Shown: positions 1-64,000, numbered from the stretch's first letter. The stretch is DNA of 64,000 nucleotides from an uncultured delta proteobacterium (GCA_963727445.1 CAVSGI010000010.1:1056001-1120000), one strand, 5' to 3'. Numbers and translations are program-made. Notes: generated from the letters alone by a model not told the origin.

Positions 1-1
1 G

Positions 2-346
2 GTGGCCACCGCTTCCGGCGCTTACCTCTTCTATGCGCAGCACAACTTCGAGGGGATGCGCCTTCAGCCCCGCGAGAATTGGAGCTACACGCGGGCCGCC
101 ATCGAGTCCTCCAGCTTCATGAAGACCGGGCGCTTCTGGGCCTTCATGACAGGCAACATCGGCTACCACCACGTGCACCATCTCAACCCGGGGATCCCCT
201 TCTACCGCCTGCCCGAGGCCCACGAAGCCATCCCCGAGCTGCACCAGGCCAAGGTCACCACCCTCTGGCCGAAGGACATCGCGGCCTGCTTCCGCCTGAA
301 GATCTGGGACCCAGAGCAGCAGAAGATGGTCGGCTACCCCAGCTGA
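2..346 (+). CDS. Fatty acid desaturase family protein, C-terminal part (5' end outside window)
   Basis: QHNF and GYHHVHH histidine box, followed by PGIPFYRLPEA, typical of membrane fatty-acid desaturases. Confidence 0.85.
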   Translation: MATASGAYLFYAQHNFEGMRLQPRENWSYTRAAIESSSFMKTGRFWAFMTGNIGYHHVHHLNPGIPFYRLPEAHEAIPELHQAKVTTLWPKDIAACFRLKIWDPEQQKMVGYPS

Positions 347-373
347 CGTCGAGAAGGCGCTATATTTCCGGCG

Positions 374-1984
374 TTGATCGACGTCGGCAGCAAAGTCGGT
401 GACTACGAGATCATCGCCCAGCTGAAGTCGGGCGGCATGGCGACCCTCTTCCTCGGGCGCCGTGGTGGCGCCTCCGGGTTCTCGCGTCACGTCGCGATCA
501 AGGTGGTTCATCCCCACCTCGGCCGGGACTCGACCTTCGTCCGGATGTTCGTGGACGAGGCCAAGCTCTCGGCGCGCATCAGCCACCCGAACGTGGTCCA
601 CGTCGAGGAGCTCGGCGAGTCCGACGGCACGCATTTCCTGGTGATGGAGTACGTCCACGGCTGCTCGCTCTCGGACATGCTCAAGGCGCTGTCCCGCATG
701 GGCCGCCGGCTCTCACCGGATCTGTCGGTGTGGCTCGCGATGAAGGTGCTCGAGGGGCTCCACGCCGCGCACGAGCTCCGCGACGACAAGCGACAGCTCA
801 TGGGCGTCGTGCATCGCGACGTCTCGCCGCAGAACGTGCTCATCTCGCAGACCGGCAACATCAAGCTGATCGACTTCGGGATCGCGAAGGCTCGCGGGCG
901 ACAGCAGCAGACGGCGACCGGCGCCCTCAAGGGCAAGCTCAGCTACATGCCGCCCGAGCAGGCCTACGGACAGCCCCTCGATCGCACCGCAGACATCTAC
1001 GCGCTCGGCATCGTGCTCTGGGAGATGCTCACCATGCGGCGCGCCTTTCGCGCCGACAACGACCTCGCGATGATCGACGAGGTGCGCAACCCGCGGATCG
1101 CGCCGCCGAGCACCTACTCCAACGACGTCTCCCCGGAGCTCGACGCGGCGGTGATGTTCGCGCTCGCTCCTGATCGCGACGCGCGGCCCCAAACCGCGCT
1201 CGAGCTTCGAAGGCGACTCGCGCAGGCGAGCCCGAAAGCGTTGGCCCTCGACGTCGGACACATGGCGGAGGTCGTGGAGGCCATCCTCGGCAAGGAGCTC
1301 GAGCAGCGAAGGCGCGAGCTGCCGGAGAGCCTCACCGGCATGAGCCGCGACATCCCGATGGCGCACGAGCCGACCCGGCGCGCCAAGGCCCCGCGCATGG
1401 CCGACGAGGTGATGAAGGAGATGACCATGAGCGCGCCAGGCAGCACGCTCTACGTCGACGAGTCGAGCGACGACACCGGGTCGCTCGACGCGATTCACGC
1501 CGAGCCCACCCGCGCCGCCCGCCCCTCGAGCCGGCCGCCGCGCCGGGAAGCCACGCCCGCCACGCCCGCCACCGCCGTGCCGCGAGGCATGTCCACCGAG
1601 CGGATCATCGCCGTCGGCGCGATCCTGGTCGCGCTCTTCGCGCTCGGTGCGGCGGGCTTCGCCATCGCGAAGCTGATGGGCGGCGAGGAGCCTCAGGTCC
1701 AGGGCGAGCCCTCCATCGCGACGCCGCCGGCGCCGCCGCCGACGACCGAGGCCGCCGAGCCGGTCGAACCCAACGCCGCCGAACCGGACGCGAGCGTCGA
1801 AGAGGAGGTCGTGGAAGACGACACCAATCTCGCACAGCAAGAGGCCGCGGAAACTCCAGAGCAGAGCGCGCGCATGACCCGCGGAATGCGCCGCACCATG
1901 ATGCGCCCCGCGATGGACGACACCGAGATGATGGGCATGAGCCTCGTCGACGGCGTCCCCATCTTCGACGACGACGACTTCTAG
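374..1984 (+). CDS. Membrane-anchored Hanks-type Ser/Thr protein kinase
   Basis: GGMA, VAIK, HRDVSPQN, DFG and YMPPEQ motifs; TM helix IIAVGAILVALFALGAAGFAIA; Pro/Glu/Met-rich tail; TTG start. Confidence 0.93.
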   Translation: MIDVGSKVGDYEIIAQLKSGGMATLFLGRRGGASGFSRHVAIKVVHPHLGRDSTFVRMFVDEAKLSARISHPNVVHVEELGESDGTHFLVMEYVHGCSLSDMLKALSRMGRRLSPDLSVWLAMKVLEGLHAAHELRDDKRQLMGVVHRDVSPQNVLISQTGNIKLIDFGIAKARGRQQQTATGALKGKLSYMPPEQAYGQPLDRTADIYALGIVLWEMLTMRRAFRADNDLAMIDEVRNPRIAPPSTYSNDVSPELDAAVMFALAPDRDARPQTALELRRRLAQASPKALALDVGHMAEVVEAILGKELEQRRRELPESLTGMSRDIPMAHEPTRRAKAPRMADEVMKEMTMSAPGSTLYVDESSDDTGSLDAIHAEPTRAARPSSRPPRREATPATPATAVPRGMSTERIIAVGAILVALFALGAAGFAIAKLMGGEEPQVQGEPSIATPPAPPPTTEAAEPVEPNAAEPDASVEEEVVEDDTNLAQQEAAETPEQSARMTRGMRRTMMRPAMDDTEMMGMSLVDGVPIFDDDDF

Positions 1985-3024
1985 AAGGTCAGCTGCTCGA
2001 TGAGCGCTTCGATGGGCGTCGCCAGGTCGCTCTGACAACTCGACTGAAACGACACGTCGACGCCGCCCAACTCGAGCCCCCATCCGGTCTCCAGGAGCCT
2101 CCGGGCAGGAAAGGCGAGACCAGCACTGGTGTTACAGACGGGACGAAGCCGCGTGGGCATGGAGGGATCGATCTCCTCGACCATGCGCGGGTCGCCGATG
2201 ATATCGGGGTAACTGCGTCCGGCGAGGTCGGTCGGGATCCCGGCGATCACCATGTAGCTCAGCCGCCGCGGGTCCTTCGCCGCTAGCAATCCGTCGACGT
2301 ATCGAGCCGTCTCCATGACCGCCTCGGGATACCGGAGGCAGCGCGTGTTCAGGTCGCCTGTGTAGGCATCGCTGTCGGGATAGGCGAGCTCCGGATCCCG
2401 CAACGAGCAGTCGTCTTCTTCCGCGAGCACCACGATGGCGAGGTGCGCGTCGTCGCGAAGAAATCCCGCGTTTGCACCGTCGGCGTGCCCCGGCGTGGCC
2501 ATGTTGAAGGCGGCATCGAACGCGCCCGAGCGAGAGACAGTCGAGGGCGCGACCGCCTTCAACATCGATTCCAATGGCTGCTCGAGCCCGCACCCGTCCG
2601 TCCCGACCATGACGAGGCAGGCAGCCTCCTCGGCGAGATCGGCGGCGGTCGTTGCGCTCGAGAAGTTCTCGCCCGATGCGAGACAGCTCGGGTCTGCGAC
2701 GACGAGGATGCCGTCATCCCCGAAGTTCGGCTCCTCGCATCCGGGAACGGTGAAGCCACCCGACCCCATGTTCATCGTGATGACCCCCACGTGGATCGAG
2801 TCGAATCTCGAAGCCGTCGCCTCGAAGAATTGCGGCATCGACCGCGCGAGCGCTGTCTGCTCTGGCGTCAGGTAGCCGCCGCTCTCGATGACGAAGAGAA
2901 GATCGAGATCCCGCGCCGACGAAAGTGGCGGAGGAGGCATCTCGGGCTCGGAGTCCGTACGTGGCCCCTCTGGCGAGCGCGACGACCAGCATCCAGCACT
3001 CACGAGCGCCAAGAACAGTGGCAT
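1981..3024 (-). CDS. Myxobacterial lipoprotein with vWA-like domain
   Basis: Lipobox-like VSAGC; DLDLLFVI, IHVGVITMNMG, GCGLEQPLES and GFLRDDAHLAIVVL..EDDCS motifs. Start chosen at ATG 3024 (GTG 3042 is an alternative). Confidence 0.7.
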   Translation of the reverse strand: MPLFLALVSAGCWSSRSPEGPRTDSEPEMPPPPLSSARDLDLLFVIESGGYLTPEQTALARSMPQFFEATASRFDSIHVGVITMNMGSGGFTVPGCEEPNFGDDGILVVADPSCLASGENFSSATTAADLAEEAACLVMVGTDGCGLEQPLESMLKAVAPSTVSRSGAFDAAFNMATPGHADGANAGFLRDDAHLAIVVLAEEDDCSLRDPELAYPDSDAYTGDLNTRCLRYPEAVMETARYVDGLLAAKDPRRLSYMVIAGIPTDLAGRSYPDIIGDPRMVEEIDPSMPTRLRPVCNTSAGLAFPARRLLETGWGLELGGVDVSFQSSCQSDLATPIEALIEQLTF

Positions 3025-3229
3025 GTGAGCGAGCACTCTCACGGTTACACCATACGCGGTCTGCCAAGCGCCCGCGAACCGCGCGTCACGGCGAAGTGCT
3101 CTACAATCTCCGCGTCTGGCACGAAACGGATCGAGTCGCGAACGGACCTCTGGATCTACCGAGATGCGCCCGCGGTGATCTTCGCGGGGGTTCGTGCGCG
3201 CCAGCGTCGGCGAGCCCGGGCCCCTCAGC

Positions 3230-4948
3230 TCATAGACGCAGGCCGACATCCACCAACGCGTCGGTGGAGCTCACGAACTGCCCCTGACCCAGCTGGCCGA
3301 GGCCGCCGTCGCCGATGCACTGCACCGCGCCCGTCGTTTGAAGGACGCAGGTGAAACCCGGCGTCATTGCGCCCGTCGACGCACCTCCGGTCCTCACCTG
3401 AGAGGGCATCGTCTCGAGGAGCGTCATCGGCGTCGGCATCGGAACGTCCATGGTCATCCCATCGCCGAGCTGCCCCGTGGCGTTCGCGCCCCAGCACGAC
3501 GCGCCCGAGTCGGTCACGGCGCAGCTGTGCGACGCGCTGGGGCCCGTGCCGATGGCGGTGACCGATCCCGAAAGCATGACGGGGGTCGGCGTGGGCATTT
3601 GTGTCATCGTCCCGTTGCCCACCTGCCCGTGGCCGTTCCCACCCCAGCACGAGACGCTCCCATCGCCGAGTCGGGCGCAGGTGTGGTTCCGCCCCGCCAC
3701 CACCTCGACCGCATTGCTGATGCCCGTCACGGCCTGCGGGAGCGCCGCGTCCATGCCCATCGTGTCGAGGCCGAGCTGACCCGCGCCGTTGGCGCCCCAA
3801 CACGCGACGCGGCCGTCCATGAAGGCCGCACAGCTGTGGAGCGAGCCCGTCGCGATGCTGACCACGGGGTCGCCCACGATCACCATCTGCGGCGTGAGCG
3901 CGGGATCGGTCGTCCCGTTGCCGACCTGCCCGCGATCGTTGCCGCCCCAGCACATGACGTCCCCGGTGCCGACGAGCGCGCAGGTGTGCCGAACGCCCGC
4001 GCTCACCGCGGTCGCGCCCGTGATCCCCACCGCCACGGGCAGCGGCTGGGGCTCGGTGTTGCCGTCGCCGAGCGCGCCGTCTTCGTCGTCGCCCCAGCAG
4101 GAGACCTCACCGCCCGCCACCGCGCAGGTGTGTGCGACGCCGGCGCTGACCTGGGTCGCGCCGGTGATGCCGGGCACCTCCACGGGGAAGGGTCAATCGA
4201 TGTATCCGCCATCGCCGAGCTGACCGTAGGCGTTCCACCCCCAGCAGGCGACGGACCCGCTCGCGCGCACCACGCAGGCGTGCGCCCCGCCCGTCGACAG
4301 AGCGCTCGCCCGCTCCGAATCGCAGTAGCCTCCGCCGCAGCTCTCGCCACCCGGACAGGTGCGCCCGCACTCTCCACAGTTCGCGGGGTCCATGCCGACG
4401 TCGATGCCCTCGTCGATCATCTCGTCGCAGTCGTCGTCGTAGAGGTTGCACTGCTCGTCGCGGGGCGTGCACGCGGGGCCGGAGAGGACCGGCGCGGTTC
4501 CGGGCCACTCGGGGAGCGCGTCCGAAGCGATCGGCACCGCGCGGCAGCCGGCTTCGTCGCAGGTCTCCCCCGCCGCGCAGGTGATCTCGAGGCAGCGCGC
4601 CGCCAGGATCGCGCGTAGCATCCGCGTCTCGCCGTCGACGAAGGAGGTGCGCGCTTCCCACCGCGTCACCTCGGCGCCCATCAGTCGCCCGATCACGGTC
4701 ACCGCGAGGTCACCCCCTCCGGTCGTCGAAAAGGTGGTGAGCGTGAGGGGGAGGTCGGGCGTGCCTGCGGCGGTGAGATCGGCGACGACGTTGGTGGGCG
4801 TACCGCTGCTACCGGAGAGCGAGATCTCGATCCGATCGAGCGCGTCGGGGACCACGAGATCGGAGTCGATGACCAGGACCACCTCGGTGGGACCGCCGCC
4901 GGCGCAGGAGGCGAGCGCGAGCGCGAGCAGGACCATGCTGCGCCGCAT
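3230..4948 (-). pseudogene. RCC1-repeat lipoprotein interrupted by one in-frame TGA at 4193-4195 (may be intact in vivo)
   Basis: ORFs 4193..4948 and 3230..4183 are in the same frame and read ..CWGWNAYGQLGDGGYID*PFPVEVPG..; lipobox LASC; multiple HTCA..CWGxNxxGQLG RCC1 repeats. Confidence 0.85.
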
Positions 4949-5760
4949 CAGTTGATCTCCACGCGGAAGGGGGAGAGGTTGCCCATGACCGGATCGCGCT
5001 GCTCGCCACTGGTGACGATGACGATCGGGATCACCACCGCCGCGGCCACCACCACGCCGGCGATGATCCAGAACCACGGCGAGGAGAAGATCGAGCTGCT
5101 GGACTCCTGTGCCGTGGTGGTCGTGGTGTCCTCGCCCAGGATCTGATCGCCCTCGGGCGTGGGACGGCCGCCGACCGGTACCCAGTGCTCCGGCGTGGCG
5201 TCGACCACCACGTCGCGGGTGGCGCCTTCGCGGATCTCGAACTCGACGACGAGCTGCTCGTGCCCCTCGCGATCGACGGTGACCCGATGCTCGCCCGGAT
5301 CGACGGGAAGCTCCTCGTCGAGCACCGCGCGAGAGACCTCCCAACCGTCCAGGCTCAGGGCGTCACCCTCCTGGAAGCCGAGCACGCGCAGCTCCACGAC
5401 GGGGATGCGCCCTTCGAGCTCGGTGAGCGCCTGCTCGGCCGCCGCGCGATGCTGCGCCGGTCGGCCCCGCCGGGCCTGGCGGATGAAGCGCCGGTACGCC
5501 TCGGCTCCCTCGACCAGACGGCCCGTCTGCACCATCGCACCCGCGAGGTTGAGCAGCGTGATCGGGCGCTGCACCAGCGCATAGGAGCTCTGAAACGACT
5601 CGAAGGCCGACTCCCAATCGCCCGACTGCGCCGCCTCGAGCCCATCGCGAAACTGAGAGCGCGCGAGGGAGCGTTCGTTCGCGGACTGGGCGCTCGCCAC
5701 CATCGGCCACCACGCAGCGCTCGCCACGACCAGCAGCGCCGCTGCGACGAGGCCTCGCAT
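4948..5760 (-). CDS. TPR + PEGA-domain membrane protein
   Basis: Signal peptide; TPR-like helices (A..F..SYAL...ITLLNLA); PEGA motif LPVDPGEHRV; C-terminal SPWFWIIAGVVVAA TM; TGATG overlaps with both neighbours. Confidence 0.8.
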   Translation of the reverse strand: MRGLVAAALLVVASAAWWPMVASAQSANERSLARSQFRDGLEAAQSGDWESAFESFQSSYALVQRPITLLNLAGAMVQTGRLVEGAEAYRRFIRQARRGRPAQHRAAAEQALTELEGRIPVVELRVLGFQEGDALSLDGWEVSRAVLDEELPVDPGEHRVTVDREGHEQLVVEFEIREGATRDVVVDATPEHWVPVGGRPTPEGDQILGEDTTTTTAQESSSSIFSSPWFWIIAGVVVAAAVVIPIVIVTSGEQRDPVMGNLSPFRVEIN

Positions 5761-7235
5761 CACGGGCACACCATGGTGTCGGCGGGGCAGTCGCCGGTGG
5801 AACATCGGTTGGCGACGAGCTCGGGGTCACAGGGCTGCCCCATGCCCACCACCGGCCGGAGCGACGCCTGGAGCTCGAAGCGCGTGGTCATCCCCGCCTC
5901 GACCCCGGCGTAGTCCTCGACGAAGGCCGTGTAGGTCCCCATCGCATCGAGCACCTCGACCGTCGACAAGAGGCCATCGCCGTTGTCGTCGTTGCACCAC
6001 TCTTCGAGGGTGCTGTCGGGATCGGTGCAGTTCGAGCGTACGTACAGGACGGTGTCGGCGTCGGGCGCCGTCCCCGGCGCGTCGGTGGTCAACAGCAGGT
6101 CCCAGGCGCCTGCGGGAACCTCGAAGTGATAGAAGAGCTCGGTCCCCGAGGTGGCACCGCACGGGCCGCGAAAGCTTCCCATCCCCTGCATGAGCACCCC
6201 CATCGTCGACGACGTGACCATCGGCGTCAGCATCGTGGTGGGGGCTGCCGCGCAGGCCGCCGCGCGGTCGGGCGTCGCCTGACAGGTCCCGCTGGTGCAC
6301 GTCAGCTCGCGCGGACAGACAGTCATCATTCCGTCGCACATCTCTCCGAAGCCGACGCGGGTTCCTGTCTCCACCGACACTCTGAGCGGATTGCTGAGCT
6401 GGTTGCCGTCGTCGGTGATGCGCACGATCGCCTCCACCGCGCCGGTCACGTTCGTCACCGGGATGGTCGACGTCTCGGTGAATCGCGTCGCGCCGGTCAC
6501 TGGCGTGTCGAGGAACTGGATCAGCACGTCGGTCTGATCGGCGACGTCGTCGTCGTTCACGTCGACCAGCCCGCGCGTCGCGTCGAGCACCGACACCCAC
6601 ACTCCGTCGGCGTTGCCGTCCTCGTCCCCACCGGTCACGTCCACCTCGATGCTGTCGCCGACGAGGCGCACGAAGGCCTCCTCGAGGGTGGGCGGCGCGT
6701 TGCGCGTGGCGGTGATGTCGAGCTGGATCGGCCCGGCGTCGTCGGCGGTGTAGGTCGTGACCACCAGCCAGAGGGTGTCGCCGCCGTTGGCCGGGAACGC
6801 GCCCTTGGCACGGAAGTCACCCATGAAGTCGTCGAAACAGCGGGGCGGGTAGTTGCGGATCACCGGCTCGTCACAAGCCACGTTCCGGACGTCGATGACG
6901 GTATCCGTCTCGGTGGATGTGCCCGGGACCTGGGTGTCGAGGAGCACCTTCATCGGGCCGGTGCCAGGGACCCGATACTCGATGACCACCTGCGGCGCGT
7001 CGTCGGTTCCGCCGCAGCCCGCGAGGTCGAGGCCGCCCGGCGCCCCCTCGCTCGTGTCCAACATCAAGGTGAGGGTCTCCCCCTCCATCGAGCTGCCGGA
7101 CAGCGGCATGTCGCAGCTCGGGAGCATGGGCCCCATGGTGGTCGCGTCCGGAAAGCTGGCGTCCCCGGTCGTGGACGAGTCGTCTCCACATCCGAAAAGA
7201 AAAGCAAATGCGAGCGTCAGCGTGATTGCACGCAT
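5760..7235 (-). CDS. Cys-containing lipoprotein with two pre-peptidase-C (PPC)-like domains
   Basis: Lipobox LFGC; repeated DTVIDVR / DTVLYVRSNC..CNDD motif. Confidence 0.7.
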   Translation of the reverse strand: MRAITLTLAFAFLFGCGDDSSTTGDASFPDATTMGPMLPSCDMPLSGSSMEGETLTLMLDTSEGAPGGLDLAGCGGTDDAPQVVIEYRVPGTGPMKVLLDTQVPGTSTETDTVIDVRNVACDEPVIRNYPPRCFDDFMGDFRAKGAFPANGGDTLWLVVTTYTADDAGPIQLDITATRNAPPTLEEAFVRLVGDSIEVDVTGGDEDGNADGVWVSVLDATRGLVDVNDDDVADQTDVLIQFLDTPVTGATRFTETSTIPVTNVTGAVEAIVRITDDGNQLSNPLRVSVETGTRVGFGEMCDGMMTVCPRELTCTSGTCQATPDRAAACAAAPTTMLTPMVTSSTMGVLMQGMGSFRGPCGATSGTELFYHFEVPAGAWDLLLTTDAPGTAPDADTVLYVRSNCTDPDSTLEEWCNDDNGDGLLSTVEVLDAMGTYTAFVEDYAGVEAGMTTRFELQASLRPVVGMGQPCDPELVANRCSTGDCPADTMVCP

Positions 7236-7297
7236 CGAGAGAACCTTCTCGCGGGAGCGGGCAGAGGGTCAAGCTCGCTGGGTGTATCGTCGGGTTG

Positions 7298-8266
7298 ATG
7301 GAGACGGGCACCAAGGCGAAAGCGGGCCTCGCGGCCGGGGGTGTGCTCGCGGCGGTGCTGGGCCTGATGGGTGATTGTGGTCGGGTGGGCATGCGCGCGG
7401 GTCGCCACGTCGACGACGTGGTCGGGGTGGCCCGATATGGCGACGAGCTGGCGGGCGCAGGCGCAGCCGCCGGGCACCTCGACGAGCTCGACGAGCTCGT
7501 GGGGCTGACGCGCCTGAATCCCGGCGCGCCGAGCCGGACAGAGACCCTCGGCCATCTGCGGAGCTCGCGTTGGGACGACTTCGAAGCGCTGGTCGAAGGT
7601 GGCGAGACGACCATCGAGGTGGGGATGAACGCGAGCGATCTGCTGGTGGACGACGAAGAGTCGTCCCTCGACACGCCCCTTCCCGAGATCCTCCAGACCG
7701 TCCGCCATCCCGCGGTCGCGGCGATCATGCCGCCCTACGAAGACGCGAGCTACGAGGAGCGCGAGCTCCGCGAGCAGATGTCCGCGGACGGGGTTCGACA
7801 CCTCGACGCGCCCTCATCGCTGGCGACGATGCTCGAAGAGGCGCCGCGTCCACTGCTGATCGTCGCGCGGATCGGCTCGGCGGAGGGGACCCTGCGAGCG
7901 CCCGACGGCAGCGACCTCGGGGCGCTCGATCTCCTCACCTACTGCGCGGCGGCAGGCGCCGATTGCGCAGCCCTCGTCTGCAACACGGACGACACGGAGT
8001 GTCTCGGCGCGGCCTACCGCGTCGCCGACGCGACGCTCGCTGCGAATCAACAGCGCCTGCCCGACCTCTACCGCGCGCTCTTGAGCGGACGCTACGCCGC
8101 GGGAGAGCTCGGCCGTTTCGACATCTTTCGTCTCGCCGAAGGACAGCTCGTGCGCTCGGACGGCTCGACGGGCGAGGCGCCGAGCGAGGATCTCGGCACC
8201 GACACCGAAGCGGAGAGCGCTCCGAGCGGCGGCGACGAGGCGGTGGGGCCGGCGACGCAAACCTGA
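7298..8266 (+). CDS. Hypothetical protein with N-terminal hydrophobic segment
   Basis: Long ORF with GC3-biased codons; TATCGT lies 7 nt before the ATG. Confidence 0.6.
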   Translation: METGTKAKAGLAAGGVLAAVLGLMGDCGRVGMRAGRHVDDVVGVARYGDELAGAGAAAGHLDELDELVGLTRLNPGAPSRTETLGHLRSSRWDDFEALVEGGETTIEVGMNASDLLVDDEESSLDTPLPEILQTVRHPAVAAIMPPYEDASYEERELREQMSADGVRHLDAPSSLATMLEEAPRPLLIVARIGSAEGTLRAPDGSDLGALDLLTYCAAAGADCAALVCNTDDTECLGAAYRVADATLAANQQRLPDLYRALLSGRYAAGELGRFDIFRLAEGQLVRSDGSTGEAPSEDLGTDTEAESAPSGGDEAVGPATQT

Positions 8267-8286
8267 TTTCGTGCGAGCATCGGAGC

Positions 8287-9039
8287 ATGCTTCGCTCCCT
8301 CTTCTTCGCGTTCGCCGCCCTGATGCTCGTCGCCTGCGACGGAGGCTCGTCGTCGACCGATGGCGGCAGCGACTGCCCCGCCCCGAGCTGTGGCCTGATG
8401 TGCTCGGATGGGCTGAAACGAGACGCCGACGGCTGCGAGATCTGCGAGTGCAATCCGACCCCCGACACGCGCTGCAGCGTCGATGACGATTGCGTCCTGG
8501 CGGTGGATCACGCGGATTGCTGCGGCTGCCGAAGCGCCTACGCGGCCACCAGCATCGAGGGGCACGCCTGCATCCGACCGGTGACGGAGCCGCCGCCCCC
8601 CGGATGTGCGCCCGACTCCTGCACCGGTGAAGCGTGCCGCTGCTCCTATCCGATCCGCGCCGCCTGCCAGAGCGGCGCGTGCGTCGCCCTCGACGACTGC
8701 CCCGCGGGACAGGTCCAGGAGCTCGGCGCATGCGTCGCCGGGTGTGCGAGCCACGCGGACTGCACCATCGCGGCGGACTACGGCAGCTGCTGCGGCGGAT
8801 GCACGCCGCTGACCCGGGCGACCGTCGACGCGAACCCCTGCTACGCCGAGCGCTCGAGCGACTCGGAGTGCTCCCCCGGCAGCTGCGAAGGGCTGGGGTG
8901 CGCTTCGCCGGCGCTCGACTGCTCCACGATCGGCACGGCCGTGTGCATGGCGGACGGAACGTGTCAGCTGGGCGGCGCCTCCGGCGAATGCCCCGCGGGC
9001 TCGATGGAGATGGGCGGGGTCTGCGTCCCCACACCCTGA
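8287..9039 (+). CDS. Cys-rich lipoprotein (antistasin-like repeat plus CxxDxDC repeats)
   Basis: Lipobox LVAC; CxxxC..G.KRDADGCEICEC antistasin-like pattern; CSVDDDC and CASHADC repeats. Confidence 0.75.
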   Translation: MLRSLFFAFAALMLVACDGGSSSTDGGSDCPAPSCGLMCSDGLKRDADGCEICECNPTPDTRCSVDDDCVLAVDHADCCGCRSAYAATSIEGHACIRPVTEPPPPGCAPDSCTGEACRCSYPIRAACQSGACVALDDCPAGQVQELGACVAGCASHADCTIAADYGSCCGGCTPLTRATVDANPCYAERSSDSECSPGSCEGLGCASPALDCSTIGTAVCMADGTCQLGGASGECPAGSMEMGGVCVPTP

Positions 9040-9048
9040 CGCGGAAGC

Positions 9049-9918
9049 TCAGAGCCCGCGGAAGCGCTCGGGGCGCAGCGGCACCTCGCCGCGCAGCGCC
9101 GCATCGATCGCGTCGACGATCGCTTCGCGATCGCGCGGGAGGCGGCCCGCGAGGGGCAGGTAGTTCGAGGCGTGGTTCGTCCGGAAGAGGGCGTCGGTGG
9201 GGCGCGCCAGATCGACCATCGTCCGTAGCTCCGCGAGGAGCGCCATGACGTCGGGGACGGCGAAACGACCGCGACTCTCGAGCGTGGCGAGCGGCGTGCC
9301 CGGGACGACCGTCACCGTCAGCGCCGCAAAGAACGCGGGATCCATCTCGGTCACGAGCCGGGCCGTGGCCTCGGCGTGCTCGCGGCTGCGCTCGCCGGCG
9401 ATGCCGAGGAGCGCGATGACGCTGAGCTTCATCCCCGCCGCGTGCGCGCGCCGGGCGGCCTCGACGTGGCCCGCGAAGGTGTCGCCCTTGGCGATCTGCT
9501 TCAGGACCACGTCGTCCCCCGACTCCGGGCCGATGTAGAGGGTCGTCAGTCCGCCTTCACGCAGCTCGGCGAGCTCGCCCTCGGACTTGGAAGCGACGTT
9601 GCGGGCCATGGCGTAACAGGAGACGCGTCGAAGGTTGGGGAAGCGCTCCTTCGCGGCGGCGAGGATGGCGCGCCAATGAGCCATGGGCATGCCGAGGGCG
9701 TCGCCGTCGGCGACGAAGAGCTTCTGCACCCGCGGCCCGACCGCGCGGGCGGCCTCTTCGAGGTCTTCGAGGCACTCCGCCACGGGCCTCTCCGCATACA
9801 CCTTGTCGCGGTACATGTCGCAATAGGTGCAGTGGTTCCAGCTACAGCCGATGGTGGCTTGCAGGATCAGCGCGTCCGCCTCGGAGGGCGGCCGGAAGAT
9901 GCGACCGACGTAGCGCAA
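9049..9918 (-). CDS. Radical SAM protein
   Basis: CSWNHCTYC CxxxCxxC motif; RPPSEA, DGDAL, YIGPESG and FRTNHASNYL. Start inferred at TTG 9918. Confidence 0.88.
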   Translation of the reverse strand: MRYVGRIFRPPSEADALILQATIGCSWNHCTYCDMYRDKVYAERPVAECLEDLEEAARAVGPRVQKLFVADGDALGMPMAHWRAILAAAKERFPNLRRVSCYAMARNVASKSEGELAELREGGLTTLYIGPESGDDVVLKQIAKGDTFAGHVEAARRAHAAGMKLSVIALLGIAGERSREHAEATARLVTEMDPAFFAALTVTVVPGTPLATLESRGRFAVPDVMALLAELRTMVDLARPTDALFRTNHASNYLPLAGRLPRDREAIVDAIDAALRGEVPLRPERFRGL

Positions 9919-9981
9919 CGTCCCAGGTATCGCACGACCTCGCCGCGCGGCAATCAGTTGCCGAGAAAGACCAAGCGAGGA

Positions 9982-10011
9982 GGCGGCGCCCCGCCGAGAC
10001 GGGGCGCCGCC
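9982..10011 (-). terminator. Perfect 12-bp GC hairpin downstream of the tuf paralogue
   Basis: GGCGGCGCCCCG-ccgaga-CGGGGCGCCGCC, 11 nt past the tuf stop; no clean U-tract. Confidence 0.6.
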
Positions 10012-10022
10012 CACTCAGGCAC

Positions 10023-11193
10023 TTAGTCCACCGCGCGGACGACGCCCGCACCGATGGTGCGCCCGCCCTCACGGATGGCGAAGCGCATGCCCGCCTCGAG
10101 GGCGACGCCGCGGTCGAGAGCAAAACGGACGGTGGCCCGATCACCGGGCTCGGCCCGTCCCGCCTCGAAGTCGAGCTTCGCCGTGACCCGGGTAGCGCCG
10201 AAGTAGAGCTGCGGCGCGTAACCCGAGGTCGCGGCGCGCTTGCGCCCGCCTTCGGCCGCGGTGAGGAGAAAGATCTCCGCCGCGCCGCGCGCGTGCGCAC
10301 CGACCGAGCCGGGCGCGACCACGACCTGGCCGCGCAAGACCTCCCCGCGGCCGACGCCGCGAAGAAGCAGGCCGACGTTCTGGCCGGCCACCGCCTCGGC
10401 GACGTCGCGGTGAAACGACTGGATGCCGCTCACCACCGCCTCGAGGACGCCCTCACGACGGCCGACCACCTCGACCTTCCCCTCGCGAGCGAGGACGCCG
10501 CGGCCGACCCGGCCCGTCACGACCGTGCCGCGACCGGGGATGGTGCAGACGGCCTCGATGGGCATCAGGAAGGGCGCCTCCAGAATCCCGCGCGGGGATC
10601 GGGAGGTGCGCGTCCATCGCCTCGAGAAGCGCACGGATGCACGCCGTCGCCTCGTCGTCGAACTGGCCGAGGGCGCACGCCTCGAGGGCCCGAAGCGCGG
10701 AGCCGCGCACGAAGCGCGCCTCGTAGCCGTGGGCCGCGAGGAGCTCACGCACCTCGAGCTCGACGAGCTCGAGAAGCTCCGGGTCGGCGACGTCCACCTT
10801 GTTGATGAAGCAGACGAGGTGATCGACACCCAGCTGGCGGGCGAGCAGCACGTGCTCGCGGGTCTGGGCCTCGACGCCCTGACTGCCGTCGACGAGGAGG
10901 ATGCCGCCGTCCATCTGGCTGGCGCCGGTGATCATGTTCTTCACGAAGTCGGCGTGACCGGGACAGTCGACGTGGGCGTAGATCCGCCCCGCCGTCTCGT
11001 AGCGGACGTGGCTCGAGACGATGGTGATGCCGCGGCGCTTCTCCTCGGGGGCACGGTCGATCTCGGAAAAGGCCCAAGCCGTGCCACCGTGAAGATGCGA
11101 GGCCACCGCCGAGAGGGCGGCGGTGAGGGTGGTCTTGCCGTGGTCGACGTGGCCGATGGTGCCGACGCTGACGTGCTGCTTCGTGATGTTCAT
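10023..11193 (-). pseudogene. tuf: Divergent elongation factor Tu paralogue (EF-Tu3-like) with a +1 frameshift at 10584-10585 (may be intact in vivo)
   Basis: [33 protein letters not shown] and GSAL in one frame; [33 protein letters not shown] in the other. Removing one base from CGG GAT T CTG gives a 389-aa ORF. Confidence 0.9.
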
Positions 11194-11296
11194 TTCGCTA
11201 TCGATCTCCACTTCTCCTTCCGCGGCCGCGGGATTGCGGCGCGCGGGGACAGCCCGGGACGGACCTCTCCGGCAGAGGTTGGAGACGGACGAACGT

Positions 11297-11326
11297 GGCC
11301 CCCTGCCGGCGATGCCGGAGGGGGCC
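11297..11326 (-). terminator. Putative attenuator hairpin in the tuf 5' leader
   Basis: GGCCCCCT-g-CCGGC-gat-GCCGG-AGGGGGCC (+ strand), between the leader ORF stop and the tuf start. Confidence 0.55.
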
Positions 11327-11350
11327 TTCATCTTCAGGACGCTGAACGAC

Positions 11351-11446
11351 TCAGCGTTTGGCAGGACCCTCCGGCCAGACGTGCACCCGCGTCGCGACCG
11401 TGAGGTCGCGGAGGGCGCGCGTGACTGACGAGAGGTCGCGGCTCAT
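11351..11446 (-). CDS. Putative 31-aa leader peptide [31 protein letters not shown]
   Basis: ATG..TGA ORF translated by hand (not in the ORF track), 7 nt after a TTGACT-N16-CATCGT promoter-like element. Confidence 0.5.
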
Positions 11447-11453
11447 GGCCGAC

Positions 11454-11481
11454 ACGATGTGTCGTGCCGCGGCCGAGTCAA
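11454..11481 (-). promoter_or_regulatory. Sigma70-like promoter for the leader/tuf transcript
   Basis: Minus strand TTGACT-16 nt-CATCGT-7 nt-ATG. Confidence 0.5.
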
Positions 11482-11485
11482 CGGG

Positions 11486-12607
11486 TCAGTTGTCGCTCGA
11501 GATGGTGATGATGTTCTTGACGCCGCCGGCCTTGCCGGTGAGCAGCTCCTGGAAGCTGTCCATGGGGAAGCGGCCGCTGATCAGCGTGTCGAAGACGTGC
11601 GGCGTGTCCTTCTTGAACGCCTCGAGGTCGGCGACCGCCGCGTCGAAGGCGTCCTTGCCGGCGTTCACCGTGCCGAGCAGGACGTGGTTTTCGAGGACCA
11701 GGTTCCGCATGATGCGGCCGCCGTCGAAGCTCACGTCCTGGGCGCGGCCCGGCACGCCGGTGAAGATGAAGATGGCGTTGGGCCCCATCACATCCAGCAC
11801 CGAGAACGACAGCTGCGAGGCGCCGGTCGCCTCGTAGACGAGATCGACATCGCCGATGCGCTCGAAGAGCCCGGCGACGTCCACCTCTTTGCCGGAGTGA
11901 TACTCGACCCCGATGGATTCGAGCATCGTCGCGCGCGGCGTCCCCTCCTCTTCGAGGGAGTAGACGTGGGTGTCGAAGCCGTTGCGCTTCAGCACCAGGG
12001 CGCCGAGCAGACCGATCGGCCCCGCGCCGAGCACCAGCGCCTTGAGCTTGGGCGCTTCGCCCGCGGCCCGCGCCTCCTTACCGGCCCACGGCAGGCGCTC
12101 CTGGATGTCCCAGACCTGCAGGAGCGCCTTTTCGGCGATGGTGAGGGGCTCGACCAGGACGGCGATGTCGCGAAGGTCCTCCGGGATCTTCACGAAGTAC
12201 TTCTCCCGGTCGACGATCCGCTCGGCGAAGTATCCGTGCGCGCCCTTGATGCCGCGCTCCGTGAAGTTGCCCGTGAAGCAGAAGTCCTGACGGTCGGCCT
12301 TGCACGCGAGGCACTTGTCGTCGCCGCAGGGGCGGCGCACCGTCGGAACGACGAGGTCACCGACCGCGAGCTCCTCGACCCCGCTGCCCACCTCGATCAC
12401 GCGGCCGAGGGCTTCGTGATGCATCACCAGGTAGTCTTCACCTTTGGGCGGGAGGCCGTGGAGGGTATGGGCGATTTCCTTGTCGGTGCCGCAGACGCCG
12501 ACCTCCAGGACCTGCACCTTCACTTCGTCATCTCGGCCGATCTCCGGTTCCGGGTGATCGACGAGCCGAATGGCCTTCTCGGCCGGAAATATGCCCAATG
12601 CTTTCAT
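11486..12607 (-). CDS. Glucose 1-dehydrogenase (Zn-dependent MDR family)
   Basis: GVCGTDKEI, HHEALGRV, VVPTVRRPC..C..C, ERGIKGAHGY and GAGPIG motifs. Confidence 0.85.
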   Translation of the reverse strand: MKALGIFPAEKAIRLVDHPEPEIGRDDEVKVQVLEVGVCGTDKEIAHTLHGLPPKGEDYLVMHHEALGRVIEVGSGVEELAVGDLVVPTVRRPCGDDKCLACKADRQDFCFTGNFTERGIKGAHGYFAERIVDREKYFVKIPEDLRDIAVLVEPLTIAEKALLQVWDIQERLPWAGKEARAAGEAPKLKALVLGAGPIGLLGALVLKRNGFDTHVYSLEEEGTPRATMLESIGVEYHSGKEVDVAGLFERIGDVDLVYEATGASQLSFSVLDVMGPNAIFIFTGVPGRAQDVSFDGGRIMRNLVLENHVLLGTVNAGKDAFDAAVADLEAFKKDTPHVFDTLISGRFPMDSFQELLTGKAGGVKNIITISSDN

Positions 12608-12714
12608 CTTCCGCCTCCTGACAGGCGAAGAGTGATCGGACAGCGACGGTTCTTTGGCAAGGGGATAACCGGGCCAACCTGATCTATCCTCCCGGACTCG
12701 CCAGACGAGGAACC

Positions 12715-15360
12715 ATGGCCGATGCAGAGATAGCCCGCCTCGAAGAGGACGCCCAAAGAGAAAAGAACTGGAAGCGCTGGGGTCCTTACCTCTCCGAACG
12801 GCAGTGGGGGACGGTGCGTGAGGACTACAGCGCCGGGGGCTCCTCCTGGACCGACTTCCCGCACGAGCAAGCGCGCAGCCGCACCTATCGCTGGGGCGAG
12901 GACGGCCTGCTCGGATTCACCGACCGGCGCTGTCGGCTCTGCTTCGGTCTGGCGCTCTGGAACGAAGCGGACCCGATCCTCAAGGAACGTCTCTTCGGGC
13001 TCACCGGCCCCGAGGGCAATCACGGCGAGGACGTGAAGGAGCTCTACTACTACCTCGACGCGACGCCGACCTATTCGTACGCGAAAGCGCTCTACAAGTA
13101 TCCGCAGCGCGAGTTCCCCTACGCGGCGCTGGTGGAGGAGAACGCCCGCCGCGACAAGCAAACGCACGAGTACGAGCTTCTCGACACCGGCGTCTTCGAC
13201 GAGGACCGTTACTTCGACGTCTTCGCGGAGTACGCCAAGGCGTCGCCGAACGATCTGCTGATCCGGGTCACCGTACACAACCGCGGCCCCGAGGCAGCGA
13301 AGATCCACGTGCTGCCCACGCTCTGGTTCCGGAACACCTGGGCCTGGGGACGAACGGGCGACGGCTACTGGCCCGAGCCGACCATCGAGCGCGATGGCGA
13401 CGGCCTGCGCCTCGAGCACGACTCGAGTCTCGGCGTCTTTCGTTTCTTCGCGCGCCGCAAGGCCGCGCCGATCTTCACGAACAACGAGACGAACGCCGAG
13501 CGCCTCTTCGGCGCCGACAACGCGAAGCCTGCGGTGAAGGACGCGTTCCACGACTTCGTGATCCACGGGGACGCGAGCGCCCTGGCCCAGGACGAGCGTG
13601 GGACGAAGGCGGCCTACCACTACGCCCTCGAGATTGGCCCGGGCCAGTCGGAGGTCCTCGAGTTCCGCCTCACCGCCGAAGACGAGGTGAAGGGGGCGCC
13701 CTGGGAAGACTTCGACCCGGTCTTCGCCGAGCGGCACGCGGAGGCCGATGCCTTCTATCGCGAGCGCATCCCGAAGGAGCTCGACGAAGAAGAGGCGCGC
13801 GTCGCGCGGCAGGCCTACGGGAGCCTCTTGTGGACCAATCAGGTCTTCCACTACGTGGTGCGCGACTGGCTGGAAGGCGACCCTAGCGGGCCGCCGCCGC
13901 CGGACTCGCGTTGGGCGGGGCGCAACGCCGAGTGGCGGCACCTGTTCAACCTCGACGTGGTGTCCATGCCCGACAAGTGGGAGTACCCCTGGTACGCGGC
14001 GTGGGACCTCGCGTTCCACATGATCCCCTATGCCCACGTCGACACCCACTTCGCCAAGCACCAGCTGCTGCTCTTTCTGCGCGAGTGGTACATGCACCCC
14101 AACGGACAGATCCCGGCGTACGAGTTCTCCCTCGGCGACGTGAACCCGCCGGTGCACGCGTGGGCGGTGTGGCGCACCTACAGGCGCGCCGCGGTGCGCG
14201 GCGATCGAGACACACAGTGGCTCAAGCGCTGCTTCAACAAGCTGCTGCTCAACTACGGCTGGTGGGTCAACCGAAAGGACGCCGACGGGAACAACCTCTT
14301 CAGCGGCGGCTTCCTCGGCCTCGACAACATCGGCGTCTTCGATCGCTCGAACCACCTGCCGCGCGGCGGGCGGCTCGAGCAGGCGGACGGAACCGCCTGG
14401 ATGGCCTTCTTCTCCGGAACGATGCTCTCCATCGCCATCGAGCTCGCCCAGGACGACCCGACCTACGAGGACATGGCGTCGCGCTTCTTCGAGCACTTCG
14501 TCGAGATCGTCGACGCCTTGAACAACCTCGGCGAGAGCGGCTTGTGGAGCGAAGAGGACGGCTTCTACTACGACAACCTCTACGCGGGCGACGACGTGAT
14601 CCCGCTCCGCACCCGCTCGCTGGTTGGCCTCGCGCCGCTCTTCGCCGTGCACGTGCTCGAGCAGGATCAGATCGAGAAGCTCCCCGGCTTTCACAAGCGG
14701 ATGCAGTGGTTCCTCGAGAACCGCCGCGACCTCGCTCAGACCATCAGCTACATGCAGAAAAGCCCGGCACACGGCCGGCGGCTGCTCGCCGTCCCGACGC
14801 GAGAGCGGCTCGAGCGCATGCTGGGCTACATGCTCGACGAGAACGAGTTCCTCTCCGAATACGGCATCCGGAGCCTGTCAAAGGCTCACCACGACCCGCC
14901 CTACGAGCTCCGCCTGGACGGCCACAGCCACACCGTGCGCTACACGCCGGGCGAATCGGACACGCACATGTTCGGGGGCAACTCCAATTGGCGCGGACCC
15001 ATCTGGTTCCCCCTGAACTTCCTCCTCCTCGAGGCCCTCGAGCGCTACGCCTATTTCTACGGCGACGACCTGAAGGTGGAGATGCCCACCGGCTCGGGCA
15101 ACTACGTCACCCTCGACGTCGCCGCCTCCGAAATCGCCAAGCGCCTCTCGCGGATCTTCGTCCCCGGTCCCGAAGGACGGCGCCCGGTTCACGGTCGTCA
15201 TCATCGCTACGCCGAGGACCCGGCGTTCGCCGACCTCGTCCTCTTCTACGAATACTTCCACGGCGAGACCGGCCGCGGCTGCGGAGCGAGCCATCAGACC
15301 GGATGGACGGCGCTCGTCGCGAGCTGCCTCGAGAAGGTCGGCCGCAGCCGCGAGGAATAG
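12715..15360 (+). CDS. MGH1-like / GH63-type glucosidase
   Basis: WGPYLSERQWGTVREDYS, SMPDKWEYPWYAAWDLAFH, NSNWRGPIWFP and GASHQTGWT motifs. Confidence 0.9.
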   Translation: MADAEIARLEEDAQREKNWKRWGPYLSERQWGTVREDYSAGGSSWTDFPHEQARSRTYRWGEDGLLGFTDRRCRLCFGLALWNEADPILKERLFGLTGPEGNHGEDVKELYYYLDATPTYSYAKALYKYPQREFPYAALVEENARRDKQTHEYELLDTGVFDEDRYFDVFAEYAKASPNDLLIRVTVHNRGPEAAKIHVLPTLWFRNTWAWGRTGDGYWPEPTIERDGDGLRLEHDSSLGVFRFFARRKAAPIFTNNETNAERLFGADNAKPAVKDAFHDFVIHGDASALAQDERGTKAAYHYALEIGPGQSEVLEFRLTAEDEVKGAPWEDFDPVFAERHAEADAFYRERIPKELDEEEARVARQAYGSLLWTNQVFHYVVRDWLEGDPSGPPPPDSRWAGRNAEWRHLFNLDVVSMPDKWEYPWYAAWDLAFHMIPYAHVDTHFAKHQLLLFLREWYMHPNGQIPAYEFSLGDVNPPVHAWAVWRTYRRAAVRGDRDTQWLKRCFNKLLLNYGWWVNRKDADGNNLFSGGFLGLDNIGVFDRSNHLPRGGRLEQADGTAWMAFFSGTMLSIAIELAQDDPTYEDMASRFFEHFVEIVDALNNLGESGLWSEEDGFYYDNLYAGDDVIPLRTRSLVGLAPLFAVHVLEQDQIEKLPGFHKRMQWFLENRRDLAQTISYMQKSPAHGRRLLAVPTRERLERMLGYMLDENEFLSEYGIRSLSKAHHDPPYELRLDGHSHTVRYTPGESDTHMFGGNSNWRGPIWFPLNFLLLEALERYAYFYGDDLKVEMPTGSGNYVTLDVAASEIAKRLSRIFVPGPEGRRPVHGRHHRYAEDPAFADLVLFYEYFHGETGRGCGASHQTGWTALVASCLEKVGRSREE

Positions 15361-15369
15361 GGCGCGACC

Positions 15370-15645
15370 TCAGGTCCCGACGGCGACGCTGGCGTCGGCG
15401 GGACCGACGTCGAAGGGCGCGATCGCCGCGCTCGCGCTGTCGACCACCACCGCGTCGGCGTCGACCGCATCGGGGGCGGCGTCCGATGCTTCCGATGCAC
15501 CGTGCGCGACGGGCCATGCGTCGGAGGTGATGGGCAGGCCTCCTTCGCCGCCGCACGGCCCATCGTCAGTCGCGCCGCCGAGCGACGAGCTTGCGTCGAG
15601 CGAACAGCCGGCCAACAGAAGGGAGACGCAGACGACGAGCCTCAC
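15370..15645 (-). CDS. Small putative lipoprotein
   Basis: Lipobox LAGC followed by an Asp/Ala-rich low-complexity tail; no folded domain evident. Confidence 0.45.
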   Translation of the reverse strand: MRLVVCVSLLLAGCSLDASSSLGGATDDGPCGGEGGLPITSDAWPVAHGASEASDAAPDAVDADAVVVDSASAAIAPFDVGPADASVAVGT

Positions 15646-15722
15646 GCCTTCATCATAGCGCTCACTGCATGCTCCTCAAACCGACCCCGGCGAAAACTGC
15701 GGGGGTGGTACGCTGGACGTCG

Positions 15723-16865
15723 ATGTACCAATTGGGTGCCGCGCTCGCCCTGAGCCTCACTGCCGCGGGCTGTGGACGCGTCGGCTTCGACGCGCAGAGC
15801 AGCGCGCCGGACGCGACGTCCTTCGACTCCGCGATGCCGGTCGACAGCGGCATGGGCGACGACGGCGGAGGCGATGCGGCCGTGGACGCCGCGGTCCTCG
15901 TCGACCTGCCGGGCGAAAGCGCCGTCCTGCCCGATGGATGGCGGGGAGATGTCTGGGTCGACTTCTCTTCGGACTACTCGTACATCGACGTCCAGTACCT
16001 CGACGTCACCTACCCCTTCAACAATCGCCCGCATCACATGGCGCTCCTGTCCGCGCCCTTCGATCCCGGGATCGCCCTCGTCGGCACCTGGGAGATCTGG
16101 GAAGTGCGCGCGCCCGACGTCTTCGTCTCGCACTTCTACTACCCGGGATCGGATGACGGGCCCGGACCCGATGCGTTCTTCGACGCCGCCTGGTGCGATA
16201 GCTGGATGGCGTCTGCGCCCGGGCTCTGCGTCGCCGCCGGATCGCAGAACGCGGGTGACGGCGTTTACCGCATCGAATCCGATTGGTCGATCAGCCGCAT
16301 CTCCACCGACAACAACGTGGGCGACATGGCCTTCGACGCGAGGGGCGCCTTCGACGACATCGGCGCGCCCACGCTCTACTGGTCGGGACCCGACGGGCTG
16401 CGCCGCTTCGGTGAGGCCGTCTTCTATCCCGGCATGCTCAACGGCGCGTTCACCGAGATCATCCCGAGCGGCGACATCCTCACCATGCACACCGACGTCT
16501 CGAGCGGCCTGCGCCGGCTCTTGATCCTCGCGTCGGGGAGCCACAGTGAGACGATCGTCGACATGACCAGCGCTTCGGCGGACCCGGTCGCGCGGCAAAA
16601 CGCGGGCGTCTTCGCAGTGGTGGCGGGCGACGTCACTCAGCTCCGTGGCTTCGGCTACGCCATCCGCCGAACCCACGAGCTGCTCGAGATCGCCAGCGAC
16701 GGCTCGTACACGGTGATCGCCTCCGCTGGCCCGCGCTGGCGCTGGACCCACGCCCTCATCCCGCCGGCCTCGCACCCGCTGAGCGCCGACGGCCCGGCGC
16801 TCTACGTGCTCGAATACCAGCCCACGACGGAAGTGAATCGGATCATCCGACTGAGGCCACCGTGA
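15723..16865 (+). CDS. Lipoprotein with Asp-Ala linker and probable beta-propeller
   Basis: Signal ending AAGC then GRVGFD; DA-rich linker; beta-rich body. Confidence 0.7.
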   Translation: MYQLGAALALSLTAAGCGRVGFDAQSSAPDATSFDSAMPVDSGMGDDGGGDAAVDAAVLVDLPGESAVLPDGWRGDVWVDFSSDYSYIDVQYLDVTYPFNNRPHHMALLSAPFDPGIALVGTWEIWEVRAPDVFVSHFYYPGSDDGPGPDAFFDAAWCDSWMASAPGLCVAAGSQNAGDGVYRIESDWSISRISTDNNVGDMAFDARGAFDDIGAPTLYWSGPDGLRRFGEAVFYPGMLNGAFTEIIPSGDILTMHTDVSSGLRRLLILASGSHSETIVDMTSASADPVARQNAGVFAVVAGDVTQLRGFGYAIRRTHELLEIASDGSYTVIASAGPRWRWTHALIPPASHPLSADGPALYVLEYQPTTEVNRIIRLRPP

Positions 16866-16878
16866 CGCCTCGCCAACG

Positions 16879-18324
16879 CTACATCGACTTCGTGTAGGAG
16901 AACTGGTCCAGCATCGAGCCGTCGAGACGATAGGCGGTGTACGTGATCGACAGCCCGTCGACGTCGACGACGGCGTAGTTGTTGGTGCTCTCGTTGACCA
17001 CGGTGTGCTCGCAGGTCTCGCTCCCGTAGAGCGGTGCACCAGCGCCGCCGCTGACGAAGTACACGGTCCCGCTCCCGTCGACCGGCTCACCGCTCGCGCC
17101 CTGGGCGCCGTACACGGGGTCGGTGCCTGACGAAAAGCCGCGGATGGGCTTGGAGCGCTCGTAGATGTGGTCGTGGCCGTTGAACACGAAGTCGACCTCG
17201 AGCTCGTCGTAGACGGGCTGCCAGACCTCCCGGAGATCGAGCTGGGAGCCGTGGCTGGTGGAGCAGCTGTAGAGGGCGCGGTGATGCATCACGAAGATCC
17301 ACGGAGTGGAGCTGCGGTCGACGCCCAACAGGTCGGTGCGGAGCCAGTCGCGCTGCGCGTCGAGGATGGACGAGTCGGGGACGGAATCGTTGAGCACCGC
17401 GAAGTGCGCGTTGCCGTAGTCGAAGGAGTACCACTCCTCACCGCGCGAAGGCTCCGACTCCATCGGCGACGGATCTTGAGGAAGCGCGAAGAGCAGCAGG
17501 TAGTTGATCGCCAGCGACTCGTGGTTGCCGTTGGCCACCATGAAGGGTGTCTCGGCGAGGACGTCCTGCACCGAGAAGGTGTCGATCTCCTGACCGAAGA
17601 AGTCGCTCCACGCGGGCTGATCGATCCCGATGCCCACCGCGTCCCCGGTGAAGACCTGGAAGTCGACGGCCTCGTCGCCGATCGCCTGTACGGTCTCGGC
17701 CCAGACGACCGAGTCGTTTCGGGCATCGCCGGCCACGGCGAATCGGAAGGGCTCGGCAGACCCCGGTGTCGGTGCGGTGGAGAGGGTGTAGACGTCGCTC
17801 CACGCGCCGGGGCCTCCGACTTTGTACGAATAGCTCGTCGACGGGTCGAGCCCACAGACGTGCGCCTCGTGGATTCGATAGTCGGTGGCCGTCACGTCCC
17901 GAAAGAGAACGTGGTGACCGAGGACATCCATCACCGTCGCCGAGCCCCCGTCCGCCGCCTCCACCTCGGCGGCGTCCGCGCCGAACAGGAGATGGGAGAC
18001 GGTGGTGTCGACGCCGGTCTGCCAGTTCACGGCGAAGCCATCGTCGCTCGGGCCCGCGAAGCTCGCGTGGATGAAGCGCGGGGACGGATCGCTCCCGACC
18101 TCGTCTCCCGACCGCTCAGCCTCCACCACCTCCGGCGTGCTGACCTCGTAGGTGCACCCGTCCGGCGTGTAGGTCAGGGTCGTCAGGGTCGACGACGTGC
18201 CGGTGTCGGTCGCCCGGCTGTCGGTCGCCAGCGCGTCCACGGCTGCGTCCACGGGAGCCGTGTCGTCGTCACCGCAAGCCATGACGAAGATCAGTGAAAA
18301 GACGAACGAACAAGCGCGCTGCAT
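16879..18324 (-). CDS. Purple acid phosphatase-family metallophosphoesterase lipoprotein
   Basis: Lipobox VMAC; FN3-like N-domain; GDAR, TGD, GNHE, HR.LY and GHDHIYER metal ligands. Confidence 0.88.
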   Translation of the reverse strand: MQRACSFVFSLIFVMACGDDDTAPVDAAVDALATDSRATDTGTSSTLTTLTYTPDGCTYEVSTPEVVEAERSGDEVGSDPSPRFIHASFAGPSDDGFAVNWQTGVDTTVSHLLFGADAAEVEAADGGSATVMDVLGHHVLFRDVTATDYRIHEAHVCGLDPSTSYSYKVGGPGAWSDVYTLSTAPTPGSAEPFRFAVAGDARNDSVVWAETVQAIGDEAVDFQVFTGDAVGIGIDQPAWSDFFGQEIDTFSVQDVLAETPFMVANGNHESLAINYLLLFALPQDPSPMESEPSRGEEWYSFDYGNAHFAVLNDSVPDSSILDAQRDWLRTDLLGVDRSSTPWIFVMHHRALYSCSTSHGSQLDLREVWQPVYDELEVDFVFNGHDHIYERSKPIRGFSSGTDPVYGAQGASGEPVDGSGTVYFVSGGAGAPLYGSETCEHTVVNESTNNYAVVDVDGLSITYTAYRLDGSMLDQFSYTKSM

Positions 18325-18380
18325 GACCCGAAGTCATGCCACGACCACCTCCGACGGCAACCCGGCCCCCTGACGACGAA

Positions 18381-18410
18381 GAGCCGGCGGGGCAAATGCC
18401 CGGCCGGCTC
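18381..18410 (-). terminator. Hairpin downstream of the Tat repeat peptide
   Basis: GAGCCGGCGGGGCA-aa-TGCCCGGCCGGCTC with one mismatch, 19 nt past the stop. Confidence 0.55.
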
Positions 18411-18429
18411 TCCTCATCTTCGTCTTGGC

Positions 18430-18798
18430 TCAGGTTCCGCGGCAGGGCCCGCGGCCCTGGCCGCCCGGATCGGCGTTGCCGCCCGAGTCGGAGTCGCTAT
18501 GCCCGCGACGACGGCATACGCCGTAGCCGCCCGGATCGCCCGTGCCATCGGGACCACCCTGGGTGTCGCGGTCGGTGTGGCCGCTACGGGGCTTGTCGGC
18601 CGGGTCGGCGTATTGGCCGGTGTCGTTGTCGGTCACCAGCTCCACCGAGTCGTCGGCCTTGGCGCGCGACTGTGGTCCGAGCACGACCGAGGTCGCTCCG
18701 AGGGCGAGCCCTCCCCCGACGACACCGAGCATCGAACGACGGCTCATGCCCGTCTCCGACACGATGTCTTCCTTCCGCAGGCTCTTCTTTTTGCTCAT
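18430..18798 (-). CDS. 122-aa Tat-signal peptide with three Asp-rich repeats (candidate modified-peptide precursor)
   Basis: GGAGGAG RBS; SRRSML twin-arginine motif, hydrophobic region and AKA cleavage site; repeats TDNDTG..ADP, TDRDTQ..GDP and SDSDSG..ADP. Confidence 0.8.
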   Translation of the reverse strand: MSKKKSLRKEDIVSETGMSRRSMLGVVGGGLALGATSVVLGPQSRAKADDSVELVTDNDTGQYADPADKPRSGHTDRDTQGGPDGTGDPGGYGVCRRRGHSDSDSGGNADPGGQGRGPCRGT

Positions 18799-18920
18799 TG
18801 CTCCTCCACTCGCGTCCGCTCCAAAGAGCGCTCGAACTATGAAAGCCGAAGCAGTGAATGAACACAAGCCTACTGCACACGGCCGTTGACAGACGTGCGG
18901 GGCTGGCGCTGCATTCATTC

Positions 18921-20114
18921 ATGCCCGCCACCTATTCGCTCAGTCGCCTCCTACATCCGATTACACCGGAGACATTCGAGGCCGAATACCGAGAGAAGAA
19001 GCCACTTCTGGTGAAGCGCGGTGAGCCGAATTACTACCGAGAGCTCCTGAACATGGACGTGGTCGACCGGGTGATCACCACCATGCACCCCAAGTACCCG
19101 GACGTGTTCCTGACGAACGCGGCGGCCGAGGAGATCAAGCCCGCGGAGTACACCTACCCCTCCGGCCTCATCGACGTCGCCCGCATCTACGGCCTCTTCT
19201 CCGAAGGGGGCACGATCGTGATGAGCAACCTGGAGCTGATGGTGGACTCCCTCGCGAACCTCTGCCGTTCGCTCGAGCGGGAGATGAGCGCGCGCTTTCA
19301 GGCGAACATCTATCTCACCCCGCACAACGCTCAGGGCTTCCGCCGGCACTACGACGCCCACGATGTCTTCGTGGTGCAGCTCGACGGCAGCAAGCTCTGG
19401 CGTGTCTACGACACCCCGGTGCAGCTCCCGCTTCCAGGCGAGCCCTTCGACCCCCGGGACTTCGACATCGACCCGAACGCCACGCCGACGATGGAGTTCG
19501 AGCTCGAGGCGGGCGACGTCTTCTATCTGCCGCGCGGGATCATGCACGACGCCATGAGCACCCAGAAGGCGAGCCTCCACATCACCGTCGGCACCTTCGG
19601 CCCGAGTTGGGTGCAGCTCCTCCTGGAAGCGGTGGCGAAGGTCGGTGTGAAGCACCCCGAGATGCGGCGCTCCTTGCCGATGGGCTTCGCGAAGCCCGGC
19701 TACGATTGCGCACAGGCGAAGAAGTTCTTCGATGAGCTCATGGCGACGGTCGCCGCAGAGGCGGACTTCGACGCGGCCCTGGACCACTTCGCCGACGACC
19801 TGGTGTCCAGTCGCCACTCGCTGCTCGTGGGGCAGCTCGACCAGGTGCTTCGCCTCCCCGAGCTCTCCCTCGACAGCGAGGTCGGCGCGCGGCCCAACCT
19901 CCTCTACCACCTTCGCACCGACGACGCGTTCGTCTACGTCTCCTGCTACGGCTCGAATCTCCGCATGCCGGTGCACGCCGCCGAGCCCCTCGCGTATGCC
20001 CTCACCACCGAGCGCTTCCGCGTCGGCGACCTCCCAGGCGACCTCGACGACGACGGCAAGCTGGTGTTGATCGAGCGCCTGATCCGCGATGGCTTGGTGC
20101 TGCAGCACGCCTGA
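18921..20114 (+). CDS. JmjC/Cupin_4 (RoxA/YcfD/NO66-like) Fe(II)/2-oxoglutarate oxygenase
   Basis: NIYLTP, HYDAHDVFVVQ..GSK.W and GDVFYLPRGIMHDA (HxD..H triad); SLHITVG; C-terminal winged-helix-like LIERLIRDGLV. TTGACA at 18886-18891. Confidence 0.88.
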   Translation: MPATYSLSRLLHPITPETFEAEYREKKPLLVKRGEPNYYRELLNMDVVDRVITTMHPKYPDVFLTNAAAEEIKPAEYTYPSGLIDVARIYGLFSEGGTIVMSNLELMVDSLANLCRSLEREMSARFQANIYLTPHNAQGFRRHYDAHDVFVVQLDGSKLWRVYDTPVQLPLPGEPFDPRDFDIDPNATPTMEFELEAGDVFYLPRGIMHDAMSTQKASLHITVGTFGPSWVQLLLEAVAKVGVKHPEMRRSLPMGFAKPGYDCAQAKKFFDELMATVAAEADFDAALDHFADDLVSSRHSLLVGQLDQVLRLPELSLDSEVGARPNLLYHLRTDDAFVYVSCYGSNLRMPVHAAEPLAYALTTERFRVGDLPGDLDDDGKLVLIERLIRDGLVLQHA

Positions 20115-20181
20115 TCGGCGCGACAGAGGGAAGACGCGGGCGGTCCTTTGACGTAGATCTGGGGCCGAGGAGGAGCTGCCG

Positions 20182-23100
20182 ATGCCGCGCTACGAGCTCG
20201 TCGAAGGGAAGTCGTCCAAGTTCTGGGAAGTCGAGGTCGAGGGGAAGGATCTCCACCTCGCCTGGGGCCGCATCGGAACGAACGGCCAGGAGAAGACGAA
20301 GAGCTTCGCCAGCAGCGCGGCCGCCGAAGCCGAACGCGACAAGCTGATCCAGCAGAAGACGAAGAAGGGATACTCGCTGGTCTCGGGGACAGAGACGAAG
20401 ACGGCAGCCGAGACGGAAACGGAGACGGAGACGGCAGCGGAGACGGAGACGACGGAAACGGCGACGGAAACGGACACGGCGACGGGAACGGAAACGGCGA
20501 CGGAAACGGCCAGGGCAACGGAGACAAGCGCCGTCGCGGGGCCGGAAGAAGAGGGCATCACCTTCTCCCCCGCCTGGCGTCGCCTCGTCCATCCGAGGCG
20601 CGGCCACCCGAGCGCTTCCTTCCTCGGTGCGACGCCGAGCGCGGAGGAGAGTTGGAAGAAGATTCACGCGAGCTGGGTGGGGCGGATGAGCGAGACCTGG
20701 ACGGCGCCCGAGCCGGAGCGACTCACGAAGGCGTTCGCGTTCCTCGCCGCACAGGAGCCTCCCACGCCGGAAGACGCCGCGGTGCAGGGGGTGGTGGGGC
20801 GTCTGCTCGGATTCAAGCGGGCCTACAACGACAAGCCGATCACGGCGCCGCTCGTCGACTTCTGGATGGCCACCAAGGGCCCCGCTTTCGCGACGCACGC
20901 CGCGTTCCGCACTCTCGAGATGCGCTACGGAAGTGGCACCGAGCTCCGCTCTCGCGCCGCGACGCCAGCCTCCAATCACTGGATCGAGTCCGCCCCCACC
21001 GTGTTCCCGCGTCTCCGCGCGCGGCTCGCCTCGGTGGACGACGCGCAGTACGCCGAGGCGCGCGAGGTCGCGGCGGGCTATCGGGCGCTGGGCGACGACG
21101 CGCGTGCCGCCGCCGCTTTCGTCTTTCCCACCGAGAAGGAGTGGGTCGACGCCTCCGTCGCCGAGCTCACGGGGAGCGGGCTCGACTTCGAGCGCAAGCT
21201 CGTGGTCTCCAGCCTGACGCGGGCCGATCAGCTCGAGCCGCTCTTCATCGGGCTGCGGGCCTTCATGATCGTCGGCCGCTGGCGGGGGCCGAATCAGCTC
21301 CCTTCGCTCTGCGAGGGCCTGGGCGAAGAGCTCACCCCCTTCGTCCTGCGCTGGCTCGGTGAGGAGTATCTCGACGCCGACACCACCAAGGAGCTCTACG
21401 AAGCGCTCGCGATCCTCCCGGGACAGACGCCTCTCGACGCCCTCCTCGATCGGCTGAGCGACAAGTACGTCCTGCCCATCGCGATGGAAGCGGTGCTCAA
21501 TCGACCCCGCCGGGCGACGCGCATGCTGAGCGCGCGCATCGCCGCGCGAGGCAAGAACGTCGACGGCGCGAAGCGGCTCCTGACCACGGTGATCGCGAAG
21601 ATGCCCGAGGTCGTCGACGCCGTACGCGGCGAGCTCCCGGAAGGACAACAGGCGGCCATCGCCGAGATCGAAGCCTCGCGCGTGCAGAAGCCGCCCGCCG
21701 ACGTCGACTCACTGCCCGAGATCCTCGTCGCGCCGCCGTGGAGCAAGAAGACGAAGCGACCGAAGCTTCCGGTGATCAAGGACGTCACCCCGCTTCGAGT
21801 TCCGTCGAAGATGAGCTGGGCGCCGGGCGAAAAGGAAAAGTGGCAGGCCTCGCATCGGGCCCCGGGTTACGCGACCAACGCCAGCGCTCAGGATTGGGAG
21901 ACCCATCTCTCGAAGCTCCGCGCCGGCACCCTGCCCATGTACTACCAGGAGATGCTCCTGGTCGGCGCCCCCGACGCGGTGGCGGCCGAAGCGGTGACGC
22001 ACTGGGTCCCCAAGGACCCCTGGTACATCGGCAACTTCTTCCGCGCGGCCATCGCGCGTCACGAGCTCGCGCTCTACTCCTCGGTCGCCTACTTCGTCCG
22101 GGAGCACTTGAAGGACGGCCTCGCCTACATCGGCCCGTTCGACATCCCGGAGCTCGCGCCTTACGTCGCCGACGCTTTCATCCGCCTCAAGTCCGCGCGC
22201 AACGACGCCATGACCTGGATGCTGCGCCATCCAGAGGCGACCGCGGTCGGTGTGATCCCCGAGGCGGTGGGCAGGGCCGGCAAGAAGCGCCGGGCAGGCG
22301 AGGCCGCGCTCCGCTTTCTGAAGTCCGAAGGGCACGAGGGGACGGTGCTGAAGATCGCCGCGGACTACGGCGACGAGGTGCGTGGGGCCGTGGAGCAGAT
22401 CCTCGCCATCGACCCCAAGGACGTCCTGCCCAAGAAGCTCCCGACGATGCCGTCGTTCTGGGAGCCGAGCGCCCTGCCCGCGCCGCTCCTCGCGGACCGC
22501 GAGCGCTCGCTCCCACCGTCGGCGATCGAGCACGTCGGGATCATGCTCGCCATGTCGAAGCCGGGCGAGGAGTACCCGGGGCTCGACGACGTGCTCGCGG
22601 TCTGCGATCGCGAATCGCTCGCGCGCTTCGCCTGGGCGGTCTTCGAAGCGTGGCAGGCCGCGGGCCATCCCGCGAAGGAAGGCTGGGCCTTCACCGCGCT
22701 CGCGATCTTCGGAGACGACGAGGTCGCGCGGCGCCTCACACCGCTGATTCGCCGGTGGCCCGGGGACGGCGGCCATGCGCGCGCGGTGACCGGTCTCGAC
22801 GTGCTGACCGCGATCGGCAGCGACGTCGCCCTGATGCACCTGCACGGCATCGCGCAGAAGGTGAAGTTCAAGGGCCTTCAGAAGAACGCGAAGGAGAAGA
22901 TCGCGATCATCGCCCAGGAGCGCAACCTGACGCCGGAGGAGCTCGCGGATCGCCTGGTGCCCGACCTCGGCCTCGAGGACGACGGATCGATGGTCCTCGA
23001 CTACGGCCCGCGCCAGTTCACGGTCGGTTTCGACGAGCACCTCAAGCCCTTCGTCCTCGCCGACGGCAAACCGCGCAAGAGCCTGCCCAAGCCTGGTGCC

Positions 23101-23880
23101 AAGGATGACCCGGAGAAGGCCCCCGCCGCCTACAAACGGTTCAGCGCGCTGAAGAAGGACGCGAAGACGGCGGCGAAGTCACAGATACTTCGTCTCGAGC
23201 TGGCCATGGTCGGCCAGCGGCGCTGGAGCGGCGCACAGCTTCGTCGCTTCTTCCTCGAGCACCCTCTGATGATCCACCTGAGCCGGCGCCTCTTGTGGGC
23301 GCGCTACGACGAGGCGGGCGCCGTGACCGAGACCTTCCGCGTCGCGGAGGACGGCTCCCTCGCCAGCGCCGAGGACGAGGAGATCAGCCTCGCCGACGAC
23401 GCACGGGTCGGCATCGTTCACTCCCTCGATCTCGGGGAGAGCGACGCCGGGAAATGGGGCGAGGTCTTCGGCGACTACGAGATCCTGCAGCCCTTCACCC
23501 AGCTCGGTCGCGAGACCTACGCCATCGAGGAGAGCGAGAAGAAGGAGCTCGCGCTCGCGCGCTTCCGCGGAAAGAAGGTCCCCACCCGCGCGGTGATCGG
23601 CCTCGAAGCGAGAGGTTGGCGGCGCGGGCCTCCGATGGACGGCGGCATCGTGGGCTGGATGCAGAAGCAGCTCCCGAACGGGGCCTGCGCCTGCTTGAAC
23701 CTCGACCCCGGCCTCTTCACCGGCTACCTCGACGAGGAGCCCGAGCAGACCCTCGACGACCTGACCGTCACGCGCTCCGCCCAGTCCTGGGACTCGCGCG
23801 GACAGACGCCGATGGGTGAGCTGTCGCCGGTGATCTTCTCCGAGCTTGTGCGGGACGTCACCCAGCTCAGCGAAGCTTGA
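20182..23880 (+). CDS. WGR-domain + DUF4132 protein (MolR/YehF-like)
   Basis: SSKFWEV..WGRIGTNGQ..KTKKGY WGR domain; C-terminal ELADRLVPDLGL, RLELAMVGQRRW and DYEILQPFTQLGR; GAGGAG RBS. Confidence 0.88.
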   Translation: MPRYELVEGKSSKFWEVEVEGKDLHLAWGRIGTNGQEKTKSFASSAAAEAERDKLIQQKTKKGYSLVSGTETKTAAETETETETAAETETTETATETDTATGTETATETARATETSAVAGPEEEGITFSPAWRRLVHPRRGHPSASFLGATPSAEESWKKIHASWVGRMSETWTAPEPERLTKAFAFLAAQEPPTPEDAAVQGVVGRLLGFKRAYNDKPITAPLVDFWMATKGPAFATHAAFRTLEMRYGSGTELRSRAATPASNHWIESAPTVFPRLRARLASVDDAQYAEAREVAAGYRALGDDARAAAAFVFPTEKEWVDASVAELTGSGLDFERKLVVSSLTRADQLEPLFIGLRAFMIVGRWRGPNQLPSLCEGLGEELTPFVLRWLGEEYLDADTTKELYEALAILPGQTPLDALLDRLSDKYVLPIAMEAVLNRPRRATRMLSARIAARGKNVDGAKRLLTTVIAKMPEVVDAVRGELPEGQQAAIAEIEASRVQKPPADVDSLPEILVAPPWSKKTKRPKLPVIKDVTPLRVPSKMSWAPGEKEKWQASHRAPGYATNASAQDWETHLSKLRAGTLPMYYQEMLLVGAPDAVAAEAVTHWVPKDPWYIGNFFRAAIARHELALYSSVAYFVREHLKDGLAYIGPFDIPELAPYVADAFIRLKSARNDAMTWMLRHPEATAVGVIPEAVGRAGKKRRAGEAALRFLKSEGHEGTVLKIAADYGDEVRGAVEQILAIDPKDVLPKKLPTMPSFWEPSALPAPLLADRERSLPPSAIEHVGIMLAMSKPGEEYPGLDDVLAVCDRESLARFAWAVFEAWQAAGHPAKEGWAFTALAIFGDDEVARRLTPLIRRWPGDGGHARAVTGLDVLTAIGSDVALMHLHGIAQKVKFKGLQKNAKEKIAIIAQERNLTPEELADRLVPDLGLEDDGSMVLDYGPRQFTVGFDEHLKPFVLADGKPRKSLPKPGAKDDPEKAPAAYKRFSALKKDAKTAAKSQILRLELAMVGQRRWSGAQLRRFFLEHPLMIHLSRRLLWARYDEAGAVTETFRVAEDGSLASAEDEEISLADDARVGIVHSLDLGESDAGKWGEVFGDYEILQPFTQLGRETYAIEESEKKELALARFRGKKVPTRAVIGLEARGWRRGPPMDGGIVGWMQKQLPNGACACLNLDPGLFTGYLDEEPEQTLDDLTVTRSAQSWDSRGQTPMGELSPVIFSELVRDVTQLSEA
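20389..20526 (+). repeat. Degenerate ACGG(A/C)(A/G) hexamer array encoding a Thr/Glu/Ala linker
   Basis: TETKTAAETETETETAAETETTETATETDTATGTETATETARATET between the WGR domain and the rest of the protein. Confidence 0.8.
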
Positions 23881-24883
23881 GGGCGGCGGCGAGCGCGTCC
23901 GGGCCCATGTTCGGCGCGCCCTGGCCCGCCGACTCGGCCTCGCGGATCCGTTCGACGATCCGCGCGTTCAGCGGCGCGCGCACGCCGCTCGCTTCGGCGA
24001 GGCGCACGATCGCCCCGTTGAGATAGTCCACCTCGGTCTTTCGGCCGCGCGTGAGGTCCTCCCACATGGAGGAGCGCGCCTCGGGATCCACCTTCATCTG
24101 GGCCGACAGGACCAGTCGCGCGATGGCGTCCGGCAACCGGAGAACGCGAGGCATCAAATAGACCGGCACACCCCTCAGCGGCGCGGGACGAATGCCCGCA
24201 GCGCGCAGGACGCAGAGGCCTTCGGCGATCACGTCCGCGACGATGCGGCGATACGCGCGCTTCGCGAGGAGCTCGCGGGTGGGCGCGCCAGAGAGCGCGC
24301 TGATCGAGTTGTTCAGGTTCACCAGGAGCTTCGTCCATTGATGAGGCACCAGGTCGTCGTGAACCTCCACGACCAGATCCCCCTTCTCGAGCGCCTTCAC
24401 CAGCGGCGCGAAAGATTCGTGCGCGTTCTTCTCGAGCGCGATCGCTCCATCCATACCGCGATGAAAGACGCCGCTGCCACGCGCGACGACGTTGAAGCCG
24501 ACGATGCCGGCCACCACCCGTTGTCGACCGAGCGCCTCACCGAGGAAGCGCGCGTTGTCGACGCCGTTCTGTAGGCTCACCACGAGCGTCGCCTCCGGCA
24601 GGAGCGCGGCGAGCTCGCGCGCGATCGCCTCCGTTTGTGCGCTCTTCACACAGACCAGCACCACCGCCGCGCGTCGCGCCTCTGCCGCGCTCTCGACGTA
24701 CCGCACCATGTCCGCTGGGATGACGGCGGGGGCCTGATCGAGGCCTTCGGCGCGAAGGCCGTGCGCCCGGATCTCCTCCCCGAAACGTGGCCGGCCGACC
24801 AGCGTCACCTCGGTGCCCCCATACATGAGGCGGCCACCCACGTAGCAACCGATCGAACCTGCTCCAAAAATGGCGACGTGCAC
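23867..24883 (-). CDS. panE: 2-dehydropantoate 2-reductase family protein
   Basis: GAGSIG, CVKS, SLQNG, WTKLLVN, SSMWED and TEVDYLNG motifs. Confidence 0.85.
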   Translation of the reverse strand: MHVAIFGAGSIGCYVGGRLMYGGTEVTLVGRPRFGEEIRAHGLRAEGLDQAPAVIPADMVRYVESAAEARRAAVVLVCVKSAQTEAIARELAALLPEATLVVSLQNGVDNARFLGEALGRQRVVAGIVGFNVVARGSGVFHRGMDGAIALEKNAHESFAPLVKALEKGDLVVEVHDDLVPHQWTKLLVNLNNSISALSGAPTRELLAKRAYRRIVADVIAEGLCVLRAAGIRPAPLRGVPVYLMPRVLRLPDAIARLVLSAQMKVDPEARSSMWEDLTRGRKTEVDYLNGAIVRLAEASGVRAPLNARIVERIREAESAGQGAPNMGPDALAAALKLR

Positions 24884-24990
24884 GAGTGCTCTCTTGGGCG
24901 TCGGGTGGGAGTATTGGGCGCCCGAGCCTCGAATTCATGAAAAAATCACGAAACCCCGAACGCTCGGCCCGCGATCGGGCACAGAGGGAT

Positions 24991-25584
24991 GTGACCGAGC
25001 CCGCACCATCGAACGTCGTGCCCTTTCGAGGGCGCCTCGAAGTGAACGAGGCGCTGCTCTCCGCCATCGCCCAGCGCGACCCCGAGGCGGTCGCGCGGGT
25101 CTACCGAGCGCACCACGCACGAGTGCGCGCCTTCGCCCGCCGGATGCTCGGTGACGAAGCGCTGTCGGAGGACGTGGTGCACGACGTCTTCGTCGCGCTC
25201 CCCGAGGCGATCCATCGCTTTCGTGGCGACGCGTCCCTGGGCACGCTCCTCATGTCGATCGCGGTCAATCTCTGCCGCCGCCACATCCGATCCAGCGAGC
25301 GCGGACGGCGCGCCGCGCAACGGATGCACGCGCGGAACGTCGTCGCGATGGTGGAGACGCCGGAAGCCGAAGCCCGGCGACGGCGCCTCGCGGCGGCGCT
25401 CACCCGGGGTCTCGAGACGCTCTGCATCGAACATCGCGAGGTCTTCATCCTCGCCGCGGTGGAAGAACGCACGAGCACCGAGGTCGCCGACATCCTCGAC
25501 GTGGCGCCTGGAACCGTGCGACGGCGCCTTCATCACGCGCGCGCCGAGCTGCGCAGCTTCTTCGAAGCCGAGGGGATCGAGTGA
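24991..25584 (+). CDS. ECF sigma-70 factor
   Basis: EDVVHDVF (region 2); REVFIL..EVADILDVAPGTVRRRLHHAR (region 4). Start GTG 24991; ATG 24937 is an alternative. Confidence 0.88.
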   Translation: MTEPAPSNVVPFRGRLEVNEALLSAIAQRDPEAVARVYRAHHARVRAFARRMLGDEALSEDVVHDVFVALPEAIHRFRGDASLGTLLMSIAVNLCRRHIRSSERGRRAAQRMHARNVVAMVETPEAEARRRRLAAALTRGLETLCIEHREVFILAAVEERTSTEVADILDVAPGTVRRRLHHARAELRSFFEAEGIE

Positions 25585-26558
25585 GCGACGACCTGCTCGA
25601 CGAGGCGACCCGTGCGCTGCGCGAGGAGATGGTCCCCGAGCCGGAGGGCGAGGAGACGCTCGCGGAGGTGCTCGACCATCTCGCCGAAGGGCGAGGCGCG
25701 ATCGTCGACGAGGCCGCGCGCGCACTTCGCGAACAGGACGACTCCGTGCGCACGAGCGACGCGAAAGCGGAACGGACGCTGAAGCGGATCCTGAGCTCTC
25801 TCGACGGTGATCGACCGCGCGAAGCGCCGGCGCCGCGCCGCCCGCCGCGATGGACAGCGCATGCCACGCGGTGGATGGCCGCGGCACTCGTGCTCCTGGC
25901 CATCGGCACCGGAGCACCGACGATCTGGGCATGGTGGAACGGGCGCCCACCCGCGTGGGCGGTGGCGATCGGGCTCGGGCGCCCGGCGGAGGAGGCGACC
26001 ACCCACGCGGCGCCGACGCGGAACCGCCCCGCGCCCCCGCCGGCGCACGAAGACACGCCCGTTCTTCAGCCGGCGCCTCTGCCCCTCCCTCAGCCGACGC
26101 CTTCGCCCGCCCCGGCGGTGGAGACACCCACGCCGACGAACGAGGGCGACCGCCGTCGCGCGGCCGTCCCGAGCACCTCGGACCGCGACGCGGTCGAAGG
26201 CGAAGTGACGGCCGTCGCGGCGACCAGCTCCGAAGGGGTCGCGGCGGCCGACGAGAGCGAAGCGCCCGACGACGCGGAGAGTCGTCGTTTCGAGAGCGCT
26301 CATCACACGCACTTCGGCGGCGGCAGCCCCGCGAACGCCCTCGCTGCCTGGGACGCCTACCTCGCGGAATACCCCCACGGGCGCTACGAGCCGGAGGCCC
26401 GATACAACCGCGGCCTCGCCCTCGTGCGGCTGGGCCGTCTCACCGAGGCGCGCGACGCCATCGCGCCCTTCGCCGAGGGACGTTACGGCGCCTACCGTCG
26501 CACCGAAGCCCGCGCGCTGGTCGACGCCCTCGAGACGAGGATTGGGGAGCAGCCGTGA
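25581..26558 (+). CDS. Putative anti-sigma factor (TM, Pro-rich linker, C-terminal TPR)
   Basis: Coupled to the sigma by a GTGA overlap; TM WMAAALVLLAIG; C-terminal AYLAEYPHGRYEPEARYNRGLAL. Confidence 0.7.
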   Translation: MSDDLLDEATRALREEMVPEPEGEETLAEVLDHLAEGRGAIVDEAARALREQDDSVRTSDAKAERTLKRILSSLDGDRPREAPAPRRPPRWTAHATRWMAAALVLLAIGTGAPTIWAWWNGRPPAWAVAIGLGRPAEEATTHAAPTRNRPAPPPAHEDTPVLQPAPLPLPQPTPSPAPAVETPTPTNEGDRRRAAVPSTSDRDAVEGEVTAVAATSSEGVAAADESEAPDDAESRRFESAHHTHFGGGSPANALAAWDAYLAEYPHGRYEPEARYNRGLALVRLGRLTEARDAIAPFAEGRYGAYRRTEARALVDALETRIGEQP

Positions 26559-27964
26559 GACACGCGCCTGCGCTCCTGGCCGCGGCCCTCGCGCTGGTCG
26601 CGACCACACCTGCCGCCGCGCAAGACGGGGAGGCGCCGCTGCTGGTGCTCGTGCGCGACGCGTCATCGCTCGATCCCGAAGCGCTCGCCCAGGGGCTCGA
26701 GGCAGACCTCGGGCGGCCGGTCGTGCTCGCCAGTCCGGAGGCCGAAGAGGGCGCGGCAGTGATCATCGACAGCACCAAGGACGGCGTGATCCATCTGGAG
26801 GTTCGCCGCGCTGGTCTCGAGGCCCTCGAACGCGACACGCCGATCACCGACCGCGCCCAGACCACCCTCAGCGTGAGCCTCCTTGTCGCGAATCTGGTTC
26901 GGGACGAATCGGTCGAGGTGCTGGCGATGATCCAGGCGGACGGCTCCCGGGCGACCGCCGGGGTGGAGGAGCCGGCGCCCGAAGCTGTGGAGGAGCCGGC
27001 GCCCGCGGAGCCGAATGAGCCGGCGCCCGCGGAGCCACCGGCACCGACACGCATCGCGGCTGGCGTGGATCTCTTTCCGCTCGTCGGCGTCTCGAGCGCC
27101 TACCTCGGCACCGAACGTCGCCACCTCTCCCTGGGCGCCGTGGGCGCGCTCAGCGGCGGGGTCGACGGGCTCGCGCTCTCGGGCGTCGTCGATCTCTCGC
27201 TCGGCAGCGTGCACGGCATCCAGCTCGCTGGCGTCCACGCCCAGAGCGGCGACCTCGAGGGCCTGCAGATCGGCGGCGTGAGCGCGATCGCCCTCGGCGC
27301 CGCCCAGGGCGTTCAACTCGGCGGCATCGCGGCCATCGCTACCGGCCCGATGGAAGGCCTTCAGCTCGCGCCGGTGAACGTGACCGCGGCGGAGGTCGTC
27401 GGTGCCCAGATCGGCCTCTTCAACATCGGTGGTCGGGTGCACGGCCTGCAGCTCGGGCTCTTCAACGTCGCCGAGGAAGCCGACGCGTCCGTCGGCCTGT
27501 TCAGCGTGCAGCGGCGCGGCAGCAATCATCTGCGCGCCGAGATCGACAGCAACGGTTTCTTCTCCGTCGCCTTCGTCAATCGCGGCGCCGTCACCTATGC
27601 GATCGTGAGCGCAGGGATCGAGCCCTTCATCGAAAAGCCCACCGGCTCCTTCGGCGTCGGCTTCGGCGCCCGCGCGACCCTCACGGACGCGCTCTATCTC
27701 GACTTCGAGGCCCTCGCCCACATTCTCTTCGATCGGGAGCTGGCCCAGGAGGGTCCGAGCTCGCTCTACGACGCGCGGATCCTCTTCGGTGCACGAATCA
27801 CACCGCAGCTCCTGGCGTACCTCGGCATCGGGATCCGAACGCACCTCGAGGTCGGAACGCGGTCGGGGCTCGGCGCGCCGATCATGATTCACGACGAGCC
27901 GACGGCGGGGAGCCCGCGCGCTCGGGTGTGGCCGACGATCACGGGGGGCGTCGAGCTCTTCTGA
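26555..27964 (+). CDS. Exported/outer-membrane protein with GxQ[LI]G repeats (LA_2272-like)
   Basis: Signal peptide ending AAAQ; EPAP repeats; GIQLAG/GLQIGG/GVQLGG/GLQLA/GAQIG/GLQLG repeats; terminal GVELF. Confidence 0.72.
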   Translation: MRHAPALLAAALALVATTPAAAQDGEAPLLVLVRDASSLDPEALAQGLEADLGRPVVLASPEAEEGAAVIIDSTKDGVIHLEVRRAGLEALERDTPITDRAQTTLSVSLLVANLVRDESVEVLAMIQADGSRATAGVEEPAPEAVEEPAPAEPNEPAPAEPPAPTRIAAGVDLFPLVGVSSAYLGTERRHLSLGAVGALSGGVDGLALSGVVDLSLGSVHGIQLAGVHAQSGDLEGLQIGGVSAIALGAAQGVQLGGIAAIATGPMEGLQLAPVNVTAAEVVGAQIGLFNIGGRVHGLQLGLFNVAEEADASVGLFSVQRRGSNHLRAEIDSNGFFSVAFVNRGAVTYAIVSAGIEPFIEKPTGSFGVGFGARATLTDALYLDFEALAHILFDRELAQEGPSSLYDARILFGARITPQLLAYLGIGIRTHLEVGTRSGLGAPIMIHDEPTAGSPRARVWPTITGGVELF

Positions 27965-28041
27965 CCACGGCGTCGACGAATGCTCCGCGCCGGGCGACCG
28001 GCGCGACGAATGGCCGCCTGTGCGCGGCGAAAGGATAGGAC

Positions 28042-28779
28042 ATGCTTCGACACTTCCTGATCGCTGTCACCCTCGTGGGCCTCGGGGCCGCGACCCTCGC
28101 CGGCTGCTCCCCCGACAGCCGGATCGTGCACCGAGAACAGCTCGAGCTCGGGGTGCTCGACGCCACCGCCCTCGAGCTGGTCGTCGGCGCGGGCTCCCTG
28201 GACGTGATCGGCGAGCCGGCGAGAGACCGCGTCCTGCTCGACGTGACGCTTCGTACCAACCGCGCCGTGATCACCGACGACGATCGTGCGCGCGAATCGC
28301 TCGACATCCAGCTGCAACAAACGGAGGCCGGCGAGCGCATCCTCAGCCACGTGCTCTTGGACGACGGTCCCGGCGGCTACTATGCGGACGTGGTCCTGCG
28401 CGTTCCGTCGGCGCTGGGGATCGACGCCGAGGACAGCTCCGGCGACATCATCATCGAAGACGTCGCCTGGCTCGCCCTCACCGATGACAGCGGAGACATC
28501 GAGGTCCGCCGCATCGCGGGCGGCGCGCAGATCACCGACGACTCGGGACAGATCGTCATCGACACGGTCGGCTCCGCGTCGATCGTCGACGGCTCGGGGG
28601 ACGTGGAGTGCTACGACGTCGAAGGCGACGTCGACGTCGTCGACGACTCCGGCGGCCTGCGTTTCGAGCGCGTCGGCGGCACCGTGCGCGTCCGCGATGG
28701 GAGCGGAGACGTGGTGGCGATCGACGTCGGCGACCTCGAGATGATCTCCGACGGGAGCGGGAACGTGGAGCGGAGGTGA
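28042..28779 (+). CDS. DUF4097-like beta-strand-repeat lipoprotein
   Basis: Lipobox LAGC; repeated D[DG]SGD[IV] motifs. Confidence 0.8.
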   Translation: MLRHFLIAVTLVGLGAATLAGCSPDSRIVHREQLELGVLDATALELVVGAGSLDVIGEPARDRVLLDVTLRTNRAVITDDDRARESLDIQLQQTEAGERILSHVLLDDGPGGYYADVVLRVPSALGIDAEDSSGDIIIEDVAWLALTDDSGDIEVRRIAGGAQITDDSGQIVIDTVGSASIVDGSGDVECYDVEGDVDVVDDSGGLRFERVGGTVRVRDGSGDVVAIDVGDLEMISDGSGNVERR

Positions 28780-28874
28780 CGCGAGCGGATGGGCGTACGG
28801 AACTTCGACGTATGTGCACGAATTCGCGCTCCCGGTACACGTTTGACCGAGTCGTGTATGCGTGACACGCCCCG

Positions 28875-30335
28875 ATGATGGTCGGCGAGCCGTCCCTTGC
28901 ACCCGCACGCCGCGCGCCCGTCCATCCCTCCTACCGAGGGCAGCGTGACCTCGAGGCCTATGGCGGCATCCGCACCCGACGCGCGGTGGAGGTCTACGCG
29001 CCGACGTCCGAGCCAGCGCTCGCGAATCTGATCGCGCGGCTTCGCGAGCGGGGCCGGCGATTCGCGCCTCTCGGTGCTTGTCTCGCCTTCGACGGACAGG
29101 GCTTGCCCGAGAGCGTCGCGATCGAGACGTCGGGGCTCGACCACCTCCACGTCGACGTCGGCGAGCGCCGCCTGATCGCAGGCGCGGGGGTGACGACGGG
29201 GCGCGCGGCGGCCGCCGCCCTCTTGCACGGCATGATGATCCCGGTCGTGCCCAGCACCAGCCGAGTCACGCTCGGCGGCTCGGCGTCGTCCGACGCCTAC
29301 TCCCGGATGACCCCGGGCCTCGGCCGCGAGAGCCGACACATCCGCGCCATCCGTCTGCTCACGCCGTGCGGCGAGGCGCTGCGTTGCTCGAGGCACGACA
29401 ACGCCGACCTCTTCCATGCCGCCGTGGGAGGCTTCGGGCTCACGGGAATCATCACGGAGGTCGAGTACGCGCTTCTGGACATCGGATGCCCGTCGGCTCT
29501 CCGCTCGAGCGCGCACGCCTTCGAGGGCGTGGACGGCCTCGCGCATCTCGTGCCCGAAAATCTGCCCAACGGCCTCGCCGAGGGATCCTGGCCGGGCGCG
29601 GGCTCGGTCGTCATCCGCCGAGGCGACCGGCTCAAGACGATGCTGACCCGACATCGCTACGAGCAGAGCGCCGAGCGGCGGCCCACGGTCGCCCACGAGC
29701 GAGGCCCGATGCGCCTCGGAATCGAGCTCTTCGTCCGGAGCATGCCCGGCGTCGCCTCGTGGTTCTGGGAGCGAAACTGGGTGCCAGGCAGACCCCTGGA
29801 GTTCGTGGACGACGTCTGGTCCGCGACCTTCTTCATGGACGCGAACCTCGATGCGAACGCTCTGGTGCGGCGATTGGGGCATGCGACGACCATCATCCAG
29901 CAGAGCTTCGTCCTTCCCGCAGACGGGCGCGCCGCGTCTTCCGCGCTCCGAGTCGAGTGCTTCGTTCGCGAAGCCATGGATCGTTTCCGCCGTGCCGACC
30001 TCCATCCGACCATGTTCGATGTGGGCTTTCTGCCGGCCGCCGAGCCTTTCGTCTTCGCCAGCAATCCTGGCTTCGATGCTTTTCTGGTCTCCGCCGCCTT
30101 TCTCCTCGCGCCCCGGGCTGCGCCCGCGCCCGTTTCGCGGGCTCTCGAGGCGCTCACGACCGTCTGTGTCCGGGATTACGGGGGCACGGTCCACCTCACG
30201 AAACAGGCGTTCTGCTCCGACCAGCTCCTCCGCGACCTCTACGAGGAGCCCATCCGAAGGCTCCGCGCCCTGCGCCGAGCGCATGATCCCGAGGCCCTGG
30301 TCGACACCGCGCTCGGGGCGCGCCTCGGCCTCTGA
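28875..30335 (+). CDS. FAD-binding oxidoreductase (DprE1-like/VAO family)
   Basis: PVVPSTSRVTLGG, DLFHAAVGGFGLTGII, GGTVHLTK and terminal HDP..RLGL. Confidence 0.75.
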   Translation: MMVGEPSLAPARRAPVHPSYRGQRDLEAYGGIRTRRAVEVYAPTSEPALANLIARLRERGRRFAPLGACLAFDGQGLPESVAIETSGLDHLHVDVGERRLIAGAGVTTGRAAAAALLHGMMIPVVPSTSRVTLGGSASSDAYSRMTPGLGRESRHIRAIRLLTPCGEALRCSRHDNADLFHAAVGGFGLTGIITEVEYALLDIGCPSALRSSAHAFEGVDGLAHLVPENLPNGLAEGSWPGAGSVVIRRGDRLKTMLTRHRYEQSAERRPTVAHERGPMRLGIELFVRSMPGVASWFWERNWVPGRPLEFVDDVWSATFFMDANLDANALVRRLGHATTIIQQSFVLPADGRAASSALRVECFVREAMDRFRRADLHPTMFDVGFLPAAEPFVFASNPGFDAFLVSAAFLLAPRAAPAPVSRALEALTTVCVRDYGGTVHLTKQAFCSDQLLRDLYEEPIRRLRALRRAHDPEALVDTALGARLGL

Positions 30336-30407
30336 TCGCCGCCCTCTCCCGCCCAAAGGTGCACCATTCTGCCTCCGCTCGGCGGCTTTGAGGTACGCTC
30401 CCTTTCG

Positions 30408-30818
30408 ATGCCCTCTGATCCACTCTTCGACGCGCTGGGTCGCTTCCGCCAAGCCTGGGTATCGCGCGGCTGGAGTTGGGACCGTCGCTTCGATTGCGTC
30501 GCGTCGACCTTCGATCTCACCCTCATCGGCAGCGCGCGCGATGCGGTGACCGGCGCCTTCCCGCACGAGTGGACCTCGAAGACGCTCAAGCGCGCCCCGG
30601 AGATGGTGCGTTTGGTCGCGGAGATGACCGGCGGCGTGAGGCCGGACCAGCTGATCTACGCGATGAGCGACGACGACGACGAAGCGGTGGTCTGCTTCGC
30701 TCTGTGGTGGCCGTGGGGCGGTGAGGGCAGCAACATCTCGCTGCGCGTCGGGCTCTACGGCGCCTCCTTCGAAGAAGTCACGCAGCTCCGCGAGCTCTTC
30801 GGCGCGATGGACGACTGA
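30408..30818 (+). CDS. Hypothetical protein
   Basis: 136-aa ORF with genome-typical codon use filling an intergenic gap. Confidence 0.65.
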   Translation: MPSDPLFDALGRFRQAWVSRGWSWDRRFDCVASTFDLTLIGSARDAVTGAFPHEWTSKTLKRAPEMVRLVAEMTGGVRPDQLIYAMSDDDDEAVVCFALWWPWGGEGSNISLRVGLYGASFEEVTQLRELFGAMDD

Positions 30819-30826
30819 AAGCGGCG

Positions 30827-31981
30827 TCAGTCGTTCTTCAGCTCGACGCGCAGGTCCTTCAGGAAGCGCGGGCCAGCAACGCGGAGAAAGGGTCCGACCG
30901 GGAGGTTGGCCCCCAGGGCCAGGATGTCGGTCGCGTTCGCGTGCTCGTCCAGGAAGGCGAACACGCGATCGGGCGGGTTGTAGTGAAACATCGCCGCGAA
31001 GACCTCCGCCATGCGCTCCGGAGAACGCGCGGTCACCTTCAGGAAGATCTGGTCGAGCCACGCGAAGACCGATGGCGTCTCGGGGAGTGCGAAGGGATGT
31101 CCTTCGGCCGCCAGGCTCTCGGCGATCCGCTCGGCGTCGTCGACGATGCGCGTGAATGCATATCCCGAGGTCGGCTTGAGCCGACCGCCGGCGAGCCCGA
31201 TGGCGAGCTGTCGCTCACCGAGCTTCCTCGGGAACGGCGCGTCGGTCATCAAGCTGTCTCCCGACTCGCGGCGAGCGATCGAGTAGTCCTCGATGCCGAG
31301 GACTCGCTCGACGTAATCGCCGAGCGCTGCCGCATGATCGCAAGGGTCGAAGCTCACGTGCTCCACCAGCGCCTTTCGACGCGAGAAAGGCAACACGTAG
31401 ACGAAGCGTTGGTCGTGCTCCTGGGGCGTGCGGAAGTCGAAGAGGGTCACGCGGCGATCGTCGAAGGCGTCGTGCACCGTCTCCACGTCCCAGCCGAGAA
31501 AGCGCTGGGTGAGGGCGACGTGTCCGTCGGCCGGGCGGACCCGGGTCGCGGTGGGACGGCTGTCGAAAAGCCATTTCCCACGCCGCGCGCCGCCAGAGAA
31601 ACGCGCCTCCACCGCGTCGGGCCCCTCCGCGATCTCGTTCACCGATGCGCGGACGATCTCCGCACGGCCCGCCCGTTCGAGGCGCGCGAGGCAGGTTTCG
31701 CGAAGCGCGCGGCCCGTGATGACGTGGTAGCGGTAGGTGTCGAGATCGCCGAGCTCCCGGCCGCGCTCGGTGATCACCTCCACCTCTTTCCAGGTGGCGC
31801 TCACCGCCTCGGCGAGCGGTGGCTCCCCCGTGCACCAGAAGGCGTAGGTCCGGTTCTCGAGGTCTGCCAGGCTGGGATCGATGAGGCACGCGCTGGCCTC
31901 CCCGAAGCGTTCGAGGAGCTGCACTGCGGTGACCAGACCTGAAGCGCCGGCACCGGCGAAGAGGAAATCCACGTCGCTCAC
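30827..31981 (-). CDS. Lycopene cyclase family flavoprotein
   Basis: GAGASG, FDSRP, QRFLGW, TLFDFR, FVYVLPFS, LVEH and GGRLKPTSGYAF motifs. Confidence 0.82.
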   Translation of the reverse strand: MSDVDFLFAGAGASGLVTAVQLLERFGEASACLIDPSLADLENRTYAFWCTGEPPLAEAVSATWKEVEVITERGRELGDLDTYRYHVITGRALRETCLARLERAGRAEIVRASVNEIAEGPDAVEARFSGGARRGKWLFDSRPTATRVRPADGHVALTQRFLGWDVETVHDAFDDRRVTLFDFRTPQEHDQRFVYVLPFSRRKALVEHVSFDPCDHAAALGDYVERVLGIEDYSIARRESGDSLMTDAPFPRKLGERQLAIGLAGGRLKPTSGYAFTRIVDDAERIAESLAAEGHPFALPETPSVFAWLDQIFLKVTARSPERMAEVFAAMFHYNPPDRVFAFLDEHANATDILALGANLPVGPFLRVAGPRFLKDLRVELKND

Positions 31982-32093
31982 GAGCGCGCATCATCCCACA
32001 GCCCGGGCGAGGGCTTCATCCACTGTAAGAGGCGATAGGCGCCCCCACCGATCGCTGATAGCCTGGCCGGCCCACCATCCCCGAGGAGGCCAC

Positions 32094-33200
32094 GTGGCCA
32101 AGAAGAAGACGGGCGAAGCACAGTCGGCGCAGCGGCCGCCGGCGGAGATCCTCTACGCGGAGGAGCTGTCGAAGCTGCGCGAGAAGGACAAAGGCGAGAA
32201 GCCCCCGGGCTGGTCGATGTCGCTGCCAGCGGTGCGCCGCTTCATCCTGGGCGATCCCGACCTCGGTATCCGAAAGAAGTTCGTGGGCAATCCGTCGCTG
32301 GTGGACCGGGCGATGGTCACGCTGGCGACGAGCCGGGGGCTGATGCTGATCGGCGAGCCGGGGACGGCCAAGTCGCTGCTCTCGGAGCTCCTCGCGGCGG
32401 CGATCAGCGGCGACTCGACGCTCACCATCCAGGGGGGCGCGGCGACCACCGAGGATCAGATCAAGTACTCGTGGAACTACGCGCTCCTCGTCTCCGAAGG
32501 GCCCTCTCCGAAGGCGCTGGTGCCGGCGCCGATGTATCGGGGGATGAGCGAGGGGAAGATCGTCCGCTTCGAGGAGATCACCCGCTGCCCCCTGGAGGTA
32601 CAGGACTCGATGCTCTCGCTGCTCTCGGACCGGGTGCTCGCGGTGCCCGAGCTCGAAGGCGCGCACGGGATGGTCTTCGCGACCGAGGGCTTCAACGTCA
32701 TCGCGACGGCGAACACCCGCGACCGCGGCGTCAACGAGATGAGCGCTGCGCTCAAGCGCCGCCTGAACTTCGAGACCGTCTTCCCGATCGCCGACTACGA
32801 GACCGAGCTGGCGCTCGTGCGCTCGGAGGCGAGCCGGCTCCTCGAGAAGTCCGGCGTACCCATCGCACCGGACCCCGACGTCCTCGACATCCTGGTGACG
32901 ACCTTCCGCGAGCTTCGCAGCGGCGAGACCAGCGACGGGCAGGCGATGGAGCGTCTCTCCACCGTGATGTCGACGGCCGAAGCCGTCTCGGTGGCGCACA
33001 CGGTGGGCGTCCGCGGCTACTACCTGCGCGGCGAAGCCGGGACGCCGGAGGACGTGGTGGAGTGCCTGTCGGGCACTGCGGCGAAGGACTCCGAGGACGA
33101 CCTCAAACGCATCCGCCGCTACCTCGAGCAGAGCGTGCCCAAGAAGAAGGGCAAGCACTGGAAGATGCTCTACGAAGCGCGGAACCTCCTCCCCGGCTGA
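32094..33200 (+). CDS. yehL: MoxR-type AAA+ ATPase, YehL-like
   Basis: RPPAEILYAEEL, Walker A GEPGTAKS, Walker B VRFEE, ATANTRDRGVNEMSAALKRR; GAGGAGG RBS before the GTG. Confidence 0.88.
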   Translation: MAKKKTGEAQSAQRPPAEILYAEELSKLREKDKGEKPPGWSMSLPAVRRFILGDPDLGIRKKFVGNPSLVDRAMVTLATSRGLMLIGEPGTAKSLLSELLAAAISGDSTLTIQGGAATTEDQIKYSWNYALLVSEGPSPKALVPAPMYRGMSEGKIVRFEEITRCPLEVQDSMLSLLSDRVLAVPELEGAHGMVFATEGFNVIATANTRDRGVNEMSAALKRRLNFETVFPIADYETELALVRSEASRLLEKSGVPIAPDPDVLDILVTTFRELRSGETSDGQAMERLSTVMSTAEAVSVAHTVGVRGYYLRGEAGTPEDVVECLSGTAAKDSEDDLKRIRRYLEQSVPKKKGKHWKMLYEARNLLPG

Positions 33201-33217
33201 AGATGGTCTGAGCCTCG

Positions 33218-35686
33218 ATGGCGATCCGCTACATCGGCGTCCGGCACCACAGCCCGGCCTGCGCGCGGCTGGTGCGGCACGTGATCCGCGAGCTGGCGCC
33301 CGCGTACGTGCTGATCGAGGGCCCCGCCGACATGAACGATCGCATCAGCGAGCTGCTCCTCGAGCATCAGCTGCCGCTCGCGATCTTCAGCTACTACCAG
33401 AACCTTCCGGTGGAGCTCGGACACGGGCATGGGCACGGGCACGCGCCGGCGGTCGTGGACGACGCCGAAGGTGGACAAGGGGATGAAGAGCCCCGCGTCG
33501 TCCACCAGCGCTTCGCCTCATGGTCGCCCTTCTGCGACTACTCGCCCGAGTGGGTCGCGATCAAGGAGGGCGCGAGGGCGGGGGCCGACGTGCTCTTCAT
33601 CGATCTGCCTTCGTGGGACAAGGCCTTCGCCGGCGTCGAGAATCGCTACTCGGATGGCGACCGCCGGATGAACGACGCGGTGGTGGCGCTCTGCGAGCGC
33701 TTCGGTGTCGACGGCATGGACGCGCTCTGGGACCACCTCTTCGAGCAGGAGATGCCGGAAGCCGTCCTCGAGGAGCGTCTCGGGGCGTATTTCGAGGGCC
33801 TGCGCGGCGACCTGCCCGGCGGCGACCGCGACGGGCCACGCGAAGCGTTCATGGCGAAGTACATCGCCCACTACGCCAGAGAGGCCGGCAAGGGCGACGT
33901 CCTCGTGCTCACCGGCGGTTATCACAAGCCGGCCCTCGAGCGCATGGTCCCGAAGGAGAGCGGCGAGGCCCTCCCGGAGATGCCTCAGCCCCACGAAGAG
34001 GCGCGCCACGGCAGCTTCCTCGTCCCCTACTCCTTCCGCCGCCTCGACAGCTTCACCGGCTACCAGTCCGGCATGCCCTCGCCCCAGTACTACCAGACTG
34101 TCTGGGAAGAGGGCGTGGACGAGGCCCCGGACGCGCTCCTCGAGACCGCCGTCAAGCGCTTGCGCGACAAGGACCAGCGCGTCTCCGCTGCCGATCTGAT
34201 CGCCGTTCGCACCATGGCCGAGGGCCTCGCCCGCATGCGCGGCCACAAGCACCTCGCCCGCGTCGACATCCTCGACGGCATCGCCGCCGCGCTCGTGAAG
34301 GACGCCCAGGACGCGCCGTTGCCCTGGACCCAGCGCGGCACCATCCGCCACGGCACCGATCCGATCCTGGTCGAAGTGGTCGCCGCGCTCTCCGGCGAAA
34401 AGCGCGGCAAGCTCCACCCCGACACGCCACGCCCGCCGCTCATCCACGACGTCGCGAGCGAGCTCGAAAACCACGACCTCGTTCCGAAGGAGACCAAGCG
34501 CCGCGTCGAGGTGGATCTCACCGACGCCGCGGGCCTCGCGAAGAGCCGCGTCCTGCACCGTCTCAACGTCCTCGGGATCCCCGGTTTCATCCGCACCCAC
34601 GGCCCGCGCTGGGCCACGGACCCGGTGCTCGAAGAGCGCTGGGAGATCCTCGAGCTCTTCGAACAGGAGTCGGCGATCATCGAAGCGTCGGCCTACGGCG
34701 CGTCCCTGATGAGCGCCGCCGGGGCGAAGCTGGAGGAGGCCGCCGAGCAGGCCGAGGGAAACCTCGCCGCCCTCACCGACGTCCTCGGCGCCGCGACCTT
34801 CGTCGGAATGGAGCTCCTCGGCGGGCGCATCCTCTCCCAGCTCCACTCGCTCGCTGGCAAGGAGAACGACTTCCAGCGGCTGGGCCACGCGCTGACCCGG
34901 CTCCTCGCCCTCTATCGCCACGACACCCTCCTCGGCTCGGCGCGGAGCGAGGCCCTCGGCACCGTCGTCGAGGCCGCCTACGAACGCGGCCTGTGGCTGG
35001 TCGAGGGGATCAGCGGCAGCCAGGCCGACGTCGGCCCCGGGCTCCTCGAGGCGGTGGTCGCGATCCGCGACGCGCTCCGCTTCGCCGGCAACGCGCGCGG
35101 GCTCAACGCCGACCGGGCCCAGGGCGTGATGACCCGGCGCTCCGTGGACGACGACGCGCCGCCGGATCTCCGCGGTGCGGCCCTCGGGTTTCTCTGGAGC
35201 ATGGGCACCTTCGAGTCCACCGAGGACGCCGAGGCGCACGCGGTGCGCGCGCTGCACAAGGCGTCACAGCCCGCTCAGCTCGGCGACTGGCTCGCCGGAC
35301 TCTTCGCCCTCGCCCGTGAAGAGGTGCTCTACGGCGAAGAGCACGAGGACGATCACGAGGATGATGAGAAGAAGCGCGACACCTCGCTCCTCTCGGTCCT
35401 CGACGACACCGTCTCCAGCCTCGGCCACGAGGACTACCTGATCGCCCTGCCCTCGCTGCGCCTCGCCTTCAGCTACTTCCCGCCCCGCGAGAAGGAGAGC
35501 CTCGCGCGCCGCATCCTGCGCTTTCACGGCGAGGAGAAGGTCTCTCCCATGTCGCTCACGCGCCTGCCGGTGGAGGCCAAGACGCTGGTCAGCTCGAAGG
35601 CCCTCGAGACGCGCGTGGACGAGCGGGAGGCGAAGTACGGCCTCGGTCCCTGGACCCCCGAGAACGAAGCGGAGGCGAGCCCGTGA
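33218..35686 (+). CDS. yehM: DUF5682 / YehM-like protein
   Basis: GVRHHSPACA, LIEGPAD, DYSPEWVA, TGGYH and GYQSGMPSPQYY motifs. Confidence 0.85.
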   Translation: MAIRYIGVRHHSPACARLVRHVIRELAPAYVLIEGPADMNDRISELLLEHQLPLAIFSYYQNLPVELGHGHGHGHAPAVVDDAEGGQGDEEPRVVHQRFASWSPFCDYSPEWVAIKEGARAGADVLFIDLPSWDKAFAGVENRYSDGDRRMNDAVVALCERFGVDGMDALWDHLFEQEMPEAVLEERLGAYFEGLRGDLPGGDRDGPREAFMAKYIAHYAREAGKGDVLVLTGGYHKPALERMVPKESGEALPEMPQPHEEARHGSFLVPYSFRRLDSFTGYQSGMPSPQYYQTVWEEGVDEAPDALLETAVKRLRDKDQRVSAADLIAVRTMAEGLARMRGHKHLARVDILDGIAAALVKDAQDAPLPWTQRGTIRHGTDPILVEVVAALSGEKRGKLHPDTPRPPLIHDVASELENHDLVPKETKRRVEVDLTDAAGLAKSRVLHRLNVLGIPGFIRTHGPRWATDPVLEERWEILELFEQESAIIEASAYGASLMSAAGAKLEEAAEQAEGNLAALTDVLGAATFVGMELLGGRILSQLHSLAGKENDFQRLGHALTRLLALYRHDTLLGSARSEALGTVVEAAYERGLWLVEGISGSQADVGPGLLEAVVAIRDALRFAGNARGLNADRAQGVMTRRSVDDDAPPDLRGAALGFLWSMGTFESTEDAEAHAVRALHKASQPAQLGDWLAGLFALAREEVLYGEEHEDDHEDDEKKRDTSLLSVLDDTVSSLGHEDYLIALPSLRLAFSYFPPREKESLARRILRFHGEEKVSPMSLTRLPVEAKTLVSSKALETRVDEREAKYGLGPWTPENEAEASP

Positions 35687-36849
35687 GCGACGGCGCAGAC
35701 GAGCCTCTCGAGCCCATCGTCCGCTGGCGTCTCATCCTTGGCGAGGCGTCCGGCGGCGCGCTCGGCCAGCCCGGCGGCGCCGCGCGCTCGATGGACGCCG
35801 CCCTCGAGTGGCTCTACGGCCGCGAAGGCGACCTCGCGGGCCGAGGCGTGCGCGGGCAGGGGGGTGGTGAGCCTGGCTCGGATTGCTCGGGGGGGAGCGG
35901 CGGCTCGGTCCTCGACGTCCCCACCTGGCTCGACGAGGTCCACAAGCTCTTCCCCAAGGAGACCATCGAGCGTCTCGAGCGTGACGCCGTCGAGCGCTAC
36001 GAGATCCACGAGGTCGTGACCAACCCCGAGGTGCTCGAACGGATCGAGCCCAACGAGACGCTGCTGAAGGCGGTGCTCAAGACGAAGCACCTGATGAACG
36101 ACAAGGTGCTCGTACTCGCGCGGCGCATCGTCGCCGAGGTGGTCAAGCAGCTGATGGAGAAGATGGCCAAGGAGATCCGGAATGCCTTCAGCGGCACCCT
36201 CGATCGCCGGCGCCACTCCCCGCTCAAGAACAGCAAAAACTTCGACTTCAAGCGGACGCTCCGCGCCAACCTCGGGCGCTACGTCCCCGACGAAAAGAAG
36301 ATCTACCTCGACAAGACCTTCTTCTTCTCGCGCACCAAGCGCCACACCGAGAAGTGGCAGGTGATCCTCCTCGTCGACCAGTCGGGCTCGATGGCCGGCT
36401 CGGTGATTCACTCTGCGGTGACCGCGGCGTGCCTCTGGGGCCTCCCCGGCCTGAAGTGCCACCTGGTCGCCTTCGACACCAACGTCGTCGACCTGACGGA
36501 CGACGTGGTCGATCCGGTCGAGCTGCTCATGAAAGTCCAGCTCGGCGGCGGCACCAACATCGCCAACGCGGTGCAGTACGCGACCGAGCTCGTCGAAGCT
36601 CCGCGCCGCGCGATCGTGGTCCTGATCAGCGACTTCTTCGAAGGCGGCGACCCCTACCGGCTCCTTCAGCTGATCAAGGGGCTCTGCGAGCAGAAGACGA
36701 CCGTGCTGGGCCTCGCGGCGCTCGAGGTGGACGCGACGCCGAACTTCGACCGCCAGATGGCGGCGCAGATGGTGGAGCTGGGGGCCCACGTGGGCGCCAT
36801 GACGCCGGGGCAGCTCGCGGAGTTCATCGCCGAGAAGGTGGGCAAGTGA
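35683..36849 (+). CDS. yehP: VWA (CoxE-like) protein, YehP-like
   Basis: RWRLILG, MIDAS motif DQSGS, QLGGGTNI and ISDFFEGG. Confidence 0.88.
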   Translation: MSDGADEPLEPIVRWRLILGEASGGALGQPGGAARSMDAALEWLYGREGDLAGRGVRGQGGGEPGSDCSGGSGGSVLDVPTWLDEVHKLFPKETIERLERDAVERYEIHEVVTNPEVLERIEPNETLLKAVLKTKHLMNDKVLVLARRIVAEVVKQLMEKMAKEIRNAFSGTLDRRRHSPLKNSKNFDFKRTLRANLGRYVPDEKKIYLDKTFFFSRTKRHTEKWQVILLVDQSGSMAGSVIHSAVTAACLWGLPGLKCHLVAFDTNVVDLTDDVVDPVELLMKVQLGGGTNIANAVQYATELVEAPRRAIVVLISDFFEGGDPYRLLQLIKGLCEQKTTVLGLAALEVDATPNFDRQMAAQMVELGAHVGAMTPGQLAEFIAEKVGK

Positions 36850-38867
36850 CGATCCGCGACGATCTCTTGCGCCTCACCCCCGACGCCCTCGCGTCCCTCG
36901 CCAACAAGGGCCTGGTCAAGCGCGCGCAGAAGGAGATCGACGCGGGGAAGGTCCCGGAGATCGAGACCCAGGACGACGGCACCGTGATCGGCCGCTGGGA
37001 CGACGGCGTGGTGACCACCATCCCCGACGACACGCCGCTCAAGGACTGGCCCTGCACCTGCGGCGCGCGCGGCAAGTGTCGCCACCGCGTGGGGCTGGTC
37101 TTCGCCTACCAGCAGTTCCAGGCGGGCCGCGCGAGCGCGCCTCCCGAGGTGCGCGAGGTGCGCGCCGAGACGCTGGTCGAATGGTCGCCGGCGATCTTCG
37201 ACGACGAGGAGCTCACCGCCCTCGCCGGTAAGCGCGCCATGAGCCGCGCGCGGTCGCTGCGCCGCAAGGGCTACATCGCGAAGGTGCGCCGCCCCACCGC
37301 CGAGGATCCGGTGCCGACCGTCGAGCTCTCCACCTGCACCGTGCGCTTTCTGGTGCCGCGCGAGCTCGCCCACGCCCAGACCGATTCGCGCGACCTCAAC
37401 GAGCACGTCTTCGTGACCCTCGCGGTGTGGGCCTTCCGCGTCGCCGACGAGACCAGGCCCGAGGGCAGCGTCGTCGAGGTCGAGGTGGCGGCCGAAGAAG
37501 CGACCACCGGGGCCATCGCGCCGAGCCTCGGCCGCGCAAAGGCCCTCGCCGACGAGATCCTCCTCGAGGGCGTCGTCAACGGCCGGCCCTCGCAGGCCGC
37601 GCAGTTCGAGCGCGTGCGCCGCGAGCTCGACAAGGAGAAGCTCATCTGGCCGTCGCTCTGTGTCGACGAGATCGAGGCTCAGCTCCTCGCCTATCACGCG
37701 CGGAGCGCGCACTACCACGTGAGCGCCTTCGCCGACCTGGTGCTCGAGCTCCACGCGCGCGACCGCGCCGCGCGACGCGGCGACGGGGTCCCGTCGCGCA
37801 GCATCCTCGGCCTCGGCGAGTCGATGAGCACCGACATGAAGCACCTGAGCCTCCTCGCGCTCGGGGCGCGGGTCACCGGCGCCGACAACGAGCGGCGCGC
37901 CGACGTCTTCTTCATCGACTCGAAGACCTCGACCACCCTGGTGCTCCGCCGGGAGTGGAAATTCGAGGAGGGGCAGCCCGTTCCGAGCGGCGACGCGCTC
38001 GCGAAGAAACAGCTCGCCGCCCGCTCCACCCTCGCGTCCCTCGCCAAGGGCAAGGTCGTCACGCAGTCAGCGCAGCGGCGAGCGAACCGCCTGCTCGTCC
38101 TCAAGAAGGGCGCGATCGCGCGGACCAGCGTCGCGCCCTCGGAACATCGCTGGGACGAGCTCCCCGAGCCGCTCCGGGTGACCGACGTCCAAGCGCTCTC
38201 CCGCGAGCTCGCCGAGCGCCCGCCGCGCTTCCTTCGACCCAAGCTCCTCGCCGACAACCTCCGGGTGATCGCCATCGGGCAGATCGCGAAGATGCTCTAC
38301 GCCCCCGGCGCACAACAGCTCAGCGCGCTCGCGACCGACCCTCTCGATCAGCCCTTCGTGCTGCGCCTGGTGCATCGCGCGGCCGCGCCGGGCGCCCTCG
38401 ATCTGCTCGCGCGCGTGCTCTCGGGGTCGGAGGGCGCGCCGCGCTACGTGTCGGGCACCGTGCATCGGACCGCCCAGGGCATCCTGGTCACGCCCATCGC
38501 CGTCCTCGCCGACGAGCTCCACATCCTCGACCTCGCGCCGGAAGAGACCAAGCATCCGATGGAGATCGAGGACGACGTGATCGCCAGCGATCCAACGACG
38601 CAGGCGCTTCACCGCGCGGCCGAGGTCCTCGCGGAAGGGGCCCATCGCGGGCTGCGCCACGTCTCGCCGACCTACGGTGAGCGCATCACCGCGGCGGCGG
38701 CGCGCCTGTCACGGATAGGGCTTTCGAAGACGAGCGAGCGTGTCAGCGCGGTGGCATCCGCGGTGCGCCGCGCGCAGGCGAGCGGTGACGAAGAAGTCGA
38801 AACGCTGGCTGCCCGCGCGTGGGTCGACGCGCTGCTCCGCGTGCGTCTGTGTGAGGAGGTCGTCTGA
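36846..38867 (+). CDS. yehQ: SWIM zinc-finger protein, YehQ-like
   Basis: RDDLLRLTPDALASLANKGLVKRA; SWIM motif CTCGARGKCRH; GTGA overlap with yehP. Confidence 0.82.
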   Translation: MTIRDDLLRLTPDALASLANKGLVKRAQKEIDAGKVPEIETQDDGTVIGRWDDGVVTTIPDDTPLKDWPCTCGARGKCRHRVGLVFAYQQFQAGRASAPPEVREVRAETLVEWSPAIFDDEELTALAGKRAMSRARSLRRKGYIAKVRRPTAEDPVPTVELSTCTVRFLVPRELAHAQTDSRDLNEHVFVTLAVWAFRVADETRPEGSVVEVEVAAEEATTGAIAPSLGRAKALADEILLEGVVNGRPSQAAQFERVRRELDKEKLIWPSLCVDEIEAQLLAYHARSAHYHVSAFADLVLELHARDRAARRGDGVPSRSILGLGESMSTDMKHLSLLALGARVTGADNERRADVFFIDSKTSTTLVLRREWKFEEGQPVPSGDALAKKQLAARSTLASLAKGKVVTQSAQRRANRLLVLKKGAIARTSVAPSEHRWDELPEPLRVTDVQALSRELAERPPRFLRPKLLADNLRVIAIGQIAKMLYAPGAQQLSALATDPLDQPFVLRLVHRAAAPGALDLLARVLSGSEGAPRYVSGTVHRTAQGILVTPIAVLADELHILDLAPEETKHPMEIEDDVIASDPTTQALHRAAEVLAEGAHRGLRHVSPTYGERITAAAARLSRIGLSKTSERVSAVASAVRRAQASGDEEVETLAARAWVDALLRVRLCEEVV

Positions 38868-41800
38868 ATGGGGATCATTCATTGGAGTGAGGAGGCGCGA
38901 AATCGCGTCTCGGTCCTGAGCGCAGAGGGGCTCGGCGAAGACAAGCCTCGAACGACCGCCTATTACTGGTCGAACATCAAGAAGAAGTTCCGCGCGCCCG
39001 AGCGCTACGTGGAAGGGCTCGAGACCGCCGAGCCGGACATCCGCGAATGGACGGAGCACGCCGCGCGTCTCCTCGCCGAAAAAGAGCCGCCGGACGCCAG
39101 CACGCCCGACGAGGTGGTGACGCTTCTGTGGCTGATGACGCCCCAAGCCGGGGTGATCCACGCCCGTTTCATGGTCGGCGCTTTCGGGCTGCCGCGCGCC
39201 ATCGGAACCTGGGCCGCCGCTTCGGACCTCTACGTCCGATCACCGAGCTACCGTGTGAAGGACCAGAAGGGCTTCACCATCACTCGCCGCGACGAGCCGA
39301 TGGCGCTCAATCACGTCGGCTACTTTCGCGAGGCCCTGCTCCGCGCCGGCGAAGGGGAGTATCGGGACGCCAAGGCGCGGGTCACACCGCTCTTCGAACG
39401 AGGCCCCTTCCAGGTCAAGACCGCCATCCTCGAGCGATTCCCCAACGAGGAGACCTGGGTGAAGGAGCTCACCGAGGGCTATCTCGAAGACACCACGCGG
39501 CGCTACGAATGGTGGGCGCCTTCGGTGCTGCATCGCTCCCGCATCTCTCTCGAGGACGCCACACGCGTCGCCAAGCGCGCCGGCCCCGGACACTCGTCGC
39601 TCGAGACGATCCTGGATCGCTTCGACGAGGCGGCGCTGCCGATGATCTACGAGGTCGCCGACACGTCGCAGCACGCCAGCCACTTCGAGGACATGGCGCG
39701 CATCCTGGCTTGTGTGGATAGCGAGGAAGCCGCCGCATTCCTGTCGAAGAACATCGGCAAGAAGGCGGTGCGCAAGCGCGCGGTCGACTATTTCCTCCGC
39801 TTCCCCGACCGGGCGGTGGCGCTCGAGCCCTACCGCAAGAAGAAGGGCCGCAACGCCCGCATGGCGGTGGATCTGATCGAGCAGGCGGCGCGCTCGGCGC
39901 AGAAGCTCGATGTGCCGGAAGCGAAACCGAATCAGCTCCCGGCGATCCTGGTCGCCCCTCCGTGGGACGGCGGTGAGCGCCCCAAGCGCAAGGCGAAGGC
40001 CATCAAGGACCTGCCGGCCGCGCTTCCGCACGAGGACCGGCTTCACGGTCAGAGCTACCCCAAGCCGAACACGAACCAGCACCGAATGATGAACGACGCC
40101 GAGGCCGAGCAGTGGCTGAAGGACGTCGCCGAGGTCGACCCGAAGAAGCAGTGGCCGCGGAAGGTCCAGCTCTACTACTACCGTCCGGCGAAGGACCCAA
40201 AGGACACTGTCCTCGTCCGACCCGACCTCCGCCTCCAGGTCTGGAACGAAGGCACCTGGCCCTACAAGGAGCACGGCCACACCGCGATGTCGATCCTCGG
40301 TGAAGCCGGCGAGGCGGCGCTGCCCGGCTTGATTCGCTGGGCGGAAGAGCAGGTCCCGCGACAGAATCATCAATACGGGCTGCAGGCGGTGGTGGACGCG
40401 GAGGTCGCGGCGCTGGCTCCGTCGATCGCGCAAGTTCTCCGTAAGCGCGACGTCAGCAAGGTCGCGCGCACCTGGATGCGCCGCTTCCCCGAGGCGGCGA
40501 TCGCCGGGCTGCTCCCGGCGGCGGTCGGCAAGAAGAGCTCCAAGCGACGCACCGCGGCGGAGCAGGCGTTGCGATGGATGGCTGCCGAAGGTCACGAGGA
40601 GCGGATCCGCGAACGCGCAACGGAGCTCGGCAAGAGTGGGCCGGCGGCGATCGACGAGATCCTCGGCTGGGATCCGATCTTCGACTGCCCGAAGAAGCCG
40701 CCGAAGCTGCCGCCCATCTACCGGCCGGAGGGCTTCGTGCGACCGCTCTTGACGTCGGGAGAAGCGCTACCGATGTCGGCCATGAAGCGGCTGGGAGAGA
40801 TGCTGGCCTTCTCCCCGCCCGCCGAGACCTATGCCGGGATCGACCGCGTGAAGGAGCTCTGCACCGAGCGCAGCCTGGCCGAGTTCGCCTGGACCGTGGC
40901 CTCGGCATGGGAGACGGCGGGCGGCGACAAGCGCCATCGCTGGATGTACTACGCCCTGGTCCATCTGGCGGACGACGAGGTGGTCCGACGAACCACGCCC
41001 GCGCTCAAAAACCCGCTCATCGTGGACGTGCTGGCACACATCCCGACGGAGGCTTCGGCGATGGAGCTCGCCACCATCGCCTTCCGCGGCGCCAAGAGCT
41101 CCTCCTCGTACAACAGCGCGCAGATCGCCGCCGAGCAGGCGCTCGACCGGCTGGCGGAGTCTCAAAGCGTCACCCGAGACGAGCTCGACGACCAGCTCAC
41201 CCCGACCCTTGGTCTCGACGAGGACGGCACCCTGCTCCTCGATTTTGGTCCGCGGAGCTTCCGCGTGGGCTTCGACGAGCAGCTGATGCCGGAGATAATC
41301 GACGCCAAGGGCAACCGGCGGAAGGTGCTGCCGCGCGGTGCCAAGAAGGACGACCCCGACAAGCTCGCGGCCGCCAAAGTGGCGTGGAAGGAGCTCAAGG
41401 AAGACGTCGGCGCCATCGCCATGTTCCGCATCGACGCACTCGAACGGGCCATGCTGGGCGACCGCCGCTGGCCTCTCGAGGACTTCGAGAAATACTGGGC
41501 GCGTCACCGTTTGATGATGCACCTGGCGCGCCGTGTCGTGTGGGCGGCGCATCAGGGCGATGCGGGGGAGGTGGTGCTCTTTCGGATCGCGGAAGACGGC
41601 ACCTATGCCGATCAGAACGACGAGACGGTCGAGCTCGCCAGTGACGCCAAGGTCGCGGTGCCGCATCCGCTCCGCTGGCCGGACGATTCCCTCGCGGCTT
41701 GGCGCGAGGTCTTCGACGACTACGAGCTCTTGCAGCCCTTTCATCAGCTCGAACGGCCCCTCCCCCAGGTCACGGGGGAGGAGCTCGGCGCAGACGTGAT

Positions 41801-42062
41801 CGAGCGCATCAAGACGGGCAATCGCGCGCTCGGCCGCCGCGCCCTGCACGAGCGGGGCTACCATCTCTTGTCCGGCCGGCACACCAAGTCGCTCGGTGAA
41901 GAGAGCAAGGTCCTGGTGAGCCAGGGCTACTACCGCGACGGCATACGCTACCGGATCGAGTTTCAGAAGAACGACCAGGCCGCGCCCTGGAGCAAGGCAC
42001 CCGAGGGTGCGCTCGTCTTCGTCCTCGACGAGCTCGGCCTCGTCGAGCCGCGGCCCGCGTGA
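38868..42062 (+). CDS. DUF4132 protein without WGR domain (YehI-like)
   Basis: C-terminal half parallels 20182..23880 (ILVAPPW, PTLGLDEDG..DFGPRSFRVGFDE, LERAML..RRW, DYELLQPFHQL). Confidence 0.82.
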   Translation: MGIIHWSEEARNRVSVLSAEGLGEDKPRTTAYYWSNIKKKFRAPERYVEGLETAEPDIREWTEHAARLLAEKEPPDASTPDEVVTLLWLMTPQAGVIHARFMVGAFGLPRAIGTWAAASDLYVRSPSYRVKDQKGFTITRRDEPMALNHVGYFREALLRAGEGEYRDAKARVTPLFERGPFQVKTAILERFPNEETWVKELTEGYLEDTTRRYEWWAPSVLHRSRISLEDATRVAKRAGPGHSSLETILDRFDEAALPMIYEVADTSQHASHFEDMARILACVDSEEAAAFLSKNIGKKAVRKRAVDYFLRFPDRAVALEPYRKKKGRNARMAVDLIEQAARSAQKLDVPEAKPNQLPAILVAPPWDGGERPKRKAKAIKDLPAALPHEDRLHGQSYPKPNTNQHRMMNDAEAEQWLKDVAEVDPKKQWPRKVQLYYYRPAKDPKDTVLVRPDLRLQVWNEGTWPYKEHGHTAMSILGEAGEAALPGLIRWAEEQVPRQNHQYGLQAVVDAEVAALAPSIAQVLRKRDVSKVARTWMRRFPEAAIAGLLPAAVGKKSSKRRTAAEQALRWMAAEGHEERIRERATELGKSGPAAIDEILGWDPIFDCPKKPPKLPPIYRPEGFVRPLLTSGEALPMSAMKRLGEMLAFSPPAETYAGIDRVKELCTERSLAEFAWTVASAWETAGGDKRHRWMYYALVHLADDEVVRRTTPALKNPLIVDVLAHIPTEASAMELATIAFRGAKSSSSYNSAQIAAEQALDRLAESQSVTRDELDDQLTPTLGLDEDGTLLLDFGPRSFRVGFDEQLMPEIIDAKGNRRKVLPRGAKKDDPDKLAAAKVAWKELKEDVGAIAMFRIDALERAMLGDRRWPLEDFEKYWARHRLMMHLARRVVWAAHQGDAGEVVLFRIAEDGTYADQNDETVELASDAKVAVPHPLRWPDDSLAAWREVFDDYELLQPFHQLERPLPQVTGEELGADVIERIKTGNRALGRRALHERGYHLLSGRHTKSLGEESKVLVSQGYYRDGIRYRIEFQKNDQAAPWSKAPEGALVFVLDELGLVEPRPA

Positions 42063-42110
42063 TCCACTCCCATCATCGCGGACGGTAGGAAGAGGTAGGA
42101 CGTGTAGGAG

Positions 42111-42139
42111 AGCCTCTCACAAAAGTTTCTAGAGAGGCT
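42111..42139. repeat. AT-rich-loop inverted repeat (terminator or IS-end remnant)
   Basis: AGCCTCTC-acaaaagtttcta-GAGAGGCT, preceded by three GTAGGA hexamers. Confidence 0.45.
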
Positions 42140-42178
42140 TCAGACGCTGGATCCACCGTGATATGCGTCCGCGCCACG

Positions 42179-42529
42179 ATGCCTATCTTCGAGATCCGCG
42201 CGCTGCCCCAGGCCGAAACCTTCGACGCCGAAGCAGCCATGAAGAAGCTCTGCACCCGCGTGGCCCTCGCCACCCAGATGGACGAGAAGTCGGTCTGGGC
42301 CAGCTGGCACGAGCTCCCGCCCGGCCGCGAGGAGAGCGAGTGGGACGAGGGTGAGCCCATCGTCCGTGTCATCTCCTTCGAGGGTGAGTCGGACGCCCGC
42401 ATCGAGCGGCTGCTCGACACGGCGGCGCGCGTCGTGGCCAGCGAGCTGCACATCGACCCCCGCAAGGTGTGCGTGACCTACGAAGAGGCGCACAGCGGGC
42501 GGGTCGAGACCAACCACGCAACGCGCTAG
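42179..42529 (+). CDS. Small protein, possibly tautomerase/MIF-like
   Basis: Met-Pro start (MPIFEIRAL); two beta-alpha-beta-like halves ending V.V.Y.E..SG. Confidence 0.55.
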   Translation: MPIFEIRALPQAETFDAEAAMKKLCTRVALATQMDEKSVWASWHELPPGREESEWDEGEPIVRVISFEGESDARIERLLDTAARVVASELHIDPRKVCVTYEEAHSGRVETNHATR

Positions 42530-43224
42530 CGCGTCCGAAACCAGAGTCCCGTGCATTCGGGGACCGTCGTCCATCGTTCTTCGCGCACCCGTGTCGCGAA
42601 ATCGTCGCCGAAGAAGAAGCCGGTGATGCGCGCCGCATCCTCGACCGATGCGAAGCGATAGTCGGTGCGGATGGAGCGGCGCGACAGCCCGCGCTCGGTC
42701 TCGAGCCACGCGTAGTACTCGGCGAGCGCCGGGTTGGGCGGGTTGGGCTCCTCCGAGCCGGTGCCCAGAGTCTCGATGACCACGAGATGGCCGCCCCTAC
42801 GGGTGACCCGCTCCATCTCATCGAGCGCAGCGCCCACGGAGCGGCGCCAGTCGTCGGGCATCCAATGGCGGAAGTGACCGAAGACCCAGCCCGCCACGGC
42901 GAGATCGACGCTGCCGTTCGGGGCCGGGAGCGATCGCGCGTCGGCGACCTCGAAGCGGATGCGGTTCCCATGCTCGCCCAGTGAGCGCTCGGCTTGCTCC
43001 AGCATCGCCGACTCGGCGTCGGTCGCCAGGACGCGCCGCACGCCTTCACGCAGAAGCAGGCGGGTGATCCGTCCAGTGCCCGCGCCGACCTCGAGGACGT
43101 CGGCACCCGCGAGCCCGTGAACCGCGTCGAGCGCCGGCGCGAGATTGCCGTCGGCGTCCTCGTGGGCCACCAGCTCTTGGTAGCGGTCCGGATGGTGACG
43201 ATAGATGTTCTGATAGTCCTGCAT
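42526..43224 (-). CDS. Class I SAM-dependent methyltransferase
   Basis: VLEVGAGTGR, ADARSLP..SVDLAV and RVTRRGG motifs. Confidence 0.88.
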   Translation of the reverse strand: MQDYQNIYRHHPDRYQELVAHEDADGNLAPALDAVHGLAGADVLEVGAGTGRITRLLLREGVRRVLATDAESAMLEQAERSLGEHGNRIRFEVADARSLPAPNGSVDLAVAGWVFGHFRHWMPDDWRRSVGAALDEMERVTRRGGHLVVIETLGTGSEEPNPPNPALAEYYAWLETERGLSRRSIRTDYRFASVEDAARITGFFFGDDFATRVREERWTTVPECTGLWFRTR

Positions 43225-43250
43225 CGGTCACGCGATACCATCGTCCCGAG

Positions 43251-44219
43251 ATGGGCGTCGAACGATTCGTTTGCGGGATCGCCATGGTGGTGACGCTCGC
43301 GCTCGCCGGATGCGGGACCAAGACCGGACTGCTCGTCGCGCGATGCGAAGACGCGGGGACGCGGGCGTGCACCACCGCCTGCGGGCCGGGCGTCCAGAGC
43401 TGCGTGGACGGGTACTGGCAGGCGTGTGAGCTCGACCCCGCCGTGCTCGCCTGCGAAGACGCGTGCGGGTCGGGAACGCGCGAGTGCACCGACGATGGAC
43501 TGAGCGAGTGCGCCGTGCCCGTGGTCGAACGGCCCTGCACGGTGCCGTGCGGAGAGGGGATTGAGACCTGCCGCGACGGCCGCTGGGGCCCGTGCTCGGC
43601 GCCCCATCCGCTGCCGCCCGTCGTCATGGCGACGGTGCGCGACTTCCACGAGTCCCATCCCGACTTCGAGCGGATGGCCATCGGCTCCGACCCCGGCATC
43701 GTGGAGACGATGCTCGGCGCGGACGACCTCCCGGTCTACGCGGGGCCGACGCCCACCACCTCGGGTCGCACGGAATTCGACCAGTGGTACCGCGACGTAC
43801 CGGGCGTGAATCTGAGCGCGCCCCTCGACCTCCGCCTCGCGCCCGACGGACCGGAGGCGTCCACCTTCGTCTTCGACGACCCGATGTTCTTCCCCATCGA
43901 CGACCGCCTCTTCGGCAACGAAGGCCGGATGCACAACTTCCACTTCACGGTGGCCGCCGTCACTTCCTTCATCTACGAGGGCGGCGAGACCTTCCGCTTC
44001 CGCGGCGACGACGACGTCTTCGTCTTCATCGACCGGCGCCTGGTCATCGACCTCGGCGGCGTGCACAGCGCCGAGGAGGGTGAGGTGGCCGTGGACGACC
44101 TCGGCCTGGTCCCCGGCGAACGCTACCTGCTCCACGTGTTCTTCGCCGAGCGCCACACGACGCTTTCGTCTTTTCGCATCGAGACGACGCTCTCGGACCC
44201 GGTCTTGCGCTGCGAGTGA
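43251..44219 (+). CDS. Fibro-slime (PA14-like) domain lipoprotein
   Basis: Lipobox LAGC; Cys repeats; RDFHESHPDFE, FDQWYRD, HNFHFT, GDDDVFVFI..DLGGVH and FFAERHT. Confidence 0.88.
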   Translation: MGVERFVCGIAMVVTLALAGCGTKTGLLVARCEDAGTRACTTACGPGVQSCVDGYWQACELDPAVLACEDACGSGTRECTDDGLSECAVPVVERPCTVPCGEGIETCRDGRWGPCSAPHPLPPVVMATVRDFHESHPDFERMAIGSDPGIVETMLGADDLPVYAGPTPTTSGRTEFDQWYRDVPGVNLSAPLDLRLAPDGPEASTFVFDDPMFFPIDDRLFGNEGRMHNFHFTVAAVTSFIYEGGETFRFRGDDDVFVFIDRRLVIDLGGVHSAEEGEVAVDDLGLVPGERYLLHVFFAERHTTLSSFRIETTLSDPVLRCE

Positions 44220-44228
44220 CGCTGGCAG

Positions 44229-45503
44229 TCACGGCTCTGCGAGACGCCGGCGCATGAGCGCGCGAAGTGCATCGGAGGGCGCCGCTTCGAGGGCTGCGTC
44301 ACGATGACGCAGGGCGAGCTCCCCTCGGCCGGCGCGTCGATACAGGTCCGCCAGCGCCGCATCGAAGAGGTAGTGACCTGCGAGCCAGCTCGGCGGCACG
44401 ACACCTTCGAGCAGAGCGAGGCCGGCCTCGGCGCCCTCGGCTTCGGCGGTGGCGATGGCCCGGTTCAGCACGTGGATGGGCGACGGCTCGGTGTGCTCCA
44501 GCAACCGGTAGAGGCCGGCGATCTTCGACCACTTGGTTTCGGCGAAGGACGGTGCGAAGCAATGCTCGGCGGCGATGGCGGCCTCGACGTGAAAACGGCT
44601 GAGCTCCTCGCCCTGAGCCGCCCGCTCGAGAAAGTGCGCGCCGGCGCCCAAGTGCGCCGCGTCCCAGAGGCTCCTGTCCTGTTCTTCGAGGAGCAGAAGC
44701 CCGCCGCTCGCATCCTGACGCGCGGCCAGGCGGGCCGCGTGAAGGTGCATGAGGGCCAGAAGGGCGAAGGTCTCGGGAGTGCCGCCGACCGGATGCTCGG
44801 CCAACGCACCACCGAGACGGATCGCCTCGTCACAGAGCTCGACGCGTATCGCGGCGTCGTCGTGGAGCGACAGGTAGCCCTCGTTGAAGAGGAGGTAGAG
44901 AACACTCCGCACGCTCGAGAGCCGCGAGCGCAGCGCTTCGAGGGGCGGCGTTTCGGTGTCCACCGCCAGCTCCGAGAGCCGCGCGCGGGCGCGCTCGAGC
45001 CGCTTGTAGACGTTGGCCTCGGTAGTGAAGAGGCGAAAGGCGATCTCGCTCACGCTGAAGCCGCACAGGGTCTTGAGCGCCAGCACCAGCCGCGAATCGC
45101 GCGGGATCTCGTCGGCACAGCAGACGAAGAGCATCCGCAGGAGCTCGTCCTTCACCTCGCCTTCGAAGGCCGGGGGCTCTGGCTCGGTGATCGCCTTCGA
45201 GACGGCGCGAGCGGCAGCGGCGTCGAGGATCCTGTTGTGGCGCCGCTCCTTCCGAAGCGCGTCGAGAAGATCCCGGTGAGCGACGCGGTAGAGCCACGCC
45301 GTCGGGTCCGCGGGGACGCCGTCCCGTTCCCACGCGCGATGTGCGACCAGGAGCGCATCTTGAACGACGTCCTCCACCGTCTCGAGATGGGAGAGCCCCA
45401 CGCGGCCCACCAACACGGCCACCAGTCGCGCGTAGTGATGTCGGAAGTGGTGCTCGAGAACCCCCGCCGGAGGCGTCGAGCCTCCGCCGGAGGCGCTCGT
45501 CAC
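44229..45503 (-). CDS. ECF sigma factor with long C-terminal extension (ECF42-like)
   Basis: EDVVQDAL, LRMLFVCC, LYLLFNEGY and LEEQDRSLWD motifs; coupled to a YciI/DGPF gene. Confidence 0.85.
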   Translation of the reverse strand: MTSASGGGSTPPAGVLEHHFRHHYARLVAVLVGRVGLSHLETVEDVVQDALLVAHRAWERDGVPADPTAWLYRVAHRDLLDALRKERRHNRILDAAAARAVSKAITEPEPPAFEGEVKDELLRMLFVCCADEIPRDSRLVLALKTLCGFSVSEIAFRLFTTEANVYKRLERARARLSELAVDTETPPLEALRSRLSSVRSVLYLLFNEGYLSLHDDAAIRVELCDEAIRLGGALAEHPVGGTPETFALLALMHLHAARLAARQDASGGLLLLEEQDRSLWDAAHLGAGAHFLERAAQGEELSRFHVEAAIAAEHCFAPSFAETKWSKIAGLYRLLEHTEPSPIHVLNRAIATAEAEGAEAGLALLEGVVPPSWLAGHYLFDAALADLYRRAGRGELALRHRDAALEAAPSDALRALMRRRLAEP

Positions 45504-45856
45504 ATGCCGCCTGCGAGCTCGCGAATCTCCATGAAGCCGCCGGGCTCCTGGATCGCCGGGCAGGCCTTCATCACCTCCACCGCCCCTTCGTAGCTCTCGG
45601 CGGAGAGGATCATGTAGCCGCCGATGAGCTCCTTGGCTTCGACATAGGGCCCGTCGGCGACCCCGGAGGCGCTGACCATCTTGCCGTCCGACTTCAGCTT
45701 GGCGCCTGGATCGAGGATCCGGTCCTCGAACTTCTTCATCCACTCGCCATAGGCGGCGAACATCTTCTGCATCTCCTCGGGGGACGGCGGCTTCGCAGCG
45801 GCTGGCCGCTCGCCCGGCTCGCGGCGAAAGAGGACGAGGTACTTGTGCTGGGCCAT
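45500..45856 (-). CDS. YciI / DGPF-domain protein
   Basis: DGPYVEAKELIGGY..EIRE motif. Confidence 0.88.
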   Translation of the reverse strand: MAQHKYLVLFRREPGERPAAAKPPSPEEMQKMFAAYGEWMKKFEDRILDPGAKLKSDGKMVSASGVADGPYVEAKELIGGYMILSAESYEGAVEVMKACPAIQEPGGFMEIRELAGGM

Positions 45857-45955
45857 GGATCTCCTGTGTTCGGGGCGCCTTTCGCCCTCTTTCCACTCAG
45901 GCGCGCGAGCGCGTCCTCTTTGGACAGCTCTCGATCATTTTCGGCAGACCGAGAT

Positions 45956-46777
45956 TCAGCCGCAATATCCGATCTCCCGGGCACCGAGCATCAGAGGAGG
46001 GCTGAGGGAACGACAGGCGGCGGCCCCGCAACCGCCGGCGCCCACCTCGCACGTCGGCTGGCAGGAGCCTCCCATGCACACCAGCTGTGGTCCGCACATG
46101 AACTCTGGACATGGCTCCCCTTCCGCGGGGAGGGCCGGATCGTGGCAGACCGGCACGTAGGTGAGTGCGCGCGCCGGGACGTCGCGGGTGAGCGCGACTC
46201 CACAGCCCGCTCCGCCGCCACACCCGCTGCCCGCGATGGGATCGCAGGACGAAGCACAAGCCCCGACGTCTTCGGTGCGGACGACGAGCTCGATGCAGGT
46301 CCGTCCCCCACAGTCGGCCGAGGAGGCACAGTAGGGTGTGCAGAGGCCCGTCGAAAAGCCGGTGGCCACACAAACCAGCGCCGTGTCGCATTCCGAGTTC
46401 ACCAGGCAGGTCTCGTTGACGCCCGACGTCCCGGGCGCTTCGCAGCCCCGCGTCGGGTCGTCGCCCAGGGGGCGCTGACAGGCGAGCCCCGCCGCGCATC
46501 CGCACTGCGGCGCCACCAGCTTGCAGGGGGACTCGTCACAGGGACCGACGTCGGGCGGTCCGGTGTCGATCGCCGCGTCGGCAGGCGCAACGGCGTCGGC
46601 CGCCGAGGCGTCGTGGGGCACGGCGCCGTCCGCATCCGCCCCATCCATCGCCGTGTCCAGGGGCGAGCCGTCCGGCATCGCGTCGAGCCCCCCGTCCTCC
46701 GTGGTCAGCGCAGACGAGTAGCCCACTCGGCCGCATCCGATACAGATCAACAGCAACAGCGACGAGAGTCCGCGCAA
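45956..46777 (-). CDS. Cys-rich lipoprotein with Asp-Ala linker
   Basis: Signal ending CIGC then GRVGY; DA linker; many CxxxxxC repeats. Confidence 0.75.
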   Translation of the reverse strand: MRGLSSLLLLICIGCGRVGYSSALTTEDGGLDAMPDGSPLDTAMDGADADGAVPHDASAADAVAPADAAIDTGPPDVGPCDESPCKLVAPQCGCAAGLACQRPLGDDPTRGCEAPGTSGVNETCLVNSECDTALVCVATGFSTGLCTPYCASSADCGGRTCIELVVRTEDVGACASSCDPIAGSGCGGGAGCGVALTRDVPARALTYVPVCHDPALPAEGEPCPEFMCGPQLVCMGGSCQPTCEVGAGGCGAAACRSLSPPLMLGAREIGYCG

Positions 46778-46867
46778 TACCCCGTGGAGGGTAGCACCGT
46801 GACTCGCCGATGGTCGTCATGGCGATCCCCACTTTTCCTGCCCGGTCGCTGGTCCTACTCTGTCCTC

Positions 46868-48271
46868 GTGACGGCCCTCCCCACCCTCAGTGAGATCGCC
46901 GCGCGGCGCATCGCCGACGATGGCGGCGAGCACGCGCGGGTGGACGGCCTGCCGCCGGGCCCCACCGCCAACCCGTGGCTCCAGCTCGCGGGCTTCCTCT
47001 TTCGTCCCATTCCCTTCCTCTCCGCCTGTCGCGAGCAGTACGGCGACCACCTCACGCTCCGGCTCCCATCGACGCCTCCCATCGTGCAGTTCTCCGATCC
47101 GAGCGCCGTGAAGCAGGTGTTCGCCGCTTCGATGGATGCGATGCACGCCGGTCAGGCGAACCAGGTGCTCGCGCCGTTCCTCGGCCGGCACTCGGTCCTG
47201 GTTCTCGATGGGTCACGCCACCGTGCCCAGCGACGCCTGCTCCTTCCGCCGTTTCGCGGAGAGCGCATGCGCGCCTACGGCGCGGCCATGCGCGACATCA
47301 CGAACGCGCGCATCGCCCGCTGGCCCAAGGGCCGCACCTTCCGCATGCAGACCGAGACCCAGGCCATCACCCTGGACGTGATCCTGCGAACGGTCTTCGG
47401 CATGGAGGAGGGCGCCGCGATGGATTCGATGCGCGACAAGCTGGTGAAGGCCACGCGCATCCTCGACAACCCGCTCTTCTTGATCGGCGCCTTTCAACGC
47501 GACCTCGGGCCGCGCTCACCGTGGGGCCGCTTCCTCCGGCTCCGGCGAGCCGCCTACGAAGAGACGCTCGAGCTGCTCGCGCTCCGCCGCCGCGAGGGAT
47601 ACGAGGAGCGCGACGACATCCTGTCGATGCTCCTCGGGGCGACCTACGAAGACGGCTCGCCGATGACGGACGAAGAGATCTTCGACGAGCTGTTGACCCT
47701 CCTGGTGGCCGGCCACGAGACGACCGCCACCGCGCTCTCCTGGACGATTCACCGGTTGACCCGCCACCCCGCCGTGCTCCGGCGCGTCCAGCGCGAGATC
47801 GACGACGTGTTCCCAGACGGCGAGATCGATCCCGACAGGAGCTCGGAGCTCCACTATCTCGACGCGATGATCAAGGAGTCGCTGCGCATCCATCCGGTGA
47901 TCCCCGGCGTGGGCCGCGTGCTCATGGAGCGCGAGACGGTGGGTGGCGAGTCGCTGCCGCCCGGGGTGGTCGTGGGGTGCAGCATCTACCTCGCCCACAT
48001 GAACCCCGAGGTGTGGCCCGAGCCGGAGCGCTTCGATCCCGATCGCTTCCTCGGCAAGCGCCCCAGCCCCAACACCTACTTCCCCTTCGGCGGCGGGATC
48101 CGCCGATGCATCGGCGAAGCCTTCGCGCTCTACGAGATGCGGATCGTCCTCGCGACCGTCCTTTCGCGCCTCGTCCCCGAGCGCGCGCCATTCCACCAGA
48201 TCGGCACCATGCGCCGGAACATCACGCTCACGCCTTCGGGCGGCTTGCCCATCCGGTTTCGCCCGCGCTGA
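46868..48271 (+). CDS. Cytochrome P450
   Basis: AGHETT, ESLR (ExxR), PERFDPDRF and heme motif FGGGIRRCIG; start inferred at GTG 46868. Confidence 0.93.
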   Translation: MTALPTLSEIAARRIADDGGEHARVDGLPPGPTANPWLQLAGFLFRPIPFLSACREQYGDHLTLRLPSTPPIVQFSDPSAVKQVFAASMDAMHAGQANQVLAPFLGRHSVLVLDGSRHRAQRRLLLPPFRGERMRAYGAAMRDITNARIARWPKGRTFRMQTETQAITLDVILRTVFGMEEGAAMDSMRDKLVKATRILDNPLFLIGAFQRDLGPRSPWGRFLRLRRAAYEETLELLALRRREGYEERDDILSMLLGATYEDGSPMTDEEIFDELLTLLVAGHETTATALSWTIHRLTRHPAVLRRVQREIDDVFPDGEIDPDRSSELHYLDAMIKESLRIHPVIPGVGRVLMERETVGGESLPPGVVVGCSIYLAHMNPEVWPEPERFDPDRFLGKRPSPNTYFPFGGGIRRCIGEAFALYEMRIVLATVLSRLVPERAPFHQIGTMRRNITLTPSGGLPIRFRPR

Positions 48272-48321
48272 TGGGGCTGCTGGTCTTGCTCTCGTAGCCC
48301 ATACGCCTCACCTTGGCGGCC

Positions 48322-48885
48322 ATGGCCGAGCTCGTGACGATCCGCCAACTCGCCAATCCCGTCGAAGCGGAGATGCTGGTGGACCTCCTCGCGCAGGAAG
48401 GCATCACCGCCATCGTGCCGGGCAAAGAGCACAACGCGATGATGGGTGGGCTCATCGCGTCGGCGCTGCAGATGCCGCTCAAGGTCCCGGCCGATCAAGC
48501 GGAGCGCGCCCTGGCGGTCCTGTCCGCGCTCGACGACTACGACGACGTCGATCCCCTCGACGCCGCGCCGAACGCCCCCGAGGCGATGGAGCTCGAAGGT
48601 GACGGCCCCTATCGCGGCGGCCCGGCGCGCGACGACGCCATGCCGCCGCGGAAGAAGCGCGTGGCCATCGCCGCGGGCCTCTTTCTGCCGATGGTCTTCG
48701 GGTGCTTCGGCGGCGCGCACTTCTACGTGCGCTCGTACGCGCGCGGCTTCGGCCTGATGGCGACCGCGTGGGTCGCGGCATATCTGGGCATCACCGGTCA
48801 TCCGCTCGCGTGGATCGTGCCGCCGGTCGTCGTGCTGATCGACATCTTCGGCGCGCTCGGCGTGATCGACCGCCTCGCACGCTGA
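48322..48885 (+). CDS. DUF2007-like N-domain plus TM2-like membrane segment
   Basis: EAEMLVDLLAQEGI..VPADQAERA; C-terminal GGAHFY and TM helices. Confidence 0.65.
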   Translation: MAELVTIRQLANPVEAEMLVDLLAQEGITAIVPGKEHNAMMGGLIASALQMPLKVPADQAERALAVLSALDDYDDVDPLDAAPNAPEAMELEGDGPYRGGPARDDAMPPRKKRVAIAAGLFLPMVFGCFGGAHFYVRSYARGFGLMATAWVAAYLGITGHPLAWIVPPVVVLIDIFGALGVIDRLAR

Positions 48886-48889
48886 GCTG

Positions 48890-49657
48890 TCACGCCGCCG
48901 CGGCCACCTCGCCCAGCCACTTGCCGAGCTCTCCGGGTGGGCGACCGAGCGCCACCGCGTGCACCGCCCGCGCAGCCCACAGGAGCTCCGGCCAGCTCGC
49001 CCAACCGGTGTCGAGATTCAACGGCAGTTGGTGCAGGTAGTTGTGAAACGCCTGCATCAGCAGGTCTTCGCCTGCGTCGTGGAGCATGCAGCGCGCGAGG
49101 AAGATCGCCGAGTTGTGCGGCCCGCGCAGCTCCTGGGTCGCCGGGTCAGGGGGCTGTGCAGCGGGTTCCGTGAACAGAAACGGCCTGAGCCCGTCGGCCC
49201 GACCCCAGGCCAGGCTCGCCCAGGCGATCCGGAGGGTGTCCACCTCGTCATCCATCTCGAGCGCGCGTAGCTCGTCGAGCAAGCCCGCCGGCTCCTCCGG
49301 CTTCACCTCCTCCCCCAGCCCCTCCGCGAGGGCGAAGATCGCCAGCGGCGTGAGCGGCCAGGTCCGGAGATCCTCTTTCAGGGTGGAGTCCTCCGCGACC
49401 ATCTCCCTCGCCCAAGCGAGCAGCTGGGCTGCCGGTCGCGCCATGAACCCGCCCTGACCCATCGCCACCCCACGACAGAGCATGGCGGTCGCGTCATAGA
49501 GGGTGAGCCTCTCCATGGCCCACGGGCGCCCCTTGTCTCTGCTGTTCCGGATTTCCTTGATGAAGTAGGCGAAATCGAGAGCGTGGGCGCGGGGGTCGCT
49601 GGCCAGCTTGGCTCGCAGCTCCGGCCACACGGTGGGTCGTGACGCCTCTTCCTTCAC
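48890..49657 (-). CDS. Hypothetical protein
   Basis: 255-aa ORF filling the gap between two genes; no recognisable motif. Confidence 0.6.
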   Translation of the reverse strand: MKEEASRPTVWPELRAKLASDPRAHALDFAYFIKEIRNSRDKGRPWAMERLTLYDATAMLCRGVAMGQGGFMARPAAQLLAWAREMVAEDSTLKEDLRTWPLTPLAIFALAEGLGEEVKPEEPAGLLDELRALEMDDEVDTLRIAWASLAWGRADGLRPFLFTEPAAQPPDPATQELRGPHNSAIFLARCMLHDAGEDLLMQAFHNYLHQLPLNLDTGWASWPELLWAARAVHAVALGRPPGELGKWLGEVAAAA

Positions 49658-49699
49658 ACCCGGTCCTACGCGTCGTGGGGAGTCTTGCTTCCCAACGGT

Positions 49700-50936
49700 C
49701 TATACGCAGACGCCGCCGCTGCAGTTACCCCTGCAGCACTGGTCGTCCATGCTGCAGCCCACTCCGAGCCGTATGCAGCACACGCCCAGGTTGCAGTTGT
49801 GCCCGTTGCAACACTGGGCGTCGCTCGAACACCCGAAACGGATCGGAACGCAACACGCGCCACTGACGCACGCGCGGTCGTCGCAGCAGTCGGACTGAGC
49901 CGAGCAGCTCTGGTAGATCTGCCTGCAGCACGTGCCCCGGGTCGGGGAGCAGGCGAGCCCGCTGCAGCACTGGGCGGCGCCGGGCGTGCACCCGCCGGTG
50001 AAATCGACGCAAGCGCACGTCCCGCCCTGGCACCTCGTGGTGGAGCTGCACGTGCCGCAGGCGTCGGCGCCGCCGAACCCGTTCCGGGCCGGACCACAGG
50101 ACAGGCCGCTGCAGTCCGGCGGGGGATCGACGCACGTGCTCCCCGAGCACGTCTGCGGGCTCGGGCAGCTGCCGCAGCTGCCGCCGCAGCCGTCGTCACC
50201 GCACGTGCGCCCGCTGCAATCCGGCGTGCACGACACGACGCAGTTTCCGTCGACGCAGCTCCCCGCCATGCAGCTGCCGCAGCTCCCTCCGCAGCCGTCG
50301 TCACCACACGTGTGACCGGTGCAATCCGGCGTGCACGTGGTGCCGTCGTCGGGCGCGCCGCCGTCCATCGGCGGCTCCACGAGTGGCAGACATCCCTGGG
50401 TGGCGCTGCAGTACTCGTCCATCGCGCAGGCGCCCGGGACGGGCGGATAGAGACACAATCCATCGGTGCACGCGACGGTTGCACAGGTGGCCGCAGGCGG
50501 CTCGCAGTCCGCCGGCATGCGGCAGTCCGGCGTACACCCGTCGGGACTGGAGCAGTTGCGTGCGATGAGCACCGTCAGCGCCGTCCCTCGCACGAGCTCG
50601 ACTGGAATCTGGCGCGCCGCCAGGATGCGACCGACGGAGTCGAGGATGGACACGGTGACGACGTAGCTCCCGGGCGCGACTTCGAGCTCGGCCACACGCT
50701 TTCCGTCGATGAAGTCGTCGGAGGCGAGCGCAGCGCGATCCTCTCGGCCGACGGCCGGCTCACCCGGAGTGGGGTCGGCGTGCTCGAATCTCCGTGCGTA
50801 CGGCGAAGAAGTCTCCGCCGGGCGCGTAGTCCGTTCGGAGGTCGACCACGACGGGGAAATGTCCGTCGCCGGAGCAGGCCGAGGCCGCGAGCACGAGGCC
50901 GAAGGCGGCGAGCGCGATGCGGACGAACGGCCTCAC
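49700..50936 (-). pseudogene. Cys-rich lipoprotein with +1 frameshift at 50787-50788 (may be intact in vivo)
   Basis: Signal/lipobox (ASAC..VVVDLRTDYAPG) in one frame; DFIDGKRVAELEV and Cys repeats in the next. Removing one T from GAG ATT CGA G gives a 411-aa ORF. Confidence 0.75.
50165..50335 (-). repeat. Two copies of a 66-nt repeat encoding CTPDCxGxTCGDDGCGGSCGSC
   Basis: Copies at 50270-50335 and 50165-50230. Confidence 0.85.
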
Positions 50937-51060
50937 TCCGCTAGGATACGCCTTCCGTCCAATCACTCGGATGGCTGCAATCCTCGGGATTGTCGGGCTG
51001 CTCGCGCATCGCGAAGCAAATGTAAGTGCATTTCTGCGCGTTTTCTGGCCCCAATTGGGT

Positions 51061-53513
<2,453 letters not shown>

Positions 53514-53517
<4 letters not shown>

Positions 53518-54935
53518 AGAAGCTCACCCGACGCAGGTTCCTGGGTGCAGCCGCGTTGACGGGCGGCGCCACCTTCCTGACGCCACTCGTCTCGCGTCTC
53601 GTCTCGGCCGATCCGGGCGGCAGCTGTCGCTTCGTGTTCATCGTCGAGGGCAACGGCTACGAGCCGGTCAACGTACTCTCCGACACCGCGCGCGCCGCGC
53701 TCGATGCGACGATGAGCTCACCCATCGACAGCGACCGATGGTGGTATCGAAAGTATGCGCACGACACGCCCCTCGACATCGCCACACCCGATCTCGACTC
53801 GGCGATTGGCCTCGGGGCGCTCTCGATGCAAGGCGTCCTCCCGCAGGCGACGGTGCTCCTCGGCCTCTCGTCGAAGATCGTCGGCGGCGGGCACTCGGCC
53901 TTCCACGGCGCGTTGAGCTCGGCACGAACCGTGGGCGGCCGCGCCGGCGGCCCGACGATCGACGCCTACCTCGGATCGCTCCCGCAGGTTCGGGGCATGT
54001 CGCCCTTCGATGTCGTTCGCCTCGGCGTCGGCACCGGCCGCGCCCTGAACTTCGGCACCTGTGCCTACGGGGCCGGCCGGCCCGCACCGATGATGCTGCT
54101 TCCCAACACGGCGTACTCGGTGCTCTTCGGCTCGGTGGCGTCGAGCGCCGCGGCGCGCGACGCGTTCCTGCAGCGCGGCTCGCTCCTCGACTTCGCGCAC
54201 GGAGACGTCGCGGCCACCCTGAGCGAGTTCAACGGCAGCTCGGTCGAGCGGGCGAAGCTCGAGCAATATCTCGCCTCCCTCGAAGAGCTCTCGGCGCGCC
54301 AGGAGCGCCTCATCGCGCTCGAAGACACGCTCGCGGCCAACGCCCCCGAGGCGCCCGCGACCAATCCGCTCTACACCGGCGAGCCTCTCGACACGCTCGC
54401 AGCTCAGCTCGAGCTCGCGACCGCCGCGCTCATGGGCGAGCTCACCAACGTCGTCGTGGTGGGCTCGGGCACGGGGGGCGATTTCGGTCTCACCTACACC
54501 TCCGTTTCTCCCGTCGGCCGCCACGACATGCAGCATCAGTCCGGCAGCGACCCCGCGATGCTCGACGCGGTGCACACGGTCACCCGGCGCGAGCTCGACC
54601 TCGTCGCGCAGCTGGCGCGGCGGCTCGACGACACGCCCGACGTGGCGGGCGGCACGATGCTCGACCACACCGTCATCGTCTACGTCGGCGACAACGGCGA
54701 GCAGCACCACTCGACCGCGAGCGAGTTCCCCGTCGTCATGCTGGGTGGCAGCGCCCTCGGCCTGCGCGCCGGCGGCCGCACCGTGGCCTATCCGGGCATG
54801 AACGACGACAACCACCGCCAGCTCTCGAACCTTTGGAACACGCTCGGTCACGTTGCCGGTGAAGATCTCAACGACTTCGGCAACGAGGGACCGGCGCGGC
54901 GGGCCGAGGGACCCCTCCCCGAGCTGCTCACCTAG
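53514..54935 (+). CDS. DUF1552-family Tat-exported protein
   Basis: LTRRRFL signal; ERAKLEQYL.SL, TMLDHT, HHS and PVVMLGG; ATGA overlap with the DUF1588 gene. Confidence 0.82.
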
Positions 54936-55079
54936 CGCACTAGCTGTCGTGATCCTGGTCACTTGGACCGACACGTGGCATTTCGCCACATCCTCGACGT
55001 TTCCCGAATGTTGCGGACGGGGGGAAACGCCGTCGTGAGTCCTCGCATTGGGAGTATGGGGACTGTCGCAGGTGACTCT

Positions 55080-55538
55080 ATGCGACGCTCCACTTGGTTT
55101 CTGGCTCCGATGATTCTTCTCATGGCGATGGGCTGCATGTCGCGCAGACCCATCAGCCGGTCTGGCGCCGACGGCGGAACGCCCATGCCCACCGAGGACG
55201 CGGGTGGAACCTACGATGACGGCGGAGTGGTCGGCGACGCCGCCACCTTCGCTGACACCGCGCCGGCCGACAGCGGCACCACGTCGTCCCCCGACACTGG
55301 CACCGGCTCCACCACCGCAGCGTGCACGAGCGACACCTGGTCGGACTGGCCGAGGACGTTCTTCAGCAGCCACTGCACGCGTTGCCATGGCAACCAGCTC
55401 ACCTCGCTCTCGGTCGTTCACGCCAACGAGGGAGTCATCGCTTCGGACATCCGCTCGGGCCGCATGCCACAGGACGAAGTCCTGTCGAGCGCGGACAAGT
55501 CGCGCATCATCACCTGGCTGAACTGCGGCGCGCCGTAA
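55080..55538 (+). CDS. Small monoheme cytochrome c lipoprotein
   Basis: Lipobox AMGC; CTRCH; distal RMP; terminal WLNCGAP. Confidence 0.75.
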   Translation: MRRSTWFLAPMILLMAMGCMSRRPISRSGADGGTPMPTEDAGGTYDDGGVVGDAATFADTAPADSGTTSSPDTGTGSTTAACTSDTWSDWPRTFFSSHCTRCHGNQLTSLSVVHANEGVIASDIRSGRMPQDEVLSSADKSRIITWLNCGAP

Positions 55539-55544
55539 CAGGCC

Positions 55545-56303
55545 ATGACGGCAGAAGAGCTGGTCCGGGCGTTCGAACCCTGGCGAAAGAAACACGAGCG
55601 GAGTGCGCACGTGCCCGTGGTGGGAGCTGACGCGTCCCGTTCGAGGTTCGGCGGACTGCCGGACATGAGGGCGGAGGAGGCGTGGCCGGTGTGCGGAGAG
55701 TGCGACGAGCCGATGAGCTTCTTCCTCCAGCTCGATCTCTCCGCGCTGCCGGAGCGTGCCGAGCCCGGGCTCTTACAGCTCTTCTACTGCTCGGTCGATG
55801 ACGGCGATTGCGAGGTGTGGGTACCGTTTTCCGATGCGACGCGCGTTCGGATCGTCAGTGGTGAGCTCGAGCGACGTGAGGCTCCCGACGGAGTGACCAC
55901 GTTTCCCGAGAAGTCGATCACGGGATGGAAGCAAGTCGTGGATCGGCCGAACCCACAGGACCACCACGACCTGGGTGTTCGCTACGAATACGACTTCCAG
56001 GCAGGCGAGGTGAGGATCGTCTGTCCGGACATCGACTTCGATGTCGCAGGGCTTGACATCGAAGCATGCTCCGCCGAGGCGATCTCCACCGCACGCGAAG
56101 GAGACAAGCTCTTCGGCTGGCCACATTGGATTCAGGGCGCCGAATACCCCGCCTGCCCCGAGTGCGGCGCGCGAATGGAAGTCCTCCTGCAGATCGACTC
56201 CGAAGACAACATCCCGTACATGTTCGGGGACTCGGGCATCGGGCACATCACCCGGTGCGCAACGCACCCGAACGTGGTCACGTTCGCTTGGGCGTGTTGC
56301 TGA
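55545..56303 (+). CDS. DUF1963 / YwqG-family protein
   Basis: SRFGGLP..WP, MSFFLQLDL, DKLFGWPHWIQ, LLQIDS and MFGDSG motifs. Confidence 0.82.
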   Translation: MTAEELVRAFEPWRKKHERSAHVPVVGADASRSRFGGLPDMRAEEAWPVCGECDEPMSFFLQLDLSALPERAEPGLLQLFYCSVDDGDCEVWVPFSDATRVRIVSGELERREAPDGVTTFPEKSITGWKQVVDRPNPQDHHDLGVRYEYDFQAGEVRIVCPDIDFDVAGLDIEACSAEAISTAREGDKLFGWPHWIQGAEYPACPECGARMEVLLQIDSEDNIPYMFGDSGIGHITRCATHPNVVTFAWACC

Positions 56304-56498
56304 GCCATCCGGCTGCCTCCGCTGACGCCGAACATCTGCGCTGCCTGCTTCTACCCGTAGGGAGCAACCGCAGTAGCCACCCCGATCCTGGACCCGGCTC
56401 CACTCAACCCCTCGGAATCATGCGGATCGGGACGTCGCACGGCTTGCGACCGACCTGGCCCGAAGCTCGCAAGAGCACGCGTCCGGAGGATTGTGCTC

Positions 56499-58202
56499 AT
56501 GAGGTCGCTTCTCACTCTTTTCGTCGCCATGGCCATCGCAGGCGTCGGCGCGGGCTGCGCCAATCAGGGCCCCCTCGCGGACGACGGCAGCAATCCCTTC
56601 CTCGATGTGGACAACGGCAGCAAGGAAGACACCGCCTACCAGAACCCCGACGGGATCGAGGTCGAGGTCGACTTCGAGGCGGACGTCCAGGCGCCGAGCT
56701 ACAAGATCTTCGACGCTCCGGCCGACCTGGGCCAGTACGCCGTCACCTACCTGCGCACCCACGGCGAGTACTACCTGGAGTCCATCGCCGAGGCCGCGAC
56801 CAGCGCCGACCGCGTGGAGTGGCAGGTGAACGGTGAGTGGGTGAGCGCCCAGGACGCGCGCTCGCTGTCACCGGATCAGCTCACTCATTTCCGCATTCGC
56901 GGCATGGACGCAGTGCTGCTCCACTCGGCGTCGAACGACGCGCGCATCGGGGCGGTCACCGAGGTCCCGGTCCCGGTCTCGCCCTACTCCGTGATGGCGG
57001 ACGCCGGCGACAAGTGCGCCGAGCACGACGCGCACCTCGGGCTCTCGCAGTCGATCTACTGGTACATGTGGAAGCCCGATGCGCCCGGCTGCGACGTGGC
57101 GACGCAGCAGGCGACGGTCACCATCACCCAGACCTTCCCCTCACCCGAGCCGCGTTACCCGGAGTACGACCGCCTCGTGGAGGACGGCGTGGTCACGGCG
57201 GTCGTGATCTTCGGCCAGATCGGCGAGGGCGACGTGGAGAACGACTCCGGCGTGTGGGCGCTCCAGCGCATGGCCCGGAACCTCATGCAGGCCGGCTTCG
57301 CCGAAGCGGAAAACGCCCCCCTCGGACGCCGGTTCACGAAGACGGTCGGCGACGTGGAGCTCCAGTACGACCTCTACCCGCCGTCGGTGTTCTCCGGCCT
57401 CGGCGACTACGGCCACTTCGCGAACTTCCAGACGGCGATCTCCGAGCACGAGATCGTCGCCTACGACGGCCACAGCATGCTCGGCGCGAGCGACTTCTGG
57501 GCCCGCCCCGAGTACCCGGGCTTCTACCAGATCTTCCTCTACGGCGGCTGCCTCGGCTACGAGTACTACGTGCAGCCGATCCTCCGCGGCAAGGGCGGCT
57601 GGGACAACGTCGACATCATGTCCTCGGTCGTCGAGGTCTCGGCGGACGCGAACTACTTCGCGGCGCCCGTCCTCGCGAAGCTCGAATGGGCGCTCGCGCA
57701 CGGCAACGCCGCGTCCTGGGCCGACATGCTGCGCGACGTGCGCAGGAGTGTGGGCGACTCCACCTTCGGCGTCTCGGGCGTCGGCGACAACTGCTACACG
57801 CCCTCCGGCTCCCGCTGCGGCAACGCCCCGCCCCCACCGCCCGACGGTGGCGAGACGCACCGCTACGAGAGCACCGAGAGCGTCGACATCCCGGACAACG
57901 ACCCCGCGGGCGTCTCGAGCACCATCGAGGTGACCGACGACGTGGTCGCCAGCGCGGTGAGCGTCGAGATCGACCTCACCCACACCTACGTCGGCGACCT
58001 CCGCATCGAAATCGAGCACGACGGGGCCACCACGACCGTCTGGAGCCAGACCGGCGGCTCGCAGGACGACATCCACCAGACCTTCACCCTCGCGCCCTTC
58101 GCGGGCGCGCAGATGGCCGGCACCTGGAAGCTCACGGTGAGCGACAACGCCGCCATCGACACCGGCACTTTGAACGGCTGGGCCCTCGTCGCCGCGCCCT
58201 GA
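56499..58202 (+). CDS. Lipoprotein with C-terminal proprotein-convertase P-domain
   Basis: GGAGGA RBS; lipobox GAGC; C-terminal IPDNDP.G..S.I, HTYVGDL and GTWKL.VSDNA..DTGTLNGWAL. Confidence 0.82.
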   Translation: MRSLLTLFVAMAIAGVGAGCANQGPLADDGSNPFLDVDNGSKEDTAYQNPDGIEVEVDFEADVQAPSYKIFDAPADLGQYAVTYLRTHGEYYLESIAEAATSADRVEWQVNGEWVSAQDARSLSPDQLTHFRIRGMDAVLLHSASNDARIGAVTEVPVPVSPYSVMADAGDKCAEHDAHLGLSQSIYWYMWKPDAPGCDVATQQATVTITQTFPSPEPRYPEYDRLVEDGVVTAVVIFGQIGEGDVENDSGVWALQRMARNLMQAGFAEAENAPLGRRFTKTVGDVELQYDLYPPSVFSGLGDYGHFANFQTAISEHEIVAYDGHSMLGASDFWARPEYPGFYQIFLYGGCLGYEYYVQPILRGKGGWDNVDIMSSVVEVSADANYFAAPVLAKLEWALAHGNAASWADMLRDVRRSVGDSTFGVSGVGDNCYTPSGSRCGNAPPPPPDGGETHRYESTESVDIPDNDPAGVSSTIEVTDDVVASAVSVEIDLTHTYVGDLRIEIEHDGATTTVWSQTGGSQDDIHQTFTLAPFAGAQMAGTWKLTVSDNAAIDTGTLNGWALVAAP

Positions 58203-58205
58203 GGG

Positions 58206-60530
58206 CTATTCGGCTGGCGCCCGCATCGACAGGTCGCTGACGAGCTCGGTGAGGCGCACGCGCGCCTCCGCGCGCTGTGCCGTCAGATCTGCGAGGCGCG
58301 TGGTGAGCGACTCGCTCTGGGTCGTCGCGTCGCGGAGCCGCGTCTGGAGCTGGCGCCGGAGCTCGGCCGCGCTGGCGCCCGAGCGCTCGATCGAGCGGAG
58401 CGAGGCCTGGAGCTCCGAGAGGCGCTGGCTCGCGACCGCGGACTGCTCGCGGACGTCGCGCAACTGCTCCTCGAGCTCGCCGAGCGCTCGCCGCTTCGTG
58501 AGCACCTCGGTGAGCTGATCGCGGAGCGCGGGCTCGAGGTCGTCCGGGTGGACGTAGGCGTCGAGCACCGTCGACAGATCGTCGACGATACCGACGCGTC
58601 GCTCCGTCGCTCGCCGCTCCTCGAGGACCACTTCGCTGTCCTGGCCCGGGTGAAGCGGCACCGGAATCAGCGTGGTCGCGCCCGACTCCTCGACGCCGGG
58701 CGGCGGGTCGACGAGCTCGTAGCCGTATTGCACTCGGTGCGAGAGCAGGATCTCGTCCGGCGAGTGCCGTCCGACGCGGATCTCGTAGTGGGTCTGGGAG
58801 ACCTGCCAGTCCTCGACCGTCACGACGCCGCGCGCGATCGACACCAGGCGGTTCGGGCGGCGCTCCGCGCTGGTCCGCGCGAGGACCGTGGTCGAGCCGT
58901 CCACGACGTAGGGGACCAGCGTGTTCTCCCCGACGTGCACGGCATCGAGCACGCCTTCGCCGACGAAGGTGCCGCGCGCGTAGAGCGCGACGGTCCCCGG
59001 GACGAGAGACATCCCGCTCGTGTTCTCGACGCGCGCCGCACGGAACGGGTGCAGGTCGCTCTCGGGCGTCGCGTCGTCGGGCCGGTAGAACAGAACGTCA
59101 CGCCCGGGGACGCGCTGGTTCAGGATCGGGACCAGGGTCGAGCTGCCGGCCGGGATCGTCACCGAGCGTGCCATCGTGTAGGCGGTGCCCGTCGAGACGT
59201 CGCTCGGCAACGTCATGGCCCGCGCGCTCCGCTCCATCGTCTCCACCGTGACCGGGCGGGGGCCAGAGGGCGCCGCGGCGCGCCCATCGCTGGGAGCGCC
59301 ACCGCCGGTGTCCGGCTCGTCCTCCGTCATCGCGGCGATCTCGAATTCGACGCGCCGGTTGCGCTCGTGCGCGTCGGCCTCGTTTCGTGGGTCGACCGGT
59401 TGCGTGCTGCCGAAAGGCCGTGTCTGGAGCCGTGACGCGCTCACCCCCCGCGACACGAGCGCATCGCGCACCGCCTCGGCCCGGGCCGCGGAGAGCGCCC
59501 ACCCACCGCGCTCGTTCCTCGCGGCATGCCCCTCGATGACGACCGACGTGATCTGCGGGTTGCCCTGAAGCGTCGCCGCGATCGCGTCGATGATGGGCAG
59601 GCTTCGCTCCCTCACATCCGAGCCCCGATTGGTGAAGTAGACCTTGTCCAGGATGGTCACGGCGGTGTCCTGGATCACGACGCGGCCGCGATCGGGGCAC
59701 CCATCCTCGTCCTCGTAACCGTTGTAGGTCTCCATCTCGTTCGGACACTGGTCGTCCACGTCGAGGATCCGGTCCTGGTCGTTGTCCGGGTCCGGGCAGC
59801 CATCGCTGTCCTCGAACCCGTCCATGTCTTCATCCTCCGTGGGACACTGGTCCTCGGAGTCCGGGATGGCGTCGTGATCGCGGCCGCGCGTCTGTGTCGA
59901 ACGAACGGGCCCGCGCACCACCGGCATGACCATCTCGCCGGTGATGTCCGGCCGCGCCACGAACTGGGGCGAGCGGAGGTCGACGGCGTAGGTGAAGGGG
60001 GCCCCCGTCGCAAGGGTGAGTTGGACGTCGTCCCAGTCCTCCCCCGACGCGTTGTAGACGACCGCCCACGCCTGCAAGAGCGCCTCGTCGCCTTCCTCCG
60101 GGAGCACCACGCGGTAGACGGCGCGCCAAGCCGGTGTGGGCACGGCGTAGGTGACCGTGAGCGCTCGCCCCGAGCCTCCGAGATGCACGTCGACCGTCGT
60201 GGTCTCGTCGAGGTCGGGGGGTGCCTCGTCCGTTTCGTCGTCGTCGTCCTCGCGCGGCTCCGGCTCCGGCGCGGGCTCCGGCACGACCGCGGAGGACGCG
60301 GACGCGCCGTCCTCACCGATGACGGTGAGCGTCTTCATGACGTCGTCGACCTCGTGCGCACGCAGCTTCAAACGCAGGACGTCGCCGTCCGCGCGACCCG
60401 ACCGCTCGAAATAGCCGATGCCGTTCTGGTACAGAACCACGTGCCGCAGTCGCAGCGACTGCCCGGAGCCGCACGCGAACAGCAGGGCCGTCGCGGCGAA
60501 AGTGAGCATCCATCGGTGTGCGCCTGTCAT
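58206..60530 (-). CDS. DUF4139-like lipoprotein with inserted TSP3 Ca-binding repeats and OmpA-C domain
   Basis: Lipobox LFAC; VVLYQNGIGYFER; AWAVVYN.SGEDW..V.LTLATG; DQCP..DGCPD repeats; IEGH..LS..RA..V..NRRVEF; C-terminal coiled coil. Confidence 0.8.
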   Translation of the reverse strand: MTGAHRWMLTFAATALLFACGSGQSLRLRHVVLYQNGIGYFERSGRADGDVLRLKLRAHEVDDVMKTLTVIGEDGASASSAVVPEPAPEPEPREDDDDETDEAPPDLDETTTVDVHLGGSGRALTVTYAVPTPAWRAVYRVVLPEEGDEALLQAWAVVYNASGEDWDDVQLTLATGAPFTYAVDLRSPQFVARPDITGEMVMPVVRGPVRSTQTRGRDHDAIPDSEDQCPTEDEDMDGFEDSDGCPDPDNDQDRILDVDDQCPNEMETYNGYEDEDGCPDRGRVVIQDTAVTILDKVYFTNRGSDVRERSLPIIDAIAATLQGNPQITSVVIEGHAARNERGGWALSAARAEAVRDALVSRGVSASRLQTRPFGSTQPVDPRNEADAHERNRRVEFEIAAMTEDEPDTGGGAPSDGRAAAPSGPRPVTVETMERSARAMTLPSDVSTGTAYTMARSVTIPAGSSTLVPILNQRVPGRDVLFYRPDDATPESDLHPFRAARVENTSGMSLVPGTVALYARGTFVGEGVLDAVHVGENTLVPYVVDGSTTVLARTSAERRPNRLVSIARGVVTVEDWQVSQTHYEIRVGRHSPDEILLSHRVQYGYELVDPPPGVEESGATTLIPVPLHPGQDSEVVLEERRATERRVGIVDDLSTVLDAYVHPDDLEPALRDQLTEVLTKRRALGELEEQLRDVREQSAVASQRLSELQASLRSIERSGASAAELRRQLQTRLRDATTQSESLTTRLADLTAQRAEARVRLTELVSDLSMRAPAE

Positions 60531-60589
60531 CTTCGACCCTTCCCGCGCGGGATTGGACACCTTGGGAGAGGCGTCGTCCACCTCTCTGC

Positions 60590-60620
60590 TTGACACCATC
60601 TAGGTTTAGACACAGTCTAA
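60590..60620 (+). promoter_or_regulatory. Promoter TTGACA-N17-CAGTCT overlapped by the perfect operator TTAGAC-aca-GTCTAA
   Basis: TTGACA at 60590-60595; palindrome at 60606-60620; GTG start 7 nt after the -10. Confidence 0.75.
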
Positions 60621-60625
60621 CCCTC

Positions 60626-61027
60626 GTGAGGCGTGACGAGTCCGAGCACCTGCGAGCACACGGGATCAACCCCTCGGCCCAGCGAGTGGCGGTGGCGGAG
60701 TACGTGCTGCACACCGACGAGCACCCGTCGGCCGACGAGGTGTGGACGCGCGTGAAGAAGCGCTCGCCGATGGTGTCGCGGGCGACGGTCTACAACACGC
60801 TGAATCTCTTCGTGGAAAAGGGGCTCCTGCGGCAGTTCGTGCTCACGGAGGGCCGAGTGGTCTTCGATCCCAAGACGGAGGACCACCACCACTTCATCGA
60901 TGAGGACACGGGCACCATCTACGACGTCCCCTGGGACGAGCTGAAGGTGTCCAACGTCGCGAAACTCCGGGGCTTCGACGTCCACGAGTATCAGGTCGTC
61001 CTGCGCGGCAAGAAGCGGCGGAGGTGA
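60626..61027 (+). CDS. Fur-family regulator (Irr/PerR-like, no CxxC)
   Basis: QRVAV, HPSADEV, SRATVYNTL and DHHHFID motifs; no cysteines. Confidence 0.88.
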   Translation: MRRDESEHLRAHGINPSAQRVAVAEYVLHTDEHPSADEVWTRVKKRSPMVSRATVYNTLNLFVEKGLLRQFVLTEGRVVFDPKTEDHHHFIDEDTGTIYDVPWDELKVSNVAKLRGFDVHEYQVVLRGKKRRR

Positions 61028-61058
61028 GGGCGGGCTGGGCCCCCCTTGCTTTTTTTTC
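61026..61058 (+). terminator. Possible intrinsic terminator between the regulator gene and katG
   Basis: Imperfect GC stem (GAGGGCGGGC/GCCCCCCTT) followed by T8. Confidence 0.4.
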
Positions 61059-61065
61059 ACCCGTA

Positions 61066-63319
<2,254 letters not shown>

Positions 63320-63369
63320 GAGTAACCCCGAGCGGGGCGTCGGGCGCGCCGCACACTGTTTGACGGCGT

Positions 63370-63999
63370 CTACGGTGGGATGAGGTTCCCGTCCGGCAGG
63401 ACACGGTAGCGGCGCCCTCGACTCACGACTTCGATGGCGTCCGACGACTGTCGGACGACCGCGTCGAGATCCTCCACGATGAGGCTTCGCTCTGCGCCGC
63501 CGCGGCGCGAACGATAGACGTGTCCCTCCTGGTCGACGAGGACGGTGGCCCGACCGTGGACGAGCACCTGGATGAAGCAGACGCCGCGTGCGGTGAGTCC
63601 GTGTGTCGTCCACGTGGCGCCACCGTCGTCCGTGCTCGCGACCATGCCGTGCGTTCCTGCCGCGACGCCGCGGCCGCTCTCACGATCGAACGACAGGATG
63701 CGAACCGCCACACTGAAATTCCCGCGCGCTCGGCGCCAGCTCTCTCCTTCGTCATCGGTGTAGAAGATCTTCACCGGAGGCGGATAGATGCTCCCATTCG
63801 CCGTCGCGACCAGGTATCGGCCGAGGTGCGGCGCGTGACCCACGGCCGTCACCGCGAAGGGAGCTTCGATTGGCGGTGATGGTTGGCCGTCCAGGAGCGG
63901 GGCGGGTGGGAAGCAGCTCGGTGGCACGCGCGCCACGACGGTGTCGTCGTCGTCGCTCGAGCCGAAAGAAGCGCCGGGCCCTTGCTGCGCCAGAGCGCC
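63370..63999 (-). CDS. BNR/Asp-box repeat protein, C-terminal part (frame open to window edge)
   Basis: TDDEGESW and STDDGGATW Asp-box motifs. Confidence 0.6.
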   Translation of the reverse strand, partial: GALAQQGPGASFGSSDDDDTVVARVPPSCFPPAPLLDGQPSPPIEAPFAVTAVGHAPHLGRYLVATANGSIYPPPVKIFYTDDEGESWRRARGNFSVAVRILSFDRESGRGVAAGTHGMVASTDDGGATWTTHGLTARGVCFIQVLVHGRATVLVDQEGHVYRSRRGGAERSLIVEDLDAVVRQSSDAIEVVSRGRRYRVLPDGNLIPP

Positions 64000-64000
64000 C

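Follow-up and report, generated by a model that had tools for sequence, protein, structure and literature searches.

The window analyzed here, a stretch of 64,000 nt from an uncultured delta proteobacterium (GCA_963727445.1), contains a gene for a small Asp-rich peptide with a twin-arginine-type N-terminus, divergent from a gene for a JmjC oxygenase. This arrangement raises the question of whether the peptide is the substrate of the oxygenase and, if so, which residue would be modified and what the exported product would do. The features of the locus are as follows.

18430-18798 (-): precursor peptide gene P0001, 122 aa (ORF, homologs, codon-position changes)
18757-18783 (-): candidate recognition sequence, residues 6-14, of the [TS]-L-x-[DE]-x-[DEQ]-I-x-[TS] type; putative binding to the enzyme
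18655-18744 (-): predicted Tat signal, residues 19-48, with S-R-R-S-M-L, a hydrophobic region and A-K-A (sequence)
18433-18654 (-): core of 74 aa with three [TS]-D-x-D-[ST]..D-P repeats, 13 Asp, Cys95 and Cys119
about 18372-18418 (-): G+C-rich hairpin 3′ of the peptide gene, likely a terminator or mRNA-stabilizing stem
18799-18920 (no strand assigned): divergent intergenic region, 122 bp, including the peptide RBS
18801-18807 (-): peptide RBS GGAGGAG, near the ATG
18921-20114 (+): NO66-like JmjC Fe(II)/2-oxoglutarate oxygenase P0002, 397 aa (PF08007, NO66 match, model)
19866-20111 (+): winged-helix domain at the C-terminus (residues 316-397), its strand-strand-strand-helix order like that of an RRE (model, fold matches)
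20037-20093 (+): final helix (residues 373-391) of that domain; its conservation tracks the L-x4-I leader

The preliminary description of this DNA had proposed a 122-aa ORF with a strong RBS, an extended n-region, a Tat motif, a short Asp-rich mature part and a downstream hairpin, and these elements were all recovered. The reverse-strand ORF translates to the n-region described, followed by SRRSML and AKA; the 74 residues after AKA contain 13 Asp, two Cys and three [TS]-D-x-D repeats, and the RBS lies a short distance from the ATG. The hairpin is stable compared with shuffled sequences (z -3.25; 1 of 200 shuffles was equally good), though it has no U tail and is absent from the terminator-scan output. 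The matching hairpin of the relative L155 has a T run at its end. No sigma-70-like site in the 122-bp intergenic region passed the scan. The divergent layout also proposed there exists in the window, with a gap of 122 bp to the oxygenase start at 18921, but it is not general among relatives: among 114 locus pairs (duplicates included), 83 are co-directional with the peptide upstream and 22 are divergent. A divergent promoter was therefore rejected as a defining feature.

The peptide ORF is a real coding gene, because third codon positions dominate the changes relative to two relatives (49 of 87 and 54 of 101) and because 17 of 76 scored candidates are homologs. It matched no named family above the cut-off in Pfam or NCBIfam, and the top matches of an ESM Atlas search were unnamed clusters with a low recognition value. 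Six Asp residues of the core (D57, D59, D65, D102, D104, and D110) are unchanged across 28 aligned peptides. In the host genome, which is 86% complete, we found one such peptide, one such enzyme and one TatC.

With its motif, hydrophobic region, A-x-A site and a TatC in the host, the peptide fits the features of a predicted Tat substrate. The A-x-A site suits signal peptidase I, and a dedicated protease was not among the conserved neighbors of 224 loci. In the Tat motif (SRRSML), Met replaces the usual Phe; RRxFL is present in 68 of 70 Acidobacteriota-type and in 67 of 110 short-leader relative peptides, and of 28 peptides, 15 and 3 matched Tat-signal HMMs weakly. The window peptide lacks a lipobox, with no cysteine of the Tat-lipoprotein type after the hydrophobic region; a lipobox-like site occurs in 42 of 213 relative peptides.

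The oxygenase and its catalytic site

P0002 has the full ROX architecture of a JmjC core, dimerization helices and a winged-helix domain, and it matches Pfam JmjC_2 (PF08007) with an E-value of 1.9e-28. The HxD..H triad previously described as intact is indeed present (H143-x-D145..H209), together with the 2-oxoglutarate lysine K158; the linked clades show 96-100% conservation at these four positions. NO66 is both the best sequence match (E 3e-27, about 25% identity) and the best fold match (Z 31.8, rmsd 4.4, 386 aligned) of a model with a pLDDT of 90.5. The identity to E. coli RoxA is 17% over 352 aligned columns, or 23% over 223 by BLASTP, and in a tree of 145 sequences the P0002 clade is separate from RoxA, which is represented by a single sequence serving as the root. 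A grouping with the ribosomal uL16 hydroxylases, which the preliminary description had named as an outcome contradicting its proposal, was thus not seen. P0002 is NO66-like and not a YcfD, and it is not an ortholog of RoxA.

The known PF08007 enzymes NO66/RIOX1, MINA53/RIOX2 and YcfD/RoxA share with P0002 the JmjC core, the dimerization helices, the winged helix and the triad. P0002 differs from them in a Gly in place of the His-binding Ser421, in its patchy distribution and in its pairing with a small peptide. In NO66, Tyr328 and Ser421 bind the substrate His, according to the available text of PMC9994133. With 181 as the numbering offset, verified on the L299C/C300S mutant in the structure entry title, these residues align with Y131 and Gly224 of P0002. 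Due to the replacement of Ser421 by Gly224, half of the NO66 His-binding pair is lost. Gly224 is invariant in the four peptide-linked clades, as is Gln127, which reaches 27% in the outgroup. By structure, P0002 belongs to the ROX family, but it does not keep the full His-binding pair of NO66 and MINA53.

The same winged-helix fold is present on NO66, MINA53 and YcfD, all of which act on ribosomal proteins. Its role in ROX proteins was termed unclear in the portion of PMC6182338 available to us.

Linkage of the two genes across genomes

Co-occurrence of the peptide with this JmjC clade had been put forward as a check of the pairing, its absence counting as a refutation, and homologous peptides are tied to the same clade in many genomes of three phyla. 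Among 301 genomes of the host phylum, counting that of the window, 5 encode the enzyme and 4 the peptide, which adjoins the enzyme in every case. For the 251 genomes of the order to which genome G001 belongs, the numbers were 14 and 11, and all 11 peptide genomes were among the 14. Inspection of the remaining three enzyme genomes revealed an adjacent peptide missed by the search in two and a distant tandem enzyme type in the third. Both samples were unselected and serve as background, and we give no p-value for the linkage because related genomes are not independent.

Starting from the enzyme, we considered 29 genome loci. All nine with a near-full-length enzyme at ≥41% identity have the peptide; the broken L027 and 19 loci at ≤37% gave no convincing match to the peptide models. 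Among the best 80 metagenome enzyme loci, the peptide was present in 61. Five of the other 19 have a peptide cut off by the contig edge and nine have <300 nt of upstream sequence; in the last five (L184, L207, L221, L227, and L229) it was not found despite ≥400 nt upstream. Next to Acidobacteriota-type enzymes (≥46% identity to the L164 enzyme), a leader peptide was found in 43 of 45 loci, with the two misses at contig ends.

The peptide-first approach consisted of a degenerate DNA motif scan over 20 of the 64 parts into which the genome collection is divided, yielding at least 123 stretches, 80 of which had flanks. The enzyme lies in the flank of 43 of these 80 listed loci (40 of 77 after removing duplicates), and 37 have no enzyme within 4 kb. 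For these 37, of which three are in genomes already included, 34 genomes were searched and the enzyme was found elsewhere in 33. Some genomes, such as G001, possess many unlinked peptide genes and a single enzyme.

According to the record titles, pairs occur in Myxococcota (Polyangiales), Alphaproteobacteria and Acidobacteriota, and cultured hosts include Parasphingopyxis lamellibrachiae DSM 26725 and Aurantiacibacter zhengii V18. Across clades, no conserved third gene encoding a transporter, receptor or protease was found in 4831 neighboring frames from 224 loci, in which the recurring neighbors are lineage-specific housekeeping genes only. The metallophosphoesterase gene upstream and the WGR/DUF4132 genes downstream in the window are not among the 45 neighbor clusters listed. 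The pairing of peptide and enzyme is not due to chance, and the two genes are a conserved two-gene module.

Leader, winged-helix domain and core

An L-x4-I motif (L7 and I12 in the window peptide) precedes the twin arginines and is kept while the cores differ completely. In 95 long leaders it reads [TS]-L-x-D-x-[QDE]-I-x-[TS]. T or S is found at position -1 in 91 and at position +7 in 91, and the distance from L to RR is 13 residues in 78; the leaders were chosen by L, D and I, and neither the T/S flanks nor the RR distance played a part in this choice. Within the host genome, just 2 of 35 Tat-like N-termini carry a similar motif, one being the window peptide itself. L-x4-I also heads Asp-rich peptides lacking twin arginines beside more distant enzymes (nine loci chosen by eye: L006, L009, L291, L292, L293, L294, L295, L299, and L304), which argues that it belongs to the enzyme partnership and not to the export signal. 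A short-leader alphaproteobacterial clade shows equally tight linkage without L-x4-I or the conserved last helix, and the motif is therefore not required for the partnership. We regard the extended n-region as the most informative part of the peptide, carrying a candidate enzyme-recognition sequence.

A possible site for reading this leader is the C-terminal domain of P0002. Its 82 residues are modeled with a pLDDT of 95.9, strands preceding helices. In the available text of PMC12710340, an RRE is defined by three strands and then three helices, and RREs are described as holding leaders between the third strand and the third helix. The domain has this order, with a middle helix of 3 residues (DSSP) and two extra short strands. 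After MINA53 and NO66, many of its next-best fold matches are RREs, mixed with unrelated winged helices. The matches to PbtF (Z 7.5, rmsd 3.1, 77 aligned), TbiB1 (Z 6.8, rmsd 2.8, 72 aligned), TigE, MccB, ThcOx and PqqD (Z 6.2, rmsd 2.7, 76 aligned) have middling Z values of 6.2-7.6, and the Foldseek TM values of 0.59-0.64 for PbtF, TbiB1 and TigE are likewise middling. Pfam assigned no family to this domain in P0002 and gave two stray weak matches among 54 members.

The last helix of the domain is the best-conserved segment of the long-leader enzymes, with a pairwise identity of 0.72-0.76 in these clades versus 0.59-0.68 for the catalytic core. In the short-leader clade, the respective values are 0.33 and 0.63. 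At ≥15 bits, a profile of this helix recognized 9 of 9 enzymes beside non-Tat L-x4-I peptides, 0 of 28 short-leader enzymes and 118 of 122 long-leader enzymes, the last count being circular as the profile was built from this group (the four misses are cut or broken). The median catalytic-core scores rank the other way, with 161 bits for the short-leader and 137 bits for the non-Tat enzymes. Three leader labels in this comparison were set by hand (L049, L071, and L192), and the contrast comprises few independent events, namely L310 and one clade of 27 members. Judged from these alignments, the last helix appears conserved only where an L-x4-I leader exists.

Behind the same N-terminus, the Gly/Arg repeats are replaced by Lys-rich xDPD repeats in the Acidobacteriota-type cores. 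The motif common to both types is D-x-D, found in 251 of 253 cores: 75 of 77 xDPD cores, which were identified via the leader, and 176 of 176 Gly/Arg cores, a count that is partly circular since these were found with D-x-D models. D-P is present in 231 of 253 cores (162 of 176 Gly/Arg, 69 of 77 xDPD) and missing from 22, including the Rhodobacteraceae-type; Pro occurs in every core of one scored set. His was found in 63 of 176 Gly/Arg and 21 of 77 xDPD cores, Arg in 175 of 176 and 55 of 77. For each of Arg, Asn, His and Lys there is a core type of which many members lack it, and just 9% of the xDPD cores contain Cys.

Asp, His and Arg had originally been considered as target residues. Of these, Asp is favored by the D-x-D motif, whereas His and Arg are less general. 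We rejected His as a target, since only 84 of 253 cores contain it and the equivalent of NO66 Ser421 is lost, and Arg as a general one, since 22 of 77 xDPD cores lack it.

Proposed pathway, alternatives and related systems

The best reading of the locus is a two-gene RiPP-like system with Asp beta-hydroxylation before Tat export. The NO66-like oxygenase would likely grip the precursor at L7-x4-I12 via its RRE-like winged-helix domain and then likely hydroxylate the Asp beta-carbons of the D-x-D repeats. The peptide would be released for the predicted Tat export, with the signal cut at A-K-A, and Cys95 and Cys119 could pair once exported. Its most plausible role outside the cytoplasm would be to bind hard metal ions multivalently. 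The Tat route is suited to proteins whose maturation takes place in the cytoplasm, and siderophores use beta-hydroxy-Asp as an Fe3+ ligand. Asp-rich D-x-D-x-G loops are able to bind Ca2+ unmodified, which counts against the reading.

Our confidence decreases along the following order. The peptide very probably is the substrate of the enzyme, its export by Tat is highly likely, and its leader likely binds the winged helix. Asp beta-hydroxylation as the modification has a reasonable probability, and for substrate, Asp hydroxylation and export to hold jointly we see an even chance, with the metal function outside this estimate. Metal binding as the job of the peptide is a tentative suggestion and the weakest step of the proposal. 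It has no support from the gene neighborhood or promoter motifs: the conserved neighbors of the 224 loci include neither a receptor nor a transporter, and none of the Fur, ICE, sigma-54, EcfG, CtrA and FnrL motifs is enriched upstream of the pairs. A fraction of 0.74 of the 77 xDPD cores has a net positive charge, which does not suit a cation chelator well. Several findings count against the reading as a whole: the short-leader clade with its equally tight linkage, the small number of independent events behind the leader and helix contrast, the presence of this winged-helix fold on oxygenases of ribosomal proteins, the middling Z values to RREs (5-7.6 overall) and the five metagenome enzymes with ≥400 nt upstream but no peptide.

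Several other explanations have to be weighed against this reading. The peptide could be an unmodified Tat-exported Ca2+- or metal-binding protein or a surface repeat protein, with the oxygenase co-regulated and acting on another target. This would agree with the similarity of D-x-D-x-G to Ca2+-binding loops, with the 37 of 80 listed peptide-first loci without an enzyme within 4 kb and with genomes such as G001, in which a single enzyme faces many unlinked peptide genes. The almost complete co-occurrence at the genome level, the co-variation of the leader with the last helix of the enzyme and the same leader on peptides without an export signal beside related enzymes make it improbable. Alternatively, the enzyme could bind the peptide mainly as a signal-peptide chaperone or as an oxygen- or iron-dependent gate on Tat export, or the peptide could be a decoy regulating the enzyme. 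Tat chaperones (REMPs) bind the signal peptides of single pre-proteins, as described in the available parts of PMC3316669 and PMC3712460, and a motif 13 residues ahead of RR in 78 of 95 leaders is near enough to mask the twin arginines. We consider this quite unlikely, however, since every linked clade keeps the triad and the 2-oxoglutarate lysine at 96-100% conservation, peptides without a Tat signal carry the leader as well, and the repeated Asp motifs of the core would be left to explain.

An enzyme of the uL16-type ribosomal oxygenases with the peptide as a chance neighbor is very improbable. P0002 does have the full ROX architecture and is the only ROX-like match in the 86%-complete host genome. 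Yet, with 5 enzyme-bearing genomes among 301 of the phylum and 14 among 251 of the other order, nearly always together with the peptide, its distribution is patchy and argues against a ribosomal protein substrate, and with 17% identity to RoxA it falls into a separate clade of the RoxA-rooted tree. Closest to the preferred reading is the possibility that the enzyme-substrate pair and the export are as proposed but the oxidation affects Pro, Ser/Thr, Asn or Arg, or consists of desaturation or backbone cleavage. Pro is present in every core of one scored set, D-P in 231 of 253 cores, and the PF08007/JmjC RiPP enzymes PhaI and BipG act, in the available descriptions (cited below), on ornithine and not on Asp. 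On the other hand, 22 cores, the Rhodobacteraceae-type included, have no D-P while D-x-D is nearly universal, and each of the residues Arg, Asn, His and Lys is lacking in many cores of one type. We regard such a different oxidation as unlikely, and Asp beta-hydroxylation remains our preferred assignment.

Judged by its sequence features, the system would belong among the RiPPs, having a gene-encoded precursor, a conserved leader with a variable core and a co-occurring candidate modifying enzyme. Each mechanistic step has a precedent, in MppG, SmaO, PhaI/BipG and bufferins. MppG of the MppG/MppE system (Moorena producens) resembles the proposed enzyme in being an Fe/aKG hydroxylase with a C-terminal RRE, and an L(X)4L leader motif is needed for its repeated (di-) beta-hydroxylation (available text of bioRxiv 10.64898/2026.10.04.756588). 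It differs as a tailoring enzyme in a lanthipeptide cluster that acts on Trp, with a Nif11 leader and no Tat signal in that description. SmaO, CinX/DurX, YhhC and CanE are Fe/2OG enzymes that beta-hydroxylate Asp of ribosomal peptides, and SmaO hydroxylates both Asp of D-G-D-G, needing Gly after Asp. As far as the searched text of PMC12186529 goes, these enzymes have a secondary part in clusters that also encode a class-defining cyclase and a dedicated exporter, and SmaO is not termed a JmjC or cupin protein. PhaI (phaeornamide, PMC8784127) and BipG (biphenomycin, PMC12707348) are PF08007/JmjC enzymes hydroxylating a residue of a RiPP precursor. They differ in being one of several maturases performing ornithine gamma-hydroxylation, with neither Tat export nor repeats in the accessible parts of these reports.

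Bufferins, as presented in the available text of bioRxiv 10.1101/2024.03.18.585515, are large RiPP precursors relying on a general pathway for export and on signal peptidase, and they act as periplasmic metal binders, and they were reported as the first RiPPs using Sec. They differ from our system in using Sec and not Tat, in MNIO chemistry on Cys, in a signal peptide dispensable for modification and in binding copper. With its JmjC enzyme, its twin-arginine-type signal and Cys in 9% of xDPD cores, the system described here is not a bufferin. JmjC proteins with RRE-like folds, including bacterial homologs in RiPP-like contexts, are mentioned in the available text of PMC12710340, and the idea of a JmjC-RRE fusion is therefore not new. 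We found no description of the peptide-oxygenase pairing in the literature within reach, which excluded most subscription journals and the bioRxiv supplements.

If true, our reading would add a Tat-exported branch to RiPP biology in marine and soil bacteria of three phyla, and the pair would provide a minimal means, with just two genes and an exchangeable core, of hydroxylating Asp at several sites. The function of the ROX winged-helix domain would become testable, with the short-leader clade as a natural control. A wider reading, which we regard as doubtful, is that of a widespread RiPP class with a ROX-type JmjC protein as the sole maturase, an L-x4-I leader before the Tat signal read by the winged helix as an RRE, many beta-hydroxy-Asp residues installed on the D-x-D repeats and an exported hydroxy-aspartate metallophore as the product. 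It would assign a function to the ROX winged helix, and NO66-like enzymes may then have begun as leader-guided peptide hydroxylases. New here are the observations that the leader is kept while the core is swapped and that the last helix of the enzyme tracks L-x4-I.

Precursor copies and membrane anchoring

Many peptide genes, scattered or arranged in tandem arrays, were found per single enzyme of the NO66-like JmjC clade:

G001 (genome): multiple peptide genes spread over 8 contigs
G488:C1 (contig): multiple peptide genes in three places
L062/L063, L091/L092 (loci from other genomes or metagenomes, as are all L-numbers): five peptide genes in tandem

This arrangement suggests a library of precursors served by one enzyme. 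A lipobox-like cysteine is present in 42 of the 213 peptides (e.g., L004, L058, L066, L075 and L104) and absent from the copy in the window. Judging from this cysteine, some family members would be membrane-anchored lipopeptides.

Peptides lacking a Tat signal

Short Asp-rich peptides with the L-x4-I leader, the candidate enzyme-recognition sequence, also occur without a twin-arginine signal, next to related enzymes (33–37% to the query enzymes):

L291:4209-4394, Streptomyces
L292, L294, L295 and L299, Streptomyces
L293:2080-2502, Chloroflexota
L304:2144-2578, Chloroflexota
L006:4659-4979
L009:4614-4979

We take these peptides as candidates for a wider JmjC-peptide family, of which they would be non-Tat members.

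Enzymes with no peptide found nearby, and distant enzymes

No nearby peptide was found for L207, L221 and L227, a sub-clade of enzymes in which the last helix is intact; the frame directly downstream of the L221 enzyme we take, by motif, to be radical-SAM-like. Nor was a peptide identified for the more distant NO66-like genes that form tandem pairs or triplets (L010, L017, L298 and G552:C2:482621-484931). A partial, broken enzyme copy (L027:4902-5387) has no peptide beside it, and the same genome carries an intact pair at L008.

A distant PF08007-type enzyme adjoins two Nif11/NHLP-like precursors in tandem, with a double-glycine leader end, at L016:2334-3111 and at L309:1660-2443; this layout resembles the PhaI/MppG setting. 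Both enzymes score low against the last-helix profile (7 and 11 bits).

Neighboring genes in the window

The genes flanking the peptide–enzyme pair and one further gene are as follows:

16879-18324, − strand: purple-acid-phosphatase-type metallophosphoesterase (PF16656, PF00149), N-terminus lipoprotein-like, directly downstream of the peptide gene
20182-23880, + strand: WGR and DUF4132 protein with a low-complexity Glu/Thr linker, starting 68 bp past the oxygenase gene
10023-11331, − strand: elongation-factor-Tu-like gene (likeness by eye)

Neither the metallophosphoesterase nor the WGR and DUF4132 gene was seen as a conserved neighbor. Perhaps through a sequencing error or a frameshift, the elongation-factor-Tu-like gene appears to be split across two overlapping frames (10453-11331 and 10023-10829).
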